Positions 1 through 64,000 of a stretch of DNA of 64,000 bases are shown here, piece by piece. Under the pieces are notes generated by a model. The model made no database searches and was not told the origin of the DNA. It saw only the letters and a list, made by a program, of their open reading frames with translations. This stretch comes from Adineta vaga (Eukaryota > Animalia > Rotifera). Both the position numbers and the translations under genes were made by a program. How positions within the stretch are numbered: the stretch's first letter is position 1; each line of letters opens with the position of its first letter. Where the stretch lies: contig CP075492.1 of NCBI GenBank assembly GCA_021613535.1, forward strand, positions 9,548,001 to 9,612,000. The letters run 5' to 3'.

Positions 1-3000
1 CCATTAATTATTCATACAAAAGGTCCATCATCGATTGGTGTAGATGTTAATTTTCTAAATTTTGAAAATGTCTATGGTATTCCTGAACATGCCGATGCAT
101 TTTCACTTCGTTCAACACAGTATGTTTAAGTAACTGTTCAAAATATAATGAAATCATCTTTTCTATAGTGATACCGATCCATATCGTTTATTCAATTTGG
201 ATATATTTGAATATGATATTCTAAATACTATGGCTTTATATGGTTCAATTCCATATATGCTTGCTCATAAGTAATTTCATGACGAAATCTTTGGCTGAAA
301 TTTAATCATGTAATTGTTTTTAGTGAACATGCCACTGTTGGTTTCTTTTGGTTAAATGCAGCTGAAGGTTGGATCGATGTTCAAAATGATAAATTAAATA
401 CAAAGGTAGGAAAATCTTCCTAATAAGAATAGATCTCATGCGCGAAAGATTACTTCGAAATCATGGAGTCTGTTTTGTTTTGTCTTGCAGAGTAACTGGT
501 TTAAAACTCAGGTAATACATGAACACGTGTCTTGCATGTGATCAGAAATAAAAGAAAACAATCTAGATCTTTGAAGCTTTCAAATGTTTTCTTTTTATCC
601 AGTAATTTAGCATGACTAATCAAACGATGATAGATATTTGTGTTTTCTAAATTAAAAAAGAAAATTTTTCGGACGATTTAACCGAAATGAAATATATAAA
701 TATTGGTTGATTTCTTTCTTTTTCTTTTTTGTTTAGAATATCTTTTCGACAATTACAAGTTTTTTTGGTTCAAAATCAAATAACGAAAATAATGAAGTAC
801 CAGAAGTAACAACGCATTGGATGTTTGAATCAGGCATTTTTGATGGATTCTTCTTCATGGGACCAACACCAAATGATATTTTTAAACAATATACAGCTAT
901 TACCGGATCTGTACCAACACCACCGGTAAATTGTACATTTATTCATATAAAAAAAATATCTTCATTATTTAGCTTTGGGCAATTGCATATCATCAATGTC
1001 GTTGGAATTATAATGATGAAGATGATGTCCGAGGGTATGTTCTATTTTCTTTTTGGTATTGTAGTTGAAATATGTAGAATTATTGTATTTAATTAGTGTA
1101 AATAATGGCTTTGAACAACATCAAATACCAGTCGATGTTATCTGGCTTGATATTGAACATACTAATGGTAAACGTTATTTCACCTGGGATACATCGAAAT
1201 TTCCCAATCCAGAAAAATTACAAGACGATATGGCTGTTTATGGTAGAAAAATGATAACAATTAGTGATCCACATATAAAAAAAGATGATGGATATCAATT
1301 ATATGCTGAAGCAAAATCACTTGGATATTATGTTAAAACAAAAGATGGTGCAGATTACGAAGGATGGTGTTGGCCAGGTTAGAATAGAACTTGTTATTGG
1401 AATGAGAAATAATAGAATCTAGGATTTCTGAAGAGACTAATGACTTAAACTATAAACATTTGTCATGATTTCGGCTGAGAATTAGATATTTTGAATTGAT
1501 TCTTTCGTATCAGAAACTAAGATTACTTGCTCTAGTCTTATGTGAAAGGATCATAATCATTTGTTAATCAACAGGTACATCAATGTGGCTTGATTACTTC
1601 AATCCAGAAATCTACAAATGGTATTCTCAACGTTATTCATATGAGAATTATAAAGGATCAACACCAAATCTTTTTATCTGGAATGATATGAATGAACCAT
1701 CGGTTTTCAATGGACCTGAAGTTACATTCCCGAAAGATATTGTACATTATGGTGGATGGGAAAATCGTGATGTACATAATTTATATGGTATGCTTCAACA
1801 TATGGCAACATTCGATGGTCTTTTAGAACGTTCTCATGGAAATATTCGACCATTTATTTTAACACGTTCATTTTTTGCTGGTTCACAACGAACATCAGCA
1901 GTATGGACTGGTGATAATGCTGCTCAATGGAGTCATTTGAAAATAGCTGTTCCTATGTTATTGAGTTTATCAGTTACTGGTATTGGTTTTATTGGTGCCG
2001 ATGTTGGTGGATTCTTCTTTAATCCAGATGCAAAATTACTTGTTCGATGGTATCAAGTATGTCTAATTAATATTTACTTGTCTGTGTCTATACAATTTTC
2101 TTTCTTTCATTTATTAGGCTGCAGCATATCAACCATTCTATCGTGAGCATGCACATATTGATACAGCTCGTCGTGAACCTTGGTTATTCGGAGATGATAA
2201 TACACGATTGATTCGACAAGCTATTGAACAACGTTATACTTATTTACCTTATTGGTATACATTATTTCACCGACAAGAAAAACAAGGTGTACCACCCATG
2301 TTACCATTATGGGCGAATTTTCCACGTGATAGAAATACATTTAAAACAGAAGATTCATTTATGGTTGGTATGTATCATAAATGAAGAGTTTATTTGATTA
2401 GAAAAAAAACTCTTTTCTTTTGAATAGGTAATGGTCTTCTTGTTTATCCGGTTACAGAAGCTGATATCAATCAAGTTACGGTTTATTTTCCAGGCGTAAA
2501 TACAGTAAGTAGATAGGAAAATTATTATAAAAGACTCATTCTTTTTTCCAAAGGTTTGGTATGATATACGAACATTTGCTCAACACAATGGTTCAGAAAC
2601 TGCACTTATCAATGTCGATATGGAATCCGTAAATGAAAATAATAGATCTTACTAGATTGTTATCATTTGGATATGTTTCAGATTCCTGTTTATCAATGTG
2701 GTGGCTCAATTATTCCACAACGATTACGAAAACGACGTGCATCAATGCTTGCTATACATGATCCAATCACTCTAGTTGTTGCACTTGATCGTAATGTAAG
2801 AGAATACAATTTAACAATATGTTGATTGGACATATTATTGAGAAAAAAATTGATTTTCTTTAGAATGAAGCTGAAGGTGAATTTTATTTGGATGATGGTC
2901 AAACATACAATTATCGTCATAAACATGAATTTATTCATCGTCGTTTCACATTTAAAAATAATGAACTTAAATCAACGTAAATAGTTATTTTCATTGAAAT

Positions 3001-3240
3001 TATTCTTTTTCTACTTTTGTTTCCTTTAGATCTCTTGATGCATCAGCTAAATTTGAAACAGATGCTTGGATTGAACGCATAGTTATTCTCGGTTATCCGA
3101 AAAATCCCAGTCGAGTTGCCATTCATTCAGGTGATAAACAAGCCATTCCATTACATAGCTATCAAGATGCATCTCAAACACTAATTATTCGACGACCTGG
3201 TCCATCTGTAACAGCCGATTGGACACTGATTCTTTCATAA
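1..3240 (+). CDS. GANAB: Neutral alpha-glucosidase AB (glucosidase II alpha subunit, GH31), 5'-partial, multi-exon
   Basis: Spliced exons give [33 protein letters not shown] (GH31 nucleophile), [26 protein letters not shown]; ends ADWTLILS* at 3240. Confidence 0.95.
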
Positions 3241-3472
3241 AATAATAGACATTTCGTAGTTTTATGCTTTGTTATCTTTCTTTCTAACCATCTTTTTTCC
3301 CTCTGCTTCTCTTTTGTTATTTCGGTGATTAATAAAGATTCTTATGTGTGCTGCTGCTGCTTTCTATTTTCTTGTTGTTGTTGTTCTACTACTTGTTATC
3401 ATCAAAGAAGGTAAGCTAGAGATCTTATCATTTGTTAGAACATTTTATTCGTTTGAATACACAAAAAGAGTC

Positions 3473-4693
3473 ATGATGAATATAAGATTGACATCAATTG
3501 GACTGATTTTAACATCTTTGATTTATTATAATTCTGCCCAACATGCTATATGTAATTCATTGGAAGGTTATGATACAAAATTTCTAGTGAAGTAAAGAAA
3601 ACAAATCATAATCGAATATATTTTGTGCTCATTTGAATCAATTCTCTAGTGCTGTTCAATGGCGAGTTACAACCGATTATCAATGCCTTGGTCATCTGGC
3701 TGCTAATTGTACTTACTTTATAAGTTTCTGTCAAAAAGGCAAGATATTTCTATATGAAAATAATTCAATGGAATCGACATCTTTGTTTTTCTTCAGCACC
3801 AAATTGTTTCAATGAATATTCGGCATGTCAAAATTCTTCGGCATCAACAAATGTAACTGTTCTAGGTGCCGTTTCAACTTCAGTTTTTTATGAAAATGGT
3901 AAATTTATTATAAAGATAATCATTCTTTTTATAGAACATTTGATGACTCGTTTTGGACAGATATGATTGAAGTTACTAACGTCATCATGACAGAAAATAA
4001 ATCTTCATCTCATTTCGTTTGTTATTTGCTTAGAACCCGGACAAAAAGGTTTCTATGCTCTATTTCCTAAGGGACCTATGCAAAATGTATCGAATACAAC
4101 AACATGTGAACCATCATTAAAATTAAAATTCAATTGCAATCGGGAAGCACATTGGTTTGCTCCCATTGGTGATGATACAGCAAATGCTCCACAACCAACA
4201 GATATTGATGTTGACGATAATTGCTTAGTAAGTTATTGATTGGTTTTGACTAGGAGGATTCTCAAATTTTTCTTATCTTGATGAACTTTTAGACAGTTAT
4301 GACATTCGATTTTCCGGGAGCATGTGCACATGGAGAAGAACCCGAAAAAGGAATGAGTGGTGGAGCAATATTTCTTCTTATGTATGTATGAAAGATATTA
4401 GTAGATTTATTCCATTCGGGTTTTTTTTAGTGTATTCTGTACACTTGTAACTTATTTCATCGTTGGTATAGGATATAATGGATTAGTTAAACATCAATCA
4501 GGTATTAATTTAATTCCAAATGCAGAATTTTGGGTTGGATTACCATTACATGCCATTGTGAGTGAATAGAATTTTTCTTGAAAATAGTTTTCATCGAACT
4601 ATTTTTTCTTTATTTTAGACCGGTTGTCGAACTATCCTTGGCTTCTGTTCAGGATCATCAAAACCAAGTCAAGCAACTTACGAATCTGTTTAA
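3473..4693 (+). CDS. Cation-dependent mannose-6-phosphate receptor / ATG27-like type I membrane protein
   Basis: Signal peptide, Cys-rich MRH-like lumenal domain ending FDFPGAC, GMSGGAIFLL-TM-YFIVGIGYN, LIPNAEFW motif, C-terminal YESV* sorting signal; one GC-AG intron 3739-3796. Confidence 0.8.
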
Positions 4694-5821
4694 ATCAAAC
4701 AATTTCTATTCTTTTCTTTTTGTTTGCCATGCGTGTGTTAAAACTAATCAAATATTCTTTTTTTTTTCCTAAAAAACATTCATAAATTTCGTCGAATAGC
4801 AAAAAAACAGAGATGACCATCAGTACAAGCAATCAGTCATTCTATAGATATTCATCTTTAATATATAATCTAACATTGTTGATACTTTCCAATATGTTAG
4901 TCAATTGTTTATTTAATACAATACCAAACATAAGAATTCTATTGATCGTTTCGAAATGATGTTGTCTATTCTTTAACTTTGTTATCTATCTTGTTTTATT
5001 TACTTTTCTCTTCACAACTTCAATTCTTCTCTTTGAATATTTGCTTTTCATTGAGATTTCATCAATGAGAAAAAAAGAAGGGATGCAAGTTGTTCTATTT
5101 GTTCTAACTGATAACAGCATAAGACAATTTTTTTTTCTTATATTTCATATAAAAACTGTAAATGAGTAATTCTTTTAAGTTATTTATTCGATTGTTCAGA
5201 TTTTATCATACCTATAGATAACATTTCGATTTCCATTGTTGTCATATATCGAATTAGTAGCACTGAGAGATATTTTCTTCATCGAACTTGTACGTGCATC
5301 TATTTCATTTACATATCCTGGAAAGACTCTCCAAATATTCATGAGTCAAGAAGAAGAAAAAGAAGCAGCAGAAGAGAAAAAACACATACGTCGTCGTTTT
5401 ATTTCGACTTTTTATTTAATTTGAATACACATACGAGTAGTCTCTTCTTTTTTTGCAGGTAAGAAATTCGACTTCCGATAAGTTTACTCGTCTGTTTTGT
5501 TTTTCATAAAACTCAACTCTATCTTGTTTCTCTTCGTTTTTGATAAATGACATTTTTTTTATAATGATAATCACTAGCGATAATTTTTATCAAATTTTCG
5601 TAGCCCCCGCTTGGAATGAGAACAGCAGGCATAGAAAGAGAAGAATCTTATCATTCTACTCCCATAAAAAAAAACATTTTCTATAGTACAATCAGACATG
5701 AGATTGAGTAATGATGTTTTCCAACGGTATGTTCTGTTTCATTAAGAAATATAATCTAAACTAAAAAAAAACCTATTGATCGTTTTTCTTATTTTGCTAG
5801 TGACATTAGTTTATCATCAGA

Positions 5822-7758
5822 ATGTCAACAACTTGGACAGAGAATAATGAAGAACCATTAGTCGAATCGATAATCAAAAATGAAAATACAGAACAAGAAG
5901 GTGAACATAGTAATCAATCTAATAGTAGTCATACCACATCATCATCAACGAATGATCGAGAACATACACCCATAATCCATCCTACCTACACTGAATCGAT
6001 ACAATTGAAAAATATTAATATTGTATCTTTGGATCATTCCCAACAAGAACAGTATTCATCAAATAATGGTAAAATTTATCTCGATATTTTTACTCGTAAT
6101 TTATTCTATCAAATAGAATCACCTACGTTTTCGGGTCCATTTATTCGATCCGATCTTCAATCATATACGGATCCAATAGTTTACTATGGCGATGGTATCA
6201 TTGATCCATTTCAACAGAATTATCCGCATTTACAACAAGGTTTAATAGACATATGATTTCCATCATTCGATGAATTTCTTTCTCTTAGTTCTGTATTCAC
6301 CATCATTGCCAAGTCTTCATCATTCTCCGCATTTATCATACGATGAATTAGCTCGATCTAGACAAATGTTTTGTGATAATGGTAGTCTTCAAACATGGTC
6401 ATCAAGTGAACCTCAACATTATTTATCATATCCGTCAACAACAATACCAAATATTAGTGAACTAGCACACTTTCCATCGCATCAAACTGATCAAGTCCAC
6501 TTTTGGCAAGATGCAGCCACTGGTGGAACATACATGCAATGTATCGGTATGATTTTCATTCAGTAAACTAATCAATATAGAAAAGATGTTATCCTTGTAG
6601 GTGCTTCCTGTTTGGATACGTCAAATACTCATGAATGTTTCAATTGCGGAATAATATCTGAACCACTTTGGCGACATGATGAGACAGGTCATTATTTATG
6701 TAATACTTGCCGTTTACGTTGTCGAATAGATAATTCAGATCGACCTTTACAGCGACATACATGTCGTTCAGTAAGAACATTTTTTTGATAAAAAACCAAA
6801 CGAACAAATATTTTTCATGAGATTTTTTTATTTGAGGATGAAGAAGATCATATTCGTTCAACTGCTATGGACACTTCCTTTTCGCTTCCACTTTCACAAT
6901 CAACAACAAAAATGTTATCATCATTAGCTCTTCAAGATACTGATAGAACATATACGACAACTAAAAACAATTCTTCTGTAAGTAATCCGAAGATTTTTAT
7001 TGATCAATATATTCCTTTTGTACATGCAGATTAATAAATCTATTTCTGACACAAACAATAAACGAGTAAGTTCATTTCTTTTGTTTTTTTGATATTTCCA
7101 GACGAAGTATTTTGTTGTAGGCTTTATCCAATCCAAGACGATCCGGTCTTCAATGTGCTAATTGTCAAACTCAAACGACAACATTATGGAGACGAAATTG
7201 CGATGGTGAACCCGTTTGCAATGCATGTGGTCTCTACTATAAACTTCATCATGTAAGAATTCAGATTCTTCTTTTAAATATGCTCATCATTATATTTAGG
7301 TCTCCCGCCCATTAAATATGGTTAAAGAAGGTATACAAACTCGTCGTCGAAAACAAAAGAGCAGCAATGGTATTCCAACTCCTAAAATAAAATATAATAA
7401 AACTGGAAATCCAATGGCTTCAATTAAAGAAACCAAAGGATGTACATCCGAAATAGGCCATCTTCATCATAATTTACAAAAAGGACTTGTAGATTATAAT
7501 TCACGACCGGGCGATTATCAATATGATGAATTACATTCAATTCATCATACATATCCATCAGCATTTGAACAACATCAACGTTATTCATCTTCACATCAAC
7601 TGGAAATGACAACGAATGGTTTTGATGCTGAATTATATGCAAGAGAAATTGTTACATCACCACATTCGCCGACAGGTTCATCAACAATCAATACTATGAA
7701 GAATACGGACGAGCAACATTTAAATGTAATGACAAGTGCAAATAACAATCAATCGTGA
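5822..7758 (+). CDS. GATA zinc-finger transcription factor (GATA4/5/6-like), two fingers
   Basis: N-finger CFNC-X17-CNTC (~6636-6710); C-finger [54 protein letters not shown]. Confidence 0.92.
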
Positions 7759-9411
7759 TAACATTTTCTTTTCTTTTGTATGTAAACACGATTATAGAAA
7801 AGTTTAATATGGATTGTTTTTGATTATGTGTTTTGAATAAATAATTTATACTGGTTCATTCAATAAATAACTGAGGTTTGTATAACGAAGAAATAAACTA
7901 GAAGAAAGTACATTTAGAATTAGAAACTATTTATGGATTCTTTAAAAAAAAAGATTATAATGTCTCATTCTATTCTATAATTGATGCGTTGATAATAATA
8001 GGTATTAGAAAAGATACTCAGTTTTGAATAGTATTTTTCAACGAACTGATTTTATAAATTCGAATGATCATTCTTTGGAAATCAACAGAAATGTTTTAAT
8101 TGTTTAAACTTTCTTATATAATTTAAGATTTATCCGTACTGTGAACTCAGCTAGAGTATTCTTCATTGATAATTTCTTAGAAACCATCACAAATCTTCGT
8201 TGTAATTTGTTAAATAAAAATTATTTATCATCAACTTTTGCACAACATTCATCACAATGGAAGCAACAAGAACATTTCTATACATTCAAATACAAACAGA
8301 CATACATACACTTCTACTAACATAAAATGATGACGTACATTTACAAGAATGTTGTGTAAAGTTCATTATTTTCGTCTACATTGTACAATATGTTCTCAAA
8401 CAAATATGTCTGTATACAAACAGACAAAGTATGTTAAATGAAAGGTTATCTTCATAAAACTCATTGAAAAGAAAGTCTATCAAATAAGTATCTCGATTTT
8501 CTAGTAACATGTATTCATAGTTTGTCTGTAGATCACGTAGATATTTATTGAATTTGATTACTGTTATCAAAACAAGTAATTACAAAAATTTTGCTTTGTT
8601 TCCGCTAGTATTGCATCTCAGACGACTATATTCAATAAAGCTTTGGAGTACATCTCTACATTCAGTTCAACATCATAGCAAAGAAAGAGAAAAGATTTTA
8701 AAACGATGGCGAATACTTCCTCTTTTATCAATGTAGCAATTAGTTTGCATAACACTTTTGATTTTCTATGAGATGAATTCAAACTAGGTTCTGATATACG
8801 CAGTTATTAAGTTGTTTAATTCCGTTGACTAAGCAAATCTAGGTCCCATCTGTCATTCTTTTGTACTTAGATGGCGATAAATACGGAATTATTGAAAAAA
8901 ACTCAGCAGGATAATAGTTTAATACCTTGAAAGCACGAGATCCATACTGGAAATAAATATGACCTTTAATAAAATATTTTTCTCGACGATCACAAGTTTA
9001 TAATCATAACTTTTTTGTCTATCAACAAGTCTTGAGATGTTCTAGAAGCACTAAGGATAATTATTCTTAACTGTTGGGAATTGAACATATTTTCTATAAA
9101 GATCAAAGATCAAACTCTTGTTTTTGATGGAAAACAAGTTATTACATAAGTTCATAAAATTCCTATAGTATGATGAAAAAAACATGAATATTAAATTTTG
9201 TTGGAAATAAGTCTGATTTTACTGTTACAAATCATTCTCGGATCGAACATAAATAGTCAAATTTGCTTTTTTTCTTACAAGAAACAAACGATGAAATTTG
9301 TAAACATACAACAATTACTTTTCTAGGTTATTTTGAAAACATATTCCATCTCTTTTTTCTACCCTGTGTACAAAAAAAGAATGAAGAAGAAGGTTAGTGA
9401 TTGCTTTTTGT

Positions 9412-9768
9412 TTAACCAAATTTTGGAATACCGGAAAATGCTGATGTAAACGCACGTTTGCCAAATTTTGGAATACCATGAAATAAATTGGACGTTAAAC
9501 GTTTTGGTTTAATTTCAGTACGAATAAAATCTTCCTGTTCATTCAGATGACAATCATCATAAAGTATACATAAGATTTTGAAATAATTCAATTTATTTTC
9601 ATGTTGTGTCATCAATGGTTTATTGATTTGATTTTGTTCATCCACATACGTTGGAGTTAGTGTTTGTTCTTGTTCATTTTGATCAACATATGAAATTGGT
9701 GAAGAGTAACAGTAAAAATTCAGAAGAACAAGAATGATCGTTAAATGAAATGATAAATGATGATGCAT
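9412..9768 (-). CDS. Neuropeptide precursor yielding two GIPKF-amide peptides
   Basis: Signal peptide, then KR-LTSNLFHGIPKFG-KR-AFTSAFSGIPKFG-stop (dibasic sites plus Gly amide donors); intronless. Confidence 0.88.
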   Translation of the reverse strand: MHHHLSFHLTIILVLLNFYCYSSPISYVDQNEQEQTLTPTYVDEQNQINKPLMTQHENKLNYFKILCILYDDCHLNEQEDFIRTEIKPKRLTSNLFHGIPKFGKRAFTSAFSGIPKFG

Positions 9769-11587
9769 GATGAAGAATCTTCTTGTCGTGGATGCGTACG
9801 TCTTATATCAATGATGAAGAAATAGATATGAATCTCTTCGAGAGATTTTCTATCTATCTATCTATCTATCTCTTTCTCTCTTTCTACTTTTTCGTCATCG
9901 TCTCGTTTCTTCTTCCTACATCCGAGTATCTTTTTATGAACTTGTTATCAAATTACTTGGTAACACTTTCAGTGAACAGAAAAGAATTTCGATCAATTCG
10001 ATAAACAAAATTTGTCGATGATAATAAACGATCTTTTCAATAAATAATCAAGAATGATCGATGAAATTGACATATTAATGATAGATATTGACAGATTAAC
10101 AAAAGGATCAATGTATATCTTATTCTCATTAATTTTTATCGAATTAATAATTGTAAAGAACTATACAAACAAAGAACGCCTACGATAGATTCTCATTCGT
10201 ATAGTTACACAAGAATATCTTTTTAGTTCGAAGGAAATCTTTCGAAATATAGATAATCATAGTAAATTATAAATATTAGCAGAGAGAGAGAGAGAAAGAA
10301 AAAACGACATATTGATGACACGCATCATTATCTATATAAAACATGAACTTGTTTGAGTGCTAAAAGCATTGAATTTGATCTAAACGAACATTTTTCTCCT
10401 AAATATCAATGACGTCTTTTGATAAATTTCTTTCCTAATTTGTTATTTGATAAAACTTTAGATTGATCATGGTTATCATTAGAACGGACGAAACTAATGA
10501 TGAATTCAATTCCATAATTGAGATATGCATATTAAGAAAGAAACATATCAAATATGAGTATTATTTTTTTCTAGTAACAAATTGTTCAGAATCATATCTA
10601 TGAAAATAAGTCATGTAATGATATTCCATAAGCCATTGCGTTTGTGGTCTTGTCATGATGATTGAGAGATAACTCACTATTATTGCATCCGATTGGACCC
10701 ATACAAATATGTCGATTAATTGTTATTTGTCAGAAACTGTAATATGCAAACAAGTAAAAGTCATGTTATTACGATTTCGACGACATAATACACGTTGATA
10801 AAAGATGCTGTTTTTAGATGCATAAAAAATGTCAACAGTTAGAATGATGGTTTTCAAAGTCAAATTATGTCTATTATAAAACAAATAAATCTTTATGCAC
10901 CTAAGTGTTCATTCAATATTTTCTAATTTTCTGTTGAAATAGCCACTTATCACATTACAGCATAAATTTAAAATAGGAAGTTAATTTTCACAAAATAGCA
11001 TTGTACCATAAATTGAATAAGGCATTATTACGTCAGAGCTTTATCTTTTACTCGAAAAAGTATAACTTGATCAGATCATCATCATGGTTCCTACGTTCCT
11101 TTAATTTCGCAAGAGGTTAAAATAATATTATTATCAAATATAATGAATATATCTTAATGAAACCACACACACACACCTACGTTCATAATCTTTTCATGAA
11201 AATATTTACTGATAAAAACTATGCCATATGGCATGAACTATTTGCTCAGAGTAAATAATTGGTTTTTATAAAATCATGATTAAGAAAGAATTAAGTCCAC
11301 ATTTTTTTTTGTTCAAATCTAGCTAAAGTTGTAAAATAGCAACTACTCAGAAATAATTAGTACGATTTTGAGTTAGTTCATATAATTAGTTTTCTATTCC
11401 TTTTTTTGTTCTTGTTCATATAAATAAAGGAACGAGTGCTGGTGAGGAAAAAAATTATTCTATCCCACGCATACGCACTACCCATGTGTATTGAAGCAGT
11501 ATTCAACAGTTTATAAGTATATAAGAAATATATTACAATACATTACATTATAGAAATTGAACATCAAGAAACGTTTACAATTTACCC

Positions 11588-11904
11588 ATGAATTTAAGTA
11601 AGAATATTTTCATTCATAAAACTTTTATTTGATTTGAATATTTGTTTTCTTAGCATACGTCTATCTTTTTATTACTCTGATAACTATTTTCTCTACTAAT
11701 GCTCTACCATATCCGTCTTCATTCTATTCGGATGATACTCCGGAATCACTCTTTGATGATTCATATATACAACGGCGAGAAGTTTTCGATCCATATGGAT
11801 TTAATTCTATATTAAGTCGATTTGTTGATCATGGACCATACTATGGTATGCAAAAGAAAAGAACTGTTCGCTTAATTGAAGAAGATATCTACGACACTAT
11901 ATGA
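11588..11904 (+). CDS. Small secreted neuropeptide-like precursor (86 aa; not in ORF track)
   Basis: Exons 11588-11597 and 11654-11904: MNLTYVYLFITLITIFSTNA-LPYPSSFYSDDTPESLFDDSYIQ-RR-EVFDPYGFNSILSRFVDHGPYYGMQ-KKR-TVRLIEEDIYDTI*; TATA-like at ~11512-11524. Confidence 0.75.
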
Positions 11905-12490
11905 CACATGTCAACATGTTCTGTTCACCAAAAAGAAAACAATGAACAACTTAGAATTTTAAATTGATCTAATTAAATGGATTGGGAAATAAAGGCAAAT
12001 CTGTAGTTCTCTTTTTTTGTTGCTTCATTTTTTGTGATTGTCTGCTGGTCAAACGTTTTTAGGAACAATCTACTTTGTCATCTTAATGTTAATAACAAAA
12101 AGAATAATAAATTTATTAAAATGGAATTAGCATGCTTTGTCGCGTAATAATATCACATCTTTCTATCCATTACTTTTTTTTCTTCATAGAAGGTGTATCG
12201 AAGAGGAAAATAATGGTATAGTATTTCAACAGACTGAAATTGAATAATGAGTTCATGATATTTATTGAGCTGATTTCGCCGCTTGCACGAAAAAAAAAGA
12301 TTTCTATATAATTTTGAAATTATGACCTTGATGACAGATGTCAAATGACATATAGAATGACAAAAGTCGATTAATACGCTCACAATTCTTCGCATCTGAC
12401 TATTAAGATAATTAGTTATGAAATATTTTCTTTTGCACTTGTTTAACTTTACAAGAACCGATCATTTGTCCAAATATTTGAAAATATTCT

Positions 12491-13314
12491 TTATGTAGAT
12501 GTTTTAAAAAAGAGTTTTTCTAATTGATGTATGTTAACTTTTAATTGTGTAATCACTGCATTGATATCTGACGTTGATTGATATTCTGCTTTTAATGATG
12601 ATATTGGTGATTCACGTTCGATATATTCACGTAGTACATAACAATTACCAACTTCATAGTGATAACGTGTATCGAAACATCGTACAAGTACACCATCGAC
12701 ACGCATAAAAAATCGAAGAAGAATGAAAAATCCACTTGGCATACAACGAATTTTTAATGTTAAATTTGACATTCCATTATCGGCTAATTCATCTTCATAA
12801 AGAGTAAATTCATCATAGAATAGAATTGGTTCTTGACGTTTTAATTTTTCTAAATCAAGTTGTTGATCAGTCGTTTCAATACGCCATGAACTATCACTTG
12901 ACGAACATAATGTACCTAGAAAAGAAAGTAATGATTTCTTTTGCTTTAAGTCAGAATAGTACCTTTATATCTTGTTGTATATGTCCAATCATATGGTCTA
13001 ACATAATCCAGTTCTCTATCTGTACTACGTGATTTTGCCCATATATCACTCATCGATACTTTAGGAATTTGTTCGAGATTATTATACATATCAATATGTT
13101 TTAATGCATCAAATGCATTGAATAAGATCTCTAATTTATTATCTTTATGAACAATTCTTAATGTTGTTTTATCAAAGATCATATCTGGTAAATGATTTGT
13201 TTCAAGACCAGTTTCATATTCTTGCCGTTTGGAACCTTCGGATGATAAAATTGATCCATGAGTCGTACTAATTGACCATTCATTATTAAATAGAATAGGT
13301 TGAGAATGAGACAT
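12491..13314 (-). CDS. TIPRL: TIP41-like protein (PP2A regulator)
   Basis: LPDMIF, FNAFDAL, PYDWTYTTRYKGT, YEDELADNG, FFILLRFFMRVDGVLVRCFDTR; 2 exons. Confidence 0.93.
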
Positions 13315-13555
13315 CTTAAATAAAGATACACACGCACAGAAAGAACAGATCACATACAAAAAGATTAATTATTAGTGGGCAAAAACAAGAAGAAAGCAAA
13401 AAAAACATTTTTTAGACAAACACTTATTGTATAAGTCAACATACAAGAAAAAAAGAAGGAACGGAGCTTAATAAAAGAGATCGTCAATAGAATAGATACG
13501 AAATATTCTGACACGAAAAAAAGAAACGAGAAAATTTTTATTTTTGATTAAAAAT

Positions 13556-16500
13556 TTATAGTTGTGTACATGTAACCGATGATACACCATGTACAAATAG
13601 AACAGGTGGGAGATCATTTGATAGAATATCCAAAACACGCATGTAACGTTGTGAAAGTATTTTATCTTTCGGTGGTCGTGGTAAATATAAATACAAACAT
13701 GATGTATTATCACATTGTTGCCGAATTAATTCATTCACACCACGAATATAAGAATCATTGACATCAACAAATGAATTCGGAGATGTATTTGATGTCATTG
13801 TTGCAGATGACGATTGTTGTTCAACAGAAATTGTTGCAGCACTATCATTCGTTGATGGAGTTGTATTTAATAAACTTGTAACATTTTCCCAAGCGATCAT
13901 TCGTGTCTGAGCATTGATACGAAGTTGGCTAAGTAATTCATCTAAATGTTGTTGTGTACGTAATGCATTATCATTAATTGCATCAATACAAAGAAAAACA
14001 CGTAGAGTCGCACGAGTTTTCCATGGTTTAACCATGGCTAAAATCGTCGCTAATTGAAGCATATATAAACATGTGACGTCAAATTGTGTTGATGTTTCCG
14101 GAAAGATGAAGTTAATCTAAAAAAAAACGAGTTAAATTTGGAAGAAAAAAGAATAGAATCAAATATATGATATTAAGATTTGATAGAGAAAGAGCGGAAC
14201 TTACCGGCCAAATATCTACGAAAACTTTTCGTCTATTTGTTTCAATGTCATCCTTTTGTAATTGATGAAAGTTTCGAGCTAAACAAACACTTTTATTCAG
14301 ATAAAGTGCATCTTTGATTATTTGTACATAGGAATGAACATCAAGTTCTTTTTCTTCATTTTCTTGACGTAATTCTAAATAAACAACTTATAATATTGAA
14401 AAGAAAAGAAGCAAGAAAAAGTTCTACCTCCGAAATTAAATATTGGATACATATCATTTCCATTGATTGTAGTTAAACTATTAAATGAATTCAAAGTGAT
14501 CGTACTAGCACCTTCCATTGTACCGGATTGAATTGGTACTTGTTGATGAAATGCAGGCGTAGCTGTAGTATTGATTGGCGTACTTGATTTCAACCAACGT
14601 CTTTTGAAAAAGGAACGATTACGTAATTTATCCTCTGGCGTAGCACTGTCATAAAAACCAAGAATGACTGTATTTGGACGAAGACCACCTAGAACAAGAA
14701 CATAATTCTTACTTTAAAGGCTTTTCTAAACATGAGAAATTAGATATTCATTTCCCAAGTTAAGTTATTAATCTTCTAATCGAAATTTAATATATCATCT
14801 AGATAATCTCTTCTCAATGGAAATAGGAAAGAAACTATGAAGTGCAAATTCATATTCATTATCTAGAGTATGTAAATTAAAGAACTTTTTTTCTTTCTAT
14901 TACCTAATCCAGATAATCGCATTAATTGTAAAACGCCATCTCTAATTGTCGGTGCCAATGTCATATCAACAAATGCTTTAATTTTCATATTATCAATTAA
15001 TGAAACCCAAAAAGGATATTCTTGTGAACAGATATCATTAGATCCATTATCCATATGACCAGTTTTGACATGTCCTAAGATGAACAGACCACCTTTCTTC
15101 ATATCATTAACAAAATCGATTAAATTAATTGATGAACGTGGATTAGAAACCAATAATAACATTTGTGGTCGCCAAAATTTCACATGTTCCTTACGTGGAT
15201 CAAGCATGAGAAGATATTTTCGAACCTAGAAATGAAGTGAACCATTGAAAATAGAACAAGTCTAATTCAATTTAGAAAAAACAAGCAAAACCTGATGAAA
15301 AATAAGAGCTTGAGATATGGAACCCCATGAGGCCCGAGGAAAATCTCTCAAATGTAGCATACAAATAAAACCAATTAGAACTCCAATAGCAATCGATGCA
15401 AAAGCAGCTGATACGATAAAACACATGATAATCGATCCAACAGCACCAACTAAAGCAGTATGCCATGAAAAATATTTAAATGTCGGTCGAAAATTTGGTG
15501 CCGATGCTAAATCAAGTGCTAAACATGATAAATTTACAGCAAAATAAGCTAATAGAAAAAATATGGTCACAATTGGAGCAATTTTGTTCATCGATCCAAT
15601 CAATAGAGTTAACTAAATATGCATTGAATGAAGAAAACAAAAACCTTTCATTTCAAGTTCATTTACTTGTACAAGAATAAATGTGAATAAAACAGCAGCC
15701 CAAGGATTACCTCGACGTGTTGTTCCTCCACGAATCCAATGAAATAATGGACCTAGATACATATTGAGTATGTCTAATGCTATTCAAAGAAGATATTCTT
15801 ACCGAAAATTTCATCAATTGCTAATGCTTCTAAAATTCTTGATGCACCAACAAGTCCAGATAAACATGCTGAAAATGTTGCAGCAATTATACCGATAACA
15901 ACAAATGGTTCCCAAATATTAATGTCTTGTAAAAATAGATAATTATTTGTTAAAATGAATCTTCAAAAAAAAATCGAACAGATTGAAATTTATCTCGACA
16001 ATATTTATCGAAACAAACCTGCTAGTTGTACCAGCCATGAGTAATGCTTCAGTGATCAGAATAAAAAATACAAAGAGAAGAGCAGTTACAGATCCTGTAG
16101 GTATACTTCGACTTGGTCGTTTCAATTCACCTAAACAGAAAAAACATAGTTCATACATAACGAACTGAAAAGAATCGTCATCAACTGTATTTTCTTTTCT
16201 TATCTAAACTTCATACATCATTTTTTTTTCTTTTAGTTTTGATCTCATTCATATCTTACCAGACATATTTGCTCCAGCTAAAAGACCAGTTATACTCGAA
16301 AATAAAACACCAAAAACAGTTGCAAAATCCATTGTATCTCCCGTTGTGTAATCAATCGTATAATTAGAATATGTATTTTCACGCATTGTTGCTGAACTGA
16401 AACCAGTATAATTTCCATAGATTAAATCAGTTTTATTATATAATGATGATTGTTGTTCATAAATATAAGTATTCACTTTAGGAATTAACAATTGCATTGG

Positions 16501-17358
16501 ACTTTTCACGAAAAATGAAACAACAACCATCAAATAAACAAAGCTAACAAGTATAAAGATGAAAAATGTTGCCATGGAAAATAATGATGAACCTAAGAGA
16601 CAAGTAATAAGACTAATCATATTAATAATCGTTCCATATAAAATTCTCCACCAATGTGAATCTTCAAACGCATCAGCTTTACCTTAAAATATAAATAGAA
16701 TCATTTATAAATAATTTTGGAATGTTTTCTGCAACATACTTCCTGGTCCAAAACTGGCTACTAATGCTTCGACAAGAGCGGCAACACTCTGACCATTACC
16801 AATAACATTAGCAAAGAAGAAAAGTACACCGATGGAACCACCAAATTCAGGTCCTAGAGCTCGTGATATCATATGATAAACACCACCGCCTTCAATTGCT
16901 CCATTGGTTGCTAATGCACAAACACTTAATAACGTACAAAAAAGTATAATAAAACAAAGACCAAATTGTAATAAAGTTTGTAAAACTCCAGCATTGGCAA
17001 CAACAAAGCCCATACGCATAAATAATGAAATGGAAAACATTGATAATGCAATGGGACAAAAGACTCCAGGAATAGTACGTAATGTACGTTTCGCATTATT
17101 TGGTAAAAATTCGACTCCTTCACTAGTTGTTTCAATAATGGGTACATGTGAAGATGATGTATTAAGTGGATTGATAGTATGAAATGATGTTGATGATGCT
17201 CCTTGAGCCCCCGTTGATAAATCAAAACGTTCATAGGAAGATAAATGACGATTTAATATAGGAAAATCTTCACGTCGTGTCATTGTTGGACTTGCATCAT
17301 TATCATTTGAAAATAATGTACGTCGGAGTGTTGCTCGTACACGATTAAAGCCGTTCAT
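13556..17358 (-). CDS. SLC12A9: Solute carrier family 12 member 9 (CCC-interacting protein)
   Basis: [68 protein letters not shown]; C-terminus [17 protein letters not shown]. Confidence 0.92.
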
Positions 17359-17973
17359 CTAGAAAAGAAAAAACAACGGATACTATATGTTTTTCTTAAA
17401 AAAAGAATAAATCATGAAATATGTACGCCCACATGTTTTCATAAGAGATATACAAAGTTGTATGACAAATACAACTCGAGAATGATGAATAAATATGAAA
17501 AAAACTTTCGTTTCTTCTCGTCTTCGATCATGATCGGCACATGCAATATAATACGTTTCTTTTTCTTCTTTCTTTCAAGTCACTCATCGTCCCCAAGTCG
17601 ATGAATCAGTGGATTGAAAATGAATGGCTCAAATTTTCTTCGCCTCGTATATAGAATTCAAAAGAGGTCGCTCAAATCACTTCGTCTAGTACACCGCATA
17701 CATAAAACATATTCGTTTTCATTAAATAAATTGCTTCTAAATTCTCTTAATCAGCTTTTGTGTTAGTTGTACACATAATACACCTTCACGAATCATTAAC
17801 TTTGAACAAAAATATGACTCTTTATACTCATTGAATCATGTACAAACTAAAGGTTAATGAGAACTAGATAAAATATTGAGGACACTATTTTCGATAAAGA
17901 TATCTTTGTTTTTTCTTTATCCTTACCTGTTGTAATCAGTTTCTTCTTTTTGCAACGTTTCATTACATCGAAT

Positions 17974-19332
17974 ATGTTTAAGTCAAGATTCGTCGTTGTT
18001 TTCTGCGCATTAATTGTCGTTAGCTATTTAACTTTTAACTATAAATCTCTACGACTTGTCTTTCATCCCGATCGTTATCATGGTATAAAAATTCGTTGTA
18101 TTGTCTTGATTTTAAGATGATATTTCTTATCAATTTTAGGTCATTCTATTTCCAATGGCGTCTTTTTCGAAGGATGGTATTATAAATTAGTTTTTGAAGA
18201 ATTAAAAAGTACCATTATTGTCATTCCGGGTGTACATAGAAGTGATAATGATCGTTTTACATTTACTATGATTGCATACGATAATACATCGAATTTTTTT
18301 CGTTTACCATTTGAAGCATTTTCTTCATCTACCGATGAATTCTTGGTAACAATTAATGATGACAAAAATATATTTTCTTACGAAAAATTGATTGTTAATC
18401 TTCAACCATCATCAACGGATGATGCTACAGAAAGTTTTCAAATGAATTTAACTCTTTCTTCACATCATACCATACCAGATCTATCTTGGTTAATGCCAGG
18501 AACAATGGGCCCTTTTTCATGGATGCCAACAATGCAATGTAATCATCATGTATTGAGTTTACAATATGAAGTACAAGGTTCTATAACAATAAATCAAAAT
18601 AAAAGCATGCCTGTTCATGGTGTGGGTTATCTAGAAAAAGATTGGGGCTATTCATTTCCATCAGTATGGATATGGGGCCAGGGTAATCAATGGGAACATC
18701 TTCCATCAACAATCTCACCTCCAAGTTTATTCTTTTCTTTGGCATTGATTCCATGGTATTTCAATCTAGAATTACCAGGTTTCCTTGTTATCTTCGAATA
18801 TAACGATGAAGTTTATCGTTTCAACTCATATTTATTATCACTGATCGATGACTTAACAGTTGATGAAACAACAAATCATATTTCATTTGCTGTTTATGAT
18901 ATTTCATTTCAACATAAACTTCATATTAGTACATATTGTGAAAATTGTAAAAATACTCCAAGCGTATTATTATATGGTCCACGTGATGATCGAATGGATA
19001 AATTTGTTCGAGAAATTCTAGTACGAAATATTTATTTCAATGTTCGATTAACAAGATTAATTCAAAACTTAACAACAGATCAAAACAATGAAGATCTTCT
19101 GATTCAACATGGTTATTCTGAAGAGATGATTTTTCAAGGACGTGCAAAGAATGTAGCAGTCGAAATCAATGGTGATATTCCATCGTTAATCAAAACATAT
19201 CGTACTATATTTGAAAACTTTCATCCTTGGAATTATTCATTCGGAAGAAGTTTAATTCAATATTACAAATTGGTCTTAGCGAGTATTTTAGGTATAATTG
19301 TCATACGTTTCGTTTTAGTTAAATGTCGATGA
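17974..19332 (+). CDS. Tocopherol-cyclase-family protein, bacterial type, membrane anchored (HGT candidate)
   Basis: Exon 1 17974-18082, intron 18083-18139. Motifs FHPDRYHG..FFEGWYYKL..IVIPG, MGPFSWMPTMQCNHHVLSL, GYLEKDWGYSFPSVWIWGQGN, ALIPW; hydrophobic segments at both ends. Confidence 0.8.
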
Positions 19333-19600
19333 AGAATGATTTTATATTCTATTTTTAATTGAAAATCAAGTAAATTTGATTTATAACTTGAAGTCATTGT
19401 GAGAAGAACCATACCTGACTGAAATGAAAACATTGCGTTTTGAACAAGAAAAATCATCGAATCGTTCGTCTGTGATATCTATCTGAAAATATATTTTTTA
19501 ACTTTCTTAATTGAAATCTTTACGAAAATGAAAAGTAGCACTAGAGGGGTATGAACTGAAATGTCTGTCGAAGAAAAGTTTTTTGTTATGCAAATCGTAT

Positions 19601-21214
19601 CTATGAAGGTTTGTTGTCTACAGAATGTTCACAACATCGTAGTGGTTCGCATTCATTACTATTTGTAACACATTGATAATGACAACCTAATTTTTCAAAT
19701 TCATCCGTAGGCTAAATAAATAACATAAGATATTTCTATTCAAATTAAATTCAAATTTTACCAATGCAAATTCAGGTTGAATCGTCACATGATCAATATG
19801 AAGTGTTTGAAATATAAATGTAATATCTAAATATTTAGTTAGGATATCTTCAGTTGTATTAAATATGATATGAACAGTTGCTAATGTACGTTGTGGTGTT
19901 AAACGCCAGATATGTAATTCATGTATACTAGCAATGCCTGAAATCTAAATAAAAATCTTTGAAGTTTTTTTTTCTCTTATCATTTCATAAAGTTTTATAC
20001 GAACAGAATCACAAAGTATCTTTTCTACTTCAGTAGATTTTAGATTACACGGATTTGCTTGTAAAACAAGATGCATGACATGTCGCACTAAAGTAAATGA
20101 TTAAATTGAATCAAAAGTGTGAATTAATCATACTCGGAATAAAAATCATGAGCAAATAAGAAATAAAAAGAAAACAACAAATGATGGGATCAACAAGACG
20201 ACTGAATAAAATCAAAATATGTTGTTTATCTGATAACATCACTAGTAGAATACCACAAATCAAGATAGCTACTGGGCCAAGTAACATATTTAAAACTTGA
20301 AGATATGAATGATGAATTGATAATGTATCAGTAATAAGATCTACGAATGAATATAGTTCATAACTAACGAATTCTCAAATCAAATACATACGTGATTTCG
20401 ATAATAATTTCCTTGGTAATGGTTGTTTTAAACTTGATCTTCGTTGTTTCAGTTGTTCGTCTAATTTCATTGATCGTTTTATAACGATAACTACATCAAT
20501 CAAAGATATGATTCATGTAATAGCGAACTACTCTTCATACTTACATAGCATTGTAATACCTAATAAACAATTTGAAATCGTTGCATAAGCACCGATACCA
20601 AAAATGAAATGTGGACGATAAATAAGTGCTAAATAAGTTTTGTATATTGCTAGAAATGTGTGTGTGTGTTTTTGATAGAAAGGTTTTACCGTGATTATGA
20701 GCAGTTGGCAAACTTGTAGTATTCTTTTCTTGTTGTGGTATTAGAAAGACAACATCAATTAAATGTTTAATACTTTCAAGAAAAACCGAAATCGATAAGG
20801 ATATAAAACAAATAAAAGCCACTAATTCACCCACAACACCAACTGATAAAGAAAATTATTCGTGTCTATGATTTCCAAGACAAATAAACGTCTTACTTCG
20901 AGCTAATCCATATGTATGTCGAGAGGTAAATTTAGATTGAATCTATAAATTGACAAGTTAGATAGATTTTATTCATAATCTATAAAACAATATTATGTTA
21001 ACTTACTAATTTTGAGATTATTCGAACTGTACAAAGGATAGCTTGACATAGATGATAATAACCATCGAGAAGTAGTACCACTATTTGAATGTAAGTGATA
21101 ATATTTATAATTAATAATAAAAATCTACCTACCACTATGGCATGTATGATAACCAATTGTTTCAAGAATGAATAGAATAATATTATTAATTAATAAACAA
21201 CTAGCTAAAATCAT
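19601..21214 (-). CDS. SLC30/ZnT1-like cation diffusion facilitator, divergent
   Basis: HTYGLARIGVVGEL, VLQANP, IHELHIWRLT...ATVHI, HIDHVTIQPEF, Cys-rich tail CHYQC..CEPLRCC; ~8 exons. Confidence 0.8.
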
Positions 21215-22659
21215 GTTTTATTTCGTTTGTGAGTTCAAGTCTTTCTTTTTTGCTTTTCTGATAGGTTCAGACTATATATAAAAGTACATTTTTAATCTAT
21301 AACTGTCTTTTGCTTTTCGTTTACGATGACTAGCCATAAAATATGATGGTATATCAAACAATTTGTACAAATCACGTGTTTTTTTTTCTTTTTTTTTCGA
21401 TCGTCTGTGCAACCGTGAGACATTTTTTTTCCCTTCTTCATTCTGTACAAACAGAAAGTTTTTCTTTTTATTACTTTTTTTCTCCCGTTCATTTACCCAT
21501 CAAGGGTTAATGTAGAAAGATAACGTCAAATTACACTTCTTCGGTAAATCACTCAAGCGTTATTTCATTTTCCTTTGCATTAATAAATGTATGACATGAA
21601 TGGAATTTGTAAATGTTTATCAAGTCGAAAATGTCTATTGATTAGTTCTCGTCCTTCTTTTTTCATTTTATCTAAATGAAATATTTTCAATAATAACGTC
21701 GGTTTTTGTACTGATAACTCTCGAGTTATATCTCTACATACATAAGTGGAATTTCTTTTCATATTTTCTTCTAATAAGCAAATGATACTATCATGTTTCC
21801 TATTTCCACTTATTTCTCTGTCATTTATCTTCTCGAGAAACTAAACATCATCTGTTTCTTGCTTGATTTATTACCATAAGACGATCTGTCAGACTCTGAT
21901 TTATTAGTAAAAGAAATCTTTTTTTTTTATAACGAATCTATGAATGAAAGAGAAGGATATAAATACATATTCTTGACACTGTTGATTTTCAAATAAAAAA
22001 AGAAAAAAAAGAAACAAGTAGAAATTTTCATTCACATGTTCAATATTGCATGCTTGGAATATGTAGTACGAATAATTTTCAATGTTTTCCTTTGAGACAA
22101 CCGGTACTACGCAAATTTATTTCTTTTCCGATTAATTTTTTTTTGCTTCAACCTATATTTATTGTTTTCTTTTCGAGAATATATATATATAAGGTTTTTA
22201 TACAATAATTAGTGAATAATTTTATGCTATTGAACTCTTGTGAGGAAAGAAAGAATCTCATGATTATTATATTTATAGACAGCTAATGAGATGGCACTTG
22301 ATGTACGCTTTTATAATATTCTTTGACATGAACTTGATGATGAGAATTACTACAGAAAAAAGATTCGAGATTTTCTCGTAAACCAATAGAAAAAAAATGA
22401 GGCGCTAACAGCAAATTGACATCAATTTGTATATATAAAAGGATGAATTCAATAGATAATAAAATAAAATTCTTGTATCGATATAATACCTAATTAAGTT
22501 AAGATTAAATCAATAGGCGCTACAAGCAATGAAAACAATACGTTGATTCTATCGCCGATCGTCGTCGTTGTTGTTGTTCTGTCTTCCGTCCGTTCTGTTG
22601 TATAATGATATTCATAAGATCTCAATAAACATATATACATACATATCTTTTAGAAAATA

Positions 22660-23466
22660 ATGGTTCTCGTCGAAGACGTGTCAACAAATTCGGATCAATC
22701 TGCGACTAGAGATAATGAAGCATCAGCATCTGCATCTGCATCTTCATCTCGTCCTCAACCACCCCGTTCAACACCTTCATTTATGAATACTTTACTCGAA
22801 CGGAAAACGGATGCTGTTCTTTTATTATCACGTTTAGCGACAATCTTTTTTACGATCATGTTTATTCTGCCATTCTTTCGCTCGGAAGCAAATGTCTACT
22901 ATTCCAAAGCACTATTATCATCTGTTGTTACATCAGCACTACGTCTTCATCAACGAATACCTCGTTTCGAACTTTCACGAGAATTTCTTTTCCATTTATT
23001 TCGTGAAGATAGTGCACATTATTTAATGTATTCATTTTTATTCTTAAGTGGAATACCAATGACAATCGTATTGATTCCAATCGCAACTTATGCAGTTCTA
23101 CATTCATGTTCATTTTTATCACAAATTCTAACAAATTTTCCAGCAATACAGCAATTATGTACACGTGTTACTACAAATCAAATTAGTTTACTTCGATTTA
23201 TTGCCTTAAATGAAATTTTACTCATGCCCGTCTTGATCACTTCTATATTTGTTGCACGTTCGAATTTTCTTCTAATTTTTATGTATTATCGATTTCTTAC
23301 TTTACGTTATACATCTCAAAGAAATCCATATACTCGTACATCATTCACTGAAATTCGTCAAGCAGTGGAAGGTTTATGCAATAGACCAACATGTCCACCA
23401 GTTATTGCTCGTGTTTGTCACAATGCAATTGGTTTTATCAATCGATTAGCTCCCGCAATGGCTTAG
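22660..23466 (+). CDS. TMEM33: Transmembrane protein 33 / Pom33 family
   Basis: TSALRLHQR, EDSAHYLMYS, YYRFLTLRYTSQRNPYTR, PTCP, FINRLAP; intronless. Confidence 0.93.
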   Translation: MVLVEDVSTNSDQSATRDNEASASASASSSRPQPPRSTPSFMNTLLERKTDAVLLLSRLATIFFTIMFILPFFRSEANVYYSKALLSSVVTSALRLHQRIPRFELSREFLFHLFREDSAHYLMYSFLFLSGIPMTIVLIPIATYAVLHSCSFLSQILTNFPAIQQLCTRVTTNQISLLRFIALNEILLMPVLITSIFVARSNFLLIFMYYRFLTLRYTSQRNPYTRTSFTEIRQAVEGLCNRPTCPPVIARVCHNAIGFINRLAPAMA

Positions 23467-23672
23467 ACCCATATACAAAAGAAAAAGACACTGATTAAAA
23501 ATCGTTCCATTTCCTTCTCTTTTTTTACCGTTATTGTTCTACATGTTTTTTTTCTTGTTATTGTTGTTGTTCGTGAATTTCAAAACACTTTAAACTGAAA
23601 CTATTCATTTATCTATTTCTTTATTTTAGAAAAGAAAATGTAATTGCCATGGTTGCTTCCTGTTATCATTGA

Positions 23673-26600
23673 ATGGCCGCTCGTGTTCGAGCGTCTTTTA
23701 CTGATGATGACTCGTTAAGTGACCACTTAACTCTCGAAATGGTTCGCATAAGTGCACCACAAGTAACAACTCCTACAACTCATAATGATCCTGACGAACG
23801 ATTAACATTGAATGATTCAACAGCAACAACTGCTGGCAGTACACCAGGTACAACTGATCTTCTTGCAACAAGTAATCCTGGTCTTATCGAAGGTATCAAT
23901 CGAGAATGTGAAATCCCAAATTTATTTACATACAAAAAAGTAAATTCATTCCTACCGAACTATCAAATCTTCTATAGAATTTAATTCTTAGATAGAATCA
24001 TTACTTGAACGAATGCAAGATGATAATAATGGTTTACCTATAAAATCCGTGAAAAGTTTCATGTCCAAAATTCCGAGCGTTCTCACAGGTGGAGATCTAA
24101 TACAATGGATTCTAAAAACGCTGGATGTCGATGATACAGGTTTAGATAAATCTTCTTTTTTTCTATTCAATTTATTAATATATAAAATATTTTTAGCGGA
24201 AGCACTGCATCTAGCCAATCTGATATCGTCCCATGGCTATGTAAGATTTTGTTTTAATTGATAATGAAATTCATAGAGATTTTAATATTTAGATTCTACC
24301 CATTGAAGACCATGTATTAACCGTAAAAAATGATGGAACATTTTATCGCTTTCAGGTATAAAAAGATATCTATTGTATTATATTTTCTCGTTTATTTTCT
24401 TAGACGCCTTATTTTTGGCCATCAAATCATGGTGATGCAGATAATATTGATTATGGTAAGGTTAAGTTATGAAGAAAGAACTTTTGTTAAGATTAATATT
24501 CAATATTTAGCTGTGTACTTATGTAAACGAACCATGCAAAATAAAACTCGATTAGAATTAGCTGATTATGAAGCAGAGAATTTAGCACGACTACAGAAAT
24601 TATTTGCTCGAAAATGGGAATTTATCTATATGCAAGCTGAAGCTCAAATCAAGTAGAATTGAAAAAAATCTTTTGTTCAATGAATATTTTCATTGATTTG
24701 AAATTCTTCTTTTAGAATTGATAAGAAACGAGATAAATTTGAGCGCAATGTCCTTGATTCTCAAGAACGTGCCTTTTGGGATGTTCATAGACCTGCACCT
24801 GGTTGTATCAATACTACCGAACAGGATATTAAGAAATTAATGCGAAGAAAAACATCCTATATTACTCCACGTTTATTAATTGAAGCTTATAGAAAAGCAA
24901 CAACAATATCAACGACTAATACAGCTCCAGCATCAGCATTAGCATTTGCTGCAAATCGTAATTTAATTACTATGACTGTTGGCCTATTAACAACTGGACC
25001 AGTAGCAGCACCTCCTAGTCCTACTCTAGCACATAGTCCACCACAAATTCGAGCATCATTATTACGTGATTGTGATGAAAATCTATTAACTGAACAATTA
25101 TTAGAAGAAATCGAGTTTCTTAAACATCGAATTGACAGACGATGTTTAAAAACATCAAAGATTTGTGAAACATTTGTTTCCTATTTTGAACAATATGCTG
25201 AATTCGATCCATTTCTTACATTATGTGAACCATCAAATCCATGTAAGAAAAACAATGTTTGATTCTTTTAAATAACAAAAAAAATCGTTTTGTCACTCTA
25301 GGGATAACTGATTCAACGGATCTATGGGAATTAGAAAAGGCTGGTAATCCTAAAGATATATCATCTCGACGTGTAAAACGTTGGGGATTTTCAATCAATG
25401 AATTACTTAAAGATCCAATTGGTCGAGATTATTTTTGGAAATTTCTTGATAAAGAATATTCAAGTGAAAATCTTCGTTTCTTCGAAGCATGTATACATTT
25501 ACGTTTTCATACACCACAAAAAGATGTTCTTAATCGTGTTAAAGAAATTTACAATGAATTTCTTTCACCAGGTAAAACTAACATTCAATAAGAATGGAAA
25601 TATGTACACTTTATTTTTTTCGTTTGATTAGGTGCTTATTATTCTATTAATATTGATCAACGTGTCATGAATTTAACCAAAAATAATATGACTAATCTCC
25701 CTAATCGATATACATTTGATGAAGCTCAGGTTTGATAGATTTAACGAATTTAAAATTCATTCCATTATTTTCTTTTTCTTAGGATCATATTTTTAATTTA
25801 ATGAATCGTGATACATATGCTCGATTTTTACGTTCAGAAGCCTATAAAGAATTATTAGCAGGTGGAAAAAAGAAAGTAAGTTTCGTATTTAAAATCTAAT
25901 CTAATTTCGATCTATCTAATGATTTCTATTTTGTTGGTCAAACATGTCTAAAATTAATTTTGGCAAGAAATTAAAATGAATGTAATAGTGAGAATAGTTT
26001 GTTCTAGTGATTTTGTGTGCATTTTTTGACACATTTCTTTTCTTTTTTCTTCCTCCATTACTTTTGTTTTGTTTGTTGTTATTATTATTTTGATTTTAGC
26101 TATCCAAAAAATACTGATGAGCGAACGCACTTGTAATAAAGCATTACATACATACATACATACATATATATATATATTTATTTATTTAATCTATTATTTT
26201 ATTCTCTGTCTGCCTATTCCCATATATTCCCCTGCACTTCAGGACAATTTTTTTTTTCAACATAAAAAAAACCGAAATAGTGATCGATAGATAAATAACA
26301 TTTGTTGTGTATTACCTCAAACCTTCATTTATTACAAAGATATTATGCTTGAATGGGATAGAAAAAAAAGCCTGATTAAAAAATGCTTGTAATCATTTTA
26401 TTCAGCTATTTATAGCAGATGTCTTTTGTCCTGTTGTTTGCTTTATTCAATTATTTCATTTATCTAATTTTAGTATACTTTTTTTTAAATTTCTTTTTCC
26501 AATTTCTTTCGAAGTGTTTTATCTTCAATAATGTATCTTTTTGTTCTTGTATTATTCTAGCTTGGAATTAAATCTGGACGACTTTCAATTGTTGTACGAA

Positions 26601-26689
26601 ATCCAACAGAAAGTTTTTCAATTAGTGGTAGTACAATACTCTCCGGTGGTGGTACTGACAAGCATCTACTAGGAACTAGTCTTCGTTAA
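23673..26689 (+). CDS. RGS7: R7-family RGS protein (DEP-DHEX-GGL-RGS), RGS7/EGL-10-like
   Basis: [93 protein letters not shown]; last exon taken as 26561-26689. Confidence 0.92.
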
Positions 26690-27834
26690 TACAAAAAAAT
26701 CAATCATATCTCGTTTTGTTTGTTTGTTTTTTTTTACTCATTTTATTTCTAGTCAAAAGAAAAGTCAATTGCTTTTTGTGTCTTATTGATATACAAGTAC
26801 ATTGTGTGTGTGTGTGTGTGCATTACTTGCTTTTATTAAATATCTATCTCGTATCTGTGTATTTTCTCTTCTTCTTAGTTGATGATTGTCATTTGTTTTA
26901 GTTCTCTAATTATCATCATTATTGATAAATATATATATTTATATATGTACACATTAAGATAAATGAAACAGCTGTTTGATTTGATACACATTGAACGATG
27001 ATGATAATAATAATATGTGCGAAAATCTGTGTAGTTTCACGGTAAATCAATCCTAGTTAACTAAATGAAACTGATTTCCCAACAGCACGTAGCTCGTGGC
27101 AACACTTTAATGTGAACAAACAATCGGAATGGGTTCATTTAACAGATATTTTTCTTTTCTCAATTATCTCATGTATCATCCATTGCTAGAATTGACAATC
27201 ATATGAATAAAATAAACGATATATAGTTATTGAATCGATTTTCCTATCAAAATTTGTTATTTATTTTAAGTTAGTGATAAAATTTTCATTAGTTGTATGA
27301 TGCAGTAAATATGACATTATTCGATAATTATTTTGTCACCTGTTATATTCCATACGTAATATGTTCTTTGCTCAATGTTTTGATTGTATTCGATATGGCA
27401 CGCGTCATTGTTTTGCTTTTCAATTCACACCTTATCTTCAACACCATATCATATTCACAATACACTTTTCTTTTCCTCTCTCTCTCCCTCTCTCTCTCTT
27501 TCTTTATAACTATACATACGGATCAAAGATTGATATTGAACTTAATTAAGAAGAATATATATATTGACAACGATGAGAATATCTTTCATTCTTTCTTTCT
27601 TGTCAATTTCAAAATATTGAATAATTTGTCTGTCAACGTTTAGCAGTTACTTGTCAATGTTTACTTGATAAGGGAATCAACTTTCTCGTGCCCAATTAGT
27701 ATTCATATATACAATCTCAGCATTGTTTCCTATTCTCTTCTCTTTTCTTCTTTATAAATAGTTACTCTATTTATTTCACTTCATTACATTATTTTTCGAG
27801 ATCAATAGATCAACTGAACTTGCAAAACAAACAA

Positions 27835-28179
27835 ATGGATTCATTTAATTCCTATATACCATTAACATCGACACCCAAACGATCTAATAAATCTTCTTAT
27901 GCTCAACCATTATCGTCAACATTATCAACATCGAATCATTCGTATCAAAAGATGGATTTATCAGTTTCAGCAATAACATTCATTAAGAAATCATCGTCAT
28001 CATCACATCAAAAGAAACGCCGTCAATCCTATCATCGACGACGAACTCATATTCATTCATCGACAATTATTAAACGTATTGAACTAAAACATCTATTATA
28101 TTCAACACGAGCAATGAAATATTCCGATGACAAACAACATCATTACACAGATAATGATATGAAGATTTATGTCGTGTAA
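27835..28179 (+). CDS. Orphan Ser-rich/basic small protein (114 aa)
   Basis: Single exon, ATG in AAAATG-like context, TATAAATA at ~27753, AATAAA at ~28238; PLTSTPKR and NLS-like KKRRQSYHRRR. Confidence 0.6.
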   Translation: MDSFNSYIPLTSTPKRSNKSSYAQPLSSTLSTSNHSYQKMDLSVSAITFIKKSSSSSHQKKRRQSYHRRRTHIHSSTIIKRIELKHLLYSTRAMKYSDDKQHHYTDNDMKIYVV

Positions 28180-28534
28180 AATAGAAACATTAAACGATTT
28201 GATTTTATTCTCTTTTTCTTTTCTTTTTCTTCTACCGAATAAAGCTCTGGATAACATAAAATTGACTAGTTCGTAAATATAGGCAAATATGAATGAGTAG
28301 AAATTTCAATTTGCAACAAATTTTTCTCAATTACATAGTACAGGTGGTCTGTAATATGATTGCAAAGGATTAGTTCTCATCAGCAATCGTCGCTTTATTT
28401 TTTGCGAAATCTAATATCGATTTGACTCATACTGATTTTACAAAAATCAGCCTTATCGATTGTATATATATACTTATTAAAGATAACAGACTTTCGTTAC
28501 ATTTCTATTTCATTGTAAAACTATCATTAATACA

Positions 28535-29290
28535 ATGGTAACAATGTTTCGAGTACAAATTTTACTTTTAACATACTTAACGGTTACAATTCATGCTGGA
28601 AAATCATTAGAAAAATGTAAGAATTCAATTGATTAAGTTCGACGTTATGTTTCTTATATATTCTTTAGATTATATGGATAAAATGTGTGGTAGTGATGCT
28701 TTGGTTCTCGATGGTGATAATAAACCAGGTATTTCATTTCAATTAACAACTAATAATAAATACAAACCAAATATGGATTGCACTGTGAAATTTCGTACTG
28801 CTCAACCAACTCAACGTTTGATAATTACAGTCGAAAAAATGGATATTACTGATTGTTCAGGTGATTCATTACTTATCTATGATGGTACAACATTAATCAA
28901 TAAAAATCCTAAACAACAATGTGGTTCACCTGGATTATATACATTTACTGTACGTAGTTAATTTGATTTGGAAGAAATTTTCATGTTGTTTCGTGTGTGT
29001 GTGTGTAGAGTTCATCAACACAAGTATCGATGGTTTTCAAAAGTAATGCGGCAATTGAATCAACTGGATTTCAAATTGCAGTTGCACTTCATTTTCCAAG
29101 TAAGATTTGTAATTGTATTTAGACAAAATAGCTTCATATATTCTGTTTTTATCTAGTGATTGCTTCATGTCCTCAAAGTCTTGGCTTCTATCAATGTAAG
29201 AATCGTAATTGTATCTCAAAACAACTTCAATGTGATGGACGAAATCATTGCGGAGATGGTACTGATGAAAATCAATGTAGTATTGGTTAG
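28535..29290 (+). CDS. Secreted CUB + LDL-receptor class A domain protein
   Basis: Signal peptide; CUB ([24 protein letters not shown]....TGF); LDLa [37 protein letters not shown]; 4 exons. Confidence 0.85.
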
Positions 29291-29425
29291 AAATCCGACT
29301 TAAAATTTTTCTCCTTTGCTCAATTAATATAACAATGGAAAACAATATTTTTATTGCGAATGTCATATTGATTTTCTATGCATAACAAAAAAAAATATAT
29401 CTTTAGATGATGTCGGTATAAAAGA

Positions 29426-31251
29426 TTATTTCGGTTCTTCGCCAACATCAATTAAAAAATGTGTATAAAGATGATAAAAAGTCGTATTGAGTAATTGATA
29501 TTTCACATTATTCACTCCATCAGAATCGATTCGAATATGTGCTGTTCGAAGAACTTTCATTCGAGCAGGATTTAATTTTTGATGCGTATGTTTTAACATT
29601 GTATAACGAGCAAGAGATGCTGGTGGACGTTCAACTTTTAGATTCTTATTAACAATTCGAGCATGCATATCATCATCTTCACCACCCCATCCCCAGTAAT
29701 TTGTTGAATAACCATTGACAAGAAAATAATGTTCACGACGCATAGCTAGAAAGAGAAATAGAAAAAGAACAAACTAACTATTCAAATATTTAGAATTAAT
29801 GGACATGAGTATAATATTTCAGATTGTTAACAACTTCTTCTTTACATGATAAAAAGACGTTTACTAGTTGATGACAGTTTAATGTAATTGTATTTCATGT
29901 TCATTCATTCATTCGATCTCGACATCTATAATCAATGTGTGTTTATTTTAACTATTTCCCTTGTCGATCACTTCGTCAACTAATTCTATTCGACATCGAT
30001 TTTCTTTTCTTCTTTCATACGTGATTATTTACATTGTGCCAAATGAAAATCTCAACATAACCTTGTTTATGTTATTTACCATCATTGAATATTTATCAAA
30101 TAAAAATATGTATCTGTCGAGAAAGAAAAAAAAACCGGTGGAATCCTTCCGCTTTCATAACTAACTAACCGACGCTGGAGGAACACGATACATTTTTCTT
30201 TTAGCAGTTAATTAGTCACGAAAGAAATATTTTCACACGGCTTTAGGATAAAAATTGTGGGCACATTTTTTTTCAGAAAGGTTCTTTTCCTTCTCTCTAT
30301 CTCTCTCTATCGAGGAAATCAATACACACGTGAATAAAAAAAACCTATTGAATCTATTCAATATATTTTTTAATACAAATGATTAATTTATGAATTCTAT
30401 CATGATGTATTATTTGCACCGTTGAATAGCCTATATAGAAAAGACTATGATGAAGTGTTCTTACCTAGAACTCCTCCAACGAGTTCAGTATATGGTAGAT
30501 AAAAATGAAATTTGTCAATAGCAACACTTAAATGACGTGGAAATCTTGGACATGTATACATATTTCGATCATCGATTAATAATAAATCCACATCATGCAT
30601 AACAAAACAAGGTGTATCAGGTTGAAGTTTAAGAATCTCTTTAAAACAACCATTCATTACAATACCTTTATTGAAAATCTTATCATAAGCTTGTTCACAA
30701 ACATATATTCGATAATCTAATTGTTGACGTTGTAAAACTTGATGTGTATGATAAAGAAATTGTTTTAATATATCTATTCGATCTCGATAAGGTACAATGA
30801 TAGCAATTCGATGTCGAGCTAAACATGTTTTCGGTTGATAATATCCACCGATGTTTACATCAGTAAAATATGATGAATTAGTTGTAATTGAAAAATCTTT
30901 TGGTAAATCAGAAACTTTAATTGGACCTTGAAGATTGGGTGGTACTGGTGGACAATAATTTAATGGTATACTTCGATTTTCTGTTGCTGATAGATAAGTT
31001 TGAATAAATGAATGTAGAAATGTTTTATACGTATTTTCAAAATGAATATCTGTTATTGGTACGAACTTGTTGGCTGTTAGATTTTGTGGAAGAGAATTAG
31101 TTGATGTTTGTGTTACATATTGATTAATATTAGTTGATGATGAACGTCGAATAATAGAAATTATATTAAAAATACTGGTTAGAAACATAAATCCAGTACA
31201 TAAAATACATAAGAAATAAATATGATCTTGTCGACGATAGTTAATCATCAT
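29426..31251 (-). CDS. Beta-1,4-N-acetylgalactosaminyltransferase (GT7, BRE-4/B4GALT-like)
   Basis: Type II TM, AIIVPYRDR, FNKG, HDVD, CPRFPRHLSVAIDKF, LVGGV, NGYSTNYWGWGGEDDD; 2 coding exons. Confidence 0.92.
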
Positions 31252-33141
31252 TTTCTTACTAAGTCATCTGAAAACAGATTAACATGTCAAGATTAAACAA
31301 ATAATATATAAAAGAAGAAAAATTAGATGAAGAAGTACAAGAAAAGTGTGTGAAGAGAAATCATCTAATCAATTTTCTTTCTTGACAAGCATTGACAATG
31401 AATTGAATGTAGTTAAACTAACATTTCTTGTGTGCTGTTCTTCTTCTTCCTTTTCTTCTTCTCTCTTCGTTCAATAATACTATACTGCGTGTTTAATAAA
31501 AAAAACTTTTCCCTACAGTAATAAAAGAAAAGGAAGAGAGAAAAAAAACACATTGTTGAGGAAGAATCTCTTGACAAGATCTCAGTATAGAAGTGAATAT
31601 ATTCTATTCAATTAATCTAATGAGAGATATTTTTCACTATATGATGAGAATCGAAAAAAAAAGAAAGAAAGTGTCTATCGACTTTTCACAGTTGACATAC
31701 AATGTGAATAGAAAAGATACGAAGAAAATGATAAGCAAAATCAATTGAAATTTTCTTACCTAGTTTGTTTGATCTATACTAACGTGTCAAATATAAAAGC
31801 TTATTGCTCTTGAATGCTTATACTAACGTTTGTTTTACAAATAGAAATCTAATGAAGTAGAAATCAAGCAATAGTATATACAAATATATTCTTTCAACAA
31901 CTTTTCGATATCTTAAATACATTTACATTGGTGTGTGTGTGTGCATATACTTCATTTAAACGGAAGATGTATGTGTTCGTTTTTTTGTTGTTCTATACAT
32001 GATGACAATGATATTTGACATAAGAAAGAGAAAAAAAAGGCGTTGATTCAAATTTCATCACATAGCTATTCGATCAGTTTGTATTTATAAAAGTAAGAAA
32101 TCATATTATATGAAGTATCTTGCCTTTTCTTGTCAATCAGGCAGACAGACAATTGGAACAATTGAAGTAACATGAAGTATGTTTAGTATACTAAAACAAT
32201 ACCATAGATCATATAAGTAATTTGATATGAATAAATAAAACTGATTTCCCAAAATACAGACTTATTTCAATAAAAATTAGGAAGACAAATATTTGTAAGA
32301 TTTTTACAATATCTAATTTTGTAAAAATTTCGTGCAATAAAAACTTTCTTCCGTTTCAAGTATTCATCAATGTCACTGTCGTTCGAAATAGTAATAAAAA
32401 AAGAATGTAATTTTGTCATAAGTTTTATTCACATCGCAGTGTAAGATTTAGATACTGTAAGAATACTCTTATTTATGTAATACCATCGAAAGTGGTTATT
32501 CAAGCTGCATTAATCGTATATTTCATTTTCTTTCTATTCCACACATATCAGGTTATATCATGATTGATTTGTTTGGTATCCGTTGGTAATCATAGAGACT
32601 ATACTTTCGTGCTTATTCATTAGTCTTGAAATTGATTCAGTACTTTCTATATTGATATGATGAATATAAAACTAGTGAAGAATTATCTCTGCTTCTAAAG
32701 ATATCATTCTTGATGTTTGAAAGCAAATAGAAGTAAAGTTTTCATAGTCACACTGTTGTCTTGATTGGTATATATAGAAAATTAACAAAGGTTATTTCAA
32801 CCTTTTGATAAAACTCAATCGCCATTGTGTTCAAGATATTATAAATATAAAAAAAATGTTAAAATCACGTGGTCTTATCGAAATCAAATATTTATATGTG
32901 TGGGAAGAACACAGAATAGGTGAAAACATTATTCACTTGTGTTTACAACATTGTATTTTCGACATGCATCGATGATTTTCTCAATCGTAGAATCATCCAA
33001 CGAAAAACTAGTATTCTCTTTTTTCTTTCATACAGTATGCAGAAATATTTTTTCGTTGAGTGACGACTGATTATACTTTTATTTTTCGACTCTTTAGTAA
33101 ACCAAAGTGTCTAAATAGTCAAGCTTGACGATAATATAAAT

Positions 33142-33789
33142 ATGACGAAATGTTCAATTCAATTGATTTATTTGGCTTTATTAGCTGTTTTATTTTTAAC
33201 AAATAATATTGTTCAATCAGCACCACATAGCACTGAAGCGGATGACGAAAGTAATGAACTTCGTGATACTCGAGGACTTCAAACTCTCGTCGATTTTATT
33301 CAAGGTGAGAATTATACATTTTAATTGATGATTTCGAATTTTAGGTGCCTCTTTACAACAAAAGCTGACATCATAGTTGTGCAGAGTAGCTTTCAGAATT
33401 GTTCTAGACACTATTTTTTTATTAAAAACAAATATTGCTTTCTGAGTTTTGCGAAATCACTGGATGGAACTTTACTAACACGTTATTAATCACTTACAGT
33501 GTTGTATTCAATAATATAGATTAAAGAGAGTGTATTTTTGAGTACTATCTTGCAATTACCTTTCATATCATTCATACCGTTCAATTTGTTTTTCTCTAAG
33601 ATTTGATGACGAAACCGGGTATTCGCAAAATAGAAGATCATCAGAAAGGATTGGAACACATGCGTCGTGGTGAGTTTTGTAATATTTGATTCATGAAATT
33701 CTCATTCTAATTCATTTTTCTTAGTTTCTCAACATTCATCATTTCTTGAAAAGGACTTATCGTCCGAAGACAATGATGCCATGCAATAA
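33142..33789 (+). CDS. Secreted peptide precursor A (signal-acidic propiece-amphipathic peptide)
   Basis: Exons 33142-33304, 33601-33669, 33725-33789: MTKCSIQLIYLALLAVLFLTNNIVQSA-PHSTEADDESNELRDTR-GLQTLVDFIQDLMTKPGIRK-IEDHQKGLEHMRRVSQ..AMQ*; paralogous to precursor B. Confidence 0.75.
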
Positions 33790-35232
33790 GCGTATGAACG
33801 ACGTCGGACTGTTTTGCATCAACTAAAATTCTTCAATAACTCATCTAAGCAGCAATATTAAACTATAATTAATATCTTCGAATTTCTTTGTTTTTTCAAA
33901 TGTTATTAAAAGATTTACTTTTGTCTCATTAACTTGTTCTTTTATTTCTTTGTATCTTTTAACTGAAACAGTATTTTTTTTCAAATAGTCTTCTTTAGTT
34001 AAATTGATGGTGCATTTATTATAAACCCATATAGTATAGCTTAACATAATGAAGTAATCCATAGCAATACAAAAAACTGTTTTGATGATAAGATTACCTG
34101 AACGATTCATAATAGTACCTTTCGGATCTTAAACTAATTGATATAATACCATATTGACATTGATAAAAACTTCTCCTAAAACCTTTATAGATAGAGACCA
34201 TAGATTGACCTATAATCTATTGTGTATCTCCTACTTCATTTTTGTAAATAATAAAGATAGTACGAAGTTGAATAATATCATGTATCAGGTGCATCTGATG
34301 CTAAGACAATGTGCTCGAAAGAACTATAATTGTTGTTTCATTTGCGATGTTACGAACAGAATCTATAGATTGACAGTATATGAACATCGTGTGCAAATGA
34401 CTTATAATGCTCCGACAGGAACTGTTGTTTTTCTCTGAATGACTATTAAGCTACATATCAAGTGTATTTTATAGCTTCAGTTTAGTTGCATATGACGAAA
34501 AATGATACGAAAATGACGTGAGAACTATTAACGATATATTTTATACGACAAATGTAGTATTGGATAATGTGCCTCATCAAACAATCATATTCTGAATGAA
34601 AAAGATCCGAGTAAGAGTTTCTCATAGTGATCAGTTATCAAGTTTTTGACATATAGTGTATGATAAAAATGACGATGAAATGAATGTTTACTAAGCGACA
34701 TTTCGCGCATGTTTTTCGACGAAAAATGTATTCGCTTGATGGATTTCGCATCGATAGTACCATCTAACATTATCCCTGTCTTAAATCATGCAAGACATGA
34801 ATAGAAGAAAACAATTATATGATAAATCAAGCAGAACAGATAGATGTAATATTATATGGTATGTATGAATAGTAGTATCCAAAAAAAAGGCAAAAAATAA
34901 TGTTTGTCTCTCCAAAATTGTTTCAAAACACTCATAACAAGCAGAAAAAATTGAGAGATATACCATATGAGTCAAATAAAATATAAATACGAAAGCGAGT
35001 CGTACATTATTCGAACGGATTTATACCTGAGTCTACCAGGTAAATATGAATATGTTATTTTGGACACGCTTCGACGATTATTTTTCTCTCTAATAATCAT
35101 CACACATAACTAAGTGTACCAAAAAATCACATAGAACGTAGGCATTTTTTCGATTCTCTGTTTCTCTTGCATATTTTATTTGCAGATCATATGTCCATCT
35201 TATATTTACCAAACGACAAGAAAATATTTACA

Positions 35233-36281
35233 ATGCATCATTTATTACAACTGAGTTGTGTAGCTTTATTGGCGTTTGTACTTTTAACAAATAATATTGT
35301 TCAATCGGCGCCTTTCAATGGTCCAGACGATGACGATTCATCTGAGATTCTTGATACGCGCGGAATATTAGGTGACTTTAAAGAATGGGTAACAGGTGAG
35401 AATTATGTTTTATTTTTAGGACAAACAGTCATGAGTTGAGTTCACAAATTTCTTGCACAAAAGTTTGTTTCAACTGATAGAGTTTTCCAAGACTTTCTTC
35501 AATATATGATATAGAACACACCCGTAGAGTTTGAATATCTATCAAATCATCTCACCTACTTCATTAATACCTTGAGTAATGTTTATTTCAACAGAATCCT
35601 TGGAAAAAATATTGAGCTGTGCCAAAATTTACAATTGTACGATCCAGGTTTCCAAAATATGCACCAGAACTGCATCATTGAGAAATTGATTGCGTAACAG
35701 ATTTTCTGGGACAGATACTAATTTAGAACATTGTGACCTCTTACTTTTGCGTTTGTTTAAAAAATTAACCTATTTCAGATCGTCGAGATTCTTATCGAAA
35801 ATAAAAAGTATGAATAGTAAATTTCTATCAAACGAGATTATTTATATTGGAAATTTGAATATTGATAATGAGTAATAATACAATGCTTGAATCATTTCAA
35901 AGATAACATATTTATTTATTTATTCATTTCACATTTTCTCTAGATCTTTTTCACAAAATTGGTCTTACAAAACGAGAACAATGTGACGCATTGGATCATA
36001 TGATTCGTAGTGAGTAACTTTTTTTCATTATTTACTCTCCAGAAAACATAACAATATACCAACAAATGAGACTTAATTTTGTTTGTTAAAGTACATTTTC
36101 AGAATGAAATACTAGAAAAATTAGAAACATTCCGATGAATTCTTATTCTATCTCGTATGTTGTGGCTCTTCAACGTGAATCGAAACGTAACGAACCCGTA
36201 TAGGCTGAAAGCAGTGAGTTCGTAGAACTAGAATATGAACGGCGCCAGCCCTTCGGTGTCAATAAACGTCAAGTCGCTTGA
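35233..36281 (+). CDS. Secreted peptide precursor B (tandem paralog; third exon disrupted)
   Basis: Exons 35233-35395, 35944-36009: MHHLLQLSCVALLAFVLLTNNIVQSA-PFNGPDDDDSSEILDTR-GILGDFKEWVTDLFHKIGLTKR-EQCDALDHMIR. Exon-3 homologue 36166-36281 has acceptor GG instead of AG and an internal TAG; the real 3' end is uncertain. Confidence 0.7.
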
Positions 36282-36558
36282 ATCAATGAAAGCGTTTCAA
36301 TAATTTATTCCAAAATCGAACTTAAAACATAATAGACATCTTTATAACTCTTTTCTTTTGTTAAGCTTTTATTTTCATATTGTTAGTTGCTTCTCTTAGT
36401 TCCCGATATAATCTTTTCTGCTATAAATCATTCAGTTTAAATTATATTTATCAAGAAATTAAAAGAATATCAAATAAACGGTTTATATCGATGAATAGTT
36501 AATAATAGTAGAAAAATCCATCGAAAAAGCACTCCTTTCATCTGTAATTCAACTGAAT

Positions 36559-38005
36559 CTATTGTTCCAAATGGAAATGAAAAGTTGTTTGTTGATGATA
36601 TTCTTCATCGGGACGAAGAATAATACTTGGAAAATGCGGCTAAATAAAATATCAATGTAAGATATAAAGTATCCAAGAAAATAGTATTTACTTGGTTGTT
36701 AACACTATCACTATAGTTTTGTGTTTCTAAACAGAGTGCACCATATTTTTTGTATGTATGTCCTTGTCGCCCTTTGACACTATTAAGAAAATTTCCTGTA
36801 TAAAATTGAAGACCTTTCTGAGTAGATTCAATTGATATTGCCCGACCACTTGTTTGATGAACTAGTCTAATAATGAACGAATAGAAAGAAGATATATGTA
36901 GATAACTTTTTCATAATTACATACTTGCCAAATGATCGTTTGCCTTCACCATCGATAATAAACATCATATCATAACCATCAAATGATTCATTAACACGTT
37001 CACCAATTGAAGTGGATTTTTTAAAATCAAATGGCGTATTATCTACTGTTGCAATTTCTCCTACATGAACAAAACAAAGTACATCTCAGTGTAAACATTA
37101 TCTATTTTAAAAAGTAATCATTACCTGTTGGAATAAGTTCTTCATCTAATGGAATATATTTATCAGATGGTACTTGAAATAGATGATCAAGTATCGGTCC
37201 ACTACCCTATAAAATGAATTTTTGAAAGAAAATAAGAAAACTCTCCAACAAATCTATGCTTACATCTCCAGCTAGATTAAAATAAACATGATTGGTCATA
37301 TTTATTGGTGTAGCTTTTGTTGTTGTGGCATGAAAATCAAGTGTTAATTCTTGATCATTTGTTAAGGTATATTTCACAGTACAATCAACTCGACCAGGAT
37401 AACCACCTTCTCCTAAATAGACAAATTGATCGAATTTGATTAAAACCATTAAAATTTAACTAAATATTTACCATCCGGACTTTGATATTTAAAAACAACA
37501 GTATCACCATTTTCTGTTGTACTATCCCAAACACGTTTATGAAATACACCATGAAGATGATGTTTTTTTGTACCATCATTCTTCTCTAATTCATATACTT
37601 TGCCATCCAATTCAAAACGTCCATTCTTTATTCGATTTGCTACTCGGCCAACAGTAGAACCAAAAAAACATTGATCATCAACATATTCTATTATTATAAG
37701 AAACAATAGTATGTACAATTCAAATTTATATCTTCTAAACTTCTTATACATACCTTGTAAAGTATCGTAACCGAGAGTGATTTCTGCTGTTTGATTATAT
37801 TTATCAAGTTGTCGAATTGATTGAATTGTAGCACCATAGTTGATCAAAGCAACTTCAAAACCATTTGACGTGGTAAGTGTATATCTACAATTAAACTTTT
37901 TGTTTACATCGACGAAAGAAAACAATATTCATTTCCTTACTTTTTAATTTCATTATTATTTTTTGTTACACCAAATATACTTTCAGTTATTTTTACACCA
38001 GCCAT
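36559..38005 (-). CDS. GALM: Aldose 1-epimerase / galactose mutarotase
   Basis: INYGATI, FGSTVGRVANRI, HHLHG, GEGGYPG, TPINMTNHVYFNL, TPFDF, DGYD, LQFYTGNFL, CLETQ. Confidence 0.94.
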
Positions 38006-38250
38006 ACACCTTTTATCGTATTTTGGGTACTTATACTAAAACAAAAGACGTTTTTTTATCTATGCAAAACAAATAACATTTCATCTGGATATTTATTAAG
38101 TTTAAAAAAAGACTACTAACGTTCTCTACCGTTTTATTTTTAGTTAAACCAATCGTATAATAAATGTTTCTTTTCCTTGTACCTGTATATATACGCGCTT
38201 ATTAATATGATTTTTGATTCAAAGATTTTTCTCTTTTCATTTAATTAAAA

Positions 38251-38701
38251 CTGTCTACAAGCACAATATCGACTCATGTTAATCAATCTCAAATATTTTC
38301 GTGTAATTTATATTTTATTGAACATATTCTTTTCGTTCTAATGATCTATTCTAGCAACGGTAGTCACGAAAACACTATCATCTACATTTTTGATTATTCT
38401 CAGCATTACTGTAATGTGTTTCTTCAAAAAGGTTTTGATTAATAGACAATATAATCTCTAGGTTGTAATGATAGTTTTATTTCTATCCATCGCTGGTTTT
38501 ATAGTCCATCTATATCATAAAAATCAACGTCGTTATCTAAGAACATTAACACGATCAATTTATGAGACATTACAAAGATCATCGGATACAGCTGCAGGAT
38601 CCTATCTAAACATAGCATCAGCAAATGGACAAGGATTTGATCCATCATCTACATCAGATTCACATCATAGTCAATATGCTGTTGCTTATGTATATAAATA
38701 A
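38251..38701 (+). CDS. Small single-pass membrane protein with cytoplasmic Tyr motifs; start codon uncertain
   Basis: Exons 38251-38302, 38355-38410, 38462-38701 splice in frame: short S/T-rich ectodomain, TM FLIILSITVVMIVLFLSIAGFIVHLY, tail with SIYETL, SYLNI, QYAVAY. Confidence 0.55.
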
Positions 38702-38790
38702 GACTCTATTGAAAGAATTTGTTTTGTTTGCATATAATAAAGACAGAAATTAATGCGCGCGTGCATATGTATATACATCTATATGTATAA

Positions 38791-40669
38791 ATGAAGAAAT
38801 ATCATCAGATAAAGAAGGACAGTATTCAATCATCAATTAAACATGAGAAGAAAATCTATTCAAGTACTGATCGTGTGATGAGTAATGTACCATATCCACC
38901 AGCTCATTTATTAACTGTCAAGGAAATCTTTGGTACAAGTGGTAGGTAGCAAATCAAAACGATATGAAGTAGTAAATGTTTTAATTCAAGATAAACCAAA
39001 TCTTCCTTTACTTTTGCAACATTTGGAAAGTGAAGGTCGCCTACAACTGGATGCAGCGTTGACAATTATGATTCGAGGTCGAGAATTAACAGCACGAGAA
39101 CCAAATATGCTTGAAATTAGTACACCAGTGACAATTGTAGGAGATATACATGGTCAATTTTTTGATATGGTATAGATTTTATAAACATTATTGCGTATAA
39201 TGGATTCTTTATTTCAGTTAAAAATGTTTGAAAAAGGTGGTGATGTTGCTTCCAATCAGTGAGTAGAAGAATTTGAATAATGATATCTACATCTCATTCG
39301 ATATTTTAGATATCTGTTTCTCGGTGATTATGTCGATCGTGGTCAATTTTCTGTTGAAGTTGTTCTTTATTTATGGGCAATTAAAATAGCTTATCCAGAT
39401 ACATTCTTTCTTCTTCGTGGCAATCATGAATGTACGATTGATTGATAATAGTTCTACAAACTAGATCAAGTTTCTTTTACTTTTAGGTCGTAATTTGACT
39501 GTTTATTTTACGTATGTTTACTAGACTAACATATAATCATTGTTTACATAATCGCATGATTTTTTTATGCTAGTTTCAAAGATGAATGTCTTCTTAAACT
39601 TGGTGATGTTTTCTATGAAGAATGTATGAAATCATTTGATTGTTTACCAATCTCCGCATTAGTTCAAAGTCAATTATTTTGTTTACATGGATGTATCTCA
39701 CCTGAAATACGTCATATTCGGGAAATAACAGATCTGAGTCGTGCAACGGAGCCACCAACAAAAGGTATTACTACTTTATAGAATTAAAAAAAAAGTATAC
39801 GATCGATACTGCCAAAAGGACCTCTTTGTGATATTCTCTGGGCTGATCCGACTGATGGTTATGATAATGAAAAACTTGAACAAAGGCATGAAATGTATGT
39901 ACATAATGGACCGCGTGGTTGTTCATATAATGTTTCTTATAAAGCAATTTGTAAATTTCTTGATGATAATGATCTTCTCTGCGTTATTCGAGCTCATCAA
40001 GTTCAATCAGCTGGCTGTAAAATGTATAAGAAACATGAGAAAACATTATTTCCAACATTAGTAACAATTTTTTCCGCACCGAATTATTGTAAAGAGTTAA
40101 CAATTGACGTTTTTTTACATTCTTATAAGTCGACATTTTTAGGTGAAGTTTATAAGAATCGTGGTGCAATTTTACGATATGACGGTTCAGTTATGCATGT
40201 CTTTCAATACAAGTAGAATTGTATTTTGACTATTTTCTTATCTTAATCGAGTTTCTAGGTGGGTGAAACACCCTTATGTTCTTCCAAATTTTCTTGATGC
40301 ATTTCGATGGAGTATACCATTCGTATTGGAGAAAGTAACTGATATGTTATTAGCAGTATTAAAGTATTGTTCAGATGAAAATGATAATCGATTATCAAGA
40401 CGTACTCAAATTATTGAAAAAGTTAGTCTATCTCTTACGAATCAATCAGTTTTATTCGCATTCTCTTTATTAATTAGATTGTTCATTATTATGCATCATT
40501 ATCGGATGAAGCAGAACAATCCTTAGTATTGGGAAACATTTTACCACCGAATAATATTCGTTCGGCTGATTCTCGTCTTGTTAATAAAGGACAAATTGAT
40601 TTTCAAATCGCACAAAAAATCGATTATGCCAATGAACATTTACCATACAATCAATATCGTCGAAAATAA
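38791..40669 (+). CDS. Calcineurin A (PP2B catalytic subunit), divergent paralog
   Basis: [57 protein letters not shown], CnB-binding helix [21 protein letters not shown]-like [15 protein letters not shown]. Confidence 0.9.
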
Positions 40670-40686
40670 TGTTCGAACTAATTTCT

Positions 40687-42401
40687 CTAAGTATTTACAC
40701 GAGTTCGTTTTGTTGATAATGAAAAAAGTGTTTGTTGTTCGTGATATCGTGCTTGTAAGCGATTAAAAAGAGAAAGAAATTCTTCATTAGGTAAAGTTTT
40801 GGATGTTAATTCATCAGTTGAAATGTTCGTGGAGGTAGTGATTCCGGCTGCTGCTGATACTGGACGAATCATCAGTGATCGAACGGGTAAAAGTACAGCT
40901 CGTTGGTCATCCAAACGAGAATCCTATATTGATTTCGAAAAAGAAAATTAAATAGATTGGTCTATGAACTACGTTTTACTTGACATCTTGAAAGTTGATC
41001 AAAGAATTTTTCATTTATTGATGCATGATGACGATTGACAGATCGAGGAAAAGTTGTTCGTTGATCATCCAGACGAAATTTTTGTAAACGATCAATTGTA
41101 TTCAAAATATCATCAAGTTGTGTATTAGTAGTTCCTAAAAGAAAATAACAACAATCTTTCATCATTTTTTCTTCTTATTCGAACGAAAGTCACACACGTC
41201 GTTCAGATAAATCATTTTTATCGATCATCGAAATTTTCATTTCACATCGTTGATCATCTAAACGTGTTTTTTGCATACGATGAACGAGTTCATCTAATTC
41301 TGTAGAATCAGCCGTTGAAGACTAAACGAATGTATCATCAACGTTTAATTTCATTTGAATTTAGTGTCTTACTTGTTTTCGTAATAATGTTCTCATTGGT
41401 TTTTTTGTTAACATTGGTGTAAAACTTGATTTTGAGGTTTTAGTTATATCAATTAAACCAGTGGGAAGAGCTGAACGTGAACGAATTGAATGTGAATTAT
41501 GTGATTCAGGAAGTGTCACACTAATAGATTCAGCACGAAGATTCTAAAAGTACGAGAAATTTCATTTATATGTCATCGAACGAAAAATCAAAATCGAACT
41601 TTATTTAACTTATTCTTTGCTAATGATTGAATTTCATCAGTTTTTATGACTCGTTTCAAAGATGTATATAGATTATAAAACTTTTTTCCTTTATCATATT
41701 GATTAATTTTATCATTTAATTGACTTAAAAGTAAATAGGCTTGACATTGTCCTTTTGAATCTTGAAATTGTTGTGCGAAATTTAAATGTTTTTCATGAAA
41801 ATAGATCGCCGATTTATAATCATGTTTGATATGATAAATACAACCAATTATAAAATAGATTTGTGCAAGAAATAGATCATCTTTATTCAATTCACCTGCT
41901 TCTCTAAATGAGTTAGAATACATTGTTATCTTTGTCCAGAATGGAAAGATTTACCGATAATGGTAGAGAGCTTTATCAAAATCTTCCAATTTCAAATAAG
42001 CATTACCAAGATTAGCATGTGCCTGTCGTTGACCAATTCGATCTTGACATTCTTTAGCAGTGTTTAAATTCTAGAATGAAATTTATCATTTTCATCATTG
42101 GAGAAAGAAATTCAGTAGTGATTTACCTTTTTGAAATATTCGATTAATACAGAATTGTTTGCAATTTGACTTTCTGCCATTACTTGATAGAATATAATAT
42201 TTTGTATCAATTTTCTAACTAAAGAGAAGAAAAACTCGAAGAAGCGTAAGTAAGAAATTTTGAGATCATGCTTAGACAAGCATCTCAATATTATTTTCCT
42301 CTATGATTGCGTGAGATGCTGTGATGTTGATAGAGAAAAAAATCAAGTCTCATTTCTTCTTTCTTCTTCTTTTTTTTGTGCCTTATCTATCTACCTGACA
42401 T
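40687..42401 (-). CDS. GPSM/Pins/LGN-like protein: ~3 TPRs + 4 GoLoco motifs
   Basis: TPR QRQAHANLGNAY; GoLoco LVHRMQKTRLDDQR, IDRLQKFRLDDQR, FFDQLSRCQDSRLDDQR, degenerate FLSLFNRLQARYHEQQ. ATG at 42401 (in a micro-exon) or at 42180. Confidence 0.85.
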
Positions 42402-43853
42402 GTATACTAAAAGAGATATATATCGTAGAAGTTTACCTCGATGATGACTCAATTAAATTGATATGGAATTATCTAGAAAATTAATGTTGAAAAATCCTGC
42501 TTGTTATTTTTTTTTTCTCTTCTCAATAACAAAAGCTTATTTTGCCGTTCAGATTAATTAGCTGACAGGAAAACCCTAAGTGTATCTCATGAGAAAGAAA
42601 ATAGGGAAAAAGACAAATTTTTTCTTCCTTATCAATTCAACCAACAATTTGATCGTATTCATTAAGAGAGAAGAAAAAACTAGATGTTTATAACTGAAAT
42701 ATCAGATTATTTTTCTCGATGAAATACTAATTACAATTTCTAACGTATTCTCTCTCGATCGACATCGACAGAGAAAAGTCCAATTGAATAAATTATGGTA
42801 ATTTTCCATGGATTGTTTGACTTTCTTTTTCTCTCACTTGTTTCGAAGAAGAGAAAAATAACTTTCTCGACGATTTTCTACGAAAATAAATAGAGAACGA
42901 TAAATGGCTATTAATTACTCTATTGAAAAATCATATGCTTTTTGACGACAATTTAATTTCAATTCTCATACACGAAAAATGATTATGTAAATCTCTCTCT
43001 CTCGACTAGAATTAATCCAAGAATTTCCTTGTCTTTTCATATCGGCAAACTCAAGTAATAAAACGATAAGATTTTATCTTTTAATCAAGAAATCCCGCAA
43101 ATGATTTTGAGAAAACAGCTTCTGAAACATCGTGACATATGTGTAATATGAAATGTATCTGAAGGAAAAAAAAGCAGTATAAGTTCTTATCTAACTCCGA
43201 TTGAATCTATGCGTGAATAAACAAGAAACAAAGCGGATTAGTTTTCTTATCCCGAACATAGATAATTAGCGAAAAGAAGCTGGATTTTACGTTTTTTCTT
43301 TCTCCTTCTTTGAATTGAATAAACGATCGATTGAAATGATTTCAGACTAAAAAGACTTGTCGAAATAACTCTCTTTTTCTTTTCTTCTTTATCAGATAAA
43401 GTTGTTTGCCTTATGGCATTACTTCCGATGTGATAGATGGAAATATTTTTCGCATGATAAATTTTAGACTATCATGTCATGTCAATTAGAAAAGCCGCAA
43501 TTCTTTGATTTAGGATTACTATGAATAAATCGAATTTAGTTTTTATTTTTATACAAAATGACAGGAATTTTTTGAATGACAAGTTCGTAAATCGTGTCAA
43601 ATTTCCACGGAAATGAACTATGAATGATATTTCTTTTCAAATATAAAACATCTACGCAGAAATAGATCGCATTGATTGTCGTATGATTGAATATTGAAAT
43701 GAATACATAAGTTATGTTTTATATATAGATTTATACAAGGACTATTTATTTATTTTCTTGGATACGATTAATTTGTACATGCTCATTCGGAGCAAAAGTC
43801 ACATAAAACAAAGAAAACGTAATGGTTATTGAAGATAATGATTCATAATTGAA

Positions 43854-46800
43854 CTAATATTCTTTTATTGAATGCATCAATTTCGATGGTGATCGCGGAA
43901 AATTACATTCACTTGTAAATGAATCCTATTCACATAAAGAAAATAAATAGATATATGTTTGATTAAATTTCAAATTCTTGTTTTAAGTTACTTGTCGAGA
44001 TGGAACACTTAGTCGTTTCATTGTATTGAAATTTTCATTGTCTTTTTCACCGAGATGTAACAATGAACTATTGGATGTTAACATTTTTTTTAAACGGTTT
44101 TTCGATGAAATAGGACTGAATGAAAATGTTCGACTAAGTCGACTTTTTGCTCGGCATAAACCACTAAAGAAAAGAACGATTTCAAATATTTTCATCACTT
44201 CTCTCATCCAAATTCAAACCTTCTCAAAACACTTCCAACGGAATTCAATCCACTACTTGTTGTTGCACTTATAGTCGAATGAGTTGATAATGTATCACTA
44301 TCAGGCATATAATCTATGGATGATATTGGTGCTAATGGTCGATTTTCTGATACAACATTTTCAAGTAATGATGTCTAAAAATCAAATGAAATAACATAAT
44401 TGAATTATTAATTTGACGTTCTTTTTTCGTCTTCTATACTTTATCAAGTAAACATCGTTCTTCAGCAATTGCCTTTGCTAAATGTTGTAAAACTTCTGTT
44501 TTATTTGTTTGATTTAAACTTGATATAGCTGATAATGATGTAACTGATTCAGTAAAATGTGATCGTGACATTGACATATTCGTATTATCAGCTACACGAA
44601 AGATTAATTGACGTGCTTGTCCATCAATTGAACATAGCATACCAAATTGTTCGTATTCTATAATTTTTGAAAAAAAAATAATTTCAGTACATTCGAAACA
44701 TCGATTCATTTGTCTTACCATCATTTGATGATGGAATATCAAATAAACTGTGTACATCACTAAGTTGAATCAATGCCACATGTTTATATGATTTAACAAA
44801 CGATGTTTTCCACGTATTTACACGTAATTTTGTTATCTAATTAGAAAGAGATTATTGTAAATATTCAAAATAAAGTTCTTATGAACATACTTCAATACAA
44901 TCGGAAAAAAGAAAAAGTGTTAAATGTGTTCGTTTTCCTGTTAATTCTTGTGAAAGTTCCGTAAGATTGAATTTTTGTAAATAATCACGATGTGCTGCAA
45001 GTAGTTCAGGCTAAATCAACATAGAGAATGAAATCTTGTTTGAATGATACGAATATTTCTTACTGGACAATTTTCAATACTATTAACAATACTAAATAAT
45101 GAGAGATGTTTTTCCGTTTTTCCTCGTTCTTCATTAAGTTTTTTCGTAACATCACGTAATTTATCAATAGTATCGATTAATTGTTGATAATCTGAATGTG
45201 TATCAGATGTGTATTTAAGTAAACGTTCTAAAAGCAATAAAACACTTGGTAAACGTTGAATAGGTCGAATCATAAGATCAACTAAATGTTGTTTGCCTAA
45301 TTCAGATTTATGTTCACAAATCTATTCAAATAGAAAATTACACTTATTAATAGAAATAAAATACTCGAAATTACTTTTAGATAAGCATAAAATCGTGAAT
45401 TATTCTTTTCAAGAAAATGAATAGCTTGAATAGTTTTATCGTAGAATTTTGTATATGGTTGATAAACACGTAGAAGTTCCTTAGTCTAGAAAAGAAGGAT
45501 GATAATAATAATAAAAGAAGATAAAATTTAGATTAATCTTACATTATTTAAGAAAACTGAACCAATACAACTCTCTTCATTAATTGCTTTATCAATTTTT
45601 TCAACAATTTTCGTATGTAAATGATAGATTTCTTCAATATTTCCAAAGATTTGTGTACTTTCAACTTTCGTTAAAATAGGACCGTTTCGACGATCATCAT
45701 TTTCCATTTCAGTTTTAAAAATCTAATCGAAATGAAGTAATATGTTTAGAAAATCAGTTCATCAAATGAATTTTACTCGTATAATATTTCCTAACATTGT
45801 TACATAATTTCGTTCTGTATCACGAATTTCCATTGCAATCAAATATCTATTATCTTTTTTAATATTGACAACTTTGATTTGAATATCTTCATCGAGGCCA
45901 TCTTCATTTTCATTACTATTATTAAAACGTTTTGAATTAGGTGAAAGTATCGTTTCATTATTCGAATCAGAATCTTTTCGTCGTTTACGTTTAACCGATG
46001 TTGTTTGAAGATAATTTGAATCGTTTAATGATGTTGATAATGCTGTTCGAGGAGACTCAGACGTCATCAATTCATTCATACCAGGAATTTTCATTGCATA
46101 ACTTAATTCATCTGCTTTGCCCATCAAACATAGACATTCCCAAAACCACTGGAATTCAAATTTGAGAATAGAAAATTCGAAAGCAAAATTTTACCTGAAC
46201 ATTAACAATATGTTGACGATGTTTTCGTTTGTATGATGGATAAGATGCAAGAAATGTTGAAACATCCATTCCATTACAAAATATAATATGAGTAGCATCA
46301 GAGATTTCCTTAGTTGTATATCCACCTAAATAGATAAAAGATATATGATTTAAATCAACTTCATTTTCCATATAAAAAAACGTGTAATCTCATTCATACC
46401 ATTATCAAGTGTTAGTGTCTGAAGATGATGTTGTTCTGTATCATCATTCGTTCCATAAAAGAATAAACAAAGATTATGTAATGGTTTGGCTCGATATTTT
46501 CGAATGAAATCTGTATCGAATGCATTGAAAGATCGATTGTTTCTCTCTTTCCAACATTGAACTAGCCAATCTTCTGTTAAAATTTCACTTCTTTCCATAT
46601 TAAATGCCGTCTACAATCACAGAAAAAAAGAATTTCATTCATTCGATTTAATTTCCGAATAGAAAAAAAAAAAAAACTTCATACCAAATATTTTTCACCG
46701 AGATTTGCAAAGGAAATAACATGTGTGACTTGTTCACTATAATCTTTTCGAACTGATCCACCGAGATAATGAACAATGTCACTAAATTTTGCCTGAATCA

Positions 46801-47368
46801 AAACAAATGACAACAACAAACGTTATTTCAAGAAGAATATAAAGATCAATTGATTTTTACATGAATTTCACGTCGAGCACTACCAACAAAACAAATAACG
46901 GCGGATTCCAATTGTTGAGAATATAATGGTCGATTTTTTCTTGGTACAGGAATATCCTGAAGCAGAAGAAGAAAAAAAGCATCTCTCTTCTGTAAACTAT
47001 CAAATGAATACATACAATTTTCTTTTCAGCACAAATTAAAACAAGTTCGGAACTGATGGTATAAATATTATCATTGTCTCTCAAATTATGAAATGTTTCT
47101 TCATCAAATGAATCAACAATATAGATTTTCAATTGACGTTTTGATAAGCAATCTTTTGTTTCGGCTAATATTTTATTCACTTCATTCTCATTGTTAATAC
47201 ATTCGAATACATATCGATCATCAAGTGCGGTAAGAAGTCGCGAATTGGAACAAGCCGTACCAAGTACACAAAATGTAATACCTTAAAATGATTTTGTTCG
47301 AAAAAATATCAATCGAATAGATATTACTTACTCCAATCATCCGTTGAATTTTGTTGAGTATCCTCCAT
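43854..47368 (-). CDS. ECT2: ECT2/Pebble RhoGEF (BRCT-DH-PH)
   Basis: IVHYLGGSVRKDYSEQVTHVI, WLVQCW, WFWECLC..GKADE, EIRDTERNYV, IFGNIEEI, LMIRPIQRLPSVLLLL, IENCPPELLAAHR, LTLFLFSDCIE. Confidence 0.9.
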
Positions 47369-47777
47369 GTCAAATGATATTCAATACACACACATACAGA
47401 GACAATACATACAACGGAGTATTATTCCCGCTTCTCCTTGAACACAAAGAAGATTAATATCAGCCAATAGGAAATTATTCTATGAAAAATAAGAATTTAA
47501 TATCATTTTTTTGATTAGCCGTTCAAACTATCCAATTGAATTAGCTCAATGTGCGTGACTGACTTTGTTCAAATGAATTTGATAATTATTTTATTTTCTT
47601 CTGAAGTCGGAGACCTGCTATTCCCACGGACGATTTCATATGTAAATATGATTATTTTAGCAATAGACTTCGAAATAAGGAGTATTTTTAGAAATATTCT
47701 ACATCTAATTAAAAAAATCTCGGAAATGGAAAGTCTGCTAATGCATTTTTTATTTTAGAAGCAAAACATTTTTCTTG

Positions 47778-50110
47778 ATGTCACACCAACTTTGTCAGAA
47801 TTGTGGTTCATATCAATTTGAACATATTGATGGTCGTCTTTATTGTGTAATATGTCAATCACAAAATATTGCTGTACAAATTCATGTCTCATTTGCAAAT
47901 GAAGGTAATGCTCAACTAGGCCGTCGTGTTCGTGATCCAACATTAGATACATCAGTACTTGATGAAAAAATCCCAAAAATTGAAATCGTCCAAGCAAATG
48001 AAACAATTTTACACTCAACTAATCAAACAGATGAAGCAATTTCACGTTTGAATGAATTATCAGTTGATGATAATGAACAATTATTATTAGAACAACATAT
48101 TTGGAGTACCTATGAAGTTTATAGTTATATATTAAATATTCAAATTCAATCGATTATTCAGTTAAATCATTTCAAAGAAGATAAACATAAAGAATTTCTT
48201 GAATGTACCTTTATGCTTTATCTAAGATATTTATCATCGAATGGAATTCTTGAAACAAATCAACAAAGATTATTACTAAAACAAGAAGAAAGAAGATTAA
48301 AAACGAATAGTCTCGCAAAATTTATTTATTCAGATCGATATAATCAACTCGCTCAAACTCGTTCACATGTAGTGAAGAAAAATTTATGTGCAATCAATTT
48401 AGATATTCTAATTGGTTTAATTCATTGGTAAGAATAAGAAGAAGTCTATCATCATATATGTACTATTATTTTTTTACTTGAATAGTGCATCAACATTAAT
48501 TAATTGTCCCATAACAATCAAACAATTATTTGAATGGATCAATACGAATAAACTTCCATATTATAATATCAAAACTTATCTACCAAAATGGATGCAAGCA
48601 ACAGGACGTGATCGATTTAATTTGGAAAAAGCAAATATTCATTCGGGAAATTTTATGTTTTATTATGAGATTTTTATTCAACCCGTCGTAAAACCTTACA
48701 TATCTCAATGTATATTTCAATCATCAACGTATTTCTATGAAATTCTTCTTCATTTTTGTGATATCTATTGTCAACAAGTTTACTTTCCATTTGATGATGA
48801 TACTCGAACATTCTTTCAATCAATGTGTACGGTAATAATTCGTACGAAATCAACTGGTCGACGTTTTCTTTGTACATCATTAGATTTTGAATTGAGTGCA
48901 ATATCAATGATTATAATTCTGATTTTACTTCGATCAATCAATGATCACTTACTCGATGAATTCATTCAAAATTTATCTAAAAATCAATTATTTTCCTATT
49001 CATTATGGTTACAGAATTTGAATCAATTGATTTATTTTGAATCAATACAATATTATCAATTCTCTGGACGAACATCAGTTCTTGTTGATTCAATTACAGA
49101 TAATCATTCCAAGATCAGATATATGAAAAGTTTATCAAAAGTTTTCACACGAAATGTACAAATAACAAATGAAAAAACGACCGAAGAAATCAATGAAAAA
49201 GCGGAACATATTCGACAGATTCTAATTGAAAATGCCAAAACAGGTTCATTAGTTTATGCAATGAAAACAAAAGAATTCTTTGTGAAACATTATCCACATT
49301 TATCAATTCGTAAGTCTTAGAAAACGTGCACGCAAAGTTAGGATGATCTAAAATATGAATTGATTCAATGCGAGTCAATTATTTATTTAGAACGACGACA
49401 TTTCTAAAGCTATTCAATATAGTTGCGTCGTTATTCTATTGAAAACGTTCTTTCTTAAGATATCCTTCCGAAATAGTTATTATTGGAGACCTTTCACTAT
49501 TTGTTCAAGTTCTCGGAAATATCATCATTGGAAATTAACAGAATGAGTTCTCTCATTAAGTCGCTCATTCAGATCTGCAAATAGATAAATAATGTATTAA
49601 AACGTCTAAAATATCTAGAAAGAATTCTCATGTATTTCTAATCATTTATTTTATTTAGATTCTCTTTCATTGTTCTTTGAAACAATCATTAATACATCAT
49701 CACCATCACATTTCTCACTTGTCGATAGAAGTGAATTATATGAAACACTTGTATCACTATTTAATGGTGCAACTATAACTCAAATTGAACAGTTTTATGT
49801 ACTTCATCAACGTTTTGATATTGCTTCGTCATCAAATTTTCATTTGAACTATCTCATTATGACATTAACAAAATTTTCTTCGATTGCATACAATCAAGAA
49901 TTCTTTTCATTTTTCTCCATCTTTTTGAAAACATTCTGTTTTCAGGAACAAAATCTTCATCATTATTTCTATCGATCAACATTATCAAAACGTTTCAATA
50001 GAAAATATCTTTCCGAACAAATCGGAATGAAACAATATGGTATTGATCAAATACCTATTATCTATGACATTAAATTCGAACAAGAACAATCTATTATAAA
50101 AGAAAAATAA
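47778..50110 (+). CDS. TAF1B: TAF1B/Rrn7-like RNA polymerase I SL1 subunit
   Basis: N-terminal zinc ribbon CQNCGSYQFEHIDGRLYCVICQSQ; WSTYEVYSYILNIQ; ITIKQLFEWINTNKLPY; 3 exons. Confidence 0.7.
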
Positions 50111-50486
50111 ATAAGTAATTGTTTATCTATTATTTTTTTTTCGTCGATGAAAAGAAGAAGTTGTCTGCTGATCTAAGAATTACATCTATCTATTACTATT
50201 ATAGATTGACATACAAATATGTCAACATTTTGATAAGAAATCGGCGTAGAATCACTTGATCTGCCATATGACCTAAACGCCCCCTTTTTCATCTCTTGTT
50301 TCGATAGATTAAATGTTCTCTCTGGAAAAACTAGCCCTCTCGCTTTATATTGCTATTTCTCTGTTCTTACTGAATTTCTTAATGATGTATAGAGTTGGTT
50401 GTCGATAGGGCCTCGCTGCGTGATGTTTTTTCTTTTCCCTTCTTTTACTGCTTGAGGGTTGTTATAAGCCGTCGAGAGACATCACA

Positions 50487-51113
50487 ATGCTTACACATTC
50501 ATGTAAGGAAACGAACGAGTAACATACTGTGTTTGCATGTCGCATCTATAGCGACCCTCAGACAAAAACAACGTCATCTCGACTAACTAAAATCATTCTG
50601 TTTCTCATCGATGCAATATCTTCGTCATTGTTTTTTTGCGTTGAGAAACTTCTATCTTTTGCAATTCAATTATTGTAAAAAGTTAGCGTTTCTCTTTTCT
50701 CTTTAAGTCATATTATACTTCATCACGTCGCATATTAATTGATCACATCAAAATCGTATCGGTATTTTCTCGATTTCTTTTTCAGTCTGTCTGTCTCTCT
50801 TTTTTCTAGCGTACGTTAATGCATTCGATTTGAGCCCTATGCGACAAGGTTTTTCTTCTTGATTGAATGGAAAATTGTTATTTATTCTAGATTATATTCA
50901 TCAAAAACTATCTTCTTAGTTAGCAACGACGAAAAATTTTGTTACTATTCGATGACTACGACTGTTGTTCGTGAAACTACACCAAAACAAACGGTAAAGA
51001 ATTCTTTCGAAGAAGTTTATTTTCGAATTCAATAATATTTCTTTTTTCATCAATAGAGTGAAAACGTGCACAACTGCACGGTCTCGGGTGAATATTGCCG
51101 AGCGCAACATTGA
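50487..51113 (+). promoter_or_regulatory. Spliced upstream ORFs in the PRL 5' leader
   Basis: uORF1 50487-50502/50810-50848/50891-50919 = MLTHSSYVNAFDLSPMRQDYIHQKLSS*; uORF2 50952-50993/51057-51113 = MTTTVVRETTPKQTSENVHNCTVSGEYCRAQH*; GT-AG introns. Confidence 0.5.
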
Positions 51114-51255
51114 CTAGTGCACTATTGGAAAGAATCGAATTATTTTCAAGATTATTCATATCGATATTGTTCAAATAAATTTGATTGGTGTCTTATATCA
51201 ACTAAAATAAGAGATTAAAGCAAACATTCAATCTCCTTTTTTATCTTTACAAAAA

Positions 51256-51938
51256 ATGCCTTTGATACAAGATTTCACTCATTCATCTGTATCAGAACTT
51301 CATTATAAAGATCTTCGTTTTCTCATTACTGATAGTCCCGATGATGAAAATGTTCAATCATTTACTGAAGTAGAATTTCTTCAATTTCAAATTTGATATT
51401 TTTGTTCAATAAGAAATCTTTTCTTTCTTAGGTTTGTTTGAAATATGGAGTAACAGCTTTAGTTCGAGTATCAGAAAAAACTTATGATACAAAACCATTG
51501 GAAGCTGCTGGAATTAAAATTTATGTAAGTGTTTTGTTTTGATATAATAATATTGATTAGAAATTCTATGACCTTCAAGAATTTGGAATATCCTGATGGA
51601 AGTGCACCTGATTCACTTGTTCGTGAAAAATGGTTAAATATTGTTAAAGAAAATAAGAATGGTTGTATTGCTGTGCATTGTATTCATGGTCTTGGACGGT
51701 TAGTTTGTTTTGATCAAGGTTTTCTTTTATTCTGATTTTTGATGATGATGATGATGATAGATCACCTGTGCTCGTTGCAATGGCCTTGCGTGAAGCTGGA
51801 ATGAATCGACAAGAATCAATTGATTTTGTTCGTGCGCGTCGTCGTGGTTCATTTAATATTCGACAACTTGAATTTCTTCAAAATTATCATTCAGGTCATC
51901 GTCTTACCGATAAACATGTCGGTTGTGTTATTATGTAA
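51256..51938 (+). CDS. PRL (PTP4A) prenylated protein tyrosine phosphatase, atypical
   Basis: LRFLITDSP, KYGVTALVRV, YPDG, CIAVHCIHGLGRSPVLVA, VRARRRGSFN.RQL, CAAX box CVIM*; 4 exons. Confidence 0.9.
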
Positions 51939-52158
51939 TCATATTTTTTTATTCTCACGTTTTTCTTTACTTTATTCGAGCCTGTTTGTTTCTTTATCTT
52001 CACTTATTTCAATCACGAGTTTTGTTGGGAAAACCTTCATCAACTAATTATTTGCCATTAGTTATATTTTTTCTTTGTTGCATTTTCTTTATGAATAAAT
52101 AATCTAATTACATAAGAAATATTTTTTTTAACCAACTGATAGATTAGTGTGAAATATA

Positions 52159-53075
52159 CACCATGATCACGTTGATTTTGACCGTTTTACTTAGTTTGCT
52201 GTATTTAGGGAGAGCATCAGATACTTTTTATTTTGACATAGCGTGATAGAGCATCGTCTATTCTATCGAACTATACAGTTTTTATTTTGTTTATTTTAAA
52301 CCTTGTCCCCACATTCTGTGCATTCATAAAAATAGTCATTCAAAATGTTTTAAAACTAGCAATTTTCAAACCTTGTTTCAGGTAATACCTCTTAATGATT
52401 AATTTATAGAGAGTATTAACACTTTTTATTTTTATATAGAATAACAGATCATACTTCTCTCTGTCAAGCTAAGCATTTATTTTTGCTATAAGCTTGAGGA
52501 ACTTTTCAAGGACTAGTTTTGAACTATTTTTGTAAATGCTTTTTGCACTTTTCTTCGAACAAGTCTGAGTTCTTTGAGCATCTAGATCTTTTCTTTAATA
52601 TATAACACGTAGCTGAATAAAGCATCGACTCCTCTATTACTTTGCATACTTTTAATTAGCTTTACGTTCGATCTTACGAAAAAATTTGCGCAAAAACGTT
52701 AATAAAGTCGGTTCTTCACATGTGCAGAAAAGGGCCAAATCTTACAAAAAAAAAGTTATTTTCTCCTCAAAATAGAGTAATTTTCACTTGTCATGTTTTT
52801 CTCGAGGACTATTAATGTACTTTTTTCCATTTAAAACAATTTTCATTGTCGATGATTTCAAGCGAAGTGAAATATAGGTTTGCAAAAGTTCAAAATCGGG
52901 GCTTCTCAAATACTATTAGACTTTAAAACGAAGTTTAAAATAAACAAAACAAAAACTATATAGTTCAATAGAGTAGACGATGCTCTATCAGGCTATATCA
53001 AAATAAAAAGTATCAGATGCTCTCCCTAAATACAGAAAACTAAGCAAAACGGTCAAAATCAACGTGATCATGGTG
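52159..53075. mobile_element. Non-autonomous Tc1/mariner-type DNA transposon (MITE), 917 bp
   Basis: ~143-bp imperfect terminal inverted repeats (52159-52301 / 52933-53075) starting CACCATGATCACGTTGATTTTGACCG; TA on both flanks; no intact ORF. Confidence 0.92.
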
Positions 53076-53754
53076 TACTCTTGCATTATGTCATGCGTCA
53101 CTCATTTCATAAAATATTTTATGTAGATTGCTATTTATCCTAAATTTTGTTGCCTAGAATTGACCTCTGAAATCGAGCTCATAACTTGTAGTCATCTCGA
53201 CAATTATGAAAAAGCTGCACTTCAACTTAGAGATTTCTTTATCCTATATACGATATACCATATTAATTCATATCTTTAGTCAGTAAACACACAAGAACGA
53301 CTGTTCGTATTATACTATTCTAGTTACCAGAAATATAAACAACAAACCTAATCACTTAAAAGGAACTTATCGGTGACCAGATCATTCCGAGGAAAACTAC
53401 TTTATTTTACACTTCTGTGCAGAATACATTCGATGTCGCATTGAATATTCGACGACCCAGGAGAAACGAAATAATGGTAGCAGATTCCAACAGAATTATC
53501 GCATCGGATTGAATTTTTGCATTCGAATTTACGAGTTGAAAAGAAATATGTTAACGCCAACTTTCCATACAAAACTAATATTTTTCTTTGTATTGCTATA
53601 TTTTTCATATTGTATTCTATCTTATTGAAACAAAATCAATAAATCACAGTATTAAAATTTTCTCATATTTCTCTGGTAACATGAGACAAATAATGAAAAT
53701 TTTGTCTTAAATGAATGAATAAAGAGTTCACACAAGAATAAATATCATACGAAA

Positions 53755-54490
53755 CCTAGGATTAGTCTTGATAAAGCTGGCAACATCGTATTCCATATAT
53801 ATATATATACAGACACACATCATATTAGATAGTAGCTGCGATGTTATCGAAGAGCAAACAATTCAGCACCTCACTAATACACTACGAATGAACAAGTTAG
53901 CTTTCTTACACATTCCAATTATTTTATTATTTAGACATTGACTAGACTAGATCTTGGCACTAATCAAATCGCAGATCAGGCAGTACAACATCTGAGTGAT
54001 TGTCTACGAGTAGATACGGTAGTATTCATTGTATTCTCATCTTTCTTACACATTCTAAATACTTTTCTACAGAGACACTTACCACTCTAGACCTCTGCTA
54101 CATCAAATTGAACAAGAAGGCGCACAGTACTTAGCTGATGCTCTACAAATGAACAGAGTAGTATTCATTAAATCTTCAGCTCTCTTACACATTCATAGTA
54201 CATTCTTGTTTAGACACTTCTTACACTAGAGATTAGTTTCCATCATATTGAGAACGTAGCAGCACAGTAACTAGGTAATCTTCATTCCATCTTCACATTT
54301 CTTATATATTCAAATACTTTATTATTTAGATACTCACCACACTTGATCTCCACGGCAATGAAATCGAACCCGAATTAGCAAAGAGCTAGATAGATTTACA
54401 AGGAATCATCAAGGTATTCTTTATATACTTCTGATTTGTATTAAATAGTTATATATATATATATTATTTTTATAGGGAATTGATCTGTAG
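53755..54490 (+). pseudogene. Decayed RNI-like/NLRC3-type leucine-rich-repeat gene fragment
   Basis: Tandem ~84-nt exons with similar introns: TLTRLDLGTNQIADQAVQHLSDCLRVDT; TLTTLDL..QIEQEGAQYLADALQMNR (1-nt deletion); TLLTLEISFHHIENVAAQ* (stop); ILTTLDLHGNEI. Confidence 0.75.
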
Positions 54491-55028
54491 AAAATTCACT
54501 ACTGCGAAATCGACATATCTTTATTATCAAGAAGTCTATATAAATTCATAGAGTAAAACCTTCCTAAGAAGAACACTAACGGGACTGTTCAAAACGTGTT
54601 CATTAGAAGAGGTGTTCATCTTATAAAGGTTTCATTTTGAACGAAGTATATTATTTATGTATAGAGTACATGATTAATATACACATATGTTAACTATATA
54701 TCTTTTATGTTAATGTCTGTTTTAAGCAATGTTAAATAAAAGAATATCTTTTTTATCTATCTAAGTTTCATTTATGAATACTGTATTATACAGCTTACTT
54801 TTCTATTTCCTTATGGAAGGTTAACAAAGTTCAGTTATAGATCAGAACTGATGAACAATTTAAAACGTTCATTATTACGAATTAAACTATTCAAAGAGTT
54901 TTCTAGTTCATTTCAACGAAGTTTGAATTTGTGCTATTGACTCCTGCTCCTCATTTCATACACGAAATCGTATTTTCCCAATACATGTTCGCTATGTAGA
55001 AGTTTTCTTACATGCAACGAACCAATCT

Positions 55029-55093
55029 TGAGGGTGTGGGTGGGTGTGAGTGTAAATGTAGCTGAAGAAGATATACCGACACCCACACCCTCA
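55029..55093. repeat. G-rich inverted repeat / hairpin
   Basis: TGAGGGTGTGGGTG (55029-55042) is perfectly complementary to CACCCACACCCTCA (55080-55093). Confidence 0.8.
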
Positions 55094-56295
55094 TGAAAGT
55101 ATGTGTAGTTCATTATTTGCATTACATATGAATGCATATCTTTAGCCATGAGAGAATAGAACATGCATTTCTCATAGAACTATTTTAAAGATATGAATTA
55201 AATGATCATAGTACGAACATGTACTTCAATTGTATTGTCGAAAGAGAACATGCTATTACGTTTTGAATGGCGATGACGTTACCAGCTTGTGTTGATCTTT
55301 ATTCTAATGCTATTTTCAGAATTAAAAAATAGAAAATAGTTATCAAATAATGTCGATAACGATAATTCAGTTTTAACCGTCTTTGTTTCACGAAAGATTA
55401 TCAGATACTTCTTTATTTAGTAGAATCTTTCATAAAATAATATATGACCTTCAATGAACAATCTTAAACAACATAAACTAACAGTCAAGGAAAACACAAA
55501 CATTTTCAGCATTGTATTCTTTCTAAAAAATATGTGACATTGTTCTATCATAAAAGCTTACATTAGTTATTTTGATTTCTATCGTTAATGAATAATTTCC
55601 TCATTTCGACTAAACATAGTGATTCGTTTATATGTGTCATCAAAAATCTATCGAAAGAGAATTCTTTATGGTGTATATCTCTAGAAAAACCAAATATTCT
55701 AAATTCTCACATTTGTTTATGTAAATATATCTGGAAAACACGCGATATAGCAAACATTCTGGCTTATCCGTTAAAAGATATTTATTTGTTATACCAGGTG
55801 TTTATCTTCTGTCATATTGATCATCGATCTCTTCATTGATTTTTAATCTTTCTTTTTTGTTTTTAGATCTCGAATTCAATCATTTCCTATCCATCAAGAT
55901 ATTCAACTATCGATCAAATCTATCTAATTAATTGTACATTTTTAACGTGATATATCAGGTTCTAATAAGTTGTTAATCAAAAGAAATGCATGTGGATCTT
56001 GTTGACATTCTCTTTATCAGTTGTTGAAGATAGAAGAAACATATGCATAATCAACGTTAATGATAATGTATGTTTTTGTCTTGTCGATATGAAAACGGTT
56101 CGAAGGTTTTGTCTTCAACTTTTCCCTTTTGTATTTTTCTTCAAGCTAATAGAAACAGTAAAGAATAAATATATCAACAAAATTAAACATAATAACAACT
56201 GTTCTCACTAGACTCTATTTAATGCTTTAACATATGGACAGAAACATAATAGACGATGATGTTAATTTATTCTTTCATCGTAGTTCTTTACAGAA

Positions 56296-56299
<4 letters not shown>

Positions 56300-56334
<35 letters not shown>
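56300..56334. repeat. (CT)n microsatellite / GAGA tract upstream of RyR
   Basis: About 17 CT units. Confidence 0.85.
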
Positions 56335-56338
<4 letters not shown>

Positions 56339-56964
56339 GATTCGAGGTCGGCCTTCTTGTCAATAGGAAAAGACATATCCATCAGACGTACAAAGACAAA
56401 GATATATTTCTTTCATTCTCTTATAGATGTGAAGAAAGACAAATTGGTCTTATATTTAGTATGGTATTTCTTTGTAACATTCTACTTATTCGCTTTCTTA
56501 GGTAGAAATTTTTTGACATGATGAAATAGTACTATTCGAATTCTCCTTATTTGCACCTTTATCGATTGATGATGGTGTTTTTTTTCGAAAACTTCGAATG
56601 TCACTTTCGATGATAATGATAATGATGTTATTATATAATGAAAGCGTAAGTTGACATCGTATGTTTATATCATGTTCTTTTTTCTGTGTATCGTCGATAA
56701 TCTAAACGTATTAACGATAGCCCCACACAAGTATACGAGAGTTGAATATCATCTTGTCGTTTTGTATTACATGCTTTTGTGTCCTTGACGTCTTTTCCTT
56801 GTCAATGAATTGGCGACATATCAAACGATTTGATTTGATTGATGAAATCAACTACTAGCAACATATATATATATATATAAGTGACATTTTCATATTTGCT
56901 TTTTTTTAGATCTAAATGATCTTAGTGTTGATGATGGTAATATAAGTGTATATTGATTACAAAG

Positions 56965-59900
56965 ATGGCTGATGAACACATGATGGGTGCTGAAGCTGAA
57001 GATGTTCAGTTTATACGAACAGTAAATCAAGAAAATTTTCTTATTTGAAATAATATCGGATGTTTTTTTAGGAAGATCATATATGTCTTAGTTGTATACC
57101 TGTTTCTAGTCTTAAACGCATGTCATTATCAGCTGAAGCATTTGGAAATCGAATGTGTTATTTGGAAGATATTTCCAATGAAGTAAGACTATCGAGAAAA
57201 ATTCGATGTTTTCTTTTTTTAAAGCTTATGATAATAGATTTGTTGTCCTGATCTTGCATCATGTGTATTTCTACTGGAACAAGCAGTATCTGTTCGAGCT
57301 TTACAGGAAATGGTGAATACAACTTCGGCTGAATCATTAGCCAATCAAGGTGGACAAACATTTCGAACACTATTATATGGGCATGCAGTACTTCTTCGAC
57401 ATTATCGTAGTCAAATGGTATGATTCATAAATTTGATTTTTCAAAACTATATCTTTTATTTAAGTATTTGAGTTGTCTATCAACAAGTACTTCGAATGAT
57501 AAATTGGCTTTTGATGTTGGTTTAAAAGAAGACGCAATAGGTCTGTTTGTCTAGAATCATACGTAATAAGTACATGAATGTTTGTTTTCTTAGGTGAATC
57601 CTGTTGGTGGACGATTCATCCAGCTTCGAAACAACGAAGTGAAGGCGAAAAAGTGCGCTTTAATGATGATGTTATCTTGGTATCTGTATTTTCGGAACGT
57701 TATCTTGTATGAAAATTTCATTCAGAGAGAAAAGAATGAATAGTTAAACTATGTTTGCATTTTCTTTTAGCATGCATATATGTCAAATAGTGAACGTGGT
57801 CGAGTAAATGCTTCATTTCGTCAACAAGTTTGGAGTCTTGTACCAATCTCAAGTGGAATAGCACGAATAAAGAATCCAGGTTTCTAATATATCATCGAAT
57901 AATATGTTATAATAAATGATCTGTTTTGGATAATTAGGATTCGTCCTTGGTGGTGATGTTTTACGATTAATGCATGGGAATATGGATCATTGTATAACAA
58001 CACCGCCACCCGATTCTTCGACGAACGATGATTCAGGAAGGTAGGACATCAATCATTTGATTGACATAATATCATTGAATTTCTTTTAGTTTGTTCATCA
58101 AAGGTGGTACAGCTTGTTCTCAAGCTCGATCACTATGGCGTATTGAACCTTTTAAAACTAAGTAAATAATCACTGATTCTATATATACATATATGAAAAC
58201 TTCCAATTTATTTCTTATTTCAGATGGTACAGTGGTTTTATTGGATGGAATGCCTTGATTCGTCTACGACATATCACATCTGGCCTTTATTTAGCAGTAC
58301 TTGGTGATGAGAATGGTAATAATTAAAAATCTTTATTATTATTTTTTTTTCTGTTAAACGTAATTTTTAGGTCCACGAGTGACATGTATATCGAAAAAGA
58401 ATGCTAATCCTATTGCTATAACATTTGAATTAAGAATGTCAAAAGTAATTGATAGAAGAAAAGAGAAAATTGAAAATAGAAATTTCATTTGAATTAGGAA
58501 AAGCAAACAGAAGATAATCAGGAAGAAGAAGATAATTTAGGTGTACCAACTATAAAATATGGTGATGCTATTGTATACATTCGTCATGTTGATTCAGATC
58601 TTTGGATTAGTTATGAAACACTTGAATTAACAATAAAAGGAATTGGAAAAGTCGAAGAAAAACGAGTATGAATTTGAATAATCATCTTTTTTTTTCTTGT
58701 TTTCATTTGAAATATTTTGGTATTTCAATAGATCATTCCAGCTGTTGAAGGTCATATGGATGATTGTTTTCGACTTGTACGAGCACAAGAGCAAGATCAA
58801 AAAACAGCACTAGTAATTCGAATATGTAATGCAATTTTAGGAAGATTCAATCGATCTGAGTAAGTTTTACTAGAAAGTTTTTATCGACTGTCTAGTTTCT
58901 TGTTGTTTTAGTCCAATGTCAGTAGATTCCGAAGCAATAAATCATCTATTATGTAAAAGTGATGCTATTCAAGCACTTTTACATGATTTAATTGGATTTT
59001 TTGCACAACCATCATCATCATTTGATCATGAAGAAAGACAATTACGTTTGAAAATATTGAAAAATCGACAAGATCTATTTCAAGAAGAAGTATTACATAT
59101 GACGATTTTGCATTATTTTCATTGTTTTTCGTTTCATAGGGAATGATACGAATATTAATCACAGCAATAAATTTTTTTAGTGAACGTCGAGATAAATCGA
59201 CATTATTAGAAGGCGTTGATGAAAAAATTGAAGATATTACAAATAAACTTTATGTTGTCTTAGCAGCATTGATTAAAGGTAATCGAGCTAATTGTTCAAA
59301 TTTTGCTCAAAGTGCACGACTTAATTGGCTTGTTAATCGTTTACAATCTCAACAAGCATCAAGTGGAGTTTTAGAAGTACTTCATAGTGTACTCGTTGAT
59401 AGTCCTGAAGTTTTAAATATGATCACAGAATCACATATACTTGCTAGTAAGTTATTTGAATCGAAATCATGTTTTATTAGATACAAAGCATTTCTTCTAG
59501 TCATTGGATTATTGGATAGAAATGGTCGTGATCCAAAAGTACTTGATGTTCTTTGTTCCTTATGTGTTAATAATGGTGTAGCTGTTCGTGCTAATCAAAA
59601 TCTTATTTGTGAAAATATTTTACAAAGACGTGATCTTCTATTACAAACGACACTTGTTGATCATGTCACTTGGTAAGAATAGATAATGATAAAATAGAAA
59701 CAAAAACCTTGCTTTTTGAGATCATGTATTCGATATAATTAGTTTTCTAGCGTAAAATTGATTAGAAATCATTACGAAACAAGACCAGTTCTAATTGCCT
59801 AATAATACAATATAAATAAAGACAAATTTTATGCTTGATTGCATATCATATCTATAGATTTGATGACCTTTGTTTTTCTTTTAAGATAACAAATGACTTT

Positions 59901-62900
59901 TGTTTGTTCGCTTAAATTGAATTGATAGATCAAAAAATTTACTTAACTAAATTAAACTATTCGTGTATATAACTATTTATTTTTCTTCAGTATGCGTCCA
60001 AATATTGTCGTTGGAGTTGAAGATGGTGAATCCATGTATCGTAAATGGTATTTTGAAGTTATCATTGATTATATTGAACAAGTAACACATATGCAGCCAC
60101 ATGTTCGTATCGGTTGGGCAACAACACATTTTCAACCATCACCTGGCCATGGTGATGGTTTTACTGCGAATGGCATTGGCGATAATACATATTCGTATGG
60201 TTTCGATGGTCGAAATATTTGGTTTGCTGGACGAGCATATAATGTTTTTGATGATCATACACAACAGATGGGTTTAAAAAAGAACGATGTTATTGGATGT
60301 TTATTAGATTTAAATATGCCTGAAATGTGGTTTTCATTAAATGGTGTACCTATAAAAGCTCTTCTGAGAGGATTTAACTTAACGGGAATGTTTTATCCTG
60401 TCATATCATTGTCATCTCGTGTTAGGTTTGTTTAATCGACATAGTTCTAATATTTTAGTTGAAGATTATTTTAGTTGTCGATTTTTACTGGGTGGAGAAC
60501 ATGGTCGATTCATTCATCGACCACCAGAAAGTGCAGCACCACTCTACGAAGCTATGTTATTAAAACAAAAAGTTTGTATTGAACCATGTTTCTCATTTGG
60601 AAATATTGAACGAAATCGTATGGCTGGCCCAATACAAATTCAACATAATATTGCATTTACACCACAACCAGTACGAACAAATCATATAATTCTACCTCCA
60701 CATCTTGAAAGAGTCTGTGAACAATTAGCAGAAAATATTCACGAACTATGGGCTATGTCAAAAATTGCGAATGGATGGAAATTTGGTGAAGTATATTTCC
60801 ATTCTAAATAATTTCTTCTAATATTAAAAAAGCATGATTTTTATCTTTATTTCATATCAAGTACCGGGATGAAGCACAAAAAAGACATCCATCTTTAACA
60901 TTTTTTGAAAATCTACCATTCGACGAAAAACATCAGCATCTTACCACAGCAACAGATAGTTTAAAAAGTCTATTAGCATTCGGTTATCATATCGGTTTAG
61001 AAATGAAAATTGATGATCAAAGAATGAAACGTACGAAATTATCAAATACATATGCACAATCGAATGGATATAAACCACAACCATTAGATTTGTCGAATGT
61101 GAATTTATCGACAAAAATGGATGAATTAATTGAAATTTTAGCAGAAAATACACATAATGTTTGGACAGCTGCAAGAATTAAAGATGGTTTTACATATGGT
61201 ACATCTGATGTAAGTAAATAGAAAGTTTCCTGAAATGTCTACAATCATATTCATTGTAGAATCCTCTTCAAAAACGTAGTCCTTATCTACTTCCATATTC
61301 AATTATTGATGATTGTATAAAGAAAATTAATCGAGATACTGCTAGTGAAACAGTTCGAACTCTTCTTGCCTATGGTTATACAATTGATACACCGGTTGGT
61401 GATGTGAATGATCTTGATGGACTTGATAAAAATATCATCAATAAAGAACGTTTACTAACCTATCGAACATATCGTGCTGAACAAACATTTGCTGTTACTC
61501 GTGGTAAATGGTATTATGAAGTCGAGATTTTGACAACAGGTCGAGTATTAATTGGATGGGGACATGCATCAAAACTTGATGCATATTATCCACTTGGAAC
61601 TGATTCATATGGATATGCATTTGATGGTTTAAATGCTCAACGTTTACATCAAGATACATTGAAGGTTTTGGTAAACCATGGTGTAAACATGATATTATTG
61701 GTTGTATGATTGATTTACATGATAAAACAATTAGTTTTTCATTGAACGGAGAATTAATTCTTGATAATTATGGCAATGAAATCGCTTTCGATGAATTAGA
61801 AATTGATGAAATTGGTTTTGTACCTGTATTAACAACATTTAGTGGTCAAAAAGCTCGATTAAATTTTGGACAAGATGTTAATTCATTGAAATATTTTACA
61901 TCATGTGGTTTACAAGAAGGTTATGAACCATTTTGTGTGTAAGTGAAATAAATAGGATCGACTTTTAGATAAAACTCCTATCAATTGATTATTTCTAGTA
62001 ATATGTCACGAAATCTCACCTTTTGGTATTCAAATTTCATACCGAAATTTCAAACCATCAAATCCGATGCACCATCGGTCTCTGTTATTCGCATTGGTGC
62101 AAGGTAAAATATCTTCCTCTAGAAGGAAATATCTATTCTCTTTCGATCTTTAGTCGCGATAATCCACCAATGATTAGACTTGAATCACGATTATTTGGAA
62201 CATTAGAAAAAGTTGAATTTGAATTTTTTCGATTATCACTACCAATCTCATGTCATGATAAATTTGTGCCAAGGTAACGTTCATAATTGTTTTGTTTCTG
62301 TTCATTGAAAAGTTTCATTTTGAAAAGATATGTCACACTTGAACGACGTCAAATTGCTTTGAATCATTATCTTGATTCTCAAGTGGAAAAAAATAATTTT
62401 TTATTTCCACAAAAAACGTTTTCATCTCCTCCAAGAGTTTCGATTGAACATGCAGATCTTCCATTAGCTAATAAAATTGCTCGTGATCCGAATAATTTAC
62501 TAGTTAAATTTCGTGATCAATCTTCACTTAGAAATAATACAGTAGCTTCACGAAAAAGTTCATCACCTGTTACTCCACGACGTAAACCACAACGAAGATC
62601 ATCGATCAGTAAAATCAATAATCTTTTCCATTATTTTCTCAAAGAACAACAACCAGATAAACGAATAATAAAATCAAGTACAAATGGTTCAGAAACACCA
62701 AATAGCAATCGACATTTACAACCACCGCCTGTATTAAAACCTCAATTAAAATCCATGGGAAGTAGTGAAGGACGAAGATCAATTGGAGAATCTGATGGAG
62801 AACTTCTTGATCAACAAGCGAATAATTCAGAATATGATGATATACGAATTATTAATGAACATGTTCATGAATATTATTATGCAGTAAGAATTTTACCTGG

Positions 62901-64000
62901 TCAAAATGCACGTTCTGTCTTTGTCGGTTGGGTAACATCACGATTTCGACCCATCTATCGACGAGATGATACATCAACTAATAAATTAACAAAACTAATT
63001 CGACGTTGTACATTGATTCAAACAGCAGATGATGGTTTAATTGTTGACAGTATTCAACGACAAGATGCTTACATGTTTTGTGCTCAAGATCTATTAGATA
63101 ACATGGCAGATAAAGAAAATATTGCAAGACGTGTTACTAATGGTTTATTAATTGGATGTTTATGTGATGTATCAACTGGACAATTAACATTCTATATTAA
63201 TGGAAAAGAATCTCCACAAAAACTTCAGGTTGAACCTAGTACAAAACTATATCCAGCTGTATTTGTTGAACCAACTGTAAAAGAAGTTTTACAATTTGAA
63301 TTAGGACGTATTAAAGTAAAAAATAATAAATAGTACATAGAATGAGAAATCATTTTTATTGTATTCTTCTCTTGTAGAGTTGTTTACCATTAACAGCAGC
63401 TTTATTTCCAAGTTTAAGTCGTGAAGAACGTTATATTCCACGATTACCATCTCGCTTACAATTACAATCATTAGTTCATTGTCATTGGTCACGTGTACCG
63501 AATACAAATATTCGTTGTCAACAATTGAAATTATCAGAAATTCGTGGATGGAGTGTCTTTGTTGAAGATCCTGGTAGACTAGGCTTGTCTATCTTCATGA
63601 TTCTTTGTTGTTAATTCTTTTCTTTTTTGCATAATTACATAGTTTATATGGAAGCAGTGTACATTCCTGAAGATGATCGTTGCACAGATATGTTAAGTTT
63701 AGTTGAAGATGAAGATACTCTAAGCTTTTGTTCGAATACATTGAGACTCTATAGTGCTATATGTGCTCAAGGTAATAATCGTGTTTCACATGAAATCTGT
63801 AAACTTGTCGACGAGAAACAATTGATGTATTGTGTAAAAAATGCTTGTAAGTTCAATGTAAAAAAACTTTATATCGTTAGAAGAATTTTCATCTTTTCCA
63901 ATTAGATATTTGTGGACCTATTCGAATTGGTATATATGAATTACTTATTGCATTACATTTTGAACCGTACATTAAAACAAGGTAATAACTATGAATTAAA
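56965..64000 (+). CDS. RyR: Ryanodine receptor, 3'-partial; apparent 1-nt frameshift at ~61659
   Basis: [76 protein letters not shown]1 RKWYFEV, RyR repeats [10 protein letters not shown] / [13 protein letters not shown]2, SPRY3 LQFELGR. Confidence 0.96.

Follow-up and report, generated by a model that had tools for sequence, protein, structure and literature searches.

The locus described here raises the question of what a gene of the tocopherol cyclase family does in the genome of an animal, the bdelloid rotifer Adineta vaga, and how it came to be there, as vitamin E is described in PMC5745509 as a product of photosynthetic organisms solely. The gene lies in a window of 64,000 nucleotides (the whole stretch of DNA that was analysed), and an initial annotation had proposed it to be an integrated gene of bacterial type that may make or modify a chromanol-type lipid. 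In our preferred reading, to which we give a probability of roughly 0.55, the product would be a chromanol-forming cyclase that closes the ring of a prenyl-benzoquinol, giving a vitamin E-type product.

The gene is on the plus strand and consists of two exons encoding 433 amino acids (aa). The spliced coding sequence is identical to UJR09552.1 (P0001), whose gene is on a 20.35-Mb contig. The features of the gene and of its upstream neighbour, in window coordinates, are:

16705..17358, minus strand: SLC12-family neighbour, transcribed divergently, first coding exon; L108 and L109 have this gene order too
17974, plus strand: start codon ATG
17974..18082, plus strand: exon 1 (aa 1-36 and the first base of Gly37); RNA-like contig coverage from 17967/17996
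17974..18030, plus strand: hydrophobic helix at the N-terminus (aa 1-19), either a signal peptide or a signal anchor
18055..19176, plus strand: aa 28-382, catalytic domain predicted as a double beta-barrel with the AttH/Fsa2/CghA/kievitone hydratase fold (structure model, Z 18-21)
18083..18139, plus strand: intron of 57 nt, GT..AG, phase 1; same position in the bdelloid-like contigs L108, L109 and L111
18140..19332, plus strand: exon 2 through the stop codon
18166..18180, plus strand: FEGWY motif (aa 46-50), with 97-98% conservation across 91 rows of the subfamily
18505..18546, plus strand: MG...C-x-H motif, aa 159-172, with M159, G160 and H172 invariant
18628..18648, plus strand: YLEKDWG, aa 200-206, counterpart of YxEKNWG of the photosynthetic tocopherol cyclases
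19270..19326, plus strand: C-terminal hydrophobic helix, aa 414-432, aligning with the P0142 helix that precedes a methyltransferase domain

Every motif named in the initial annotation was found in the translated protein, and the hydrophobic anchors that it had placed at both ends correspond to the helices at aa 1-19 and 414-432. The spliceosomal intron was also confirmed, as the 57-nt GT..AG intron was absent from the contigs of two of the three RNA-like runs and kept in the DNA-like run; in the third RNA-like run the contig begins 3' of the intron and is uninformative there. The term RNA-like is a program's guess, as none of the listed runs is recorded as RNA. Positions 17500-17961 had no coverage in the RNA-like runs. 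The gene has a GC content of 0.313 and a GC3 of 0.198, the latter against 0.186 and 0.165 in two neighbours, which agrees with the host-like composition claimed earlier. Besides the SLC12-family gene upstream, TMEM33 is nearby, and the downstream neighbour has a weak match, below the cut-off, to a zinc-transporter dimer domain. A 50-nt intron of this zinc-transporter-like gene (19712-19761, minus strand) was spliced out in all three RNA-like runs.

In a search of 5.8 billion proteins, 59 homologs were found, 42 with 45-100% identity and 17 with 27-32%. All named members of the closer group were bdelloids, namely A. vaga, A. steineri, A. ricciae and Rotaria species (R. sordida, R. socialis, R. 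magnacalcarata, Silwood1 and Silwood2), and Rotaria has two paralog groups. The gene models P0063, P0067, P0073 and P0002 (A. steineri) are 490-815 aa long, and P0063 contains two cyclase domains in tandem, which suggests tandem duplication or merged models. The intron position was conserved in three bdelloid-like metagenome contigs, the divergent SLC12 neighbour was kept in two of these, and dN/dS in exon 2 was 0.20-0.49 in 6/6 pairs. The gene is therefore old in bdelloids, integrated and under purifying selection. Contamination was ruled out by the 20-Mb contig, the common intron and the synteny in two further contigs, and a pseudogene by the intact frame, the spliced contigs and a dN/dS below 0.5. 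The idea of a foreign, integrated tocopherol cyclase-family gene was supported by the host contig, the intron and its removal in RNA-like contigs, which points to expression, the bdelloid orthologs, synteny and selection, together with the family match and the tree described below. Foreign genes are frequent in bdelloids, so the transfer as such is ordinary and the chemistry would be the surprising part.

For the family assignment, the comparison with the Pfam profile PF14249 (Tocopherol_cycl) suggested with the initial annotation gave a match above the cut-off, a weak pass (E 4e-8, 33.1 bits against 26.6) with an alignment spanning only profile positions 143-212, i.e. 70 of 335; a second score was 32.6 bits, and three orthologs reached 33-48 bits. 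PDB sequence searches and NCBIfam gave no match to the protein. Like VTE1/SXD1/slr1737 (EC 5.5.1.24, PF14249), the rotifer protein passes the Pfam cut-off and has Y-x-E-K-x-W-G, and it also contains F-P-x-x-W-x-W-x-Q-x-N, a motif pointed out in PMC4963081. The conserved motif of the photosynthetic tocopherol cyclases, YxEKNWG (PMC4963081), is not matched in its canonical form, as the rotifer protein has YLEKDWG, with D where VTE1 has N. This D204 was invariant in 91/91 subfamily rows, and of the 54 columns with at least 85% conservation in these rows, A. vaga matched 53.

The 17 distant matches had E 1e-22 to 1e-37. In non-photosynthetic bacteria, cyclase-like proteins have been described whose function is unknown (PMC4963081), and the rotifer protein aligned over its length with this group, in Anaerolineae, Bacillota, Bacteroidota, Calditrichota, methanogens and other taxa. 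Those of bacteria and archaea have 27-35% identity to it over ~330 residues, with all core residues in common; judged by its sequence, the rotifer protein belongs to this uncharacterised non-photosynthetic subfamily. The prokaryotic members are ~330 aa long without anchors, whereas the rotifer protein has 433 aa and the putative anchors. VTE1 differs as well, having no evident hydrophobic region and being located on plastoglobules (PMC4963081), whereas helices are found at both ends of the rotifer protein; an excess of glycosylation sequons and an animal host without a known pathway are further features of the rotifer clade, unlike VTE1. In Dethiosulfatibacter, a bacterial cyclase homolog is fused to a barstar-family domain (P0269 / P0270).

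The origin of the gene was assessed with a careful tree of 48 of the 91 rows, which was midpoint-rooted and covered the non-photosynthetic subfamily only, with no canonical VTE1. The bdelloids were monophyletic (support 100/100) and their sister was P0142 (100/97), which was also the best non-bdelloid BLAST match, with 34% identity over 410 columns. Both were placed within a 12-row clade, apart from all named prokaryotes (98/99), in which the one named member is from Parmales, a stramenopile; apart from Parmales, we infer that the clade is eukaryotic (protist-like). Most of its unnamed proteins have N-terminal hydrophobic segments, and a D-D-A type insert is common to the clade. In contrast to the prokaryotic subfamily members, the rotifer protein falls among protist-like ones that have a P-x-x-x-D-D-A insert in common. 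P0190 shifted between trees and was left out of the protist-like clade. With 0.71 changes per column, the stem branch of the bdelloids is a long one, and the function may therefore have drifted.

The sister protein P0142 has 817 aa, with a C-terminal methyltransferase of 320 aa after a second hydrophobic helix, a fusion that rests on a single gene call on a 222-kb contig. Relatives of this methyltransferase are labelled as MPBQ/MSBQ methyltransferase, the step that immediately precedes the cyclase (PMC4071476). P0142 and the rotifer protein both have PGTMGP-x-SW-x-PTMQCNH, an HGY insert, a PW-x-x-S tail and both hydrophobic helices. P0142 continues into the methyltransferase beyond the second helix, whereas the rotifer protein ends at that helix and may be a truncated fusion; in algal members of the MPBQ/MSBQ methyltransferase family, too, the domain is preceded by a hydrophobic helix. 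P0142 would imply tocochromanol synthesis in its organism, probably a protist.

Because the nearest relatives are protist-like in the midpoint-rooted tree, a protist donor is likelier than a bacterial one; the gene was likely acquired from a protist, and a direct bacterial donor is not favoured. The term bacterial-type, used in the initial annotation, is thus appropriate for the subfamily but not for the donor. It is also conceivable that the gene is an old eukaryotic one lost in other animals, not transferred into rotifers. Its nesting in a eukaryote-like clade (98/99), which includes the taxonomically unplaced P0142, P0125, P0204 and P0245, would fit such a loss, as would the distant Ascomycota and Arthropoda (DUF7064) look-alikes shown by the Atlas, but we regard it as very unlikely. 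The broad metazoan orthologs that had been named as evidence against transfer were not among the 59 matches, which include no named non-bdelloid animal; of the 2,684 profile matches among 1.84 billion representatives, the top 150 held only two rows above ~35% identity to the query, both from the bdelloid clade; and the sole named member of the protist-like clade is a stramenopile. A KEGG label of tocopherol cyclase is reported for the Acropora digitifera v1 proteome (PMC3750612).

The genomic context of the prokaryotic relatives bears most directly on the chemistry. In the Latescibacterota locus L071, a geranylgeranyl reductase, HPPD (414 bits, cut-off 277), the cyclase, two methyltransferases and homogentisate phytyltransferase (HPT; 401 bits, cut-off 226) lie in one run, and the operons of L018 (Calditrichaceae) and L140 are similar. 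Going by sequence motifs and by similarity to algal sequences, the two methyltransferases of this operon type are presumably VTE3-like and gamma-TMT-like. The carriers of these apparent vitamin E operons are non-photosynthetic Latescibacterota and Calditrichota. The clusters, in coordinates of each locus, are:

L071:3328-9620, L018:5995-12886, L140:6659-12744, L004:1762-4622: vitamin E operons, apparently complete or nearly so
L049:343-11003: cyclase inside a Chloroflexota carotenoid cluster; also in L010, L023, L032, L040, L055, L058, L060, L063 and L078
L034:7277-8083: heliorhodopsin adjoining the cyclase, in Anaerolineae and methanogens; also in L037, L072, L074 and L077

Among 86 Calditrichota genomes, some of them incomplete, HPT and the cyclase occurred together in 14, HPT alone in 6, the cyclase alone in 13 and neither in 53. 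HPT was thus present in 20 (18 above the cut-off), and the cyclase was found in 14/20 genomes with HPT versus 13/66 without (Fisher p 5e-5, uncorrected for kinship); in 8 of the 14 HPT-cyclase pairs the two genes shared a strand and were at most 4 kb apart, and none of the 86 contained a second PF14249 match. Bacteroidota, Rhodothermales, Tectomicrobia and Chloroflexota were also named among the best 120 of 5,210 HPT matches. As the subfamily member is the only cyclase candidate in the vitamin E operons, ring closure is the best guess for its function, and the operons and the co-occurrence with HPT in Calditrichota provide good evidence that the non-photosynthetic subfamily would include true tocopherol cyclases. 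By fusion or clustering, relatives of the rotifer protein are linked to genes of the tocopherol pathway, to which VTE1 belongs.

Within the fetched flanks of 80 prokaryotic loci (53 with full flanks), tocopherol genes were found at 3, carotenoid clusters at 10 and a heliorhodopsin neighbour at 5. The Chloroflexota clusters contain crtI, crtB, lycopene cyclase, DUF6992 with an alpha/beta hydrolase, cruF, an acyltransferase, GT2 and a crtD-like gene. Since most prokaryotic relatives are without vitamin E neighbours, the enzyme may act on another substrate.

The structure model (pLDDT 88.9, pTM 0.87) has two lipocalin-like beta-barrels, and its fold matched AttH (NE1406), the fungal Diels-Alderases Fsa2/Phm7/CghA, kievitone hydratase and 25-phosphosteroid lyase with Z 16-21 (rmsd 3.4-4.6 over 256-290 residues), the next unrelated fold having Z 5. 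These proteins have the double barrel in common with the rotifer model, but their identity to it is 6-13%, without a match at the sequence level. The fold thus matches that of enzymes with isoprenoid or polyene substrates, in keeping with a chromanol cyclase, though by itself it gives no function. For the topology, 97 N-x-S/T sites (sequons) were observed versus 53 expected in 16 bdelloid-clade proteins, which are mutually non-independent, against 32 versus 27 in 20 prokaryote-type proteins; A. vaga alone has 5 versus 3.9, a non-significant excess, and N85 and N139 are recurrent. Together with the hydrophobic ends, the sequon excess suggests a membrane-anchored enzyme whose catalytic domain would be luminal or at the cell surface. 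A reduced quinol substrate would be odd at a luminal site, which counts against the chromanol cyclase. So do the EKDWG motif, the short Pfam alignment, the long bdelloid stem, the single gene call behind the P0142 fusion, the 13 Calditrichota genomes that have the cyclase but not HPT, the low number of tocopherol loci among the 80 and the failure to see a partner enzyme in the bdelloid searches described below.

In the mechanism that we propose, the substrate of the membrane-anchored cyclase would be a methylated prenyl-benzoquinol, and ring closure would turn it into a vitamin E-type antioxidant. An acidic residue in or near YLEKDWG would protonate the first prenyl double bond, and the neighbouring ring hydroxyl would capture the cation to form the chromanol, as proposed for VTE1. 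A proton donor has been proposed within the conserved cyclase motif (PMC4963081). The P0142 fusion and the bacterial operons support the chromanol chemistry of the initial annotation. Arabidopsis VTE1 accepts DMPBQ and plastoquinol-4, and not ubiquinol-4, menaquinol-4 or phylloquinol (PMC4963081), so host ubiquinol would be an unlikely substrate if the rotifer enzyme has retained this specificity. In the tocopherol redox cycle of plants, VTE1 has a further role, re-closing the ring once a dehydratase, yet to be identified, has acted (PMC4071476). In vivo, the likeliest role would be salvage, in which precursor quinols from algal or bacterial food are cyclised or oxidised vitamin E is re-closed; it is likelier than de novo synthesis, since no HPT or tocopherol methyltransferase was seen in bdelloids in the searches below.

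De novo synthesis of tocochromanols is a sub-case of the same chemistry, in which host HPPD would give homogentisate and a foreign prenyltransferase and methyltransferase would finish the pathway. The first 7,613 gene rows of the PMC12220480 table contain an expressed metazoan-type HPPD, a host-type 4-hydroxybenzoate polyprenyltransferase and FUN_005016-T1 (Table S2, A. vaga), an expressed, HGT-flagged prenyltransferase of the UbiA family with Streptomyces best hits, and non-photosynthetic protists have retained such pathways (PMC11528492). However, we consider de novo synthesis improbable. Those 7,613 rows contain no label with phytyl, MPBQ or tocopherol and no KEGG label of the pathway, no named bdelloid is among the best 120 of 5,210 HPT matches or the best 120 of 4,615 methyltransferase matches, and no pathway partner gene is within the 64-kb window, each of these being a weak test; in addition, the bdelloid protein ends where the P0142 methyltransferase starts. 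FUN_005016-T1 is a possible source of prenylated aromatics. For the role in desiccation or radiation tolerance suggested in the initial annotation, no link was shown: an expression row for the cyclase gene was not found in the readable supplement tables, nor was the gene found in the readable parts of the supplements of PMC10809525, PMC11258130, PMC3499245 and PMC4632278; as the word homogentisate is absent from all those tables, several of them probably carry no protein names.

Similar acid chemistry by which the enzyme would hydrate, dehydrate or cyclise a different isoprenoid, such as a carotenoid end group or a prenylated metabolite of food or pathogens, would account for the 10 of 80 loci in carotenoid clusters (with crtI, crtB, lycopene cyclase, cruF and glycosyl- and acyltransferase genes), for the many carriers, such as methanogens and clostridia, with no tocopherol genes nearby and for fold relatives that include kievitone hydratase, 25-phosphosteroid lyase and Diels-Alderases, and food or xenobiotic substrates would fit the luminal location. 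It is nevertheless unlikely, as the fusion partner of the closest relative is a prenylquinol methyltransferase and not a carotenoid enzyme, and members from carotenoid clusters and tocopherol operons form no separate supported clades. The double barrel fold, the membrane anchors and the lack of visible pathway partners could also indicate a non-catalytic, lipocalin-like protein that binds or transfers prenyl-lipids, which we find hard to credit, since E47, H172, E202, K203, D204, Q217, E328 and E378 are kept as in the operon-borne members.

Neither the rotifer gene nor the bacterial operons were found described in the full texts searched, mostly non-subscription, or in the readable bdelloid supplements. 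In the bdelloid papers examined, tocopherol is mentioned only in passing, tocopherol cyclase was not found in connection with bdelloids in the full texts searched, and no relevant literature on tocopherol in Calditrichota was found among the full texts searched.

That bdelloids would use a protist-derived, glycosylated membrane cyclase of their own to build or regenerate chromanols of the vitamin E type is a tentative proposal, which we place a little short of even odds. For the family, the uncharacterised subfamily would include true tocopherol cyclases, and Calditrichota and Latescibacterota would hold complete vitamin E operons, making it a testable question what the cyclase-like proteins found in non-photosynthetic microbes (PMC4963081) do. 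If the chromanol cyclase is true, an animal enzyme closing a chromanol ring would be the first of its kind in the literature searched, and a candidate lipid-phase component of the strong antioxidant protection of bdelloids.

Follow-up and report, generated by a model that had tools for sequence, protein, structure and literature searches.

The DNA analysed here (the window) is a stretch of 64,000 nucleotides from Adineta vaga, with the composition of AT-rich, intron-rich animal DNA. It contains two tandem paralogs on the + strand: gene A (33142-33789; three exons, two phase-1 GT-AG introns, 98 aa) and gene B (35233-36018; 78 aa). A first-pass annotation, made from the letters alone, had described an unannotated pair with a shared signal end, an acidic propiece ending in DTR and a Gly-initiated segment. 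The pair and its shared parts are confirmed. The word «unannotated» is not, since both products are already NCBI hypothetical proteins of Adineta vaga, i.e., UJR09559.1 (A, locus I4U23_013795) and UJR09561.1 (B, locus I4U23_013796).

The sole strong DNA match between the regions of the two genes is 65 nt of signal-coding sequence. A 37-nt match of other contigs at 33189-33225 has unrelated flanks and was taken as chance. No third copy of the family is found within the 64-kb window; the copy number is thus two in the window, and four clusters over all searches. The two genes stand between neighbours of the opposite strand, one of the galactosyltransferase family (PF13733, E 1.9e-43), the other for an aldose 1-epimerase (PF01263, E 1e-25), which are uninformative on the function of A and B. 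No kappaB-like site is found in 31300-36400.

Other parts of the window deserve mention in their own right. The ORF at 9412-9807 (−) begins like a signal and encodes two peptides of GIPKF type that end in Gly and are bounded by KR and stop; it resembles an amidated neuropeptide precursor, with no Pfam neuropeptide match. A second small signal-bearing ORF (11638-11904, +; RR and KKR sites, no Pfam match) lies 1.8 kb away and is divergent from it. An uninterrupted ORF of 403 codons (18121-19332, +) matches tocopherol cyclase (PF14249, E 4e-8) and is a candidate horizontal acquisition. The exons at 58874-63905 (+), judged by eye, may be those of a ryanodine receptor gene.

Features of genes A and B (positions in the window; X followed by a number designates a public run)
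Feature	Position	Strand	Observation
Likely spliced-leader trans-splice acceptor, gene A	33096..33097	+	X6 contig
Gene A exon 1 CDS	33142..33304	+	End or splice joint of contigs at 33304
Gene A intron 1, phase 1, GT-AG, 296 nt	33305..33600	+	Skipped in X1, X2, X5, X6, X7
Gene A exon 2	33601..33669	+	Rest of helix 1, P-G hinge, RK (63-64), RR (76-77)
Gene A intron 2, phase 1, GT-AG, 55 nt	33670..33724	+	Skipped in X1, X2, X5, X6, X7, X14
Gene A exon 3 CDS	33725..33789	+	C-terminal piece acidic (net −4), non-amphipathic, then stop
ATTAAA signal (33905) and poly-A site (33932), gene A	33905..33932	+	Poly-A loose end in X6
Gene B exon 1 CDS	35233..35395	+	Polymorphic between runs
Gene B intron 1, phase 1, GT-AG, 548 nt	35396..35943	+	Position and phase as in A
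Gene B exon 2	35944..36018	+	KR (64-65) between the end of helix 1 and a second short segment
Probable third exon of gene B	36166..36281	+	One divergent X14 contig

Exon 1 of gene A encodes a predicted signal (residues 1-26, the cleavage site being deduced from the sequence), an acidic propiece (27-44, net charge −4, ending in DTR) and the first 10 residues of an amphipathic segment. A second short amphipathic segment lies between the two basic pairs of exon 2. Intron 1 is skipped in 5 of the 8 public runs (4 studies) and intron 2 in 6 of 8 (5 studies), runs with GT-AG joints being treated as RNA and none being recorded as such. Run X11 reads through both introns with no splice joint, and run X10 has no contig on gene A. 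The X6 contig has 8 loose letters ahead of 33096 which, together with the genomic AG, reproduce the 3'-terminal 10 nt of the spliced leader of rotifers (Table 1 of PMC3795323). Other contigs begin at 33040, so that unspliced 5' ends exist too; an X5 contig extends past the poly-A site to 34015. Given the skipped GT-AG introns, the poly-A tail and the leader, transcription is the plain reading for gene A. A 60-aa NCBI product (P0001) keeps intron 1, as does in part an X14 contig from which intron 2 is removed; an intron-1-retaining form would terminate in the middle of the helix.

Exon 1 of gene B likewise encodes a predicted signal (1-25), an acidic propiece (26-43, net charge −5, ending in DTR) and the amphipathic segment up to its residue 11. 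Its intron is skipped in 1 of the 8 runs (an X14 contig with 31 letters on the short side). Exon 2 reads through the second donor (36010), which is conserved, to the stop at 36018; two contigs with zero differences from the window (X1, 35946-36181; X14, 35943-36286) are unspliced at this donor. Another X14 contig, divergent at 11 positions, is joined across 36010-36165. The third exon, as it stands in the window haplotype, has no canonical acceptor and contains an in-frame stop at 36201-36203. A three-exon form of B probably exists in another allele or strain, the window haplotype having two coding exons. Alternative acceptors at 36103, 36226 and 36232 have no contig support and were rejected. 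No contig of X2, X5, X6 or X7 lies on the exons of B, and the two genes are unequal in contig depth; neither point ranks them.

The first-pass annotation had given two three-exon genes with identical phase-1 introns. This stands for A and for intron 1, found at the same place and phase in both genes, but not for the second intron of B, which is read through in a haplotype ending in exon 2. The end of B that it had placed at 36281 belongs to the stop-interrupted frame, and is replaced by the NCBI stop.

Relatives are few. With exon 1 of B as query, a full HMMER scan of 1.84 billion representatives found three proteins at E <=0.001, namely A, B and an ENA metagenome ORF. Of the 7997 candidates scored in a profile search over proteins of 41-172 residues, 4 were retained, the new one being a protein of A. 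ricciae with 96 residues (CAF0956242.1). The ENA ORF is close to the latter, and its similarity ends where intron 1 starts in A and B. Word-index protein searches covered 29-95 aa for exon 1 of A, a range that excludes the 98-aa A itself, and 96-2000 aa for exon 1 of B, a range that excludes the 78-aa B and in which 0 of 8 candidates held. No Pfam neuropeptide match is found at E <=10 for A and B, nor at 0.1 for the A. ricciae protein. Over the whole of Pfam and in PDB sequences there was no significant match, and none of the 130 Foldseek rows reaches E 0.001. Metagenome scans confirmed 0 of 247 stretches and prokaryote genomes 0 of 47 candidates, the latter result leaving horizontal origin without sign. 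No relative named from another rotifer genus appeared in these searches, whose libraries may or may not include those proteomes. Two of the outcomes that the first-pass annotation had named against its own reading did not occur: spliced transcripts exist, and no match to a known neuropeptide or structural family was obtained.

Several weak matches were rejected: (i) CbiN, below threshold; (ii) ComX, PIN and SecD, also below threshold, for the A. ricciae protein; (iii) EMC7, at E 1.4; (iv) the structure rows of the Atlas. Five metagenome loci found by pattern (L001-L005) are all chance matches, without signal or DTR and with 41-62% GC. As far as these searches reach, the family appears restricted to Adineta, short and fast-evolving genes being easily missed. 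A and B are real and expressed, and constitute a small, undescribed family of their own.

The three full-length members (A, B and the A. ricciae protein) have the same anatomy. All three begin with a hydrophobic N-terminus, from which secretion is predicted. The end of the signal is near-invariant (10/10 between A and B, 8/10 to A. ricciae). The acidic propiece, of 17-18 residues, ends in DTR in 3/3 members, with a net charge of −4 (A), −5 (B) and −2 (A. ricciae). Then come, in the same order in 3/3 members, an amphipathic segment of 18-20 residues, a hinge that contains Gly and a further amphipathic segment, weaker than the first, followed in A and in the A. ricciae protein by RR and an acidic tail. 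KR stands after 20 residues in B and A. ricciae. In the same columns A has K-I, its RK lying one column earlier; the dibasic site seen at first in both genes thus holds for B and not for A. As A lacks the second arginine of KR, its product may extend over 31 residues, to RR. No glycine precedes the basic sites in any of the 3 members, i.e., no amidation signal is present, unlike in the neuropeptide-like precursor at 9412-9807.

The best hydrophobic moment over 14 residues is 0.615 for A, 0.654 for B and 0.77 for A. ricciae (shuffle p 0.005, 0.0185 and 0.002, respectively). Among 3488 overlapping 20-mers taken from 18 other, hand-picked ORFs of the window, 50 reach the moment of A, 16 that of B and 0 that of A. 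ricciae. The net charge of the mature segment is −1 for A, −1 for B and +1 for A. ricciae, and the charge computed at pH 5 is positive for the 31-mer of A and the 20-mer of B. The amphipathic periodicity and the near-neutral to slightly anionic charge claimed for the two peptides are thus borne out. The apolar face takes up 140-160 degrees of the helix. The polar/apolar border is occupied by lysines, with acidic residues opposite; this is clearest in B, where both lysines are 86-94 degrees from the apolar axis and the acidic residues 114-174. It is weaker in A (one lysine at 110 degrees, acidic residues at 150-170) and in A. ricciae, where the polar face also contains two lysines. Two AlphaFold models, of low confidence (mean pLDDT 56.5 and 62), have a helix, a break and a helix after a disordered propiece.

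The claim that the signal is more conserved than the mature peptide holds for two of the three comparisons. Identity of the prepro part vs. the mature part is 24/43 vs. 5/18 between A and B (p 0.055) and 24/42 vs. 2/18 between A and A. ricciae (p 0.0014), but 17/42 vs. 7/18 between B and A. ricciae (p 1.0). As the last pair has no contrast, the latter is carried mostly by A. The mature parts of B and A. ricciae both retain D, K, W, V, K, G, L and KREQ. Usually, the mature part of neuropeptide precursors is the more conserved one; the pattern of A-B and of A-A. ricciae is the reverse. By the Nei-Gojobori method, A and B have dN 0.26 and dS 0.49 in the signal, dN 1.03 and dS 1.33 in the mature part. 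The proposed dN/dS check gave no ratio above 1 between these paralogs, and the mature dS is so near saturation that positive selection cannot be shown.

Among the differences listed for gene A, the coding sequence has 1 in 297 nt, intron 2 has 4 in 55 nt (p 0.002) and intron 1 has 15 in 217 nt (p 2e-5), which suggests that the coding sequence is under constraint. Exon 1 of gene B has, among the variants listed for X1, X11 and X14 pooled, 9 variant sites, 6 non-synonymous and 3 synonymous; two of the nine are listed in two runs. Four of the listed non-synonymous variants fall within 31 nt around the cleavage site; two change D and T of DTR, the cleavage arginine being unchanged among the variants listed. 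Relative to the number of sites (about 6/126 non-synonymous vs. 3/36 synonymous among the variants listed, from differing and unphased runs) the ratio is below 1. Allele counts are rough, collapsed and unphased contigs dropping variants. The variation of exon 1 hints at diversification or relaxed selection, without being a test of either. One X11 contig (35070-36118) has 6 of its 8 substitutions in exon 1 of B and zero in the 548-nt intron 1, a pattern that may stem from contig collapsing.

Layout was then compared with that of known precursors. Anuran skin antimicrobial peptide precursors are described in PMC6245896 as having a conserved signal, a negative propeptide and a variable, cationic mature region. 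The A/B family has in common with them the conserved signal, the negative propeptide and an amphipathic mature region, which is variable in some of the comparisons. It differs in that (i) no homology of the signal or prepro part was found by Pfam and library searches; (ii) a single arginine (DTR, 3/3 members) takes the place of the Lys-Arg before the mature peptide; (iii) the mature segment is near neutral (−1, −1, +1) and not cationic; (iv) a second C-terminal helix, as well as an acidic tail, goes beyond the anuran layout. Hypervariability of the mature region is found for A-B and A-A. ricciae, not for B-A. ricciae.

Linear peptides of spider venoms derive from simple and binary precursors processed at PQM and iPQM motifs (PMC8290080). 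They share with the A/B family an acidic propeptide ending in arginine and anionic trailing pieces. An iPQM-like Arg followed by Glu within three residues is present in 3/3 members (A 63-66, B 65-66, A. ricciae 64-65), a motif so short that chance could give it. The spider PQM has Arg at −1 and Glu at −2 to −4; this Glu is absent in 3/3 members. Moreover, spider linear peptides are lysine-rich, which the A/B peptides are not, and there is no homology. No venom gland is known from rotifers.

Scorpion non-disulfide-bridged peptides are short amphipathic helices followed by basic residues and a C-terminal propiece; typically, they come directly after the signal and end in Gly-basic-basic for amidation. 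In the A/B family an acidic propiece comes first and no Gly precedes KR. Anionic scorpion peptides do exist (PMC9197468). Ascaris cecropins (PMC6780910) are linear amphipathic helices made with an acidic pro-region, their mature peptides being basic and highly conserved. Pro-region and helix are as in the A/B family, and their 31 residues equal the longer candidate of A; there is no cecropin Pfam match, and charge and conservation differ. What A, B and the A. ricciae protein do have, according to the computed moments and the low-confidence models, is the amphipathic helix without disulfides of the linear helical host-defence class. As the defining features of anuran and spider precursors are lacking, the family is filed on its own: a real, undescribed family of peptide precursors whose build can be called defence-like.

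Tentatively, A and B are best read as an Adineta-restricted family of membrane-active, host-defence-like peptides, a reading held at somewhat less than even confidence. The proposed defence function is read from architecture: the layout of 3/3 full-length members matches the anuran scheme, and the amphipathic pattern is kept while the mature sequence turns over (A-B, A-A. ricciae). Counting against it are the net charges when set beside the cationic anuran regions, the lack of excess mature divergence between B and A. ricciae, whose retained residues would suit a receptor ligand too, the low copy number (no large expanded family), and the nearest family-named neighbours in language-model space, which are peptide-hormone precursors, all below 0.9. 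The initial defence interpretation is thus kept as regards the resemblance to linear defence-peptide precursors and the amphipathic pattern, also kept by A. ricciae; it is weakened by the missing frog and spider motifs, the near-neutral charge, a paralog dN/dS not above 1 and the count of two copies in the window.

Under the defence-like reading, the precursor would enter the secretory pathway, as its hydrophobic N-terminus suggests. The acidic propiece and the acidic tail would hold the helix inactive until a convertase cuts after the arginine of DTR, then at KR or RR. Cleavage at KR would free 20-mers from B and from the A. ricciae protein, in addition to a second short helix; A would more likely release a helix-hinge-helix of 31 residues ending at RR. 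The computed monoisotopic masses of the predicted pieces are 1988.07 (A 45-62) or 3589.87 (A 45-75), 2288.22 (B 44-63) and 2285.28 (A. ricciae 43-62). The freed helix would insert into a foreign membrane by its apolar face. As the lysines lie at the border and the polar face holds the acidic residues, the apolar face would contribute more to insertion than charge. The near-neutral charge would make zwitterionic targets (fungi, oomycetes, protists), or acidic compartments in which the histidines become charged, likelier than anionic bacteria; a classical cationic antibacterial role is probably not that of the A/B peptides.

The residues shared by B and A. ricciae (7/18 aligned, plus KREQ) also bear on another proposal, that A and B encode a signalling peptide specific to the lineage, be it a hormone, a neuropeptide or a waterborne cue, whose helix binds a receptor as PDF, DH31 and NPY kinds do. 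Mono- and dibasic sites are typical of prohormones, the charge is near neutral and the copy number low, and helical hormone precursors (PDF/PDH, DH31, NPY) resemble A and B in size, signal and convertase-type sites. The named Atlas neighbours include PDH, DH31, NPY and UTS2B precursors; their scores are 0.79-0.81, under 0.9, and recognition falls short of the bar. There is neither a Pfam neuropeptide match nor an amidation glycine, and the mature part of A, only 2/18 identical to that of A. ricciae, is not conserved with the others. Matches are confined to Adineta-type sequences, whereas rotifers keep 20 conserved neuropeptide families (10.1101/2024.07.20.604414). A signalling role is judged rather unlikely, though slightly less so than the next proposal.

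The border lysines and the acidic polar face of A and B resemble the class A helix of apolipoproteins. A pattern conserved without sequence would also fit physical binding, i.e., a secretion that attaches to lipids or surfaces (as a gut surfactant, an apolipoprotein-like carrier, or a component of mucus or foot cement) with no killing role. This is rather improbable: the A. ricciae helix has two more polar-face lysines, the acidic propiece and convertase-type sites suggest a product kept inactive before its release, tandem helices are usual in exchangeable apolipoproteins, and neither Pfam nor Foldseek gave a family or fold match. That the products are not processed as drawn, or that B is a decaying duplicate with relaxed selection and only A works, is the least probable proposal. 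In its favour, the window haplotype of B has no usable third exon, variants listed in two runs alter D and T of its DTR and A has no conserved second arginine. Against it, the frame of B is open through both helices, B is spliced at intron 1, its mature part is closer to A. ricciae than that of A, and the variants listed spare its cleavage arginine.

Beyond the defence-like reading itself, a wider proposal can be made, which we regard as possible but doubtful. A and B would be the first linear helical host-defence family of rotifers, independently evolved, with near-neutral helices attacking fungal or oomycete membranes. In an asexual animal, this family would have diversified by tandem duplication, by loss of a cleavage site (20-mer vs. 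31-mer) and by allelic divergence near the processing site.

Horizontally acquired NRPS/PKS genes have been linked to the defence of bdelloids against the fungi that parasitise them (PMC11258130). The locus numbers of A and B have no true match in 13 of the 16 supplementary files of that study, nor do the accessions in supplementary file 9, some published expression tables carrying other gene ids. Rotifer genomes lack big defensins (PMC7203481), and searches of the open-access literature listed no paper on a rotifer-encoded helical defence peptide. Should A and B be hormones or lipid-binding peptides, they would still form a small and new family of Adineta, with a narrower interest. If the defence-like reading is true, a native gene-encoded effector would fill this gap in rotifers, three short natural peptides would be available for testing, and allelic divergence at a gene of the A/B type would bear on how asexual animals keep pace with their parasites.
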